From: Adineta vaga
Taxonomy: Eukaryota > Animalia > Rotifera
Direction of reading: 5' to 3'
Length of the DNA: 64,000 nucleotides
Assembly (NCBI GenBank): GCA_021613535.1
Contig: CP075492.1
Location: 7,750,001-7,814,000 of the forward strand
Below, in pieces: positions 1 through 64,000 of the stretch. Made by a program: the position numbers and the translations under genes. Position 1 is the stretch's first letter. Each line of letters opens with the position of its first letter. The notes beneath the pieces were generated by a model. That model was not told where the DNA came from. It made no database searches and saw nothing but the letters and a program-made list of their open reading frames with translations.

Positions 1-3000
1 TGGAATTGGTGCTTGTCTTGAATATATTGAATTCTTTTCTATTACTTCACAAAACAAAGCTTTAGCAATTGTTGCGAATTGTTGTATTCATATTTTAACA
101 CGCAATGATTTCAATTGTATACGTGTTCATCTCGAAAATCTTTCTAATCGCTTACGATCGGATGATAAAAAAACAATTGAACATGTTTGTTCAATATTTT
201 CACGTTTAGTAGAAAATTTTCATCGAGATTCATTAATTTTACGTGAAATCGCATCTACTCAATTACTTAAAACACTACAAACTATGCTCGTTGTTCAACC
301 ATCTTTATTGAATAGTGTAACATTTGTTAGTATTATTCATATGTTTTATATTTTCTCTGCTTATTGTCCAATACTTGCTGTTACATTACTGAAAATGAAC
401 ATAGCCGATACAATTCTATGTCTTCTAACGGGTCCATCAGAAAGTAGATCATCGTCAAAAACAATACCAATTACATATAAATCAGCAGCATTATCAACGA
501 ATGAAGCAACTTCAGTCAATATCTCATCAGTACAACAAACAAACAGTATTGAACTTATTTCACGTACACCACAAGAATTGTATGAAATTGTTTCTTTAAT
601 CGGTGAAATGATGCCACGATTACCAAATGATGAACCATTATTTCAAATTGATCAATTATTTCGTCGTAATACATTATCAAATAGAACTTATGATCCTACT
701 TCTAATGGTTATACTCTCTGGCATTGGCAAGATGATCAAGGTATTGTTGCTTTTTCTGACGAATAGATACGCTTCTTGTGTAATTGTAAATATCGTCAGC
801 TACAATATTTGGCCATTAAGAAGATAACTTCGAGCGATTCACACCTTTCTTTCCAATAGATACCTTGAGGCAATAAATGTATTTTTTCTATATCAATTTT
901 ATCTCAATGTCGAAAGATGAATATTACTTTCTATTTGATAATATTAATGACTAATTAATTGCTATTCTTCTATTTTAGGTCAATTACGTCCCTATTCATT
1001 ACAAGATTCTCGTGCAATTGAACATGCTTGGCAACAACATGAAGAAGAAGTTCAATTAATGATATCTGGCCGTCATTATCTTATTGATTTACAACAATTA
1101 CAACAGATCAATGAAGAAACAAATCAAGCTCGATTTATTAAACGTTTTGTTACACCTGATACAAGTGAACCACCAACAGAGTATAAACATTAACAATTTC
1201 TATTCTTATTCGATAAATTCAACTTATCTTTTTGTTTTTAGTATCACTGATGAACCAACAAATACTCTACGTCAACCAACAACAACGACAGTTTCTAATT
1301 CCGATGCTCGAACTGAAATGATGAAAGATAATATGGAATTATATAGCTCATTTATACAATCATTATTCACTGTTCTCTATGAAGTTTACAATTCATCTGC
1401 TGGTCCAGCTGTTAAACATCGTTGTTTACAAGCAGTACTTCGTATGATATATTATTCTCCATCGGATTTACTTGAAATCATTTTAAAACAACAATCAATC
1501 TCATCTCATATTGCTTCTATGCTTGCTTCATCTGATTATCGAATTGTTGTTAGTGCTTTACAAATGGCAGAAATTCTTATGAAAAAATTACCACAAATAT
1601 TTTCGACATATTTTTATCGTGAAGGTGTTGTACATCAAATAGAAATCCTTATTGGTTTTGGTGTTGTTTCATCATCAAATTTAACTCTAGCCCGTAGTAG
1701 TCATACAAGTGGAAGTCGTAGTCAACTTGATCTTGCTCATTTAAATGAACATTCTTCCTCACAAATTGAGCCAATTGAAGAACAAATACCAAAAACAACG
1801 ACGACAGCAGCAGCAGCAGCAACAACAACAACAACAGCACGTCGATATTATACGACTTCGGAATCATATCCAACAACAACAAGAATTGAAACACGTTCAC
1901 AACGTGCTCGTCTTCCTAAAACATCTACTCGTTCAATGTTCGAAGATTTTTCATCAAGATCTTTAGTTGGACGAGAAACCGGTGCTTCATTTTCTACGGG
2001 ATCTCTCGATATTAATCTTGGTCGTGGACGACCGACACGTGGTGGCGCTAGTACCACTGCTAGTGTTCTTCCTCCACCAGTCCTCTTTCGACCAACATCA
2101 TCTTTTGATTCATCAACTTATTATCCTCGAACACCTGTTTATGTTCCATCACCTTATACTTATACATCGAGTGCACCCGTTGCTGCTTCTCTTATAAATC
2201 AAGTGACACCTCCACAACAATATCAAATTGTTTTATCATCTCAAGAAAAAGCGAAATTAAAAGACTGGATACAAAATCAAGCAAAAACATTTCGTTCGAC
2301 ATATTTTTCAAATAATTCTTCTACATCAAATCATGCTTTACAAATTATTGAACGTTTAGCATCAGCCGTTGACATATTACATGTTGGAAAAGAGTCGGTA
2401 GAAAATAGTAAAGCATTACGTGATATTGCTAATATCATTGCTAAAGGTGATGTTTCACCATTTGAAATGGTTCATAGTGGATTAATTACCAAATTATTTC
2501 AATATTTAACAGATAATATATCAATACCAAATGATCGGCCAGAACGATTGAAACAGTTTTTAAATATTTTTATTACTATACCAATTGAAAATGATGATGC
2601 AACTTTAAAACAATATCTCATTGAACTTCAACATAGTCAAATAAATCACGGAAAAACTCATCATCGAAATGAATATAATGTTTTAAGCCATTTGATTTCA
2701 AAATTACATGGATGTATCAATCAACTTGAACAATTTCCAATTCGAGGTAAATATTTCTGAATAAATTTCGTTATTGTATTTATAAATTTGATTCTTTTGT
2801 TTTTCTAGTCAACGATATTGCTGGTCGACCTGCTCATAGTTCAGCACTTCGTTTATTTACAACTCATCAATTAAAATGTAATCTTATTCGTCATCCACAA
2901 TGTAAAACATTGAAACAATGGAATAGTGGTCCGGTGAAAATAGATCCACTTGCACTTGTTTCAGCTATCGAAAAATATCTTCTTCTACGTGGTATTGCTA

Positions 3001-5880
3001 ATAATACAATGGTGAGTAATAAAACAATTTAATTCAATAGTTTAAATCGTTCGTCATCAACTGTTCGAATCTATTCCATGGAGAAAAGACTTGTCTTTCT
3101 AACTGAATTTCTATTTGACAGTTTAAGAAGAAATATTTTCTCCGAAAATGAAATTTCAAGCATCATTGATCACTATTCTTTATCGATTAATAATGATAAC
3201 CAATGGGAAAATATGCTTATGCTACATGTTCGTTTGTTTTTTCTTTGTTTATTATATAGGATGATCCATCGAATACAATGGATGATGAAGAAAGTGAAGT
3301 ATCAAATGAATCGGACGCAGAAGATGTTATCAATGTTTTAGCACGTTCATCAACAATGAGATTAGAATTTTTAATTAATGATCATATTATTCCACATAAT
3401 ATGACCATTTATCAAGCAGTTCGATTATATAGTAGTATTCCATCACAACGAACACGGTAAGATCTATGATGATATAGAAAAAAAGAATTAATAGTTGTTA
3501 TTTTAGTGATAATGAATCAGAAACCGATAATGATGAATCGATATTTTCATCTTCGGCATTATGGACACGTGTACATACAATTAATTATCGACAAGCAAGT
3601 CATACATCATCGACAGTACCTGCTGTTAATACTGCTATCGGTGGTGCAAGTGCTACAGCATCATCGAGTCGTTTACGACGAACAACACATTCACATAATT
3701 CATCGAAAAAATCCATTAAAACTCCAAAACGTACTTCAATACTTCCAATTGTTGATGAATTATGGATTAATGGTCATTGTCCTATACCAAAATCATTACT
3801 AACATCAGCACTCAACGAATCTATTTCATCCATGTTAACAATCAATGATTTATCATTAAATGCCATCTTTCTTCTTCGAATATTGAATGGTTTACATCTC
3901 TATTGGTATGATCTTTTCTATGATACAAATACAATATTAAATCATCAAAATTCCATATTAACATTAACATCAAAAAATGAATTCTATTCAGCAAAATTAA
4001 CTTCAAAAGTTAATCGACAATTACAAGATCCTGTTGTAATTATGATGGGTCAAATACCATCATGGATTACAGAAATGGGTTATTCATGTTCATTTTTATT
4101 TCCATTTGAAACTCGACAAATGCTTTTTTATCCATGTGCCTTTGATCGTGAACGTGCAATGCAACGGCTTTTAGATAGTTCAGATATTTTAACACAACAA
4201 CATAATAATGATCAAACTGAACGACAATCCATCATTCCAAGAATTGAAAGAAAGAAAGTACAATTATCACGAGGAAATATTCTACCTGAAATGGAAAAAA
4301 TTCTTGATAATTGGAATTCAAAACATTTCTTAGAAGTTCAATATGAAGATGAAGTAAATTCATCAAAGATCAAATCGATTATCTATGTAAAAATCTTTTA
4401 TATTTAGGTTGGTTTTGGTCTTGGACCAACACTCGAAGCATATTCATTACTATCGAAAGAATTACAAAAGAATGGAATGGAATTATGGAGAACAGATAAG
4501 ATTTTTGATACAATAAAAGGTAATTAGTTACTTGTGAAATGATTTGAAGTGTATTAATAAATTTTTATCTGTTCTTCATAGATAAAGATACAATCATACC
4601 AGAATATGTTGATAATCGCCATAGTATTTATCCTGCACCGTTTGGTCGAAATGCAAAAGCAAGTATTATAACGAAAATACGTCAGAAATTTAAGTTTATT
4701 GGTAAATTCATGGCGAAAGCATTGATGGATACGAGAATGGTAAAACTTTTCTTTTTATTTCGTTTGAAATATCAAATTGTTTTTTTTCCATCTAGATTGA
4801 TATGCCATTTAGTATTGTTTTTTATAAATGGATATTAGGACAAGAAGAATCATTAAATCTTGAAGATTTAATACATATTGATATAAATCTTTATGAACAA
4901 TTTAAAAAATTACAATCTATTGTTCATATACGTGATAAACTTATGATACAAAATCAAACCACGAATAAACAATCGACAACAAAAAAACGTTTGAAATCTA
5001 GAGATGATTGTCAAATAGAAAATTCTCCATGTACAAATAGTTTTGATGAAAATGACGAACGATTATATCTTGATGGTTGTAAAATTGATGATCTATCGTT
5101 AGTATTTACATTACCTGGTTATTCAAATATTGAATTGAAAAGAAATGGAAAAGATTGTTTAGTAACCATATATAATCTCGATGAATATATTAATGTAAGT
5201 TTAGTTAAAAATATATAGAATGTTTGTAATCTCTCTTTTGATTTTAGTTGGTTGTCTATTGGACATTAGTCGAAGGTGTTCGACGTCAATTTGAATCGTT
5301 TCGTGATGGTTTTAATTCTATCTTTCCTATTCATCATTTGAAATGTTTTTATCCTGATGAAGTATGTGAAATTTTATGAGAGAATGTTGATGTTTAGTTT
5401 GAAATTTGGTTTAGCTTCATCAAGTCTTTTGTGGTAGTGGATCAACTGAACTTTGGGATCTGAAAGTTTTACTTGAATCAACACGTTGTGATCATGGATA
5501 TAATTTGAATAGTCGTGCTGTAAAATGGCTTTTTGATATTATGATTAATTTTGATATTGATGAACAACGAGCATTCATACAATTTGTAACTGGTAGTCCA
5601 CGATTACCTGTCGGAGGTAAATTCTATGCAATTTTCAAGGAAAATTCAGATATTTCATTGATAAATTCTTGTAGGCTTTCGAATGTTACATCCACCGTTA
5701 ACAATTGTACGAAAAACAGCGGAAAATAATAGTGATAATAACAATCCTGATCTTTTCTTACCAAGTGTAATGACCTGTGTCAACTATCTCAAACTGCCAG
5801 ATTATTCATCAAAAGAAATCATGAAAGCAAAACTGACAACTGCAATACGAGATGGACAATATGCATTTTTACTTTCGTGA
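1..5880 (+). CDS. TRIP12: E3 ubiquitin-protein ligase TRIP12/ctrip-like (ARM repeats, WWE, HECT); multi-exon, 5' end outside the window
   Basis: Frame from base 2 reads [28 protein letters not shown] (TRIP12 ARM region). WWE domain ([25 protein letters not shown]...[18 protein letters not shown]) is split by the intron near 742-978. Further motifs: [60 protein letters not shown], and the HECT end [12 protein letters not shown]...[18 protein letters not shown]...GQYAFLLS*. Confidence 0.95.
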
Positions 5881-6110
5881 ACATTTTCTTGTTTGTACAG
5901 AAAAACTCTATGTTTATCTATGTATACATATATTCTAAGATTTTCTTTTTCTGTTCCATTTCTCATTGTTTCCATGCGCGCTTCGATAAAACTGCATATA
6001 CCTCCGAAATAACAAAAAAAAGTACTAAGATATATCATGATTGACGATCATTTAATCAAAGAGTAAAAGATAAAGATTATGTTCTATGTAGTTATTTCGT
6101 TTTGATCAAC

Positions 6111-6113
<3 letters not shown>

Positions 6114-6148
<35 letters not shown>
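6114..6148. repeat. (CT)n microsatellite
   Basis: Uninterrupted TC/CT dinucleotide run downstream of the TRIP12 stop. Confidence 0.95.
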
Positions 6149-6152
<4 letters not shown>

Positions 6153-6634
6153 ATATGTAGTTTTGGTTCTTTTCCTTTATTTGGCCATCTATTATTCTGT
6201 TCCTTTTTATCGATGTTAAACTTCTCTAGTTATTTTCTCTTCTTTAATTATAAAACAAAAACAAACTTCAAACTAAACATTCTCTTATTTGAATAAGTAC
6301 ATGGAAATTCTAGTAGTTTTCTTTTGTGTTATTCTAGATAATAAGATTTCAAAATTCTTCGAAGAAAAGTATAATCTCTTGGAATTGAAAAAGGTCAGTA
6401 AAGATGTTTCATTTCATCGTTATAATAAACGCAATGAACATAGTGCCCTCTTTATATTGAATGTTATTGGTTTAAATACAGAACAGAACAATCCAATAGA
6501 AATAAGAAATGTATAGGAAGGATAGACGATGGATGGAAATTTTTTAGTGTCATTCGAGTTTAGAAACTGTTTAGAAATTTTACTCTGACGAAATTCTATA
6601 TAGAAACTTCTCATTCTTCATTTAACTTGTTTAG

Positions 6635-9084
6635 ATGAGTCAAGCACCAAATCCATTCACTCAAGCAGCTAGTCAAGGTTATGGTGATTTTGCTCCAACA
6701 ATAGATGATGCTGATGAAGATGAAAACCATGTAGATGATGAAGAACAACAACAACAACAAGACGATGAAGTAGAAGGACCACAATCACCCGAACCTGAAG
6801 AACATGAAACAGATGAACATGGTGCGTTCATCTTTTTTTCCGAATAGATAATGTACAAAATAATTGTTTTATCGTAGGTTTTACTCAAACTCAAGAACGC
6901 TCATATCCAACTGGTATTGAATCTCCGGATGAAGATGAGAATGCAGATCAAATAGAAACATCTGATCACGAAGAAGAAGAAGAACAACAACAACAACAAC
7001 AACCGGAGAATGACGAGGATGATGATGATGATGAAGAAGCAGCAGCAGCAGGACCGAGCTCACCTCCAAATGAAGAGGAAGATGCATCGAACGATCAAGA
7101 AGAGGAAGATGTTGAAGATATAAGGAAAAAGCAATCACGTCGTCGTGTCCAAATTATGAACGATTCTGACAATGAAGATGAACCACAAATTGAATCAACC
7201 AGTGTCGTTAGTAAAGACAAGAATCGTAGTTTTCTCAATCAATTTGTGTAAATATATTTTTTACAACGGAAGATTGCATTTAATTGATGATTTTTTTTCT
7301 AGTACAAAACCTGAACATTCACCTAAGAAACATAAAAAACGTCATAGTGATGAACATCGACATCATCATGAGAAAAAATCCAAACGTTTTCGAAAAACGT
7401 CTGATGATGAAGAAAATTCTGGAAATGAAGAAGAAAAAGAAAAAGAAACGGACAATGTCGAAGCAACGTATGTTTAATATATGAAAAACGGTTGAGTATA
7501 AAACTAACAAGATATAATTTGTATTTAGATCTGATGTTGAAGATGTAGTCGATGATATTTTTGGTAAAGATGTCAATGAAAATGAGGTATCTATAAAATG
7601 CTTTTCTTTTCTCTGGCTAATTGAATTTCAAATGTCACTTAGGATGGAGATAATGATGATAAAGAAGAAGCTGCTGCTGAATTACGAGATCTTCAGGATG
7701 ATGAAGCAGTACAAGAAGAAGAAGATGAAGAAGGTGCTGACCAACAACAACAACATTATGATGCTGAAGAAGATGATGATGATGAATTAGCACAGAATGT
7801 CAAAAGTTCGAAAGGAAAAAGGTATGTAAATCAAATGAATAAAATTTAAACAAGAAACAAAATGTTTTTCTTATTTAGTAATATTGTTTATGATATTGAT
7901 TTATATTTGGAAAAGAAAGCTGAAAGACGTCGTGGCAATCGTCGTCGTGGTGGAAATCGTGGTGATGTGATTGATCTCGCTGGTCCAGATGCCGATAAGT
8001 TTGTTTCGAAATTAATTGATCAAATGAAAATAGCTACAGAAGAAGATCGAATATTCAATAAAAGTCGACAACCAGCGACGGCTAAACTTTTATTATTACC
8101 ATTAATCGAACAACATCTTTATCGAGCTGATTTAACTGAAATCTTTCTCGACAATGGAGTTTTAACAGTGTTCAAAGTAAGACATAAACTAAAACAATGA
8201 TTTCTGAAAGAAAAACGAAATTCATTTTTTAATCTAATTTCTAGGATTGGCTCAGTCCTTTACCAGATAAAAGTTTACCAAATATTAAAATTCGTGAATC
8301 AATAATTAAAATACTTCAACAAGTATGTTCGATTAGTTTACAAGAACTTGTCTATTATTCTAGTATAGTTTGGAGGAATAAATGTTGATGCATTACGTGA
8401 TAGTGGAATTGGTAAAGCTCTCATGTATTTATATAAACATCCACGAGAAACTAAAGAAAATAAAATAAAACTAATCAAAATTATTCGTAAATATTCACAT
8501 TGATTTCTTTTATTCAAATAGATAAACATTTTCTCATTCATTTAGATGATTGGGCACGACCAATATTTAATTTAGATACAGATTATAAACATCTCACACG
8601 TGAAGAACGACAACAACGTGATGCTGATCAAGCTTCACTCAAACGACAAACATCTCAAACAGGCAAACCTAAAAACCGAAGTGCTGATATGGATTTACCA
8701 TTTGCGAGTAACAAGTATGTACGAGTTTTTATTCACTTTGTCTTATAAAAAAACCGAATGTTATTCTACTGGAATTTTTTTAGACGGCAAGGCAACGATG
8801 ATGAAATGGATGAAGAAGATTGTCCACGTGCTCGTGTACCACGGCCATCGAATAAGGATTATGTTGTACGTCCTGTTTCGACAGTTGACTATTCAGACAA
8901 AAAGGTTTTTATATCATCTTTCCAATCATTCAAATTCCTTCTGTTGTTTTTATAGGGTGATGGAAAAAAGAGATCTATATCCCGTTTGGATGAACTTAAA
9001 CGACGTCAGCAAGATCGCAAACGACTTTCAAAACCCATGTCTATAGTCAAACTTAGTATTGAAGGAAATAAAATGCACTTATAA
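6635..9084 (+). CDS. IWS1: IWS1/Spn1 transcription elongation factor homolog (multi-exon)
   Basis: Long acidic N-terminus, then [102 protein letters not shown], and terminal [10 protein letters not shown] (TAA 9082-9084). Confidence 0.93.
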
Positions 9085-9289
9085 GCCGAAAAAAGACATA
9101 GACATTCGAATTTTCTTTGTTTGTTTTCTTTTCTATGTGTTCAATTGAGAAAAAAGGAAAAAAAATAACATTCATGTCAATATGTATCTCTTTCGTTTTT
9201 GTATTTATTTTTCGTTTCTTCTGGACTAAAACAAAATCTAATCTATTCAAATCTAGATTTGTTTTGATTGAAAAGAAAAAAGAAAGAAA

Positions 9290-9737
9290 ATGACGATTAA
9301 TGGTGGTTTTGCATTGAATGGAAATCAATCCTTTCAAAGTGTCACTGGATCACCTCTCGAAATGTGTTCAAATTCACCATTAACTGGTTACTTTCGTAAT
9401 GGTATTGATCTTCTAATAAAGATTGTTTTATCTTTCCTTATTTTGAGGTTTTTGTGCTACATGTCCCGATGATTATGGTTTACATACTGTTTGTGCACAA
9501 ATGACACAAGAATTTCTTGATTTTACACGTTCGAAAGGAAATGATTTGTCGACACCATATCCACCTTCATTTCCAGGTCTTAAAGAAGGAGATAAATGGT
9601 GTTTATGTGCCTCACGTTGGTTTGAAGCATTTCAAGTTGGAAAAGCTCCAAATATTTTCGCTCGAGCGACAAATTCAGCAAATTTACAACAAGAACAAAT
9701 TAGTAGCTTACTTTCAAAAGCAATCGATTTAGCATAA
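9290..9737 (+). CDS. DUF2237 family protein (bacterial-type), two exons: 9290-9401 and 9448-9737
   Basis: Removing a 46-bp GT..AG intron (9402-9447) gives SVTGSPLEMCSNSPLTGYFRNGFCATCPDDYGLHTVCAQMTQEFLDFTRSKGNDLSTPYPPSFPGLKEGDKWCLCASRWFEA...RAT. This matches the DUF2237 signature as I recall it (TG.RDG.C...D.G.HTVC..MT.EFL...GNDLSTP...FPGLK.GD.WCLCA.RW). Confidence 0.88.
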
Positions 9738-10315
9738 CAAACAATAAGCGAATTCTCTGTATTTTATTGTAATAATCAAGCAGAAAGTTTTATTTAAAAA
9801 AACACGGATTGGATGAACCTACTGATTAGTAAGATTAACTATTTGTTGAGCGCAAAGATATGTTTTTGATAGAATGCAAGAAAATAGTCATGAGCAAAAG
9901 TAAGACACATGTATTCATAGGATAAATTTGCTTTCAACGTTATATAAAGAACTGCATCCATGTTATCTTCATGTTCTAATCATACATACATTCTTAATAG
10001 AAAGTGAAATATGAAGAGATATGATACTTTAATACTCGACAGAAAAAACGGTTCTTTCTTTTTCAAGTACAAGTAGTTGTCCGTTAATTTGAATTTTTAG
10101 TGCATAGTATGCATGCCGTATCGTTGAACATATTCACTGGAAAAGCTATAACCGAGAGTGGCGGATGATTGGAAATATTAACATTTTTGAAAACTCTTAT
10201 CATAATATACTGACGAATACTGTTTTAATTAAGTAGATAAATGAACATATATGACACAAAATAAACACAAAACGATTTGCAAAACAACATTATAAAAGTA
10301 TTACGCATGAATAGG

Positions 10316-13300
10316 TCATTTCATTGTATCCAGTGAAGTATTACTCAACGTAGAGGTCGAATGTCTTTTTTGACTGATATACACCTAAATAGACAAAGTT
10401 AGTTAGTAATCTTTAGTATAAATTTATCTTACTCGATTTAGTGCTTCAAACAATTGATCAATTTTCTTAGGAAATGTTTCAACTGAATCAATATATTTTA
10501 CTCGTGATAGCTCATCATTGAATTTCATTTCACTGGATTTTCCTAATCCTAAAAACACCAAAGAAATTACTTCGTACAAAATAATACAACTATCAGTCTA
10601 TCTCACCGATCCATTGTCGGAACTTTTGAATCATATATTCCAATACAACTTCATCTTTATTGTTAGTGTTGGTATCGTCACGAACTACTCGAAAATTATC
10701 ACTGATAATGGTAACAAACATACTCATACAAACAAAGACGATCAATAAAATGAACAAACTAAAAGCAAATGGTCCAAGAAATGGTGCGGCATCTTGTAAT
10801 TCATGTGCATCGAATTTCATTAACATCATTTCAAATAACATTTGTGCTGTATGTAATAATGTTGAACAACTCCACAATTTACCAATAAATAATAAGTAAA
10901 ACAATGCAAGAAATGCCATAAATACAAAAGAAAACATTCCAAGGAATGAAATCAAATCTCGTCGTGCATGTTCTAATGTCTTTGTAAACAAAGACAAACG
11001 TCGATGAAATCGACAAAGACGAAGAAATTTCAATGTACCGAAAAAACAACAAAAACCAAGAAGATATGTTAAGACATCATTGATATAATTTGTCAATTGT
11101 AAATTTATATAAACATATCCATTCGTCTCTCGAAATCGATTACCAATCGATATTGATTGATGATATCGCCAGATATAAACACCTAAAACACCCCACGAAC
11201 AACCAATTATACCAACATCAACATAACTCCAAAAATGATGAAAATATGAACATTTCAAATGAAGAAATCGTCGAATTTCATGAATCATATTATAAATAAC
11301 AAATAACATATAAATTATTGTACAAATTAATTGAAATGTTGATGTAAAAACTAAATAAAACGATAAGATTCAATCAATTTACATCATAAAGATAAATTAA
11401 ACAAACTTTGAAATGAACTTGGTTCAAAACGATATTGTGAAATTAAACCACCTGTTGATAAAAATTCTGTTAGAAATATTCCTGAAGTAAATAAATCAAT
11501 ATTTGGATTATATAATGTTAATTGAATAAGTATTGCTCTTGTTTGTTGATCAATCCAATTCCATCGATGAAGTTCAGATAAATTACTTTGTAATTCATTC
11601 AATCGTCCACGATATTCATAAATAAATCCATTAGAACTATATGTTGCATGATTACCTATATACATATATTGATCAAATTTATTATTCAATTCATAAATAA
11701 ATGCTTGTTCAATTGATGAATTCAAATCTTCTCTTTTTCGATTAGTTTCATTTATCCAACCAATTTGAAATGATTGTTTTTCTTCATTTAACAAATTATA
11801 ATCTTCATTACATTTCGATGAAATTTTACTAAAACATAAATTCTTTTTCACACGTAATTGTCTCATTAAAACTCTTCCAATCAATCGATTTGATTTATCA
11901 TTTATAAAACCACTTAGATTTCTTGCTGCATTACCATTATACCATTCTTGTGCACGAATATTTGATACAAAACTTCTTTCTAACCAATTCCAATAATTAT
12001 CAATTGTTGAAATCTATTCATATACATATTTATATTTAGTTATTCAATTAAAACAATCAAATTACTTTTCGATAATCTATATCGATTTGTCGAGAATTTA
12101 AAAAGAATTTTTCTAAATGATTTACTTGAAAAAATGCATTTGAATTTATATTTGAATAAGTTATCAAATAAATCAATGTTAAATAACAAATATAATTCAA
12201 TGTTTCACGAATAATTTCCCACATTCGAATCTCTTTCAAACGAATATCACGAGCATTTATTAATTCATCTTCATTTAAACGATTAACATCATTTCGATTT
12301 CGATTTCGATTTCGATTAATCAATGAAGATACTTTCTAAATTTATTAAATAATCTTTTATATTTAAATTAAATATTTAATCAATAAAATAAATAACCTGT
12401 GATGAATGAAGATATTCTTCATTTGAATTTAGATTAAAATCATTTTCATCTTCGAAATATTCAGCTGCTTCTTTATCTTTATCAGATTTACGAATAAAAA
12501 ATGCAAAAAAGATTGCTAATGCAATGATCTAGAAAAAAAGAATAAGAATAACAATGATTAAATAACTTTCTTATACAAAAAAACAAAATCATCTTACTTT
12601 CAATGGTTGAATAAGTAAAATCGATGAAAAGAATCCACTTACAAGTGATGTTAACCATTTTTGTATTTTAACATCACCAAATTCAATTCCACGAACAATT
12701 ATAAAAAATGATGAAACAATAATTATTAGAAATGATAAACCATATGCAATAAAAATATACCACCATGGAAAAATTAATCTTCGTCGTTTCTTTGTTGTTA
12801 ATTCAATTCTAAATATAATTAAACAAATAATATTCAACAATCTTTCGTTCGTTCATTTTCTTTCATTAACAAACTTTTTAATTGGTTCTTGTTTGAGTTT
12901 TACAAGTGTTTTATACAATGGAGATTGATCATCTTTACATTGACGAAGTGAAATTCGTCGAAATAATTCAATCAATAATAAACTTGGAATAAATGAAAGA
13001 AGTTCAACAATAATACCAATACTAATCTAAACATTTGATTTTAAAAATAAAAATGTTTTTCTTTATCATTTAAATTTGAGAAAAGAATTTCTACTTGTTC
13101 ACGAGTTAGAAGAAATGGTCCAAATGAAAGACTTCCTGTTATTTGATTTGCTTTTGCATTATTCATTTGATCATAATAGAGAATATTCAACAACATTGAA
13201 GTAAATAATAATACAAAACAACATGTACATCGTTGAACACGAGTAAATTTATTTGATGGTGGACGAGAAAAGATTGAAAACCATAAATGACCTTCAGACA

Positions 13301-16300
13301 TACTATGATAAACTTGTTTTGATAATAAATAAGAGAATTCTTGTTTTTGTAAATCACCAGCAATTGGTAAAATACGTTCAATCTAAATCTCATTTTTTTA
13401 TTCTCAATAATCTATTCAAAAAATATAATTACTTACACGACCATCATCTTTTTCTACACCAAACCATTGTTGACAAATAAAATAAGATTTTTCCATTGTT
13501 TGTAAATCACGAATGATTATATATTTCAAAAACCATGATGCTTTTCCACCTTCTCCACTATTATTATGCCATATTCGAATATAATTCAATGATCCCAATG
13601 ATCTACAAAAGTAATATTTCATTTACATAAATAATCATATGTTATCTTTACTTTGGAACACTTAGAATAAATGCATCAATTCCACCACGTTGTAAAATCT
13701 TTCGATTTCCATCATCAAATTGACGAACATTTGTTTCATCTTCATTACCCACAATAATAAAATGAACCTATCAACAAATATATCAATTCTTTTCTCTTCA
13801 TTTTTAGATCTTACTTTTGAATCTGTTCCTGCATCTTTTCGATGACCAGTAAATACCAAAATTTGATAAAAATATTGATCATTATGATAATTATCAGCTA
13901 ATGGTGTTACACCTAATTTTTCTAAATCTTTTTTATCTTTATAATGTGCATAAATCATGATCAGAATATAAAATATACAAATACAAATAATTGTTAAATA
14001 AATTGTTTTATTTCGAACAAAATCACCATTTGTAAAAACATAATTCCAATTAATTGGTGATGGTAAAACAAGAAATCCACCTGAAAATGTTGTTAAATGA
14101 GTTGATAAACATTGTGTTTGTTTATGATTTGTTTCAGATCCAACCTTTAACAAACAAATCAATAATTTCAATAAGAAATTCAAACAATATTTACTAATAA
14201 TCCTTGTGTTTGCCAAATATTCTTATTATCTAAATAATAACAACACGATGTATAAGTTCGAAGTTCATAATTTGAACTAAAATTAAATCGTTGATCTGTT
14301 ATTAAAAGATTATTTAATGATTGATTTGTACATGTTGTTTCATATTCTGTTGAATTTAATTCTCGTAAACCATAAATTATTGATTGATGACCAAATGTTT
14401 GTTGATTATTAAGAAAATATTCATAACGTTTATTCGAAGTCAAATCTAAATAAAATAATTCTATTGAATTAAATCAAACAAAAATATGAAAACAAACTTA
14501 AAGGACAAAAATATGTCCATCCATCAAGAAGAGATATTGAATTATTCAATTGTGGTGATTGATCAAATCGATAAATTAATAAATAACCAATACTTTCATT
14601 CAATGGTTTCATTTCAAACATTAATGCAACACTTCGATTATTATTCCATCGTGATTGAGCATATTTTACAAAATGAAGATTAAACATTTGATTGTGAGAA
14701 GAAGAAGAAGAAGAAGAAGTGTTTCCATTCGATGTTGTAACATTTTGTAAAGTCATTGATGGAATTTGTAAATTTGGATCACGTGGAATAATTAATTCAA
14801 TTCGATCATTTAAATCTGTTGTAATTGGAATTTCATTTCCATTATGATCTAAGATTGTCAATGAAATACTTCGTGAAAGATTTGTATTTGATATTAAACC
14901 ATTATCATCAGATAATGCAAGTGATTGAACAATTGACTAAAAGAAACAATAAAATTATATTCGATAATTTTATTATATAAATCAAAACGAACTCGAAGTG
15001 AAATAATAGAATGATTATTATTTATTAAATGAATACTTGATGGAATAATAATATGTGCATCACTTGTTTGTTCAATTCGTTTATTTAATAATGATGAATT
15101 TAATATTATTTCCATTTGATAAAATATTGATGAACAATTAATTGTCATATTTTGACCAAGATTTAAATGAGTTTTCATTGTATTACTGATCAATGAAATA
15201 GTTTCACTCATTTTATTATGAATTGTTTTTGATAATTGTTTTTGATAATAATTATTTCGACCTTTTTCAATTGTTTCCCATGAAAAATCATTTTTATCAG
15301 CAAATAAATCTAAACACATCAAATCAAATCTTTTTAAACATCATTCATTCATTCATTTCTCATCATACTTGGATTGGACCATTCAGAATCAAGATCAGTA
15401 TCATAATCAATAGGAAAATCATTTGCATCAGACCAATCTTTATCAAGAATACTTGTTCGAACTTGTAATGGACCATTTACACTACTCAACACATTATTTA
15501 TACATTCACTTAAATATCTTCCTACAATTTGAACATCATCCGAAGAGATTCTTGTACTTTTCATTTGTAATGCTAATGCTAATTCATAACATTTATTCGA
15601 TACAATAGTCTATCAACGAAAGGAAACTAGAGAAATACAATCAATCTTATGACATTACCAAAGAATTTCGTGTTAATTGATTTGTTGCTTTAGTAAACTG
15701 AGCTAATGAAGATGATTGTAATTTGATACTTTCAATTGTTGTAATCGACAGATTTGTCATATAACGAATAAGAAGATCTCGAGCATTTGCATATTTATTC
15801 AATTGTTTATTGTATTCAATAAGAGCAACAGTTGTATTCAATACACCAGATAATGACTACAAATACATAACAAGTGAATCTATAAAACAAACAATAAATA
15901 TCACAAAATAAACTTACTGTTTGTTGAGTTTTACTATTTAATGATGAGATAGATATTGTGGATATAGGAATACCATCTATATGAACATTATCATCTTGGT
16001 TTTTTTATAAAGTATATCGACAAGATTACTCACTTATCAAAGCATTTTCAATTGCTTGATCATTGATCTTATTGAATTCATGAGATAATGATGTTATTAT
16101 TTGACTAATACGATTTTGATTTCCACTTGCAAGCATCGAAATAAATGAATTATTTGTAGAATTGAGAAAACTTTCTATTTCTTCAAAATTTGATTCAACA
16201 AATACAGATGATATATTATATTCAGTAACACAATCATATATATCACGAATATTTGCAACAATATGTAATAATGATCCATTCTCATTTGTACCAGATAAAA

Positions 16301-19300
16301 GAACTTCATTTGTTGATAACATTGAAAAAGCAATCATTACTCGATCCGATTGATCTGTTCTCCATCCTATTCAAGAGATTTATACAAGACATTTCTTTCC
16401 TTTCCAGAATAGAATAAATACATACCATAAAATGAATAATCTTTGATTCCATCTGCATCAAACCAATTTGAACATGAAATCGTAAATAATGTACTTGTTG
16501 TACCATTCGAAGGACTTATTGAACAAGAACCATTACTTGGTGGTTGATTCATTATAAAATTTAATGCACTTGCACTTGATCTGTTTCCGAACCAGTAAAC
16601 AACTTCAAATCGCCAATATGTAATCGAAGGATTCGCAAGAAATAATTGATTTGTTGCTGTAAAATTATTTGTATTTATACCTAAATCAAATCAATATTTT
16701 TAATAGCATATGACTAGTAATGTGATAGCTTTACCGAAAAACCAAATATCTCGATAAATATTCATCTGATTGAATAAACTCCATTGAGTAACATTAGATG
16801 AAACATTCACCGATCCTTGATAAATATTCCATGAAATAGAATCAGCTTTTGAACAATTATTTACACAAACTGAAAATAATGCTGCTTGTGTAGTTGGATT
16901 CATATATTGATATTCAACATTTGGGATACACATTGTCGAAATCACACAGCTAAATCAACATTACTCTTATTTATGTATAGAATAGAACGAAAAAAAAAAC
17001 AAACTTACGCAACGGCTATCAATGGAGAATGAGTCTCTTCTACATGTACTATAACATAACCAGTTGCTGTCAAAGAAGAATTTTGACGATGTGTCATATG
17101 AACCATGATTTGATATGTTTCATTTGAAGAAAATGAACCTGCTAGAATGATTAGTGAAGATTTGGGTGATAGGATTGATCCATGATATTCTAATCCAGAT
17201 CCATTTTCTGTTTTCAAAATAAAAAAAACAACAACAACAACTGAGATTAATCAGAAAACAATCAGATATAAGACAACATACTTGATTGATTTGCGAAACA
17301 TGATGGATTCAGTGAATCAATTCGAGAATCATCGATAGTTAACAGTGTACCATTAATATTTGGAAATGAATACCGATCAAATATTCGACAATAATAGTCA
17401 TAATTCCAATTCTATCCAAGAAAAAACAGTCGAAAGTGATTTTCTGGGTGATAATTGTATACTTACAGTTGCATTAAATGTATCAGAATCTGGATCAATA
17501 GAATATGCACCTGGATTCAATAGTAAATCTTGTTGATATCCATGTGCAATCATTAGAGTACCAAATTGAATTAGATTGGCTGTAATATTTGATGGAGTGA
17601 TTTTAGCATAGATCAAAGCAGTAGAAGTTGAGTTTGGAAAGGTTGCCATTGTCACACTGAGCTTGAGTTCATAGATGCCATAATCGAGACTATTGGATGG
17701 AATAAAGAGTTCACTTTGTGTAGTGATTATCGATGAATCAAGTTGAATATCGGTTGAACAAGTCGATGAACATTGCTTCAGTGTCCATTTAATAATTGTA
17801 GAAAGTGATGGATTACAGTTTAACTGAAGATAAGAGAGCAAATATACACTCTGGCCTCGTTGATATTGTAATGGTGATAATAGGCTTGACGGATTCCCAA
17901 ACAGCGTAATATTCGGAGATTGACAATCTAAAAATATAAAGCAAATTAGAAGTACTATTTTTTAAAATCCTTAAAAACTACTATAATTTGCTGATAACAT
18001 TATAGATGTAGTTGTTGTTGTATTTGCCATTGTTGAAGTTGAAGCAGAAGTATTTGTGGTAGTGACAGTCATTGTGCTGGTATCGGTGGTTGTTGTATCT
18101 GTAGTGGTTACAGTCGTCGTACTGGTGCTAGTAGTTGTCGTATCTGTGGTAGTGACGGTCATTGTACTGGTATCGGTGGTTGTTGTGTCTGTAGTTGTCA
18201 CGGTGACTGTACTAGTGTCGGTAGTTGTTATTGTCATTGCTGATGATGAGAACGTCGTAGTAGTGTCTGTGGTAGTTGTAGTTGCTAAGAGTAAAGTAAA
18301 ATTAATCGTTTCCACGGTGAGCAATTTTGAGAATGAGAATAGATGTTTGCCTCTGTAATCATTTTGTGGAAACTCAAAAGATTTAGTCGCCTATTTTTAT
18401 TTGCTTGGACGAGAAAACTAATTTTTAAATTCAACAAGCATCCTATATGGAAATTACAAAGAGCTTTAGCACAAAATCAATGCAAATTGCCTATAAATAA
18501 CACTAATGTAACTAAATGCCACAAAGAAGTGTTGTGCGTCGTACTAGCGAATCATTTCCTCTAACACACCGTATCTGTATAGAAAAGAAAGACCACTCAT
18601 TTTATCCTATTTCTGAACTTTCAGAGCTAATCCATTATAGTCGAAAGCAAGACGAAAGTATAAACTTAATATGCATACGATCTAAAAACCACATATCATT
18701 CTTCCTCTTAAAAAACAATTCAGATTAGAATCATGTTTGATTTAGATCATTTTTTCGGAAGAAAACTAAAGTTAATTACCGAGACCGTTTGATACCGAAA
18801 AAAATTTTTGAACTCGGTTATTACTCAGATCGACGACCAAAATATTTCCATCATTATCGAAAGCCATAGTAGTCGGTTGTTGTAACGTTCCTTGTGGAGA
18901 ACTTGCACCTGAACATCCAACAATGCATTGAAAGCCGGAAGGTCCGTTGCCAACAATACGATTTTGATTACAGTCAACGATGTATAAATAATTATCCATA
19001 TCGAGTACGACACCCGACGGAGCAGCTAATGATATACCAACTGGTGGCGAACCACCGGCTACTGTTGTTGCGTTTAATTCTCCTGACAAAAAAAATTGAA
19101 CTCGATTGTTATAACTATCGGCAACATATAAATTAAGAGAAGCATCGACAAAAATGCCTCTAGGTGTATATAGTCCATCTGGTCCGTATCCAACAAGCCG
19201 GTACCTGCAACGACTCTCGATCCTATATAAATTGGATCGTTCAAAGATTTCATTACAACTTGATGAAAATTTGCTATAGAGCAATACAGTCTATTGGTTG

Positions 19301-21100
19301 TATCGATAAACAAACCATCACATTGATCACTAACATACATAACAGGAGTGCCATTTACACTATTTAATGTCCATTTATCTATTCGACCATTGTTACCATT
19401 ATCAACATAGATATCATCAGTGCTTGTAACAAAGATACTTCGTATAGTTGCTGAACCGGTAGAAATGTTTTTCACGGATTGGCTGCTACCTTCAGGCCAT
19501 ACTTGAACATTTTGATAAATAGGCGAAGATACATAAACAGTATTGTTTGAGGTAACAAAAAGTCCGTTTAAAGTCCATCCGATAAAAGTTTCATTTATAA
19601 TAGTTAACGCATTTGGATTCCAACTGGGATTTGCACCGAATTTTGGTCGATTGTAAGAAATAACTAGAAAATGAACGAATTTATATCAAATTTAAAATTG
19701 ACAGAAAGGAAATCTCCAATCATATTAAAGATTTGATAATGACTGTGTTCATTCTGTGAGTAAATATCCTATCTATATCATTCTCATCCTATTAACATTT
19801 CTTCGATATAGGTAGATCTACTTTGTATAAGTTAATCAGCTATTAGAAACAATGTTTTATCACATACCTCCATTGTAAGATATATTTGAACTTAAAGTTG
19901 TCGTTACACTACTCGTTGGTATTCCTATGAAAAGAATCAAAAATAATCTTCATTCAATATTATAAAAGAAATACCCGTAGTTCCAGTTGCTGCTGTTGTT
20001 GTTGTAATCACACCTTTGCAAAGAATATACATTACATAAGATAATTATAATACTTTTGGATTATTCATTTAAGTAGATAAAATCATTAGAAGAAATACAC
20101 TTACTACATGAATTCGTTGCTAAATAAAATTTTTGAATACGAGCATTTTCCCAATCAGCAACAAATATATTTCCATAGTGGTCAAATTGAAGTATACCAG
20201 GAAACGATAATTGATTCGGCATTTTGCCACGTCCGTTACACCCGACCAAACAACGAAAACCATTTGCTCCAGATCCGAGAACTCGATGATTAGAACTATC
20301 AACAATAAATAAATATCCATCGAAATCGAGTACAACTGAACTCGGACATTTCAATGTAATATCTGCGGCTCCATTTCCAGCTACTGTTGTTCCATTTAAC
20401 TGATCTACTTTGAATACTTGAATTCTATTATTACCACAATCCGCTACATATAAATCAAGATTTGTATCAACAAAGATTCCTCGAGGTGTGAAAAGCATAT
20501 CTGCGGCTGGTCCTGGACAATTTTTACCTGCAGCAGTACTAAATGGGTTTGGACTATTATCCAATATTTTTTTAATAACTATGTGTTTATCTTGGATGGA
20601 ACAATAGATAGTATTATTGATATCTACGAAAAGACTAAAACACGGTGCACTGATAGGCGCTACAGGTGAACTATTTGTTGCCTGTAATCTCCATTTATCT
20701 ATTCGCCTGTATTGAACACCCATGTCAACATAAATGTCGCCGTTGTCAGTAACAAATAAACTGAATGAATTGCTTAAATTATCGGAAATATTTCGATCCG
20801 GATAATTTTGTCTTTCGAGCCAAACAAATATTGTATTCAAAAGCGTTGAAATATAATAGACTGAATTGTTACTACTAACAAAAAGAGAAGAAGAATTTAA
20901 ACCGACTGTATTGTTATCAGCAAAACTAATAGCAGTTGTATTCCATGTTGCATCGGAACAAAGTTTCGGTCGATTGTACGATAGACCTGTAATAAATGTA
21001 GATATTAAATATTCAGAACTATCAATAGAAGTTAGAAATACATACCTGTCGTCTGACTGATTATCAATAAAGTAAGCAGACAGAAAATTAACTTATTCAT
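10316..21100 (-). CDS. Polycystin-1-like (PKD1L/PKDREJ-type) receptor-channel: signal peptide, two NHL-repeat modules, Thr-rich stalk, REJ, GPS, PLAT/LH2, TM and PKD channel domains; many exons; frameshift in NHL module 2
   Basis: ATG at 21100 gives signal peptide MNKLIFCLLTLLIISQTT. NHL exons lie at ~20986-20105 and ~19663-18780 (PRGIFVD..LYVAD..NNRIQ). Then a Thr-rich exon (~18285-17984), REJ exons (LNPGAYSIDPD, PPSNGSCSISP..GT), GPS (CYYLD..WQTQGL/VG..T....TQCLSTHLTTF), PLAT (YQILVFTGHRKDAGTDS, LGSLNYIRIWHNNSG), HLWFSIFSRPPSNKFTRVQRCTCC, and the channel region (LRQLRV-like MRQLRV, WIDQQTRAILIQLTLYNPN, LGPFAFSLF). Last exon ends ...DTMK* at 10316. Confidence 0.88.
18050..18285 (-). repeat. 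Imperfect ~45-bp tandem repeat encoding a Thr-rich mucin-like stalk (unit ~TMTVTTTDTTTTDTS)
   Basis: The 15-aa unit recurs about four times in the 17971..18324 ORF, between the NHL modules and the REJ region. Confidence 0.85.
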
Positions 21101-22654
21101 TGATAGTATTCTTTTGATTGAATACTACAAAGAAATGATAAATCGCAAAATAAAACTTTTAGAACTAATGTTATTTGAGAAAATGGACGAAGTGCCGTTG
21201 ATAAAAAAAATGTTCTCATAAGTTTTTTATTATTTATTGTCTATGATCGAAGTTTGTTTTAATAAAATATAAATGTTCTAGAAACTGAGTTTTTAGTCTC
21301 AAAGATATAGTTTTACTAGAAATTTCTTTTCTTTTCAATAAATATTAAATGAAGTAAAAACGGATATGACAAGACAATGAAAGTCACAAATTAAAATGAA
21401 ACAGTTTGAGAAATGATACTAAAATTATAGAAAACTTTAGTTTATAAGGAAAGAAATACCTGGATTCTTTCATTTTAATAACAAATATTGTTAGAATAAG
21501 ATTCATTGTTTTGACGGATGAAATTCTAATTTGAAATATTCTATTAATTTATGTTATTTCGCATGAGATCATGTTTTTTGTGGACATATATACATTTTCC
21601 GAACAACTTCAATATTTACAAGCATCTCGTGAATAGTAGAAATATATACCGGAATAAGGAGTATTGACATCAGTTGAGTTCAACTTTTTATCAGCGAAAA
21701 AAATCAATTTTAACTTTAATTTTTTTTTGTTTGTTCTTGATGAAAATATTTACATCATCAAAAATTCCATTTATAAAAAACTTCTTCTTAAAAATCTGTT
21801 TTAATTAGTTCTGAATCTTATTATTGAGACTAAGCCGATATATCTACATGCATAATTCTTCCGAAAATCGAATATTATTTTTAAATGATCGTTCACTCCA
21901 CGTTTAGCTTCCTAATAATCTCTTTTTATTCTCAAAAGCAAGTATTCCAGTGTACAACAAATAATTCATATTCCTTCGCTATTTGTTCCAAAGAAACTCT
22001 CTGAGGCAGTTTTATCACGATGGAAATTGCATCCCTTGTTGAACTAAAAACTATACAATGTATAATAGCACTTCGAAATAAATGTATAGATGTATTCAAT
22101 TGTTAGATCAAGAATTAATCGGAAAGTTGTAGTCGTCTTTACAATATGAAATAAACTGATGTATATATTTGAATAAGTTAGAAAATATGAGCAGTTTGAA
22201 TGTTAGAATGAAAACCAAAAATAACAAAAAACGAAAACAAGAAAAAAGAAACACAAACGACACAAAACAGTTGTTCTAGTTTTTTGGTAATGCGAGTTTA
22301 ATGTACATCTTATCTAACTACACACATATACATTTCTATCTAAGAAATACATTTCAATGTATGTCATCATATCTCTATATACAATAACAATGCACAAACT
22401 TACATACATACAGAAGAGAAAGAAAACACTAAACACCAAAAAATGTTCACTAAGTGGCATAGAAGAAAAAGCACACAGACAAATACATACTAAGAATGTA
22501 TGTGGATAGACAAATAAATAAATAGAAAAACACACACAAATACATTGATATACATATATTGAAAGACAGATGAAGAGAAAAAAACATCTCTTCTTCTTGT
22601 TTATCGATTAATTATAATGAAAAAAATTTTGTGTTGGATGTTGAAATGTTGACA

Positions 22655-23294
22655 TCATTGGACTATAAAGATTTGAATCAAAAACAGATGATTGTTGTTG
22701 CTTTGTTGTTGTTGAACATTTTCACTTTCCCAAAGATGACGTACAGCTTGTATTTTATCAGCTAAACCTTGTTGACTATTTACTGATGAATGATCATATA
22801 AATTGTCTTGATGTTGTGCATGTGTTGTCATGGAATTATTATTCGTTTGTTGTTGTAATGAAAGCATCGAAAGAAATCGAAGAACATTCTAAAATATACC
22901 AAATAATAATAAATATCTTTGAAGAAATTATTTCAGAAGAAAAAAATCAAGATGTTTTTCTGTTATTGTTTAATTAATATAAGAGCAAAGAATTGTAATT
23001 TATATTAATATTAACGATGATATCATTTGACAATATAATATTTAAACTATTTTCCATCGAACAAATTATATATAGATCGATATCATCATATACAGAGTAT
23101 TCCTTGTTTACATATGTCTCGATTTGATCAGACATCCTTCACACAAGAATATTATATTAGACAAAATCGAAATTAATAAAACCCTATCGATATAGTCAGG
23201 AACGAGACGTTTCCTTCAGACATCTTTCTTAGCAATCTCATCGGAGAAGAAAAAAAAGTTAAAATAATTGTTACCTGTTCGAATTGTTGCGGCA

Positions 23295-23328
<34 letters not shown>

Positions 23329-24923
23329 CATAGGAAACACTTGTTGTCTTGCCCAATTTTGTTGTTGTTGATGCATAAACATAGCTGTAGCCATTTCATT
23401 CATTTGTTGTTGTTGAGGCATTGAAAATGTTCGATTCATAAATGGATGTTGCGGTGTTGAGACTCCAAACCAACTTTGCTGTGTTGGTCTTATTTGTTGA
23501 TTTGATGGCAAACGTTGATCAATAAATGAAAAATCATTTGAAACAGTCGGTGTCGATGTTAAACCATATTCATAAGCTAATCGAGCATCATCCACTAAAC
23601 TTTGATCCATCATTTGTGATGAATACATATGTAAATGATCTGGACCCGATTTCGTATGATTGAATCCTATTGGATGAAGAAAAAAATGTTTGAATTAAAA
23701 ATGAAATTTTCATTGTTCAATTTACCGTTATTCATCATCATTGAAGGTGTTGATAAATGATGTTGAATTTTCGATTTTTCTAATCGTGCTTTCAGTTGTA
23801 AACTTTCCGTAATCGATAGTGGATTTTGATGTCGACGTTCAATATGAAAATATTTACATTTCAATCCATATGTACATTTTTTTCCATAAGGACATAGGGG
23901 ATAATGTGTTTCGCAATCATTACCATCTTCATCATTTACAATTGTAACTAATAATGGTTGAAAACTAAATTTAAACAAGAATATAAAGAATTGAAATTAA
24001 CAGAAAAGAAAATTTTTCTTACTTATCATTTTGAAATCGATATCGAATAACTTTTTCTTCAAGAATTTGTTTGTAGATCGTAAAATCTAAGATGACATCT
24101 TTAAGTGAAACATTAGTTATCAAATGTCCTTTTGTTTTTTGAGAAAATTTTAACATTTCACTAATATGAGTATATGAACTTGGTTTATGAGTTTGTTTCG
24201 ACATTCGATTCGTATAGACAAGAAGATTTTTTCGTTCAAGATCACGTAAAGATTTCGATTCTGAAAAACTTTGATCATGTCGATGATTTTTCAATGAATA
24301 TGGTAGAACAACAAAGACTTTTTTATGTCCATGAGAATGTAAATATTTCAAACATATTTCAATTCCACGCCATGAAAATGAATTATTACCATAACTAAAT
24401 AGAATGAACAAGATGAAGATCAACCGCTTTCGATTTAGAAACAATTCTACCTAAAAGCAAGATCAGCACCATCAATAATATATACATCATGTGGAATCGG
24501 TGTATCTGAACAATCTGTATCGGTTGTAGTTGGAGAAATTGTTTTAGTTGATGATGATGATGGTAATGTTGGTGGTGGAGATGACGCATTGGAATTACTG
24601 TTGACTTCGGCTGTACGTACGATTGTTTCAATAAATTTCGACATATCATCACCATCATTTTGTTGTTCTATAACACTTTTAATTAGTTCGTAATCATAAC
24701 CCATTGAAAGACCTTTATTAATTTTTAAAGCTAATGCAGGATCATCATCACTTCCACAACCGGAATCATTTTCGTGTTGATGTTGTAAAGTTTTTGATGA
24801 TGACGAAGCTGGTGGAGATGACGAACATGAACTAAGTGATGATTCATTGTGAAGATCGAAAAATGACAATGATGATGTTTGATCGTTAGGATCGAAATTT
24901 GTATTGGTAGTTGTTGTTGACAT
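22655..24923 (-). CDS. ZC3H12: Regnase/ZC3H12-like protein (UBA-like N-terminus, NYN/PIN domain, CCCH zinc finger, Q-rich tail); active site degenerate
   Basis: Motifs: KINKGLSMGYDYELIKSVI (UBA-like), YIIDGADLAF/SYGNNSFSWRGIEICLKYLHSHGHKKVFVVLP, LRDLERKNLLVYT, LEEKVIRYRFQND, CPYGKKCTYGLKCKYFHIER. The last exon 22888-22655 is inferred from a phase-0 splice EQ/NVLRFLSML; the 3' end is less certain. Confidence 0.85.
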
Positions 24924-27121
24924 TTGAGCAAGAAAAAAAAACTAGTTGAAAAAATACAAAACTTTAGAAAATTTTGCGCCTAAAGAAAACGAAAAAATTG
25001 TCAATAAAATATTTTTTCTTAATTATTAAGACGTTATATAACATTGAAGTTTATATAGATTCTTCATTTGAATAAAATATTCTTATCATTTCTCTCATCT
25101 ATGTTACTGATATATTAGAACTAAAAATAAACATCATGTGTAAGAGAAAAAATAATAATTTACACGCTTGAATAGGAGACCGGTACGTTTCATATAAACA
25201 TTTACAGTCGAAGAAAAAAACGCAATAGGAAAAAAGAAACGATAGAATGAGAGAGAAAAATAATATTGATTATTTCTTCTTCTTCTTTTTTTTGATCAAT
25301 TGCCTTGATTGAACATGTCGAGCGAATGGGGCAGTCGGTCGTTTGTACGTTAGTTACTCATCTACAGATGGCCCTTTTTCGCTAACGCTTTTGTGAAGGG
25401 TAATCAGCTGTTTGTCGTTCTTTTTCTTTCTTTTTTTCTTCTTACCCGCATATGATCTTCCATATGATTTGATCTACTCTTATGCACATGTGGCATATAA
25501 GGGGCAAAACTAAGGGCGAAATAATAACACTAAAAGATAAATTGAAATTAAAAAATGTAAAAGTTTCTAAAAAATTCTATGATGTCTTTCTATTTTGCAT
25601 GTCTATGCACGATGAAATATCTTCTATTTCGTCGAATAATTTGCATTATTTTGCTTATCTAATCATGATTGAATAAGAAATAAATGGATAGGAAAACAAA
25701 CAAAAAAAAACAGCTAATACTTTCTTTATTTCAAGATAAAATTATGAAACTAGATGTTTTTCAATGAGGAAGACTATACGAAATAACAACAGGACAAATG
25801 ATATGAAGTGCGAATAAGCCATACATATATTTTTGTTTGTCGTCCACAAATTATAGCAAGACGACAACGCCTACCATCCTCATTCGTGCGTAGTCGACAG
25901 AGGACACTTTTTAACTATTAAAAGTGATTTATTTCCAATTCAATCCGATGTTTTATTAGAATATTCAAAGAAAATTTCATGAACTTTTTTCGTATATATG
26001 ACTATTAGAGACAGAGTACGTTCGTAGCCGGAATACATGATTGATAGTGGCTTCTATTGTTTGTTGTGAAAAAAATAATGTTTGACACATTTCAATCAAA
26101 ATAAGACGAAAAAATATCTTAAAATTTCTAGAAAAATAAAATGTAAACTATATCTAACCTTAAAACTCAATTCCAAGTCAGGTTTTTCTTCGAAACAAAC
26201 AAAAACGATAAATGAAGGTAACAAGTAATGACTATTTTTTTCAAATTTATACTGGTTAATTGTGACATTCTCTAATGTTGGTGAATTAGGTAGGATTCAA
26301 CAGGGAAAAAGAAAAACATTATGATATATTCGATCATATGTTCTTCATTTTGTGAGAATAATCAAAATCATTGTGATTATATATTGATACTATAGTTTAT
26401 AGAGTTTATTGAAAATAACAAATGATAATACTGGAGGAAAGATTTCAATGTGCTCAAAATTTTGGAAAACATACACACCAATCGATACATTTTCCAACAA
26501 GAGCCAATGCTTCGTTCTATAGGTATATTATATAATGTATCAATGAGAATGAATATAGTATATTGCTGATAAATTTGTGGTTAAAATAATTCAAAACCAA
26601 AAGTATCAATGATCTGTCAAATTTCTTTAAACTGTGTAGCAGTAGAATATCATCGAAATAAATCATAAGCTATTATTTCAGAGAAATTTGTCTCTCATTA
26701 GAATTTTGTTTAGCAAAAATTTCGAGCATCTCTAACAGTTTGAAATATTGACGAAGTCAAAGAACAGTCTATAACTTGATTGGTAGCGTCCTCTATCAGT
26801 TAATTGTAAATAATTAATAAAAACTAAACTGATCATTGACATTTCTTTCAACAAAAATCACTATTGCATTAAAATCATTGATTGAAACTTAAAATAGAAC
26901 TGACAATTAACTTCAATAGAGTGGATTTACTAAACTTCTAAAATCCATTAAAAACCCATACTATCGTATATGTTTATTTGGATTGATTTCTATTTTATAC
27001 CATTCCATTAATTCATTTTCGTTTTGTATATTTTCAATTGTGAATCTTAGTGTTTTTTCTTCAATAAAATTATGTTTTAGATCTAACATCAATATAGTTA
27101 AGTCTCAAAGAAATCATCATC

Positions 27122-28496
27122 ATGAGTCATCGAAAATTCGAACATCCCCGACATGGTAATCTTGGATTCTTACCTAAAAAGCGAGCATGTCGTCATCGTG
27201 GTAAAGTGAAATCATTTCCAAAAGATGATCCAAAAAAACCAGTTCATCTTACCGCTTTTCTTGGTTATAAAGCTGGTATGACTCACATTGTTCGTGAAGT
27301 CGACCGTCCAGCTTCAAGTATGTGATTGTTCAATTCTGATAAAAATATCTTTATTTCTATATGCAAAATTTTTTAGAATTAAACAAAAAAGAAACTGTTG
27401 AAGCTGTAACCATTATTGAAACACCACCTATGGTCATTGTTGGTGTTGTTGGTTATATCGTTACACCACGTGGTCTTCGTGCATATAAAACAATTTATGC
27501 TCAACATTTGAACGAAGAATGTCGTCGACGATTTTATAAGAATTGGTATTCGTCAAAACGAAAAGCTTTCTCAAAATATTCACAAAAATGGAATGATGAT
27601 GCTGGAAAGAAAGCTCTCGAAAATGATTTCAAACAAATGGGAAAATACTGTAAAGTTATTCGTGTATTAGCTCATACACAAATGAAATTATTACGTAAAC
27701 GACAAAAGAAAGCTCATATTATGGAAATTCAATTGAATGGTGGTACAATCGAACAAAAGCTTGCTTTTGCTCGTGAACATTTAGAAAAACAAGTACCTGT
27801 TACACAAGTCTTTTCTAAAGATGAAATGATCGATACCATATCTGTCACCAAAGGTCGTGGTTTCAAAGGTGTTACATCACGTTGGCATACAAGAAAATTA
27901 CCACGTAAAACACACAAAGGTTTACGTAAAGTTGCTTGTATTGGTGCTTGGCATCCAGCTCATGTGTCTTTTGCCGTTGCACGTGCTGGTCAAAAAGGTT
28001 ATCATCATCGTACAGAAATTAACAAGAAAATCTATCGTATTGGTGATGCTATTCAAGTTAAAGATGGTAAAACAGTGAAAAATACCGGTTCAACTGATCA
28101 TGATCCAACTGAAAAAACCATCAATCCAATGGTAAAATAAATTCTTTTGTTTTTTTTTTGAACTTTAAACAAGAATAATCTTCATTATTTTAGGGTGGTT
28201 TTCCACATTACGGTGAAGTAAAACAAGATTTTATCATGATTAAAGGTTGTTGTATTGGTCCAAAGAAACGTCCAATAACATTACGTAAATCATTGATTCT
28301 TAATCCAAAACGTTCACATCGGGAACAAATCGATTTACGTTTCATCGATACATCATCCAAATTTGGTCATGGTCGATTTCAAACTCATGAAGAAAAACGC
28401 AACTTTATGGGTCCACTCAAGAAAAATCGTCTTCAAGAAGAACAACAAACAGCACAACCATCATCAGCAACAACAGCACAAATACAATCTGCTTAA
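27122..28496 (+). CDS. RPL3: 60S ribosomal protein L3 (uL3), 3 coding exons
   Basis: [92 protein letters not shown]. Confidence 0.99.
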
Positions 28497-30895
28497 AATT
28501 GTTGTTATCGTTGTTTTTCTTTTTCGTTTATGCTGCTGTTAATCAAACTTTTGTTTTGCACATGAATCAGACGAAACATAAAATAAAATTTCGACGGCAG
28601 TTAAATAACAAGAACCATGCCTATATTATAGTATATTCATTTCTTCTACTCATACGATGTATCTTCAAAAAAAAATAAATGAATTATAACATAAATATAA
28701 ACGATTAGAATATTATTTACAACCTATTCTCAATTAAAATATGAAAACTTTGTTTTTAGTAAACAATAATACGAACTATCATAGATATGTATGATAAATA
28801 TTGTTGAATTGTATAATATGTTGAACAGAAAATATGCGACCTTTTTTTTGACATGAATAATATACGAATCTTTTGTGAATCGAATGTTTAATAAACTGAA
28901 TCAATGTGAAAATGTTATTTTGACTGAGTATACTTGATTTTCGTTCGATATTATATGAAAGACAGAATTGAATATAAATTACAATTTTATTTTCATATTC
29001 TAAAACATAAAAAACAATGAGAAGAGATTTCTTATCCTATTATACGAATCAGTTTTGATTGTTTGTAAAGATCAAAATCATGTAATCTATTTCATTTTAT
29101 AATTGTAATTAGATATGTTCAAGTTTCGTTTAGAACTGGCAAACAGATCGAATAGTTCTTTTCAATCTTGTCCTCATTGTCAAGACGGTAATAGGATGGT
29201 ATTTTTTCGATTTTCTATAACTCAGTCTGTAAGATATCTTCTCTTCTATTTGAAGAACTAGAATTCATTCTCACCTTAATCAGATTAAATAATCGAAATT
29301 CATGAAAAGCTACAATGATGACTTTATGAAATGATGAGATACGAAATTTTTTGTTCGTTTCACAGAACTTCGTTAGATATAATTTGTAATACAGACACAT
29401 TGATTACAATGTTAATATATAGATAATCTATGTGATAGTCAAAAAGAATATATTTTATCAAATTTCATCCGTTTTGACTTCTCAATGTCAGAGCGCTGTG
29501 ACAGAAGATCATCAGATTTTGTCATTGATAATGAACTTATACATGTGTCATTTTAACTAAAAATCAATCTTTTATGACGATGTTCACAAGTCACGTTCGT
29601 TATGAACGACATACTTGCCAGCTAAAGAAAAGAATTTTTGGTTACTAGCAATGAAACGATCATCAATAGTTTTGATTATATTTTATTTGAACTGTATTAA
29701 CTATTCTTATCTCCTATTCCATCTCAGACATCTACATATAAGTTCATTGTATACTTTTTCTGGTAATACAACATTCGTTTTATATGACTCATCATATCTA
29801 TAACAATTTAAATACGGATACTGATTATTCCCAATAGTATCATGTTTCTTTGTCGATAGTAATTATGTCTTTGTCAATCTGTTGTCGTCCACAACTGTAA
29901 CAATACGAAACATATGTTGTACCCTATGTCCTCTGTTGAGTGATTGCTTAAAAATGTATTTCATATGTCCATAACTCAACAACTCATGACTAGATAAACA
30001 ACCTTATCACAATATAATACATTGAGAAATAAGCTCAACTTGATGAACTCTTTTCAGTCAATGAATAGTAGCTACACAAATCAGCTGCTTTTCGATTGGT
30101 TCCATTGATTGATGGTTAAACGATATTTTTTTCTATTTCTTTCTGTCGATTACAAATTCCCATACCAGAAAGAGACCTGACATTGGTGAGCGTAGGAGGT
30201 AGAAATGAATCAGTTGGTGTTATTTTATCGATGAATAAGAGCGAATGAAATTCCTTTGTTTGAATCTTGTTTTTTTCTCTCTTTAACTATACAAATGTAC
30301 AAGCTTCATCCAAAAAAAAGAGGAACAGTCAGCAAACGTATACAAACAGACACTCATCATTAATATCAAATGAGTGAAAAAACAACAGATTACAAAATCA
30401 AACCAACGAACAGAAGCAACAGAGAAAAAGACGAAGAAGAGAAGAGAAGAGAAGATGCATAGCTTTTTTCCTTTGTCATCACAACACAAAAACAAACAAC
30501 GTAAATAAAATGCAACAGAAGAAGAAAAAACTAGACCGGTGTAAACAAATGAAACAAAACGCTAAAACGATATTGTATGTGATGTGTTTGAATCGTACTA
30601 TTTTAGAGAAAGCGTTCGAAAAGAAACAACAAGAAATTGTTCGCGCGAACACACATACACACACAAAGATAGGACAAAAGAATGTATATCACTGTCCTTT
30701 TGAAATACTTGAGCTAAACAGAAAAGAGGAAATATGCACATACACATAAGAAATGAGCATTTTTTGGTCTTGTTTCTTGAATACACACGACACACAAACA
30801 GAGAAGAAGAAGAAGAAAAATATATGTATATATTATTTACAGATAGACGAAAGTACAAACCGGGACATGTAACAAGGAGAGAGAGAGGAGTGTTG

Positions 30896-33007
30896 TTAAT
30901 GTGGTGAATAACGTAGATTACGTTGTATCAAATGTTCTTGCAATAAATGAGCTACTGTTGATGGTGATGATCCATCACTACATATTTGTTCATGATGATG
31001 AACTTCCGGACTTGATATAGGCGGTAAATCTAGAAGAGAAAAGATGAATAATGAAAATACTACAAGAAAATTCATACCTGATCTCTGAATGATTGTGTCA
31101 TCACTTTCATTATATGTTATTTTTCTCTTTTTAGGTGGTTTTTGATGTAGATCAATATCATGTGTAATTACTGCTGTTGGTTGTTGTTGTTCATAAATAT
31201 TAATTGTCTGTTGATAAATTGCATTTGTTGGCGAGGGTGATGATGGATTCTTATTATTTGTTTGTTGTTGTTGTTGTTGCTGTTGTTGAAATTTTTCATT
31301 AATCATTGCTTTTAGTTGTGCAGGTAAATCTTCTTGATGATGTTCCATTGTCGATGATGTTTGTTGTACTTGATTCATGTTAGCTAGTGCATCATCACCT
31401 TCTAAATGTCGAATAGCTTCAACAATCGTTTGTAAATTTCGACGTGAAACAGTATTATTTGTATCAACACTTTGTGTCCTGAGTTGACAACGTTCAACTA
31501 TAACAATTTCATTATCATGATTTTGATCAAGTGAATTTGTTTTATAACAACGTTGACTAGGTTGACTTTGTTTCACAATCATATATGTTGTATCTGAAGT
31601 TGTAGGTGCACTCGATTGTTTAACAGTTCGATAATATTTATCAATTTGCTGAAATAGAAAAGAAAACGAATATTTTTTCAAAAATATTTTTGAAATCTAT
31701 TGAACTTACAGATGGTGATTGATCATCTTTAGCTGTTTGAACATATTGAGCATGCCAATATGTTTGACGATTTTTGACATCATCAAAAACATTATTGACA
31801 CTTGGTTTGCTTTCTTCATTATTTCCGAGTAAAAGAACAGTTTCGTCAGGATCTATAAAAGTTATTTATCAATGTCAATTTGATGTAAAGGTTAATGGAT
31901 AAATAACTGTCAACAACAGTGGTTTATTTTTGTCTAACCACAGAAAGAAAAAAAAGTGCCGACAACCCGCGTACTTACCGTTCGTTGATAACCGTCGTTG
32001 GGCTTGTAAAACACTTGATGAATCAATTTGAAAACTTTTTATAAATATACGAAGTTGTTCATTCTGAGATTGAAGTTTAAGTTTTTCATTTTCGAGACTT
32101 TTTATATGATCAGCAGCTCGTTGAAGGATGCATGCCTGATAGAGAAGAAACGAAATTTAGTATTTATATTTTTGAAGATGAAATTTTTTCTAACATACTT
32201 TGCTAAGTTTTTCACCACAGGAATGAGGAATGAGAATTTTTAAACTTTGAAAACCAGTATTGATTGATTGCATACGACGACGTTCATTGGAATTTGCAAT
32301 TTCACGACGTACACGTTTTTCATGTTCTAACTGAGTATCTGGAGACATATCCGAACTAATATAATTAGAAAACATGAAATAGTAAAGATATATATATATA
32401 TATTCAAATAAGATAAGATATATAACTGCAATGTGATCTTCTTCTTTTTTTCTATATTATTCATCAGTTACTCTGACAGCTTGTCTATCCATCTGTCTTT
32501 CAACGCATAACATAAATTGAAGTGATGACATGCAAGTGGATCTGTTTTTTTCTATGTATGTGTCTCTTTCTCTCTCTGTACATATGTTGATATGCATATA
32601 TTCGTTACTAAACTGAACCACAGTCAATAAATGTATCTAAACGAACAAGAGAACAAGCTGTGTATATATACACATGAACACACATACGCATATACGCTCA
32701 CACATATGTGTATTGTATTCTAATTCAGTTTAGAACGAACGAGAGGAAATTCTCCTTTGGCTATCTGCCAACCACCATTCATTCTACACATACGCACGCG
32801 CACACATGCGGAAAGAAAGAACAAGATCGTTCTTCTTTCTTTATTTTTTCTCTTATTATTGAACACATACCTAACGTGACTAGAAGTAGGTGAATTATTT
32901 GGTGGTAATTTACGTTGTAACGGTGATTCAGGCATTACATGAAGATAATGATGCTGTTGTGATTCTTGATCAGATGTGTTGTCATCCACAACATAGCAAT
33001 AGGACAT
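30896..33007 (-). CDS. TFAP4: bHLH-ZIP transcription factor AP-4 (TFAP4/cropped), multi-exon
   Basis: EKRVRREIANSNERRRMQSINTGFQSLKILIPHSCGEKLSK/ACILQRAADHIKSLENEK (AP-4 bHLH and zipper), plus the C-terminal TIV motif SRRNLQTIVEAIRHLEG. First exon ATG at 33007 is inferred. Confidence 0.92.
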
Positions 33008-33450
33008 TCACGATATATATATATATATATATACGTTTGTAGTGTATCTTTCTATAGAAGAGAAAAGAAAAAAATTTGTCATGTGAACAGATGACGATGT
33101 AGACGAAGAAAAAAAAAGAAGAATAGATATAATAGTCATAGTAAGAAGGAACAGGGAAAAGTCTATTGAATACATACGTTTTTGTTTTCGGACAAATATC
33201 GAATTTGATGTATCTATTCGAAGAATTAGTTGTAGTAAAAGTACGTATACAAGTTAACGATAGAGACGCGAATCAACCCGATGATGTCGACGAGAGTGTG
33301 TGTGTATGTGTGTAGGGTAATAATAGAAACCAGAAAAGAGAGCGCGCGAGAAGAATAGAGAGAGAGAAAGGAATGCGAACGAACGACGACCAAGAGGAAA
33401 AAGCACAAACAGAGAAAAAAAGGGTGTCTTATTTTTCATTAACGGCGAAT

Positions 33451-33585
33451 CAGCTGCACGACACAAGACACACACATACACACGCATAAGAAGAACGAAG
33501 AAACAGCTGCTCTCTTTTCCTATCCATCCATCGCATTTGTATGTATGTTAGGTTGTGAGGTGGCGCGTGAGCCAACCAATAGAAA
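33451..33585 (-). promoter_or_regulatory. Putative TFAP4 promoter/5' region: two CAGCTG E-boxes, a GGCGCG motif and a CCAAT box
   Basis: CAGCTG at 33451-33456 and 33504-33509; GTGGCGCGTGAGCCAACCAAT at ~33560-33580, a GC-rich patch within AT-rich DNA. Confidence 0.4.
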
Positions 33586-35265
33586 AAATCATTCGTTAGA
33601 AGAAGAAGAAGAGAACAATAGTTCTTCTTTTTTTCCTCTTTTGAAATCACATGATGCTCGATAACGTATGCATTTGGTTGAATGCCAATAATATTTGTTG
33701 GATTGGTTACTGTTCGTAAATGCATCGACATTTTCCTCTTCTTCTCTTTCCTCTTCTCGACAACGGGAATAAACTAAAAAAAGAAATACGCATTTTTTTT
33801 CTTTCCTTCTTTCTCTAGTGTGTGTTGCTTCTATGAATAGAAGACATATGAGCGAGAAAAAGAATGAAAATTAACCGGGGTAGTAACGACAGAGAGTGGA
33901 TTGTGACGATGTCGTGTCGTTTGAATGTGTTGTTATCTTATACTCTGTACCGAAACATATGAAAGACAAACCAAATAGAATAAAGGCGACAAATGAGTAA
34001 CCTGATTATTATCATCACACAAAAAGAAATCAAAGACAAGAGATCATTTGGCTTGTTGCCAAATTCATAGTTTGCCAAAAAGATCTTACTAAAAAAACGA
34101 CTACTGGCGTCATGAAAGAAAGAAAATGATATTATTTGGCACGTAATGAGAAAATGAGTTTGCTCTGGCAAGAAGCCAGACCAAACTAAATGAATAGAGA
34201 GTCCAAATGACATTGTAAATGTGCATACTACTTTGTCTCTTTCTACTTGACAACACAATCAACTTTATACGTGGATAACTATCAGTATGAATTAAACATT
34301 ACACATACACATTTCACGTCAACGACAAAAATCGAATCGATAAATCAAATTGTAAAGTGCGTATATGCACATACATAGACGAATCATTCGTTGATACTAA
34401 GAATGATCTTTTTCTCTCCTATTACTAATACATAAAATGAATGATTTCACTAGAGAATAAATACATGAAAATCACCACAGCAGATCTATACAATATAAAC
34501 GAAATATGTCACTTATTTGGACTGAAAAGAAAACGAAAATCTTCATATTATGATTATATAACCTGTTATGATATTTCTCTACGATCATACAAAAAAAAAC
34601 GATGTAAATAGTAACAAAATGTTCTTTTATAAAATAAAATAGAAGTTCATATATTCGTATATCTATAAATTATTATCTTCACGATCATAGAACATATCAA
34701 TATTGAAAATTATTTTTATTTTACGTTTTTGATACTGTTGATGATAAAAATAGTAATCATTGATGTACTTTCTTACAAGAAATCAATTTCGTTGTTTTAT
34801 TATTGTTTCATGCTATTCATTTAAAAGGAAATTTTATCACGCGTATGATCAGAAAGGAAAAGGTAAGAACGTAATAATGTTATGTTTGAACCGTTGAATA
34901 GCTCAGGTTAGTTACTAAATATAAATCGTCATTTGAAATTAGATAATCATCTGTCATAGAGTAATCATTTCGATACTGATACAACAAAAACTAACTTAAA
35001 TTTGATAAGACAAATATGTGATTGATTTGAGTAACCAAGAGGTATTTTATCCGATGCACTGGCTACATGATATTTGTTGATAATAGCAAAAATAGCTTTC
35101 AAACTTTTTATACTTATAAAAAAAAGATATTTTTAACAAGATTGTCGTACAAGATGTAGTGTTGAGAATTCATAATTATACAATAGTTTGAAAAAAATAA
35201 ATGTCTTTATCATTGAATGATGTAAAAATATAAGATATTTTTTGACAAATGAAACATATTTTCGA

Positions 35266-35998
35266 TTAAAATTCCGATGCCGGTGGTAATTCTCTTGGTG
35301 GTTCTGGCCAATGCGGTGGTGGTGGTGGTGGTGATGATTGTATGAGACCTAATTCTGCAACTGTATGTGGATCAGCAACTGTATTCTTTGCATGAACTCG
35401 AATACCAGTATAAACATAGATCAAAACATAAACGAGACAAGTAGCGATCATAGCTGCTGCACAACCAATTTGTATTTTGAGTAGAGTTAATTTAATCCAA
35501 TGAATTTCATTGCTTGTATTCAATGTAATACTAAAAAGATGCATATCTGTGAATTGTTCATTACATAAATTCTTTGGCCATAAGCATGTATGAGGATTTC
35601 GAAGAAATGAAACATCATAGAATACAAGAATACTGGATATAGCAATTGATAGAAGATAAACAATGAATGTATATGTTGCGCATAATGGTGATTTTCGACA
35701 ACAACATCCTGAAATATAATAGTTGAAAAGTATAGTTTTCATATGGAAATGTTCGTTTTTAAAACCTACCAACAATAAATGTTAATATCCAAGTAATGAT
35801 ATAAATAAATGATGCGATAAAACCAATGAAAAAAAAGGAATATTTTATATTAGTAATCATACTCCATAATTCTAAGCATAAAATGGCACCAGTTAATAAA
35901 ATTTCAATGATAGCAATTAAGTTGATTAATAATTTTGGCCAAAATCGTTCCCATCGCAGACGTCGATGATCTCTGGTATAATATTGAAAAAATGGCAT
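35266..35998 (-). CDS. Uncharacterised four-TM membrane protein with a Pro-rich C-terminal tail (2 exons, intron ~35710-35769)
   Basis: Two ORFs join at a GT-AG intron (...LTFIV/GCCCRK...). Four hydrophobic segments, a Cys-containing loop (CLWPKNLC), and tail PPPPPPHWPEPPRELPP. Confidence 0.7.
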
Positions 35999-36571
35999 CT
36001 AGTATTTAGATCTTATCAATTTATAAAAGAGATAGATCCGAATATCTCTATGATTTTATTATGGTCCAAGTTGTGAATCAGACAACAGTAAATATGTTTT
36101 TTTTGTTTCTCTCACTCTCTCTCTTTCTCTCTAGAGAAGAGAATAATGTTGATACTGATTTGAATAATTATGATCTGTGTCAATATATTCGAACAAGAGA
36201 TTGTAAAACGTGGGCGAATATTATTTCTAATGATAAGCACACTGAATTTCGATTCATCCTTCCAAAGCAAAGTTTTCAAGAGAGAGAAAAAAACGAAATT
36301 TTGTCTGTAAACATATAATACTTATCATTGAAGTTCAATGAACTTTTCCAGATGAAAGAATTCGATTTTTTTGTAAAACTAAAATAAAAATTGTCTGATA
36401 AAATATGAATGCTATATTTATAATTCTAAACAAACTCGTATGTGAAAAATGCGAAAAGGTTATTATTCATTTTTTTTCTTCTTTGTTACGTTCTGCCATC
36501 TATCGATGAATAGTTCTGGTATAAGAAAAAAACAACAACAGCAATCAAGTAAAAGTTAAAAATGGAAACCA

Positions 36572-39500
36572 ATGAAAATAATTCTATCTTGCATCAGTCT
36601 GATGTTCGAATCTGATTCAAAGCATTTTCCTCAATCTTCCTCAATAATGAATTGGAATCATTTTCGAGATATTCTTATCGATGAATTATCTGTTGAAGGT
36701 CTCGATGGTTGTACATTCAATCATTTGTATACTATTGTTAAACCATTACTTTTCTCAATTGATAATCAACCTTCTACCGATAATTATCTTCGTTCGTATA
36801 TATGGAAAATTCTCTTATCATGTTCATGTATTGAACTTTATGAATTACCAATTAAACTGCTTCCACCTTCAACACCAAATGATCTTGCTGTTGAAAATCT
36901 TGAATTAAATCATCGTGGTTATTCATCATCATATTATCAACGTAAATTACTTTCGAATAAATCCGCTTATCTAAATCTCGATGATATATCAACACTTGAT
37001 CGAATTCATTTAGTTGTTGAACAAAATGTTCGCGAATTTCGTATAATTCAAGGTCAATTCGATACGAAACAATTATTTAGTAAATATGAATATGCACTAT
37101 TAGAATGTATTTGTAAAACTCGTTCGAAAGGAATATCAACATCAGGCAATGATGGTCTTGCAAAAATATTCAATATTAATAGTAAATCATTATTCTATTA
37201 TCTTAAACAATTGATTTCATTGGATATAGTTAAAAAGTTAAATTTAACACGACAATTAGTTGGAACATTAAAACAACCGATATTAATTCTTACACGATAT
37301 ATAACAAAAAATGATTATATGAATTCAAAATATACGATTATTGATCGATTGAAAAGTTATTTGGAACAATGTAAAAATCATTCATGTGAACGAAATCATT
37401 TGAAATCCTATTTATCCTTAGGAGAGAAATCGTTTCGTTCATTAATGAGAAAATGTAAACGATTAAATTTAATTGAAAAATATAATAAAACAATGAATGA
37501 ATATGAATTAAAACGATTTTTAAGTAATGAACAAGATTCACCAACAACACCAACAACACCAACAACATTAATTTGTTTAAATAATCGAACACGATTACGT
37601 TCTTATACATTTTTTCGTTTAAAATCGCATGATAATTCACATAAAGATGATGATGAAGAAATTGCATCATCAAGTGATGAAAATGAACAATCGGAAGATG
37701 AAGAAGAAGTCGAAGAAGAAATTCTAGATGATGAAGATGATTCAAATATGTTACCTTTATCCGAAGCATCAAGTCAATTAGATCAGAATTATTTGAAATT
37801 ATTTGTTGATCGACCATATCATTTTCAATATTATCATTTATTAGAACAAGTAAAAGAGATTGGATTATCTCAAAGAGATTTAGCAAATATTTGTCATTTA
37901 TCATTTTATTCTGCAAGATCAGAAATCAAGTCTTTAACCAAAAATATGAAACATATTTCATTAAAAAGTGTTCAATTGAATCAAAAAGGGAAAATTATGG
38001 AAAATCGCGTAAGAAAATCATCGTAGAAGTGAAAAAAGAATAAGAGAGAAATTTTATTTTTGTTTGATTTAAAGATTTTATTGAAGAAATATATGCCATC
38101 TGCAACAACAAAATCGTCAACAGTGAATAACAATAATAATAATAATAATGTTCGACAACAGATTATTTCAAAAACACCACGTACAAAACGAAAGAAAACG
38201 AATAATAAACAGAAAGAGATCGTCGAATCAACAATAGGTAAGATAATGAAAGCGCACTGATTTGAGAACATTTCTGTCTTTTAGTTGATAGTCCGTTGTC
38301 AGTACCAACAGCTACATCGAATTCACCATCGTTTATCAAATGTGAACCAGTTGATGCTGAACATCTTGATAATGAACCATTATTATCTCGTCTTCTTTCT
38401 TCTGAAGTTGTCTGGCGTTCATCAACACAATCCGTTTCAAAAGAATCGCCGAAAAAGAAATCAAAAACACGAATCAATCCTGTCAAACGAATCAATATTA
38501 AACGTGAACATCGTTTAGATTTAATTCGTTCATATATGCAAGAACATTCGATTTGTACATTAACTGATTTACGTGCTGCTATTATGTTAAGTGAACGAGA
38601 TGAAGGTTTAACAATTCATATGGATCGTAAAACTTTAGATAAATTAGTTGATGATTTAGAAAAAGTTCATCATTTTCTTTTTCGTTTCACTGCACGAATT
38701 AAACAATCACGAACAATTATTTGTTTAGCAATGATTAGTCCGGATATCACACCTGATTGTGAAAAAATTCAACAATTTAAAATTGAACTATCACAAGATA
38801 CGATTGAAGTACCATCAACAAATAAATCTAAACACATCTCACGAGAAAGATTATCAACGACGACAATTACAAATACACAAGAACATGTTTCAGAAGAAGA
38901 AAAACCTATGAATGATGATGAATCAAAAAATACAATTGATAATCTATTTAGTAATGGATTAGAAGAAGAAAAAATTGCATTATTAAAAAAGAAACCATTA
39001 GAAAATATAACTGGCTTTGGAAATTGCTATGGTTATGTATACAAATTTCAACGATGTGCTATTCTACATAAATTTATGTTCTATTTACTCTATGGATACG
39101 ATGGAAATATGGAAAATGAGGATATGGAAGTAAGTTTATTGATATTCAAAAGTGTTGATAACGAAGAATTTGATTAGAAATAACACAAGTTGAATTCTCT
39201 CTTTCTCTTTAGTCAAGTTTCGATTCAGAACAATCATTTGTTTCATCTACTCCTGAAGTTCAAACAATTCTCGATTCAATTCCAAGTACTCGTCGTTATA
39301 CGAAAGCAAATCAAGCAGCTAATTGGAAAACTTTTGTTCCACCATTAGACACTCGTGGCCGTTCGATCCCACCTGGTTGCCTTTATCTCGATGATTTCCT
39401 TATGTGTATGCCAGTATCCATATTTCTTGCAATTGTCTATGTTCCATATAAAGTTCCTGGTCTTATGGAATTACTTTCACATCCAACGAAACGTTTCATA

Positions 39501-42500
39501 CTTGTTCGAGATCTTCCAGCTGAAATGCGTTATCCACTTGTTGTTCGTCGTCATTATTTATATCGTATCATTGAAGTTCTCAAATATTTATCAACACTTG
39601 GCTTAATAACATTTGTTGATCGACCAACGATTAGTCGTTTAGAAAAATTAAATACATTGATTTATCTCCATCCGAAAACATATTTAATCAATACAATTAA
39701 TCAAACAAATAATTCCAATGGACCCATTGAAAATATGTCAAATTATCCGAAACAGATGTATCATTTTACATCTTTAACAAATATCAATCGTTATTGGTTT
39801 GATTTAATTGAAATTGCATTGAATACTTATCGAGTAAAGATCTTTTCACGTAAACAAGAACGTTCACATATTATTGATGTACTTAAACAAGCAGTTAAAC
39901 CACTTTCAATTGAACATATTCAAGAAATCAAAACGCCATTAGGCAAATCAAATGGTCCAGCTGGTTTTGATTATGATTTATATTTATTCTTACGTAAATC
40001 ATGGAAACTTCCATATAATAACAAACGTATACTGAAATTACTCAATCGAGAAGCTAATCATTGTTGTATACCTGTTTGTGAATTACGTGTACCTATTGAT
40101 GTTGCATTAAAACGTTCGTATACTCGACATTTAACACAAAAACGTAAAAATCATAGTCGAAAACGTGATATGAATATGTTAACAAACAATTTTGATAATT
40201 CATCTGTATTTTCTACCACAACAACAACATCATCGTTTCATCGTTCAAAACGAAATATTCATTTTGTAACGAAAACATTACCCGGAATTGATTATTATGG
40301 TCATCTATCACGATATATTATTCCTTATGAATTATTAAATCAATTACAATTTGTTGATAGACGTAAGAAAATACTTTTTCAATATATACGAGAAAAGAAT
40401 AAGGGAGTTTTAAATCGTTTCAATGAAATTCTACATAATACATCAATAAATAAAACAAAAGATCGAAAAAGAAAGAAACAAAAATCAAACGATGAACACG
40501 ATTCTGATGATGAAGGTAATTGAATTCATTCGAATACAGATATTAAATCTATTCTGATCTATTTTAGAACATATTAATTCGACTGCACTTCGTGTTCGTT
40601 GGTCACCAATCGAAGAACGTGTTATATCTTTGATAAATACGTCATTAACATTCTATCTTCCACGTAAACAAACTGACAATTCTGAACTTTCAAAAGATTC
40701 GACAAGTGTTGGAAGTCGTCGTCCAGCTGCATTTCTTCCATTTAGTAAAGAATTATTTCGTGCTTGTCTCGTTCGTATTCTTCCTCGTTCAGCTCATTCA
40801 AAAACTCCTCAAAATGTTGTACGAAAAATCAAAAATGATATGACACAACAAACACGTTTAACACAATTAGAACATCTTTCTGTTCTTTGTTCAACAGATA
40901 CATATTTACTCACGTTTCGTAATGAAGCAAAACGTTATCTTAAACAACGATTTCGTTCCAATGAGCATTTCTTTCTTTTACTTTTCGAACGAATTTTTCT
41001 TAAATTTGAAAATTTTATACGTACAGGATATTTACATTGTATTCCACAAGGTACAATTGAATCGTTACCATCTTCAAAAGAAGAACTTTACAAACAATAT
41101 AAAATTATTGGAAAACCAACAACTGATTTCAATTCATTACATCAACTTGAGTAAGTTCATTCTTGTTATCATTCGATTGATTAATCTCTCTTGTTTTCCT
41201 CTCATAGAACAACAAAATCAATCTTAAGTTCAACAATAAACATGGCTGCACATAGTTCTCTTTTATCTAATGAACGTTCAGGTACTGCAAAAGCCTTTAT
41301 TCTTCATTATATTTTCTCTCAATATCCCGAATCATTACTCAATGAAATTGTCTATCGATTAATGCATACAGATGCAGTGATTACATTAACTAAATCCAAT
41401 GATATTCAACGAAAAATTTCCAGTGAAGCATCAACATTTCTCGCTGGTCGAGCTTATCATATTAATCAACGATATATCTATCGTTGGTATACATACATGC
41501 CTGCAACAGTTCTTCATGAAACGTATTCATGGATACATGAAAATATCTTATCGAAAATCGATATAAATAATGTGAATACGGAAATGAATGTTACTATTGA
41601 TGTTGAACAACAGAATAATGTTGCGATAGCTGCATCATTTATAACATTTTTTGATACGAATCATTTTGATATTCACTTAGCATTACCAAAAAGTCTCGAT
41701 GATGAACCAGAAATGTTGATGTCCAAAATACAGAAAACTACTGATGAATCAAATACAGATGACGATGATGATGATTATGATGATGATAATGATGATGAAC
41801 AACATGAACGAGTTTTTCAACAAGTTCTTCAAAGTGCAAGACGAATTGATCAAACACGTTATGAATATATTCATAAACGAAAACTTTCAACAGATGAAGA
41901 AAAAATAAATAAAAAAGCCAAAGTAAGTTTCTTTTTTTTTGTAGAAACTAATTCTTTTAATCGAATCTTAATATTTCTATTTTAAGATCACAACTAATGA
42001 CACTAATGTTTCGAAAGCAGCCATTCCTCTTCGTCATCAATGTCATGAATGTCCAAAATCGTTTCTGAATCGAACAAGTTTAGTTCGTCATTGCCATCGG
42101 CAACATGAACAACATCGACAAATTAAATCAACGAAAACAACATTACGTCCTGGTTTACCAACACAAAATCCACTTGGCCGTGGTCGTCATGCAACAGATA
42201 CATCATCTCTTAGTTGTTGTTCAATTAAATTTGTTCTTTCCAAGGAATTCCTTCAACAACAATTTCAACATTTTTATATACAAAAATCTTTACATTCAAT
42301 TGATAAATTAATTCAACGTTTTCCATTCTATTCCGCTGTTTATGAACAAGAACAACAAATTGATTCGGAAGAAACAAATCTATTATATATTTCAATTCTT
42401 AATGCACATGAATTCGGCTTAACATTTTATCAATTATATACACAAGTAAAATCAACCATGACATTTAGTCAATGTGTCAAACAATTAAATGATTATTTAA

Positions 42501-43326
42501 TTCGTGGAATTGTTATTGCTGCAGGAAGTCGAATGCGAATATTTGTTCATCGAAAACATGCACGATCATGGTTGATTTATTCCATTCGTTTTCGACAACA
42601 TGATGATAATAATAATAATAATTTGGAAACTTTATTAACAAGTGCCTTCGTTGAATCGACACCAATAACGAAAACATCGACAATGGATATTCAAACTACA
42701 CAGGATGATAAACAATTGAAACTTTTCAATTTTTCAAATGAAGATAATCAATTAATCACAGATCAATGTGAAGTAAGAAATCATTGCTTTCGTTTCCTTA
42801 CAATTCATAATATATGTGTATATATCTTTAGCGTATTGTGTTTGTTCCTCGTCCATGGAAATCAACTGATGGTTCAATTAATTTTACTGTTTTACAACGT
42901 ATGATGGAATCCTTATTACTATTTATCATTGATCATCCAGGTGTCAATCTTGAATATTTATATGAACATTATAAATGTGTTCTTCAACCAGTTGCTATTG
43001 ATGATTGTATAGAATTATTTCAACAAATGAATTGTTTAGAAACTGTTCGAGTATCATTGAAAAGAACAGTCGATAAACAAATTGATCTTTATTCGAATGA
43101 AGATTCTGATATTGATGATGAGATGGAAAATGAAGAACAAGATGTTCAATATGATCAAGATAATGACCTCGAACGTATATTTTATAAAACAAATTATAAT
43201 CATCAACAAACAACATTGTATTGTTTTCCAACTTATGATTGTTTAGCAAAATTTGGTGTTTCATTTCCACCTTCACTAATCAATCAACAACGTGGAATTG
43301 ATCGAATGCCATTTCCTAGTTATTAA
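36572..43326 (+). CDS. GTF3C1: General transcription factor IIIC subunit 1 (B-box binding, GTF3C1/TFC3-like), multi-exon; exact start ATG uncertain (36572, 36602 or 36647)
   Basis: N-terminal ILIDELSVEGLDGCTFNHLY; winged-helix-like EYALLECICKTRSKGI...SKSLFYYLKQL; MDRKTLDKLVDDLEK; YGYVYKFQRCAILHKFMFYLLYG; CMPVSIF...LVRDLP; GPAGFD; RVRWSPIEE; C-terminal FVPRPW..DGSIN...HPG...LQPVA. Confidence 0.85.
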
Positions 43327-46300
43327 AAACTAAACCTGTGATTTTCTCCGTATGTACGTTCTAGTACTTCGTATTCTTGATTGTTTCTTTGTATTGGTAT
43401 TACATTTGTTGTGATACGAAATAAAATAAGAAGTTGATTGAAATCTTGTACATTTTATCTAAGTAAACTGTTAGACAATCTTACTGACAAACAAGAAATA
43501 GTCTTGGTTATAGATATGTTTTATCAAGCAGTATAAAGACTAGTAAATTATGAACGATTTATGTCACCTTATTTTGATATGATGTAGAGAAACATAATGT
43601 TATATTTAAATTTACTACTCGGATGAATTTTTATTCTATAAAAAGGACTGAAGAGAATTAAGAATCGGTTCATAAATAGCTCATTACTTGTCAGAATTGT
43701 CATTATTTGAAAAAGCAGATCAGTCTTTTTTTCGATCTAATGTTTATCATGTTCATGTGTACCGACAATATTGTCTTAATGAAAAATTCATAATAGTTTG
43801 AATGACTTTCTTAAGCTATATATATATATATCAGATCTAGTCGGTATATTATCAACACTTTTATTCTGTCATTTATCGTCATGATTTGTTATGCATATTA
43901 TTTATCACGACATCAAACAATATACTAACATCTGGTAAAGCTATAGAAAAACCAACAGTGACTATTTCTGTTATTCAACTTATTAGGAATTCCAAAATTG
44001 ACAAAGTGAGAAAAAAAGTCAGTCGAGATAATTACCAATCCTTTGAAATAGTCTGGTATTCTTATTATAAAACTACGCGTTTTTCCCCCTTCTTCTCTTC
44101 TGAAACATGAAAAAAGAAGAAGAAGAAAAGCTAAATAAAACTGAGTGAAAAGTCTTTGACATTGATCAAAATACACTTTTCAATGACGTAAGCACTGCCT
44201 AGTTTCTACTCGATTTTGTTAATTAAAAAATATATTACTAAAAGAAAAAAGTTTCAAACACTAACAATTTGATAATCCAGTTAAGTTTTTAAAAGAATAG
44301 ATTTTTGTTTTCTTTCGAGTTCATTGTTTCATTAATACCGATCTTGTAGTAGCTAAAACCTAATGAAAAAATATTAACACGACTTTGGTTCGCTCTTTAC
44401 ATTTGCGTGTTTCTTCTTCTCTCTTTTTTCTTCACATTATATTTTCTCTTTTCTTGCATTTGACACACTCAAATTAGAATCGTCCTTAGTTCTCGGTTTT
44501 TTTCCTTCAGAAAAGAGAAGAAGAAGAGGAAGAAAAAGAAAAATGAGCATTGTATGAAAGCTACTAAAGAAAAAGAAAACTTTTCTCTATCTCAAAGAAT
44601 CCTGATGCATCGTTTATTCTGAAAAAGATTTGGTAAGCATGTTCACTAAGATCAGTTTAAGTCAGTACTATTATGATGAATAGATTTATCCATCCATCCA
44701 TCCATCAATCAAGGCAAAAGAAAATAAGATATCTTCGTTTGGATATTCAGGAAAGTGTTGCCTATCAGTTAACTTGACAGATCAACAAATGATGACTGAA
44801 GGAAACAAATGGCAGCGGAAATCATCAGACAGGAAATACATGGGAGACTATCGAGGGATCCAAAAGACAAAAGATTGTATAAGTGAGAAAGAAATAAAGA
44901 CTATATGAAAGTATTCGATGTTTCAGACTGATTCAATCACTAATGACAAAAAGTATTGAAGACAAATAGAAGAACATGCTTTTTCATCTGTTTGACCATA
45001 GAAGAATTCTTTTTCGTCTTTTGAATATTTTGATATGATTAATAATAGTAACAACACATAATCGGAACTACTTAAGATGAATTAACATTTTTCTTCTTGC
45101 TCTTTTTTTCTTTCTCACCAGGTCCAATTCGATTAAGAACAACATGTCTTTGATTTTTTGTCGTTTTATTTTTACTATCAAATAGTTTAAAAATAACTTT
45201 ATTTTATTACGTTTATTTTCATTAATCATTCTTCTATTGTATTCGTTATTTTCCAAAACATAAATTTCCGTTTCTTTATTATTGTAGATAATTAATTGTG
45301 CATATATATATCGATGTCGTTTTTTCTCAACAAAAAAAACTATCACTATTTGAGAGTCAATTAGTGAGTAAACAACCACAAAATACGAGAGAAGACATGA
45401 TCATTTTTTCTATTCTTTTAACATCAATAAAGTATACAAAATCTTGACATATTTCAATATTATTTTCTTTCGAAGTTCGTCAATCATCTTTAGTTAATTG
45501 TTAGAAGGATAAGTAGCATATGGTATGAATAGATAGGAAAACAATTATTGTTTATTTTAGTGAAAGATTCGATTAGAGAAATAATTATTCTCATGTGAAA
45601 CAAGGCGAAATTTAGGAATTAGATAAAAGTAAGAGAATGATTGATTGCACGAATCAAATGAGATATTATCTTTTTCTATTTGAAGATGAAAGTATTAACT
45701 ATATTCATCGTTCTCTTTCTTTTGTAAGTATATATCGTATTGACGCATTTTCAAGGTTTTTGCATACGAAATAAATGATCATTACGCATGTCGCATAGCG
45801 CCATCTGTAAAAGATATTCTTATATTATTGAAGTTTGATTCTATCCATTAAACTGTTTGATTCTATCATAATGTCATGTTACTTGTTAGTTTTTTTCTTC
45901 TCTATACTCCAAAACATCCATTGCCTCTTCTGAATCAATTGATCAATTGTTAATGCTGATCAGTGAAGCGTTTTACTCACGTTATGTATTGTATTTAGTT
46001 TTCTTTTTTTTATTATCCGCTGAAGTTTTTCTTTTTCTCTACACTTCATTTTTTTATCTCTCTATTATTGAGTTTGAAAAGTAGAAAAAAAAGTTCATTT
46101 AGCTAATTCTCTTGGTTTTGTTTTTCTTTTCTGCTTGTCTTTATACAAACGGAAATGAAATTTAAACTAAAGGATGTTCGCTAACATAGATTTCATCGTT
46201 TAAAAAAGAATTTTTTTTTCGAACATTAACCGGAAATCAGACCATGTATACATGCGATACTCAGTGTCCTTGTGCATCATCATAGTCGAGGCTTTCTTCT

Positions 46301-47300
46301 TTTTTTTCGTATTATTAATATTGTCCTTGTTTTATCGAGCGGTGAGAAACAAAAAAGAAAGATAGATTCTTTTTGAGAATCAACGATCTTTGATACCCAT
46401 TTACATACATTAATCGAATCGAGAACAGTGTTGTATATACGAAAAAAGAAAGAAAGAAAGAAAAACGCTTCTCCGTATTATGTCATTATCAATCGAAAGA
46501 ACAATCGATTTACTCAGCAATAATAATAACAAAGAAGAAACAGTATTTTACTTGTTTGTTATGTTTCTTTCTTTTTTTTTCTTCTCCCTATTAATATCTA
46601 AATATTGTTGATGAGTAGAAGGAGGAGAAGAACGATAGTTCGCACTCATTTAGTCCCTTGTCGATGATGTGAAAAGAGAAGAAAAAAAAAATGAAAGAAA
46701 GCAAAATGCTTGCTGTTTGGCATACACATGCATACATGCTCCTATAACAACAACAACAGAATCGTCGACGATGCAAAAACAAATGCAAGTAAAAAGAAAG
46801 AAAAAAAAAGAAAGCTTATTACTTTCCTTCGTTTTTCTTTCTTACTCGCATTTTTTTCTCTCTTCTTCTTCTAACGACAAGAAAAAAAAACTTGATGATA
46901 AATGAATTTCTTTTGCTCTATCTCGTCGACATGCCGTGCACACACACACACACACACATACACATTAAACAGAAAAGAAGAAAGAAAGAAAAATATCGTT
47001 TCGTACCCATGTAAAAAACGAGAGAGAGAGAGAAAGAGTAAGAGAAAGTAGAAAATCTATTTTCATGCCCCAATGGACGGTATGTGGTTCTGCATGACTC
47101 TCTTTTCTCACTTTCTAAAAACGCATATATGCAGGTGTCCCTATTGACTACTACCTGGTGAAGGACACATAAACATCGATTATTACGTCTAATTTCAGAT
47201 CTATTTTCTTCTCTTGTCATGTTATTAGATTATTTATCAAAACAAAGACTATCAATGTTATTGAAATCTTTTATTGAATCTTCCTGATAGTAAAAAACTA

Positions 47301-50007
<2,707 letters not shown>

Positions 50008-51250
50008 AGATAAATTCGTTTATCTATAGTCTTCTTTTTCTAGCGTGAATTAATTTGCATTCACTGATATAAATACGTTTCATGGGATGTTGATTGATCT
50101 ATCAGCTATTCCAAGTTTTTTTTCTTTTATTTTCTTTTCTTCTCTTTCTTTTTTTTTGTAAAAACAGTCGACAGACTGCGTTTCTTTATTTTGTTCCTCT
50201 ATACGCATGTCTAACTTTTTTCGTGATAAACTATTACGTATTTTTTCTTCTTTTTCTTTTGTCGTCAGCATATTTAAGTGGATGAGAAGAAGTCGTCTTT
50301 GTATTAACCATGTTTTTCTTTAATGTTGTTCTACGCTATGCTTTCGTCCGCGTTTTTGTTTCATTTCTCTCTCTCTCTCTTTCATATTTGCTTCATACTT
50401 TCCACGATGATTATCAGCAAGATCGCATAGTTTTTCTTTCTTTTCTATTTGTTTGTTTGTTCGTTGTGAGCGTTGAAATTCCTACTTTTTTTTCGATTTT
50501 TTTTCTTTTATTTTCTTTCTCTTTCTTTCTTTCTTTCTTTCTGTCTTTTATTCGTGTGGAAAAACCAGCATGACGACAATAACAAAAAAAGAAGTATACG
50601 ATGAATTTGTTCAATGAAAACAAAACATTCATTTTATAATTGAAAATATCCATGAAATCTCATTCTTCTCAAAGCTAGCAAAATCTTTGATATCATACAT
50701 GTATATTCAATTTGATCATTATTTGATAGCAATATTTTTAACTTGTCTCTATTAACAAATACGGCTCGTTTGTCTCTATTCTTTGCAAAAGACAATTTTG
50801 TCATTTAATATTTGATATATTCGTCCATATCTTTTCGGGCATATTGAGATACATAAGACGTATTATATTTCTTAACCTTCACATAAATTGCCTTTAACGT
50901 TTCTTTTACTTCCTTCCTTTGACATACAATCAACAAAAAATAGCATATGACGAAATTATTGTAAAGACACGAAAGAATGGTATAGATTAAGAAAACTATA
51001 TTTGTAAATTCAGTAATTATCTGACTCATTGTTTCCAACTTATGAAATAATGACGAAAAGATTGATGAATTTTTATCGTTACTTCAATAGAATAATAAAA
51101 AAAGCAGGTTGCACCGATAGAATAAAAAGACATTAAAAGCTTTATTCTTTCTCCTCTCTATTCTTTTTCGTATATAAATATCAAATCTCTTCGACTTTCA
51201 ATTATCCATAGACATTACAACTATTACAACACATTTACTCTTCTATTCTA

Positions 51251-51702
51251 ATGGCACAAAGCAGCAATCAAACAACAAAACCACGACCAAAAGAGTACGC
51301 ACTACTCAATTGTATTTCATTTGTTACCAAGAAATATGCGTATCTCTTTTATGTAGATTAGATATTTCGTCTTCATCTTGTCAACGTCATCGTCTCCCAT
51401 CTGAACCTGTGGACACTCTAGCCAATCTTAGTTCAGCTGAACGTTATATCGCAGAACAATCACAAATGCTCGATTTGAAGACTTTTCCATCAGATAATCG
51501 TTCAACTGTCAGCAGTATAACTTCCATGAATCACAATCAAATTATGGATGGATGGCGTGAGAAAGAAATTAATGAACGTTATAAAAGTGAACCATCTAAA
51601 TATAAGTATGGAACACCACCACCTAGATCATCAAATCAAAAAACTGACAATCAAACATCATCTTCTTCTTCTTCGTTTCGAAGTTTCCTGAAAAGAAAAT
51701 AA
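51251..51702 (+). CDS. Small uncharacterised hydrophilic protein (2 exons: 51251-51294 and 51357-51702)
   Basis: ATG 51251 MAQSSNQTTKPRPK splices through a 62-bp GT-AG intron in frame to ELDISSSSCQRHRLPSEP...FRSFLKRK*. Codon usage looks coding-like; no family recognised. Confidence 0.6.
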
Positions 51703-52102
51703 TCATCGATTTTCTTTCGAATTCTTCCATTTCTGTGACATGATTTTATTTAGAAATATTAATATGAAGTGTATTCAAAAGACTGAATGTCAGTTATGAT
51801 ACTTTAGTATATTGTTATCTCGCAATGTTTCCGTTTAAATATTAGAAAAACGGGATAAACATAGATTTATGTGATCTACTATTGGTCTTTTTTGAGAATT
51901 AACATAGAGTTTTGTGGATGTTTAATGAAATGTGCTGACCAAATGATTTTGTTGTGATAAGTCTAGCTAGGAATTCAATAAAAAAAATAGTTATTTTAGA
52001 AGAGAAATATTGTAATTTATCGAGATTTATTGTTCATTAATAAAAGCAGAAAAAAAGTATAATGAAATTTTTGCATCATCACATCAAAATGAAAGACAGA
52101 AT

Positions 52103-52814
52103 TCAATTACATTCTGTAATAGTTGAGACCATGTTTCCCTCACGTCGTGTTACAGTTCGACAATGTTGATGAGAATGTTTTGAAACTGTATGGGAATGCA
52201 TATGCATATTTTTACTAAATCCTTCAAATAAATCTCCAAAACCGAAGCCATCTTCACCGGCAGTATGAAGATTTGTTCCAAAGATGTCATCATCATCATC
52301 AAATAATGAACCGAAATCAAAATGAAAACCATGTTCATGTACTTTTTGATGAGCATGTTGATGAGCACGTTGATGAGCTTGATGATGAGCATCATGATGA
52401 GATTTATGAAAAGCATCAAATTCTTCGAAGAAATCGTTCATATTAAAATCGAAACCAGGAGAACCTTGTTGATTAGATGACGAGGAAAAAAATTGATGTC
52501 CTTGTGCATCATACTGCCGACGTTTATCTGCATTACTTAAGACATCATAGGCTTCAGCTATAGAACGAAATGTTTCTTCGGCTTTGGGATCTTTATTTTT
52601 ATCTGGATGATATTTTAAAGCTAAACAACAAAAATAAATAGTTTTAGTTTACTGAAGATCATATGTACAACGTACCTAATTGACGAAATTTTCGTTTTAT
52701 TTCTTTTTCAGTTGCATCTTTTTTCACACCTAAGATTTCATAATAATCTTTGGCAGTCACAATCACAATACAAAAGACTAAAATAGCAAATTGTATCCAC
52801 GAATTTATATCCAT
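52103..52814 (-). CDS. DNAJB9: DnaJ homolog subfamily B member 9 (ERdj4)-like ER co-chaperone, 2 exons
   Basis: Signal peptide [21 protein letters not shown]; J-domain [43 protein letters not shown]...AYDVLS; G/F-rich region; C-terminal [18 protein letters not shown] typical of DNAJB9. Confidence 0.93.
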
Positions 52815-53399
52815 CTGATTTCTACGATTGTTAGATATACTATTACGATATTTGGAAATATAATTATGATACAGAAATACTACCTTTTTTAATCATTTGT
52901 CATGTCAAGCGTCGAAAAGCAGCAGCAGCAACATTACATTATGAGGTTGCCAGATATGATTGGTCATCTCTCAACCTAACAATGATTCATAATTGAAATA
53001 AAATATCTGTCGAAATGTATGTTTAAAATTTTGTTATTGAATATATCAATCGATCTTCCAACATTCTATTCTATTCTATATTCAAATTTCTTAATTGTAC
53101 AGTTTGGGGCGAATTGTCTGATAGATGTCGCGTTTGAGATGAAAATATTTTAGATAAGAACTAGAAAATATTTTAAAATAAATAATAAGAATTATATTTC
53201 AAGTTTAGTTTTGTACTCGTTCTTGGAAAATAAATCTATTCGCCATCTTTGTTTATCATCCTCTCCATTGATGTTGGTTATCTGACTCAACTACCTACAC
53301 GTCTTTGTCATCGGTACATATTACACCATTATTCTTCATTTTTATCCCCAAGATTCACAAGGCAACACAAACATTTTATCGTCGTAAATTTCATTGAAT

Positions 53400-53783
53400 A
53401 TGCCTCAACAAACTGAGAATTTATCATTTACCGTCGATGATTTCGTCTCAGATATTGATTATTCAGAAGCTCGTCAACTTCTTGATTTAACTATAGTCAA
53501 ACAAAAAGAATTACGTCGACAACGTTCACAAGCCTTATTTACACAATTACTTCTCAAACGAACTTATAAGCGTGTATGTGAATTACTTGATTCCGAATGT
53601 ACAGTAAAAAAATCTTCTCCATTATCCACAATTGATACCAATAAACGAAAATTATCATCGGACGATCATGAAGTACCATCATCATCAACAACAACAACGA
53701 AGAAAAGCAAAGCTTCTGTTGATGCTGATATTCTTCAATTTCTTCGAGAACTCAATGCAGTTAAAGTACTGCCCAGGTATTAA
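53400..53783 (+). CDS. Small intronless protein with an IER/SERTA-like helical motif and basic NLS-like segment
   Basis: ATG at 53400; EARQLLDLTIVKQKELRRQRSQALFTQLLLKRTYKRVCELL resembles the N-terminal motif of IER2/IER5 and SERTA domains by eye; NKRK and KKSK basic patches. Confidence 0.6.
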   Translation: MPQQTENLSFTVDDFVSDIDYSEARQLLDLTIVKQKELRRQRSQALFTQLLLKRTYKRVCELLDSECTVKKSSPLSTIDTNKRKLSSDDHEVPSSSTTTTKKSKASVDADILQFLRELNAVKVLPRY

Positions 53784-56700
53784 AGAGAATACGAGTATCG
53801 ATAAGTAAATATACATAAAATTTAGTGATGACATCGAATTTTCGTCATGTTGCACTTCCTTCAATGAACAAAACTTGCCAATTGTATGCATTGTGTAAGT
53901 GAACATCAGACGTTTCAATTCTTCGGTGAATGATCTCGTTTTTGTTTTTTTCGTTTCTCTTTGGTTTTGTTTACTTTATCAGATATGTTCTAGTGTATAA
54001 TAAAACACATCAGACAGTGTGCCTGATTCCAAACATATGATTTATTTCAATGGCCAATTCAATAAGATTATACATATACATATATATATATTTGTGAGAC
54101 GTTTTCACCTTGTTCTTTTCCCCGTTTTTATTTCTTATAGACATGAAGAAATATTCTACTTGGAATAAGACAAAATTGAACGACGATTGGTATCATTGTG
54201 ATAAGTTATCTTTTTTGAATTTGTTTAATCTTTCTTCAGTAAAAGAATATCAATGGATGCAAAAGACTTCGAAGTAAAAATAATCGTTGGAAAACAAGAT
54301 TCAATGACTTCATAGAACAAGTTTGTGGTTGATTTTTTTTTTCGAAAAAAATGTTTTGTAAAACAAAATGTAAACAGAGATCATTGATAATGTATCATTT
54401 GCTAGGCTAGAAAACAATTCTTAACTGATGAATGAAAGACGTTTAGTTGAGAAAATATTGATTCTCAAATGTATTTTCTCATATTTATTTAATAAATTGA
54501 ATCAAAAAATGAATTCAGTTGTCTTTATTATTATCAATATTTAAAAATAAGAAGATATTCATCGACCTTGATGAATCATACGAACGATTTGAAGGACAAT
54601 GTTCAAATTGACATTGATATGTCTTTGTATATAAAGTAAGTCCTATTCACAATAAAATCAAGCACATTTCATACATTCATAGAAGTTCAATAGAATGCTA
54701 TACATCGTATCACAGTCATATGGATAATGAGTAGTAAAGCATTGAGAATATAAACTTGAAGTTTTGAAAACAAAAAAGAACAATTCTACTAAACGGTATA
54801 TCCTATGAATTGAACAAAGTAATAAAGCTTGATATAGAAATGTTGTATTCAGACAAAAATCTCAGATCTATTCGACTCACATGTACATAGTAAAGCAGGC
54901 AATATGTGTCTATGAAGAAAATCTCTTATTCATTCAAACTATTGATCAAATAATTAACAAAATCTCATTACTCTTTTATCAATAGAATGACCTTATTCAA
55001 CAGAACTTCAATTAAATCATGTCAAATAATAGATATTATTATTCATCGAACACACAATCATTCAAGTTCTATTAATTAATCGTTAATGCATACTTAGATA
55101 CGATACAATCAATAACTATAATTGCAATATACGATGTTCTGTAAGATAGCATATAAGATCTTGATTATCATGAAAAAACAAAAAAACATTTATATGCTGC
55201 TCGACACATCAGTAACGATTGAATGCTTCCATTCGATTTTCAGAGGATTATACAGTACATTTCATACAATATAGATCGCATTAAAAACGATTCTGCAAAA
55301 ACAAATGCAGATCTTTATCATATAGAGATAATGCTTTCTTTCAGAAGTATTCATCTATGAATAATGAAATTTTAATCTTTAAAAAAATTAACGTTAAAAT
55401 CTTATAATCATTCTCTTCTTAACATCTAATTTTATGCTCATATAGATTCACTCAAGATTGAGTCTCTTGAATAGAAGCAAGTGAAATCAAGTATATGATG
55501 AGATATAAAAATTAGTTTATTCGTCTCTCGAGAAAGTTACTTTCGAAAGTGATTGATAGATTTAAGTGTTACATTTACTCGTGTTCTTTTTCATATCAAT
55601 AAAGAGAAGGAAATTGAAATTGTCAGTGTTTTCTTATTTTGAAATTTGAGTTTTTGAAGGAAACAGAAGAAAAAAAATGTTCTTCAAGTAAAAATACATC
55701 AGAAGATATTTCAGTGAGCCGGATAATTATAAAACTATTCTGTTTATTGATTCTATCAAAAGAGAAAACACTCGTCAAGAATTGCTGTTCGTTTCGAATT
55801 ACATCGGTGGCAACAGAACAGAGATAAACAGAAATTTCCTTGTTATTTCGTATGATAACAATTGTCTTGATATCCTTTGCAGATACATTCTTAGTATCGA
55901 AAATGCATTAAATCTTCTTCCATATTGTTTCTCTATTGAAGATATTTGACCATATGTTAACAAACGTTGCTTCTTTATTCAATCTAATATTGTCAGAAAT
56001 CAGCACTTTTCTGACATATCCTTGAGTGATCTCTTGATGTCGATTACCTTCTTCAACGAAGTGATATAGTTATTTAGAAATATATCGTCAATTGGTAATT
56101 TCCGAGCCTTTATGTCATGCCCTTCTAGCCTGTAGTCAACTAGAATCTACTCGAAGTCTTAACATAAACAAAAAAAAGAAATCTAATATACTTGGAATGT
56201 TACCGAGAAGATATTCGATGTATTGAAGACATTTTACATCGACGAGAAGCAATAAATACAAAAAAGAAAAAAAAAGAAGAAGAAGAAAAGACTCAAATGG
56301 ATGTGATTGAGAAAATCGTTTTTTTTTTGTTGGGTGCTATTATGATCGACCTCCGACAAGTTCAACTCTCATATGTCAACATAAACAACTGTTACTGCCA
56401 ACGGAGTTTTCCTCTATATACATATTTATATAACATTGACATCGACATTGAACTAACACAATATTCCATCTGTCAAATCTAATGAGATGCTTATGTTTGA
56501 ATATTTTAATCATCCTTGAATAGAAAAAACTGACACGATTTAAGTATTTTCGATAAAATGACGATTAAACAACAGCAATCCAATTACATGACATTTATTA
56601 TCATTGCAGGGCAGAAACGTCTAAAATGTAGAATTGTTGTTTTTCAGTCTTTTACAAATCAGTCAAGTTAGATTTGAATATAGTAAAATCTCTTCTAACA

Positions 56701-58375
56701 ATTCAGTTTTCCTTGAAATTTAACCCTGACATTGACTTTTCAACGAAACAATTACTTCAACAGATTGCAACTATCATTATAATTGTTCTGTGCATTTTTT
56801 TCTCATTCTGTTGCATCATCTATTTAGTATATACAGTCTTGGTACTGTCGATATATATATATTCGTGTGTGTGTATATGTATATCGATGCATGTGTTTGT
56901 TGATTATCAAATGTCGACGGCCATCTTAAAGAATTAGTGGAGCATTGAGATCGATCGATTTCTTTAGCATGGGAAGGAGGTCTTGCTAATGTTATTGCTT
57001 TTTTGCTTCTCGATATTGTATAGAAAAAGTTCCAAAGCAGAAAGGAAAACGCGAACAAAGCGGGAAAAAAGAGAAGAGAAGAAGAAGAAGAAGAAGAAAA
57101 ATAAGAAGAAAAAAATGCAAAAATACATGAGAATAATACATCGAGAAACATACAAACAACGTTGGTTTGTTTTATAGACGTCAGAGAAAAGTATAGTAGA
57201 TGTGGTTTTGAGTTTTGTTTATATATCTAGACGAAATAATAATTATACAGAGAATATGATTGCCAGAGAAAGATTGAAAAAGAGCTTGTTGTTTTTATAT
57301 TAGGATGCAGTCAACCTGAAATATTGTCAAAAGAATTTTTTCTTTGTATCGGACTAACTAGCCAGTTACCAGTGACTGACAATTATTTAACTATGAATGC
57401 GTTAATTGATATCTATCGTGTCGTTATTCTCTCCCTCAGTATGTTGTATGAAGTCACAAACGTTTCATCTATTGTTGAAAGACGTACGTGTCCTTGACAT
57501 CCTTCATTACTTTTACGTATATATATATCCTAAAAGGAAATTGTCCCGTCGATTCGTACAAAAACGACCTCCATCTATTGTCACCCCGATGAAGAAAAAA
57601 CAGAACACAAAATCTTTTCTATTATTTGGTTATATTTAAAAATCATTATCAACAACAATATTAGTAGTACTAGCGGTAGTTGTAGAAGATATAGAACATA
57701 CGTAAATACAGCTAGTATATATTGATTGAAAGCAACAATTCTCTTTTGCCTTTTGCTCCCTCTCTCTGTCTTTCTTCTTTTTCTCTCTCAGCAAAGTCAA
57801 GCACATCATCTTGGTTTCTTTTCTTTTCTGTAGCATTCTTTTCTCATCATCGTTGTTAATATCTATGCATAAGATTGTTTCCTTTACTACTATTAATATG
57901 TATTTCAGTCATCATCATCATCGACGACAGACTAGCATGTATAGTTTAGATGAGATATGCAATACTCTAGTAAGCATGTTAGTTTACAATCTACTTAAAG
58001 ACAGAAGTAGAAACAGAGAAAAGAATCTTTTCTTTCCGATCGACATTATTCCGACATTTGCAAAGAAAACGACTAGATAATACCTCTACTCTACTACTGT
58101 GGATAAGAAATAAGAAACAGACAGGTTTCTATCTCTTTAGCATTAGAAACGTTCTTGTTTTTGTGGTCGAGGTTGAGGTTGTTGTTGTTGTTGTTGTTGC
58201 TATTACCATCAACATAGAATTAGATATACGAACGTTTAGCTTGAAGATAACGAGACTTGTTTCTACTATAGCTACTATCATAAGAACGTCACTGGTTTTG
58301 TTTTTGTTGTTCTGTGCGGCATCAGTTAGAAAACGTAAGCAGCATGAGATTAGTTTTATATTTTTTGTCGATGAT

Positions 58376-58406
<31 letters not shown>

Positions 58407-58879
58407 ATGTGCATTCACTTTTTTCTCTCACTCTCTGTTTCTATCGTCACTATATTATATTCGATGGGAAAAGCTGTTCGTTTCTCTTCCTGATGTGTAT
58501 TTGTTTGAGTGTCTATTGGAGCGCATGCACACACACACTACCACGATAATATGAATATAAGTCGACGGGCGTAAAAAGAGAACTACTAAACATTGAGATA
58601 ATCCCTAGATGAACAGCAACGCGAGGAAGATAGTCATAGTGGATGAGAAACAAGAAAAAAAGAAAGAGAAAACCGACAGAAAATAAAAGAGGTAAGTTTA
58701 TAGCATGACTATTAATCCGTTATGTATCATATGTTTATATATATAATTAAATCAATTAATTGATAGGATGAATTATGATATGAATGATGTTTTGTGATTG
58801 AATTCTTCATTTCTTATTGTTATTTCATCTCTAGTAGTCATTGAAAATTCTTTTCTTCTCATTTTCCCGTGCGCTTTTT

Positions 58880-58914
<35 letters not shown>

Positions 58915-59148
58915 TTCCATCTCTCTCTTCTTTTAACTACTAACGACGAAGCACTCCCGTTGTTCTGAATGAAAATAAAATTTCTTTTTTTTTGATATTA
59001 TAGAACTAGAATAGAAAAGCACATAAAGAAGTCTGATGTTGGGTTGTGCTGTTCAATTCCTTCATCATCATTATTATTATTATATAATTATTATCATTAT
59101 TTCTGTAGGATGTAAGCGTGTTTACTATCCTAATCTAGTTCATTCGTG

Positions 59149-62100
59149 ATGTCTCCTTGTCATTATATAGTATCTTTAATGACTTTATTTTTTTCAATCA
59201 GTCTTGCACCACTTCTCGTACATGGTAGTGTGACTGGTCTTAATCTATCAAAAATTATGGATTATAATTCGTCGAATACATGCTCAAAACTTCGAACCAA
59301 TTGTGGTACAAAAGATGGGATAATTATACCTCTATGGAATCCTCAAGAAGGCATATCAACTGGTGATCGAATTTCACGCGCTATTGTCTATCTTTTAGCA
59401 CTTATTTATTTATTTATTGGTGTTGCTATTATATCCGACCGTTTTATGGCATCAATTGAAGTTATAACATCACAAAAACGTGAAATTCGAAAGAAGAATC
59501 CTGATGGAACTATTTCAGTAACAACAGTTGCAATCTGGAATGAAACAGTATCAAACTTAACATTAATGGCATTAGGCTCATCCGCTCCGGAAATCCTTCT
59601 CTCTATAATTGAAGTTGTTGGTAAAAATTTTGAAAGTGGAGATCTTGGTCCGGGCACTATTGTAGGTTCAGCAGCGTTTAATTTATTTGTTATTATTGCT
59701 ATATGTATTATGTCAATCCCATCCGGTGAGGTACGTCGTATTCGACATCAACGTGTATTTTTTGTGACAACAGCTTGGTCAATATTTGCTTATATTTGGT
59801 TATGGGCTATTGTAGCAAAAATTTCTCCAGGTTATATCGAAGTCTGGGAAGGCACATTGACATTTTTGTTTTTTCCTCTAACGGTCTTCTCAGCATATAT
59901 TGTTGATACGAAAGTTGGTCAATTCATACGTATTCGTATAACATCACAAAAACAAGTTTTACAATTAGATAATCAAGCATCATCAACTTTACCAATAACA
60001 GTCGATGATTTAGAACAAAAAGGTATGATCGATGGTTCAAATCGACAATCAGCAGCACCAAGTACAAATGATTTATATCGAAAGAAAACGAGTAGTATTA
60101 TAACTGGTTCAATTGTGGAACAATTAGCTGGTTCAACAGCAGGCGGTTTAGATGATAATTCTCTATCTAATCATATTGAATCTCAACGACGTCAAGAATT
60201 TATTGATATTTGGCGTGAATTACGTAAACAATATCCTAATCATGATATGCAAACCTTGAATGAAATGGCATCTCTTGAAATGATGAATCGTGTGCCAAAA
60301 TCTCGAGGTATGTCTTTGTAATGAACAAGAGAAAATGTAGAATTTTAACAGAAGATTTCATCTTAATTTCTAGCATATTATCGTATTCAAGCAACAAAAC
60401 GTCTTGGAGGTGGTGGTGGAAATATCAAAAAGAGACTACTAGAGAAATTACATGAACCAGATAAACTTGATCCAACTGAAAAACAACAATTCATTGCTGA
60501 TACAACATCACATATCAGTAAAATACGTTTTGAACCAAGTCATTATACTGTTTTGGAAAATGCTGGTTATGTTACACTACATGTCGTTCGTGTCGATGGA
60601 AATTTACGAAATACAGTCTATGTTGATTATATGACAGAAGATGGTACAGCAACTCATGGAAATGATTATGAACCAGCAGAAGGTACGCTCATTTTTTATC
60701 CAATGGAAACACAAAAACAAATACAAGTTAAAATCATCGATGATGAAATTTTCGAAGAAGGTAAAAAACGAAACTTATTTTCGTCGTCATCATTCAATGC
60801 TGATCTGTATTTTAGATGAACATTTTTCGGTGAAACTAAGTAATTTGAAAATTAAAGATAATCAAGGACGTTTAACTCCAGGTGCCTTTGATAAAACCGT
60901 ACAAATCGATGAACCATCAACAGCTATTGTAATGATCATTGATGATGATCATTCAGGTTTATTTGTTTTCGATGCAGAAGAAAAGACTGCTGTCGAATCG
61001 GAGCGTTTTGCTGAAATTAAAGTTCTTCGAACATCAGGTGCTCGTGGTCGTGTTCGAGTACCATATACAACTGAAGATGAAACTGCTTTAAATGAAAGAG
61101 ATTATGTGCCAAAAACGGATGAAGTTATTTTTGAAAATGAAGAGAATGAGTAAGTAGAAAGAAAAAAAAGAGAGAAACATTTTTTTTCCAAGTCATTTTA
61201 ATGATAGAACATTAAAAATAGATACATACACATATACACATATTTAATGTCAATAGAATTTGGTATTTATCGATCGGACTTCGATCGGCTAATTGCATCG
61301 TTACCGGAGGAGATTCTCTTTTTTAACACTTGCATTACCGATTCTAATCATAGAAATAAATCATCTATAGACTTGTGTATTGTGTGACTATATGCTTTTG
61401 ACATGCTTGTCAAATTATATTGAAAGTTTTCTTTTTTCTCCCCTATGTCGACATGAGTTTCATATATATTAAATCATTTTATATATAGAATGAAATATAC
61501 AGAGAGTAAAAAGAATGTCGATGTCAGCCGACAAAGATAAATGAAGCTTGATTAAAACTATGAATAAAAGAAAAATTATATCCTTGATATTCAATGTAAT
61601 GATGTTTTATTTCAAATCTTCCGAGCAAAAATTCTACTTTACAAATCAATGATTATATTTCGTACTCAATCTCCTGATTAATAATAATATGCTTTTCTTC
61701 AAAATTGTTTTTCCCGTTTATTATCGAGGACACAATGACTTAATTGTATTATTATCTAGCTCAGATAAATGGACAGACGAAACATATAAATACAACTTCC
61801 TTATTGTCAATTAGCAGATCTTATGTCTCCTTGATTGCTTTTTATTTGTCCGTCAGCCATATGTCTGATATATTGAGTCGAGTCAAAACTGATGATTGCT
61901 AGTAAATGGCTAAAGAAATTCTTACTAATTAATATCATTTTAACATGCTTGACTTTGAGAAGAATAGATGTTATGAAAGCCTTGACTTATTGTTTATAAT
62001 ATCTTCTGGTAATTTTTCTAGAAAAACAATATCTATTGAAATAATTGATCGTGATCAATATCATCGTAATGAAACATTTCTCATACGATTAGGTGAACCA

Positions 62101-63381
62101 GTATTAATTAAAGATGATGACGAGAAAGGTGATGATTCACGTATGTTAAATAAAGAAAAAGAATATAATGATTGATTTTTATTTATTCCTTGTTTTTCTT
62201 CTTCTTCTTTTTCAGCTCTGACAGATCATGATAGATTAATTGCGGAATTAGGAAAACCAAGATTAGGCGAAAAAAATGTTATTCGCGTTCGAATACGTGA
62301 AAGCAAAGAATTTAAAGTATAAAGCCTACAATCATTCATTTTTGATTCTTTTCAATTGAACGTTTTATTTTTTTTTCTTCTACAAAAGAATGCAGTCGAT
62401 AAAGCTTTATATAAAGCAAATACAGCTATACTTGTTGGCACATCGACATGGTTAGAACAATTCAAACAAGCTTTTAGTGTGAAAGGTAATATTTCTTAAA
62501 CCAAATGAGAAAAAAAAAACATCCCATCTTTTTCTTGATTTTTAGATGATGACGATGATAATGATGTTGTTGAATCTGGTGATGCAAATGAGAGTAATGA
62601 TGAACCAGCAACATGTAAAGATTATATGTTACATTTTATTTCATTTTTTTGGAAATTTTTATTTGCATTTGTGCCGCCAACAAGTTAGTGTTTATTTGTT
62701 TTTCTATAGATAATTAATTTTATGAACATTTATTCTCAATAGGTATTGGTGGTGGTTGGCTTTGTTTTGTTGTTTCAATTTTAATTATTGGAGTGTTAAC
62801 AGCAGTCATCGGAGATTTAGCGACACATGTAAATGAATTTATTTGATGATTTCATTTCATTATTTATCATTTGTTTAGTTCGGTTGTACAGTTGGTCTTA
62901 CGGATACAATGACAGCCATTGCTTTTGTTGCTTTAGGAACATCATTACCAGGTAGGATGATCGAATTTTGTTTGAAAATCAAATCTTTCTTTTGTTTTTC
63001 ATAGATACATTTGCATCAAAAGTTGCTGCTGAACATGATAAATATGCTGATAGTTCAGTTGGAAATGTCAATGGTTCAAATGCTGTGAATGTTTTTCTTG
63101 GCATTGGTTTACCATGGGCGATATCAGCATGGTATCATTATTTTAAACAAACAAAATTCGAAGTGGAAAAGGGTTCACTATCCTTTAGTGTTACTTTATT
63201 TTGTTCATTTGCAGCTGTTGCTGTAGTAATTCTATTAGTAAGACGTTTAAAAGTTTTCGGAGGAGGAGAATTAGGTGGTCCAATGAAATATCGTCTCATC
63301 TCAAGTTCGATTTTTCTTCTACTTTGGATTGCTTATTTAGTATTAAGTGGACTCGAAAATTATTGTCATATTAGTTTGTAA
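59149..63381 (+). CDS. SLC8A: Sodium/calcium exchanger (NCX/Calx, SLC8 family), multi-exon
   Basis: Signal peptide; alpha-1 repeat IWNETVSNLTLMALGSSAPEILLS...GDLGPGTIVGSAAFNLF; KSR/AYYRIQAT; Calx-beta domains (IIDDEIFEE/DEHF, IIDDDHSG, RTSGARGRVRVPY); alpha-2 repeat FVALGTSLP/DTFASK...GNVNGSNAVNVFLGIG; terminal GGELGGP...LENYCHISL*. Confidence 0.97.
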
Positions 63382-63463
63382 AAACATTTGATGTCTTTCC
63401 GTTAAATACGTTTACTTGTCGATGTGTCTGTGTGTATTTTTTCTTGTCTCTCTTTTACAGAAA

Positions 63464-63502
<39 letters not shown>
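63464..63502. repeat. (AAT)n microsatellite in the NCX 3' region
   Basis: Perfect AAT trinucleotide run. Confidence 0.95.
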
Positions 63503-63503
<1 letters not shown>

Positions 63504-63635
63504 GAACAGAACGGTGCACTTAGGAAATTTCCTTAATGGATACCAGATTGATTTGATTGAAATTTAGTATTCATACAAAATAACACAAAAATATTTGTTT
63601 CTCTACATTAATAAAGTTCTTCGCTGACAATGATC

Positions 63636-63845
63636 TTACAATGGCAAATATTTTTGTTTGTCTCGAAATGGATTCTCTCTAGATGATTGAAATCTACCAA
63701 CAAGTGCATCATTTGTTTGATGATCTGTTGAATACCGAACGAGATCTTTACAAACAATAGATACTTTTACACGTTCACGTTCGGCTTCTTCACATAGCTG
63801 CTCACATAAACAACCGTTGAGCAAGATAAGTAGTTTGTGTGTGAT
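63636..63845 (-). pseudogene. Heterotrimeric G-protein gamma subunit-like exon, degenerate (no CaaX Cys; possible +1 frameshift); start not found in the window
   Basis: EQLCEEAERERVKVSIVCKDLVRYSTDHQTNDALV...ENPFRDK matches the G-gamma pattern (EQL..EA...R.KVS....DL..Y.......D.L......NPFR.K). It ends KYLPL*. A polypyrimidine-AG acceptor lies at 63846-63847. Confidence 0.6.
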
Positions 63846-64000
63846 CTAAAAGAAAGAAAGACTTCGAGCTTAATACTATCGTGATTCGATGAAATCTTCT
63901 TCTTCTTCTCGATTCATTTCAAAGTAACTTTTCGTGACAATAACAGAATTTATCAATGTCAAAACAGGCGAGTCTCAGAAGTATTCTGCTGTTCTATAAA

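Follow-up and report, generated by a model that had tools for sequence, protein, structure and literature searches.

A probable polycystin-1-like receptor subunit with two NHL propellers, from an expanded gene family of the bdelloid rotifer Adineta vaga

It has long been asked what PKD1-type polycystins sense with their large ectodomains, a question touched by a locus on chromosome 3 of Adineta vaga where NHL propellers stand ahead of a polycystin-type body. The window, the whole stretch of DNA analysed here, is 64,000 nt long. We consider it likely that its minus strand carries a single 28-exon gene for a PKD1-type (polycystin-1-like) receptor subunit with 11 transmembrane (TM) segments and two NHL propellers, for which a sensory role is proposed. 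The gene model extends from 21100 to 10593 and comprises about 2,782 codons (Table 1), with canonical splice sites throughout, no in-frame stops and a frame that closes at the terminal stop codon, beyond which 10316-10592 is at most 3' UTR. Apart from a frame break in the second propeller exon (NHL2), the 8.3-kb coding region is intact. The 27 introns range from 47 nt to 495 nt, the longest separating NHL2 from the Thr-rich stalk exon. The RNA-type contig X1 record 8 spans 21044-21157 and is joined to exon 2, with the donor of exon 1 (GTATGT) in phase 1 and a hydrophobic N-terminus. Exons 8-28 were modelled under the guidance of a paralog's deposited protein, P0177, with edges placed at canonical sites; P0177 is the model of a truncated duplicate of this gene, and a word search found only P0177 matching the window and no database model of this very gene. 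An in-frame stop at 12853-12855 was considered as a second defect and rejected, as it lies inside a canonical 66-nt intron that is also removed in the paralog's model. All the parts listed by an earlier sequence-only reading (signal exon, NHL1, two mini-exons, NHL2, Thr exon and REJ) were found within 1-2 nt of where it had placed them, and Pfam scans of the individual exons identified NHL, REJ, PLAT, Polycystin_dom and PKD_channel.

Table 1. Exons of the NHL-polycystin gene and the modules assigned to them, in window coordinates
Exon(s)	Feature	Position	Strand	Details
1	5' UTR and signal peptide	21046..21157	-	5' UTR to at least 21157; coding 21100-21046, ATG at 21100, 18 codons + 1 nt
2	NHL propeller 1, whole in one exon	20105..20986	-	882 nt, phase 1-1; Pfam NHL E=1.4e-16
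3	Thr-rich linker, 13 codons	19975..20013	-	39 nt, phase 1-1; X2 record 12
4	Ser/Thr linker, 19 codons	19868..19924	-	57 nt, phase 1-1; X2 record 12, also X1
5	NHL propeller 2	18780..19663	-	884 nt vs 885 expected, phase 1-1; Pfam NHL E=2.7e-18 after the break
6	Thr-rich mucin-like stalk	17982..18284	-	303 nt, 101 codons, phase 1-1; joints 18780|18284, 17982|17927
7-17	REJ module	14498..17927	-	Pfam REJ; exon edges guided by P0177
7-11	REJ module	17927-17467, 17411-17282, 17207-17009, 16949-16735, 16680-16426	-	
12-17	REJ module	16366-16034, 15976-15918, 15856-15659, 15609-15369, 15309-14993, 14936-14498	-	
18-19	GAIN/GPS end with HL/T, then TM1	13815..14445 (14445-14195, 14144-13815)	-	Motif, hydropathy
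20-21	PLAT	13437..13767 (13767-13652, 13602-13437)	-	Pfam PLAT E=3.9e-09
22-25	TM2-TM5	12397..13382 (13382-13095, 13026-12875, 12808-12598, 12528-12397)	-	Hydrophobic segments
26-27	S1 and polycystin (TOP) domain	11407..12335 (12335-12066, 12013-11407)	-	Pfam Polycystin_dom E=8.5e-30
28	S2-S6 with pore region, stop codon 10595-10593	10593..11350	-	Pfam PKD_channel E=5.5e-33

Analysis of the transcript contigs placed NHL exons and REJ-channel exons in a single transcript chain, with splicing followed from the signal exon to REJ. Six GT..AG junctions, leading from the signal exon through NHL1, the two mini-exons, NHL2 and the stalk to REJ, were seen in the RNA-type runs X1-X3, and none of the six was present in the DNA-type run X5. 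The RNA evidence consists of short assembled contigs of depth 2-5, each bridging one to three junctions. The joints 21046|20986, 20105|20013, 19868|19663 and 17982|17927 (stalk to REJ) are present in both X1 and X2; X2 record 12 holds NHL1, exon 3, exon 4 and NHL2 in one contig with 0 mismatches; and X3 record 13 joins 18780 to 18284 across the 495-nt intron, in frame and at canonical sites. In addition, RNA contigs lie within exons 7 and 11. All six junctions are in phase 1, as the sequence-only reading had maintained. The other 21 junctions of the gene are mixed in phase (11 in phase 0, 7 in phase 1 and 3 in phase 2), so six consecutive phase-1 junctions are not the gene background. No alternative splicing of the NHL heads was seen in the RNA contigs.

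Both NHL modules open with S-Y-N-R-P-K ... W-N, a shared start already recognized in the sequence-only reading. The AlphaFold2 model of the NHL1 exon alone (pLDDT 92.6, pTM 0.92, about 25 strands) found its best Foldseek matches among six-bladed NHL propellers, namely Pizza6, Thin, Lin41/TRIM71, TRIM2/3 and the PknD sensor, with TM-scores of 0.71-0.80 on the query and up to 0.88 on the target and Foldseek E-values down to 2e-15. Exon 2 is thus predicted to fold on its own into a six-bladed NHL propeller. The module has four invariant cysteines and one further cysteine near each end, occurs more than 1,000 times in the Adineta vaga genome, and is a single symmetric phase 1-1 exon in 24 of 25 modules; symmetric exons of this kind, which make duplication as cassettes possible, are found in extracellular modular proteins. 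Behind the two propellers, the stalk exon contains four tandem copies of a 45-nt unit, encoding a 15-aa repeat, on which a Pfam scan gave no family; the Thr-rich repeats are probably O-glycosylated. The NHL propellers of TRIM-NHL proteins (Thin, Lin41/TRIM71, TRIM2/3), the PknD sensor and teneurin have the same fold and Pfam NHL repeats as those described here, and like the PknD and teneurin domains the rotifer propellers would be extracellular. Unlike these proteins, however, the rotifer protein has no RING, B-box, coiled coil, kinase or YD shell. A place among the TRIM-NHL proteins disagrees with the signal peptide preceding the propellers and with the lack of any RING, B-box or coiled coil Pfam match on any exon, and a place among the teneurins with TEN_NHL scores of 22.6 and 22.3 bits against a cut-off of 27.1 and with no YD or Tox-GHH match.

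The body behind the stalk resembles the PKD1 family (polycystin-1, PKD1L1-3, PKDREJ and sea-urchin suREJ) in its REJ, candidate GPS HL/T motif, PLAT, 11 hydrophobic segments, TOP domain and PKD_channel unit, whereas the distal ectodomain of that family consists of LRR, WSC, PKD-repeat, C-type lectin or SUEL domains in place of two NHL propellers on a Thr-rich stalk. Pfam REJ (PF02010) matched 17467-17925 (E=4.9e-12, profile positions 3-116) and a second piece at 16367-16552 (E=6.2e-10, profile positions 311-368). The GPS motif, C-L-S-T-H-L-T-T-F, lies 25 residues before TM1, a hydrophobic 19-mer, and 11 of 12 paralogs retain its HL/T. The motif is divided between exons 18 and 19, which is why Pfam GPS remained below threshold on a single exon (E=0.064, 14.2 bits vs a cut-off of 22.5). 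Judged from this motif, GPS cleavage is plausible. The PLAT match (PF01477) falls on exon 21, after the TM1 exon. Hydropathy by exon revealed 11 hydrophobic segments in PKD1 order, beginning with TM1; exons 22-25 contribute four, exon 26 S1 and exon 28 S2-S6, and a further, marginal segment lies in exon 27, close to where the polycystin-domain match ends. The predicted topology is accordingly that of an 11-TM protein whose last six segments are TRP-like, with the TOP domain between S1 and S2. Alignment of exon 28 with human polycystin-2 was free of gaps (E=2e-19) and placed L-M-K opposite the L-G-D of PKD2; the Lys at the filter position is found in all 13 paralog channel exons. This L-M-K filter, together with REJ, GPS, PLAT and a length of about 2,782 residues, sets the protein apart from PKD2-type (TRPP) channels, and the succession of TM1, PLAT and a PKD_channel unit after the GPS, with no 7tm_2 match, sets it apart from adhesion GPCRs. 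PKD1L3 is a PKD1-type subunit that acts only with PKD2-type partners, in a 1:3 PKD1L3/PKD2L1 heterotetramer with a KDDD filter (PDB 7D7E; PMC8357825). Its selectivity-filter Lys opposite the Asp of its PKD2-type partners (PMC8357825) is similar to the rotifer L-M-K opposite the PKD2 L-G-D, but the sequence match to PKD1L3 is weak (E=8e-06) and the rotifer Lys column is aligned to PKD2, not directly to PKD1L3. By this analogy, we infer a PKD1-type sensory subunit with a filter Lys as in PKD1L3. The sequence-only reading had spoken of a polycystin channel; the channel-type domains are indeed present, and the term needs the qualifier that the filter position holds Lys instead of Asp. The presence of a PKD2-type gene in the same genome, at C2:13.895 Mb, favours this reading, whereas its filter, L-G-I-F-D-F and not L-G-D (one candidate read), speaks against it.

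Analysis of exon 5 revealed a defect missed in the sequence-only reading. In the window, the NHL2 exon lacks one base, and its frame changes at 19196|19195, where the open reading frames 19074-19475 and 18772-19284 overlap in different frames; an NHL-module HMM built here matches exon 5 at positions 1-156 and 158-294, likewise in two different frames. In X5 record 21, a divergent DNA-type contig, an additional base stands behind 19195; it brings the exon back into frame and puts a Cys where module 1 has a Cys, so that another run contains an intact NHL2 exon, from either another haplotype or another strain. The RNA contigs leave 19028-19211, including the break, uncovered. The window allele may be a null allele, with a premature stop at 19076-19074, or an assembly error. 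A 26-nt mini-intron (gtaccgg...accag, ~19205-19180; 3n+2) with GT and AG ends and a length that would restore the frame would make the window sequence correct and the gene intact, but we rejected this as hardly credible: the shortest of the 27 introns of the gene is 47 nt, the removed stretch aligns with conserved module columns, the exon would become 858 nt, unlike the 882/885-nt modules, and a natural variant restores the frame by one base at exactly this place. It is possible, if somewhat doubtful, that the deletion is real in the window haplotype and the locus a decaying copy, in which the protein is truncated after 1.5 heads and the mRNA enters nonsense-mediated decay, as part of a birth-and-death turnover of heads and genes in the family. 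Consistent with such decay, exon 5 has 884 nt where phase 1-1 requires 885, an internal frame change occurs in 4 of 26 NHL modules across ten genes, a 5'-truncated duplicate of this gene's body (97.4%) lies 140 kb away, and NHL-less members are nested among NHL-bearing ones in the tree. Yet the remaining coding region is intact, the exons on either side of the break are transcribed and correctly spliced, the missing base is held by the DNA contig of another run, and a polishing error could account for a single-base indel where a repeated family is assembled from long reads.

Beyond this locus, one to five NHL modules stand just upstream of REJ in at least 30 of 46 REJ starts in the Adineta vaga genome, which agrees with the family of variable receptors inferred in the sequence-only reading; the 33 paralog loci were covered by sequence from 26 stretches and otherwise by coordinates only. 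Among the 147 best NHL matches, 61 have a REJ start at most 8 kb downstream of them in the same orientation, where 0.27 would be expected. Two to four heads are present in nine of the 12 paralogs examined in sequence, and 21 deposited bdelloid models combine one to four heads with REJ and the channel. Among public models, the NHL-REJ-channel architecture occurs under uninformative names in three Adineta and five Rotaria species or isolates; these models are often truncated, several beginning inside or after a head, and domain counts on proteomes will therefore underestimate the family. Bdelloids also keep the canonical PKD+WSC+REJ type (I4U23_008626 and relatives), beside which the NHL-polycystins are an extra, expanded branch. 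As the sequence-only reading had supposed, NHL is an unusual partner ahead of REJ-GPS-PLAT-TM: by Pfam it is absent from 22 long non-family polycystin relatives in a library of 1.84 billion proteins, where PKD, WSC or C-type lectin domains occur instead, and the NHL-module HMM found no NHL in 27 proteins of at least 1,000 aa from the same library search. The best 150 matches of this search, over 1.84 billion representatives, were mostly exon-sized fragments, with no bdelloid full-length model among them. The family thus comprises dozens of genes, so far found only in bdelloid rotifers, and our search of the literature on rotifer or bdelloid polycystin, REJ or NHL found no paper describing the architecture.

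Comparison of the NHL-module tree with the body tree revealed agreement wherever both are resolved and no supported conflict. The modules of C3:8.25M and C3:5.55M pair by position, those within C3:0.96M and within C2:0.73M are sisters, and the branches of the two window modules in the NHL tree are long and unresolved. Modules paired by position and sister modules reflect whole-gene and within-gene duplication, and no transfer of heads between genes was demonstrated. The sequence-only reading had described an exon-shuffled family with interchangeable propellers and had named tree incongruence as the sign of shuffling; the symmetric cassette exons stand, while shuffling between genes and interchangeability find no support in the trees. 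The head region has been lost or replaced in two genes that have no NHL and are nested among NHL-bearing ones; a Pfam scan upstream of REJ in these two paralogs gave no family. The family would have grown by whole-gene duplication together with in-place duplication, decay and loss of head exons. Heads are 49-69% identical among paralogs, compared with mostly 60-90% for the body; heads thus diverge only modestly faster, which is weakly suggestive of diversifying recognition. As in other cassette-built, lineage-expanded families of ectodomain receptors, there is one symmetric exon per head, one to five heads per paralog and recent within-gene duplication (C3:0.96M). The difference lies in the exchange of heads between genes, of which none was shown here, and in the alternative splicing of heads, of which the contigs gave no sign.

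In the proposed mechanism, the propellers, kept at a distance from the membrane by the stalk, would bind an external ligand, particle or surface; binding or pulling would reach the 11-TM body through REJ/GAIN, with GPS self-cleavage as a possible step. This body may act as the single PKD1-type subunit in a 1:3 complex with PKD2-type subunits and shape a cation or Ca2+ signal, the probable site being sensory cilia. This presupposes one protein. A secreted NHL-propeller protein and a separate REJ-polycystin, joined only by read-through or contig mis-assembly, would fit the position of the longest intron of the gene between NHL2 and the stalk, the deposited models that start inside or after a head, and the remaining 86 of the 147 best NHL matches, which fall in non-polycystin genes. 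The sequence-only reading had asked whether the NHL and REJ-channel exons are separate genes, and the contigs joining NHL2, stalk and REJ, with the canonical in-frame link of 18780 to 18284, answer against it; moreover, NHL2 ends without a stop codon, the stalk and REJ exons lack both a signal peptide and a start, and the same order and strand recur at at least 30 loci and in models from eight species or isolates, which makes two genes very improbable. It is unlikely, though a serious contender, that the same protein has another job in adhesion or non-self recognition (e.g. against fungal or bacterial attackers, or in attachment to a substrate or egg surface), signalling by a GPS tethered peptide and G proteins or acting only mechanically. 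PknD and teneurin-type proteins use extracellular NHL propellers for sensing or binding, in line with the fold matches; PC1 is discussed as an atypical GPCR (PMC9672506); the filter Lys argues against a pore from this subunit alone; and Arkhipova et al. placed NHL among the expanded A. vaga families for which they suggested defence, chemosensation and cell-cell communication (PMC3846280). Against this stand the 6-TM part, the TOP domain and S5-pore-S6, conserved at 50-60% identity across paralogs and free of visible frame breaks, a pattern that speaks for selection on the channel module too. The sensory PKD1-type subunit remains the preferred reading.

For the PKD1 family, these genes replace the usual distal domains with a compact and, as predicted, well-folded six-bladed propeller, multiplied into dozens of paralogs with one to five heads. 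They offer a natural series for studying the coupling of an ectodomain module to the REJ/GAIN/11-TM body, and the heads are small enough to be expressed alone in ligand screens. For rotifer biology, they are candidates for a sensory or recognition repertoire in asexual animals that have few neurons and a ciliated corona. More speculatively, and with no great likelihood, the NHL-polycystins might form a diversified repertoire of surface sensors in which each head has its own ligand or surface specificity and the cassette exons let heads be added, dropped or skipped, in evolution and possibly by alternative splicing. If so, receptor specificity would be tuned per gene or per transcript in animals without sex to reshuffle alleles, and the repertoires of chemoreceptors or of innate recognition would have a counterpart in this polycystin-based family.

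The NHL-polycystin gene lies in an AT-rich stretch (about 30% GC; G000:C3:7750001-7814000 in the 100.8-Mb, six-contig source assembly), with eukaryotic exons on the minus strand spanning 21157 to 10593. The gene model consists of 28 exons and 27 GT..AG introns of 47-495 nt, contains no in-frame stops, and its reading frame closes at a stop codon at 10595-10593, giving a coding length of 8,349 nt (about 2,782 codons, one missing base counted in). The ectodomain exons comprise NHL1 (882 nt), two mini-exons (39 and 57 nt), NHL2 (884 nt) and a stalk exon (303 nt). Exons beyond the first six junctions were placed by canonical splice sites, with P0177 as the guide; P0177 is the model deposited for a duplicate of 97% identity. 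Pfam scans, other searches and fold prediction were performed on exon pieces taken singly rather than on a joined protein. Exon-wise hydropathy analysis placed TM1 directly behind the GPS motif and S1 in exon 26; between them, exons 22-25 contain four segments, and S2-S6 follow in exon 28. This predicted order is identical to the 11-TM order of PKD1-type proteins.

Features of the NHL-polycystin gene and related loci (window positions unless a genome stretch, L0xx, or a contig of the assembly, G000, is named)
Feature	Position	Strand	Note
NHL repeats	20061-20840	-	Pfam
NHL repeats	18772-19284	-	Pfam
REJ	17398-17841	-	Pfam
REJ	16367-16552	-	Pfam
PLAT	13416-13622	-	Pfam
Polycystin_dom	11384-11884	-	Pfam
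PKD_channel	10593-11309	-	Pfam
Splice joint	21046|20986	-	RNA-type contigs
Splice joint	20105|20013	-	RNA-type contigs
Splice joint	19975|19924	-	RNA-type contigs
Splice joint	19868|19663	-	RNA-type contigs
Splice joint	18780|18284	-	RNA-type contigs
Splice joint	17982|17927	-	RNA-type contigs
Frame-changed head, C3:8.25M module 1	L001 5914-6794
Frame-changed head, C2:4.08M module 2	L014 390-1272
Frame-changed head, C3:13.94M module 4	L012 1902-2785
Truncated duplicate	L009+L010, G000:C3:7882873-7902872	+	97.4% identity to window body
NHL-less family member	L021/L022, G000:C3:2512943-2532942	-
NHL-less family member	L005/L006, G000:C1:13668973-13688972
PKD2-type gene	L025 1-1400, G000:C2:13895050-13896449	-	filter region L-G-I-F-D-F; EF-hand-like C-terminal tail

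Comparison of the region 15900-21400 with three RNA-type runs (X1-X3) and one DNA-type run (X5) revealed six joints in the RNA-type contigs and none in the DNA-type run, each joint being GT..AG on the minus strand. The RNA contigs are short, with a depth of 2-5 and one to three junctions each, and none runs end to end in one molecule. A single X2 contig (record 12) contains NHL2, both mini-exons and NHL1 with zero mismatches, X3 record 13 connects NHL2 with the Thr-rich exon across the 495-nt intron, and the joint from the Thr-rich exon to REJ is spanned in both X1 and X2. These contigs were assigned to the window locus, since paralog identity is only about 50% and the close duplicate has no such region. 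The six joints thus connect the NHL and polycystin exons in one transcript chain from the signal exon to REJ, which confirms the chimera proposed by the sequence-only reading and places these exons in one gene rather than in two separate ones. Its claim of phase-1 junctions from the signal exon to REJ also holds for all six, and the later junctions are of mixed phase (11 phase 0, 7 phase 1, 3 phase 2). In the intron after exon 9, X1 (RNA-type) and X5 (DNA-type) contigs both diverge from the window at 17004 and continue with an unrelated sequence of about 240-255 bases that is common to the two, and the X1 depth nearby is unusually high (69.8 at 16990). This departure may represent a haplotype insertion or sequence common to another expressed locus.

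When the NHL1 exon was aligned to 24 modules of paralogs, identities were 41-51% and 34 columns were invariant, with four invariant cysteines and one more near each end. The predicted NHL1 fold (pLDDT 92.6, pTM 0.92) contains about 25 strands, and the structures that it matches best are NHL propellers with six blades; the model resembles the Pizza6 designs, Drosophila Thin, Lin41/TRIM71 and TRIM2/3, as well as the extracellular sensor domain of PknD. The single-exon fold and its six-bladed matches indicate that one exon encodes one propeller. A phase-1 AG acceptor stands immediately ahead of module residue 1 in 24 of the 25 modules, and a phase-1 GT lies at most 3 codons from the module end in all 25. 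NHL1 and NHL2 of the window share 46% identity, and both are located on long, unresolved tree branches.

The NHL2 exon is one base short of a multiple of three and carries a frame shift at 19196|19195 that was missed by the sequence-only reading. An X5 DNA-type contig contains an extra base exactly at this spot (the RNA contigs do not extend over it), and adding this base makes the NHL2 frame continuous and places a Cys at the position matching that of module 1. This contig shows 12 differences from the window over 565 positions and therefore derives from another haplotype or strain; the window NHL2 represents a null allele or else an error of the assembly. Removal of the frame shift by a 26-nt mini-intron is very unlikely, as no intron of the gene is shorter than 47 nt and the sequence concerned matches conserved module columns. 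Internal frame changes were found in 4 of 26 NHL modules, window NHL2 included, reflecting either assembly indel errors in a repeated family or the decay of single heads beside an intact body. A join in an X5 contig leads from 20906 (in NHL1) back 2605 positions to 18302, just ahead of the stalk exon, with a depth of 88 and a shorter side of only 36 letters; it may reflect tandem duplication of the block of two heads in another haplotype, or a join induced by a repeat.

Across the genome, 1,126 candidate places of the NHL module were counted, and the best 147 were scored, every one with E < 1e-56. Among these 147, 61 are located no more than 8 kb upstream of a same-strand REJ start (0.27 expected by chance). 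At least one upstream module was found for 30 of 46 REJ starts, with 1 to 5 heads each (lower bounds), which bears out the proposed receptor family. Thirteen paralog loci were read, twelve PKD1-like and one a PKD2-type gene. Heads (2-4 each) stand immediately ahead of REJ in nine of the twelve, and one is a 7.1-kb copy of the window gene that is truncated at the 5' end. This copy begins inside the first REJ exon, is devoid of signal, NHL and stalk exons, and is annotated as a 1,964-aa protein (I4U23_013233, P0177). This inverted segmental duplicate matches window 10571-17666 at 97.4% identity about 140 kb away, with an unrelated Arg/Gly-rich ORF upstream. A second inverted NHL-polycystin pair about 100 kb apart, G000:C3:8147778-8159527 (-) and C3:8244437-8256215 (+), with at least 3 heads per gene, parallels the window gene and its truncated copy. 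The remaining two loci carry, ahead of REJ, a long stretch rich in Thr/Ser and several open exons that match no Pfam family. Because both open with a related F-x-G-G-x-(I/L)-x-W motif, they may bear a second, undescribed head type.

Comparison of the module tree with the body tree revealed concordance wherever both are resolved, and no supported case of head transfer between genes was found; the idea of interchangeable, exon-shuffled heads was therefore not borne out. In the body-tree sisters C3:8.25M and C3:5.55M, the four heads pair by position, indicating whole-gene duplication. The heads of the sisters C3:0.96M and C1:16.47M group in a single clade; within it, the pair from C3:0.96M are mutually closest, indicating duplication of a head within the gene. 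Head number has also changed, since C5:0.80M has two heads and its sister C3:13.94M has four, and the nesting of the two NHL-less genes among NHL-bearing ones indicates that their head region was lost or replaced. Across three sister pairs, heads are somewhat less conserved (49-69% identity) than bodies (mostly 60-90%).

The GPS HL/T motif is retained in 11 of 12 paralogs, making self-cleavage of the NHL-polycystin plausible at the sequence level. The channel exon aligns gap-free with human polycystin-2, with L-M-K opposite the L-G-D of the PKD2 filter, and Lys occupies this position in all 13 paralog channel exons read. In the structure of the 1:3 PKD1L3/PKD2L1 complex (PMC8357825), the filter is 'KDDD', with one PKD1-type Lys and three PKD2-type Asp. 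The window Lys resembles that of the PKD1-type subunit, and by analogy the NHL-polycystin would be the single receptor subunit of a 1:3 complex with PKD2-type subunits. PKD2-type genes are present in the genome; the one read on C2 is only a candidate partner because the acidic residue in its filter, L-G-I-F-D-F, comes two positions later than in human PKD2. A propeller ligand, protein location and ion conduction of the NHL-polycystin are putative properties that we infer.

Word searches seeded with two family members retrieved predicted NHL + REJ + PLAT + PKD_channel proteins from A. vaga, A. steineri, A. ricciae, Rotaria socialis, R. sordida, R. magnacalcarata, and Rotaria sp. Silwood1 and Silwood2. 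With a purpose-built module HMM, 21 deposited models contain 1-4 near-complete heads, a REJ start and a channel. The occurrence of such models in Adineta and Rotaria indicates that the fusion is at least as old as their split; the canonical PKD+WSC+REJ polycystin-1 type coexists in the same species. Several deposited models, P0284 (I4U23_022401, 2,863 aa), P0286, P0310, P0315, P0317 and P0319, combine NHL and REJ with a 7-TM domain of rhodopsin type (PF00001) or have NHL and REJ but lack PLAT or channel. In this genome, the 10 kb around several REJ starts with 2-5 heads likewise contain no channel exon (e.g. C5:1921264, C3:16443695). Shorter architectures may thus be genuine, or the gene models may have been merged or cut. 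A channel-exon query of 1.84 billion cluster representatives gave 27 matches of at least 1,000 aa, none with this NHL module. Pfam NHL was likewise absent from the 22 of them that were scanned, a small sample not specifically covering monogononts or acanthocephalans, in which PKD (7), WSC (2) and C-type lectin (1) domains were detected. No description of the architecture was found in the literature searched, the sole related statement being on an expansion of NHL-repeat families in A. vaga (PMC3846280). The NHL-polycystin is a receptor of the PKD1 type whose ectodomain carries propellers; it has expanded in bdelloids, and its database entries have uninformative names (only 'hypothetical protein', 'unnamed protein product' or 'PLAT domain-containing protein').
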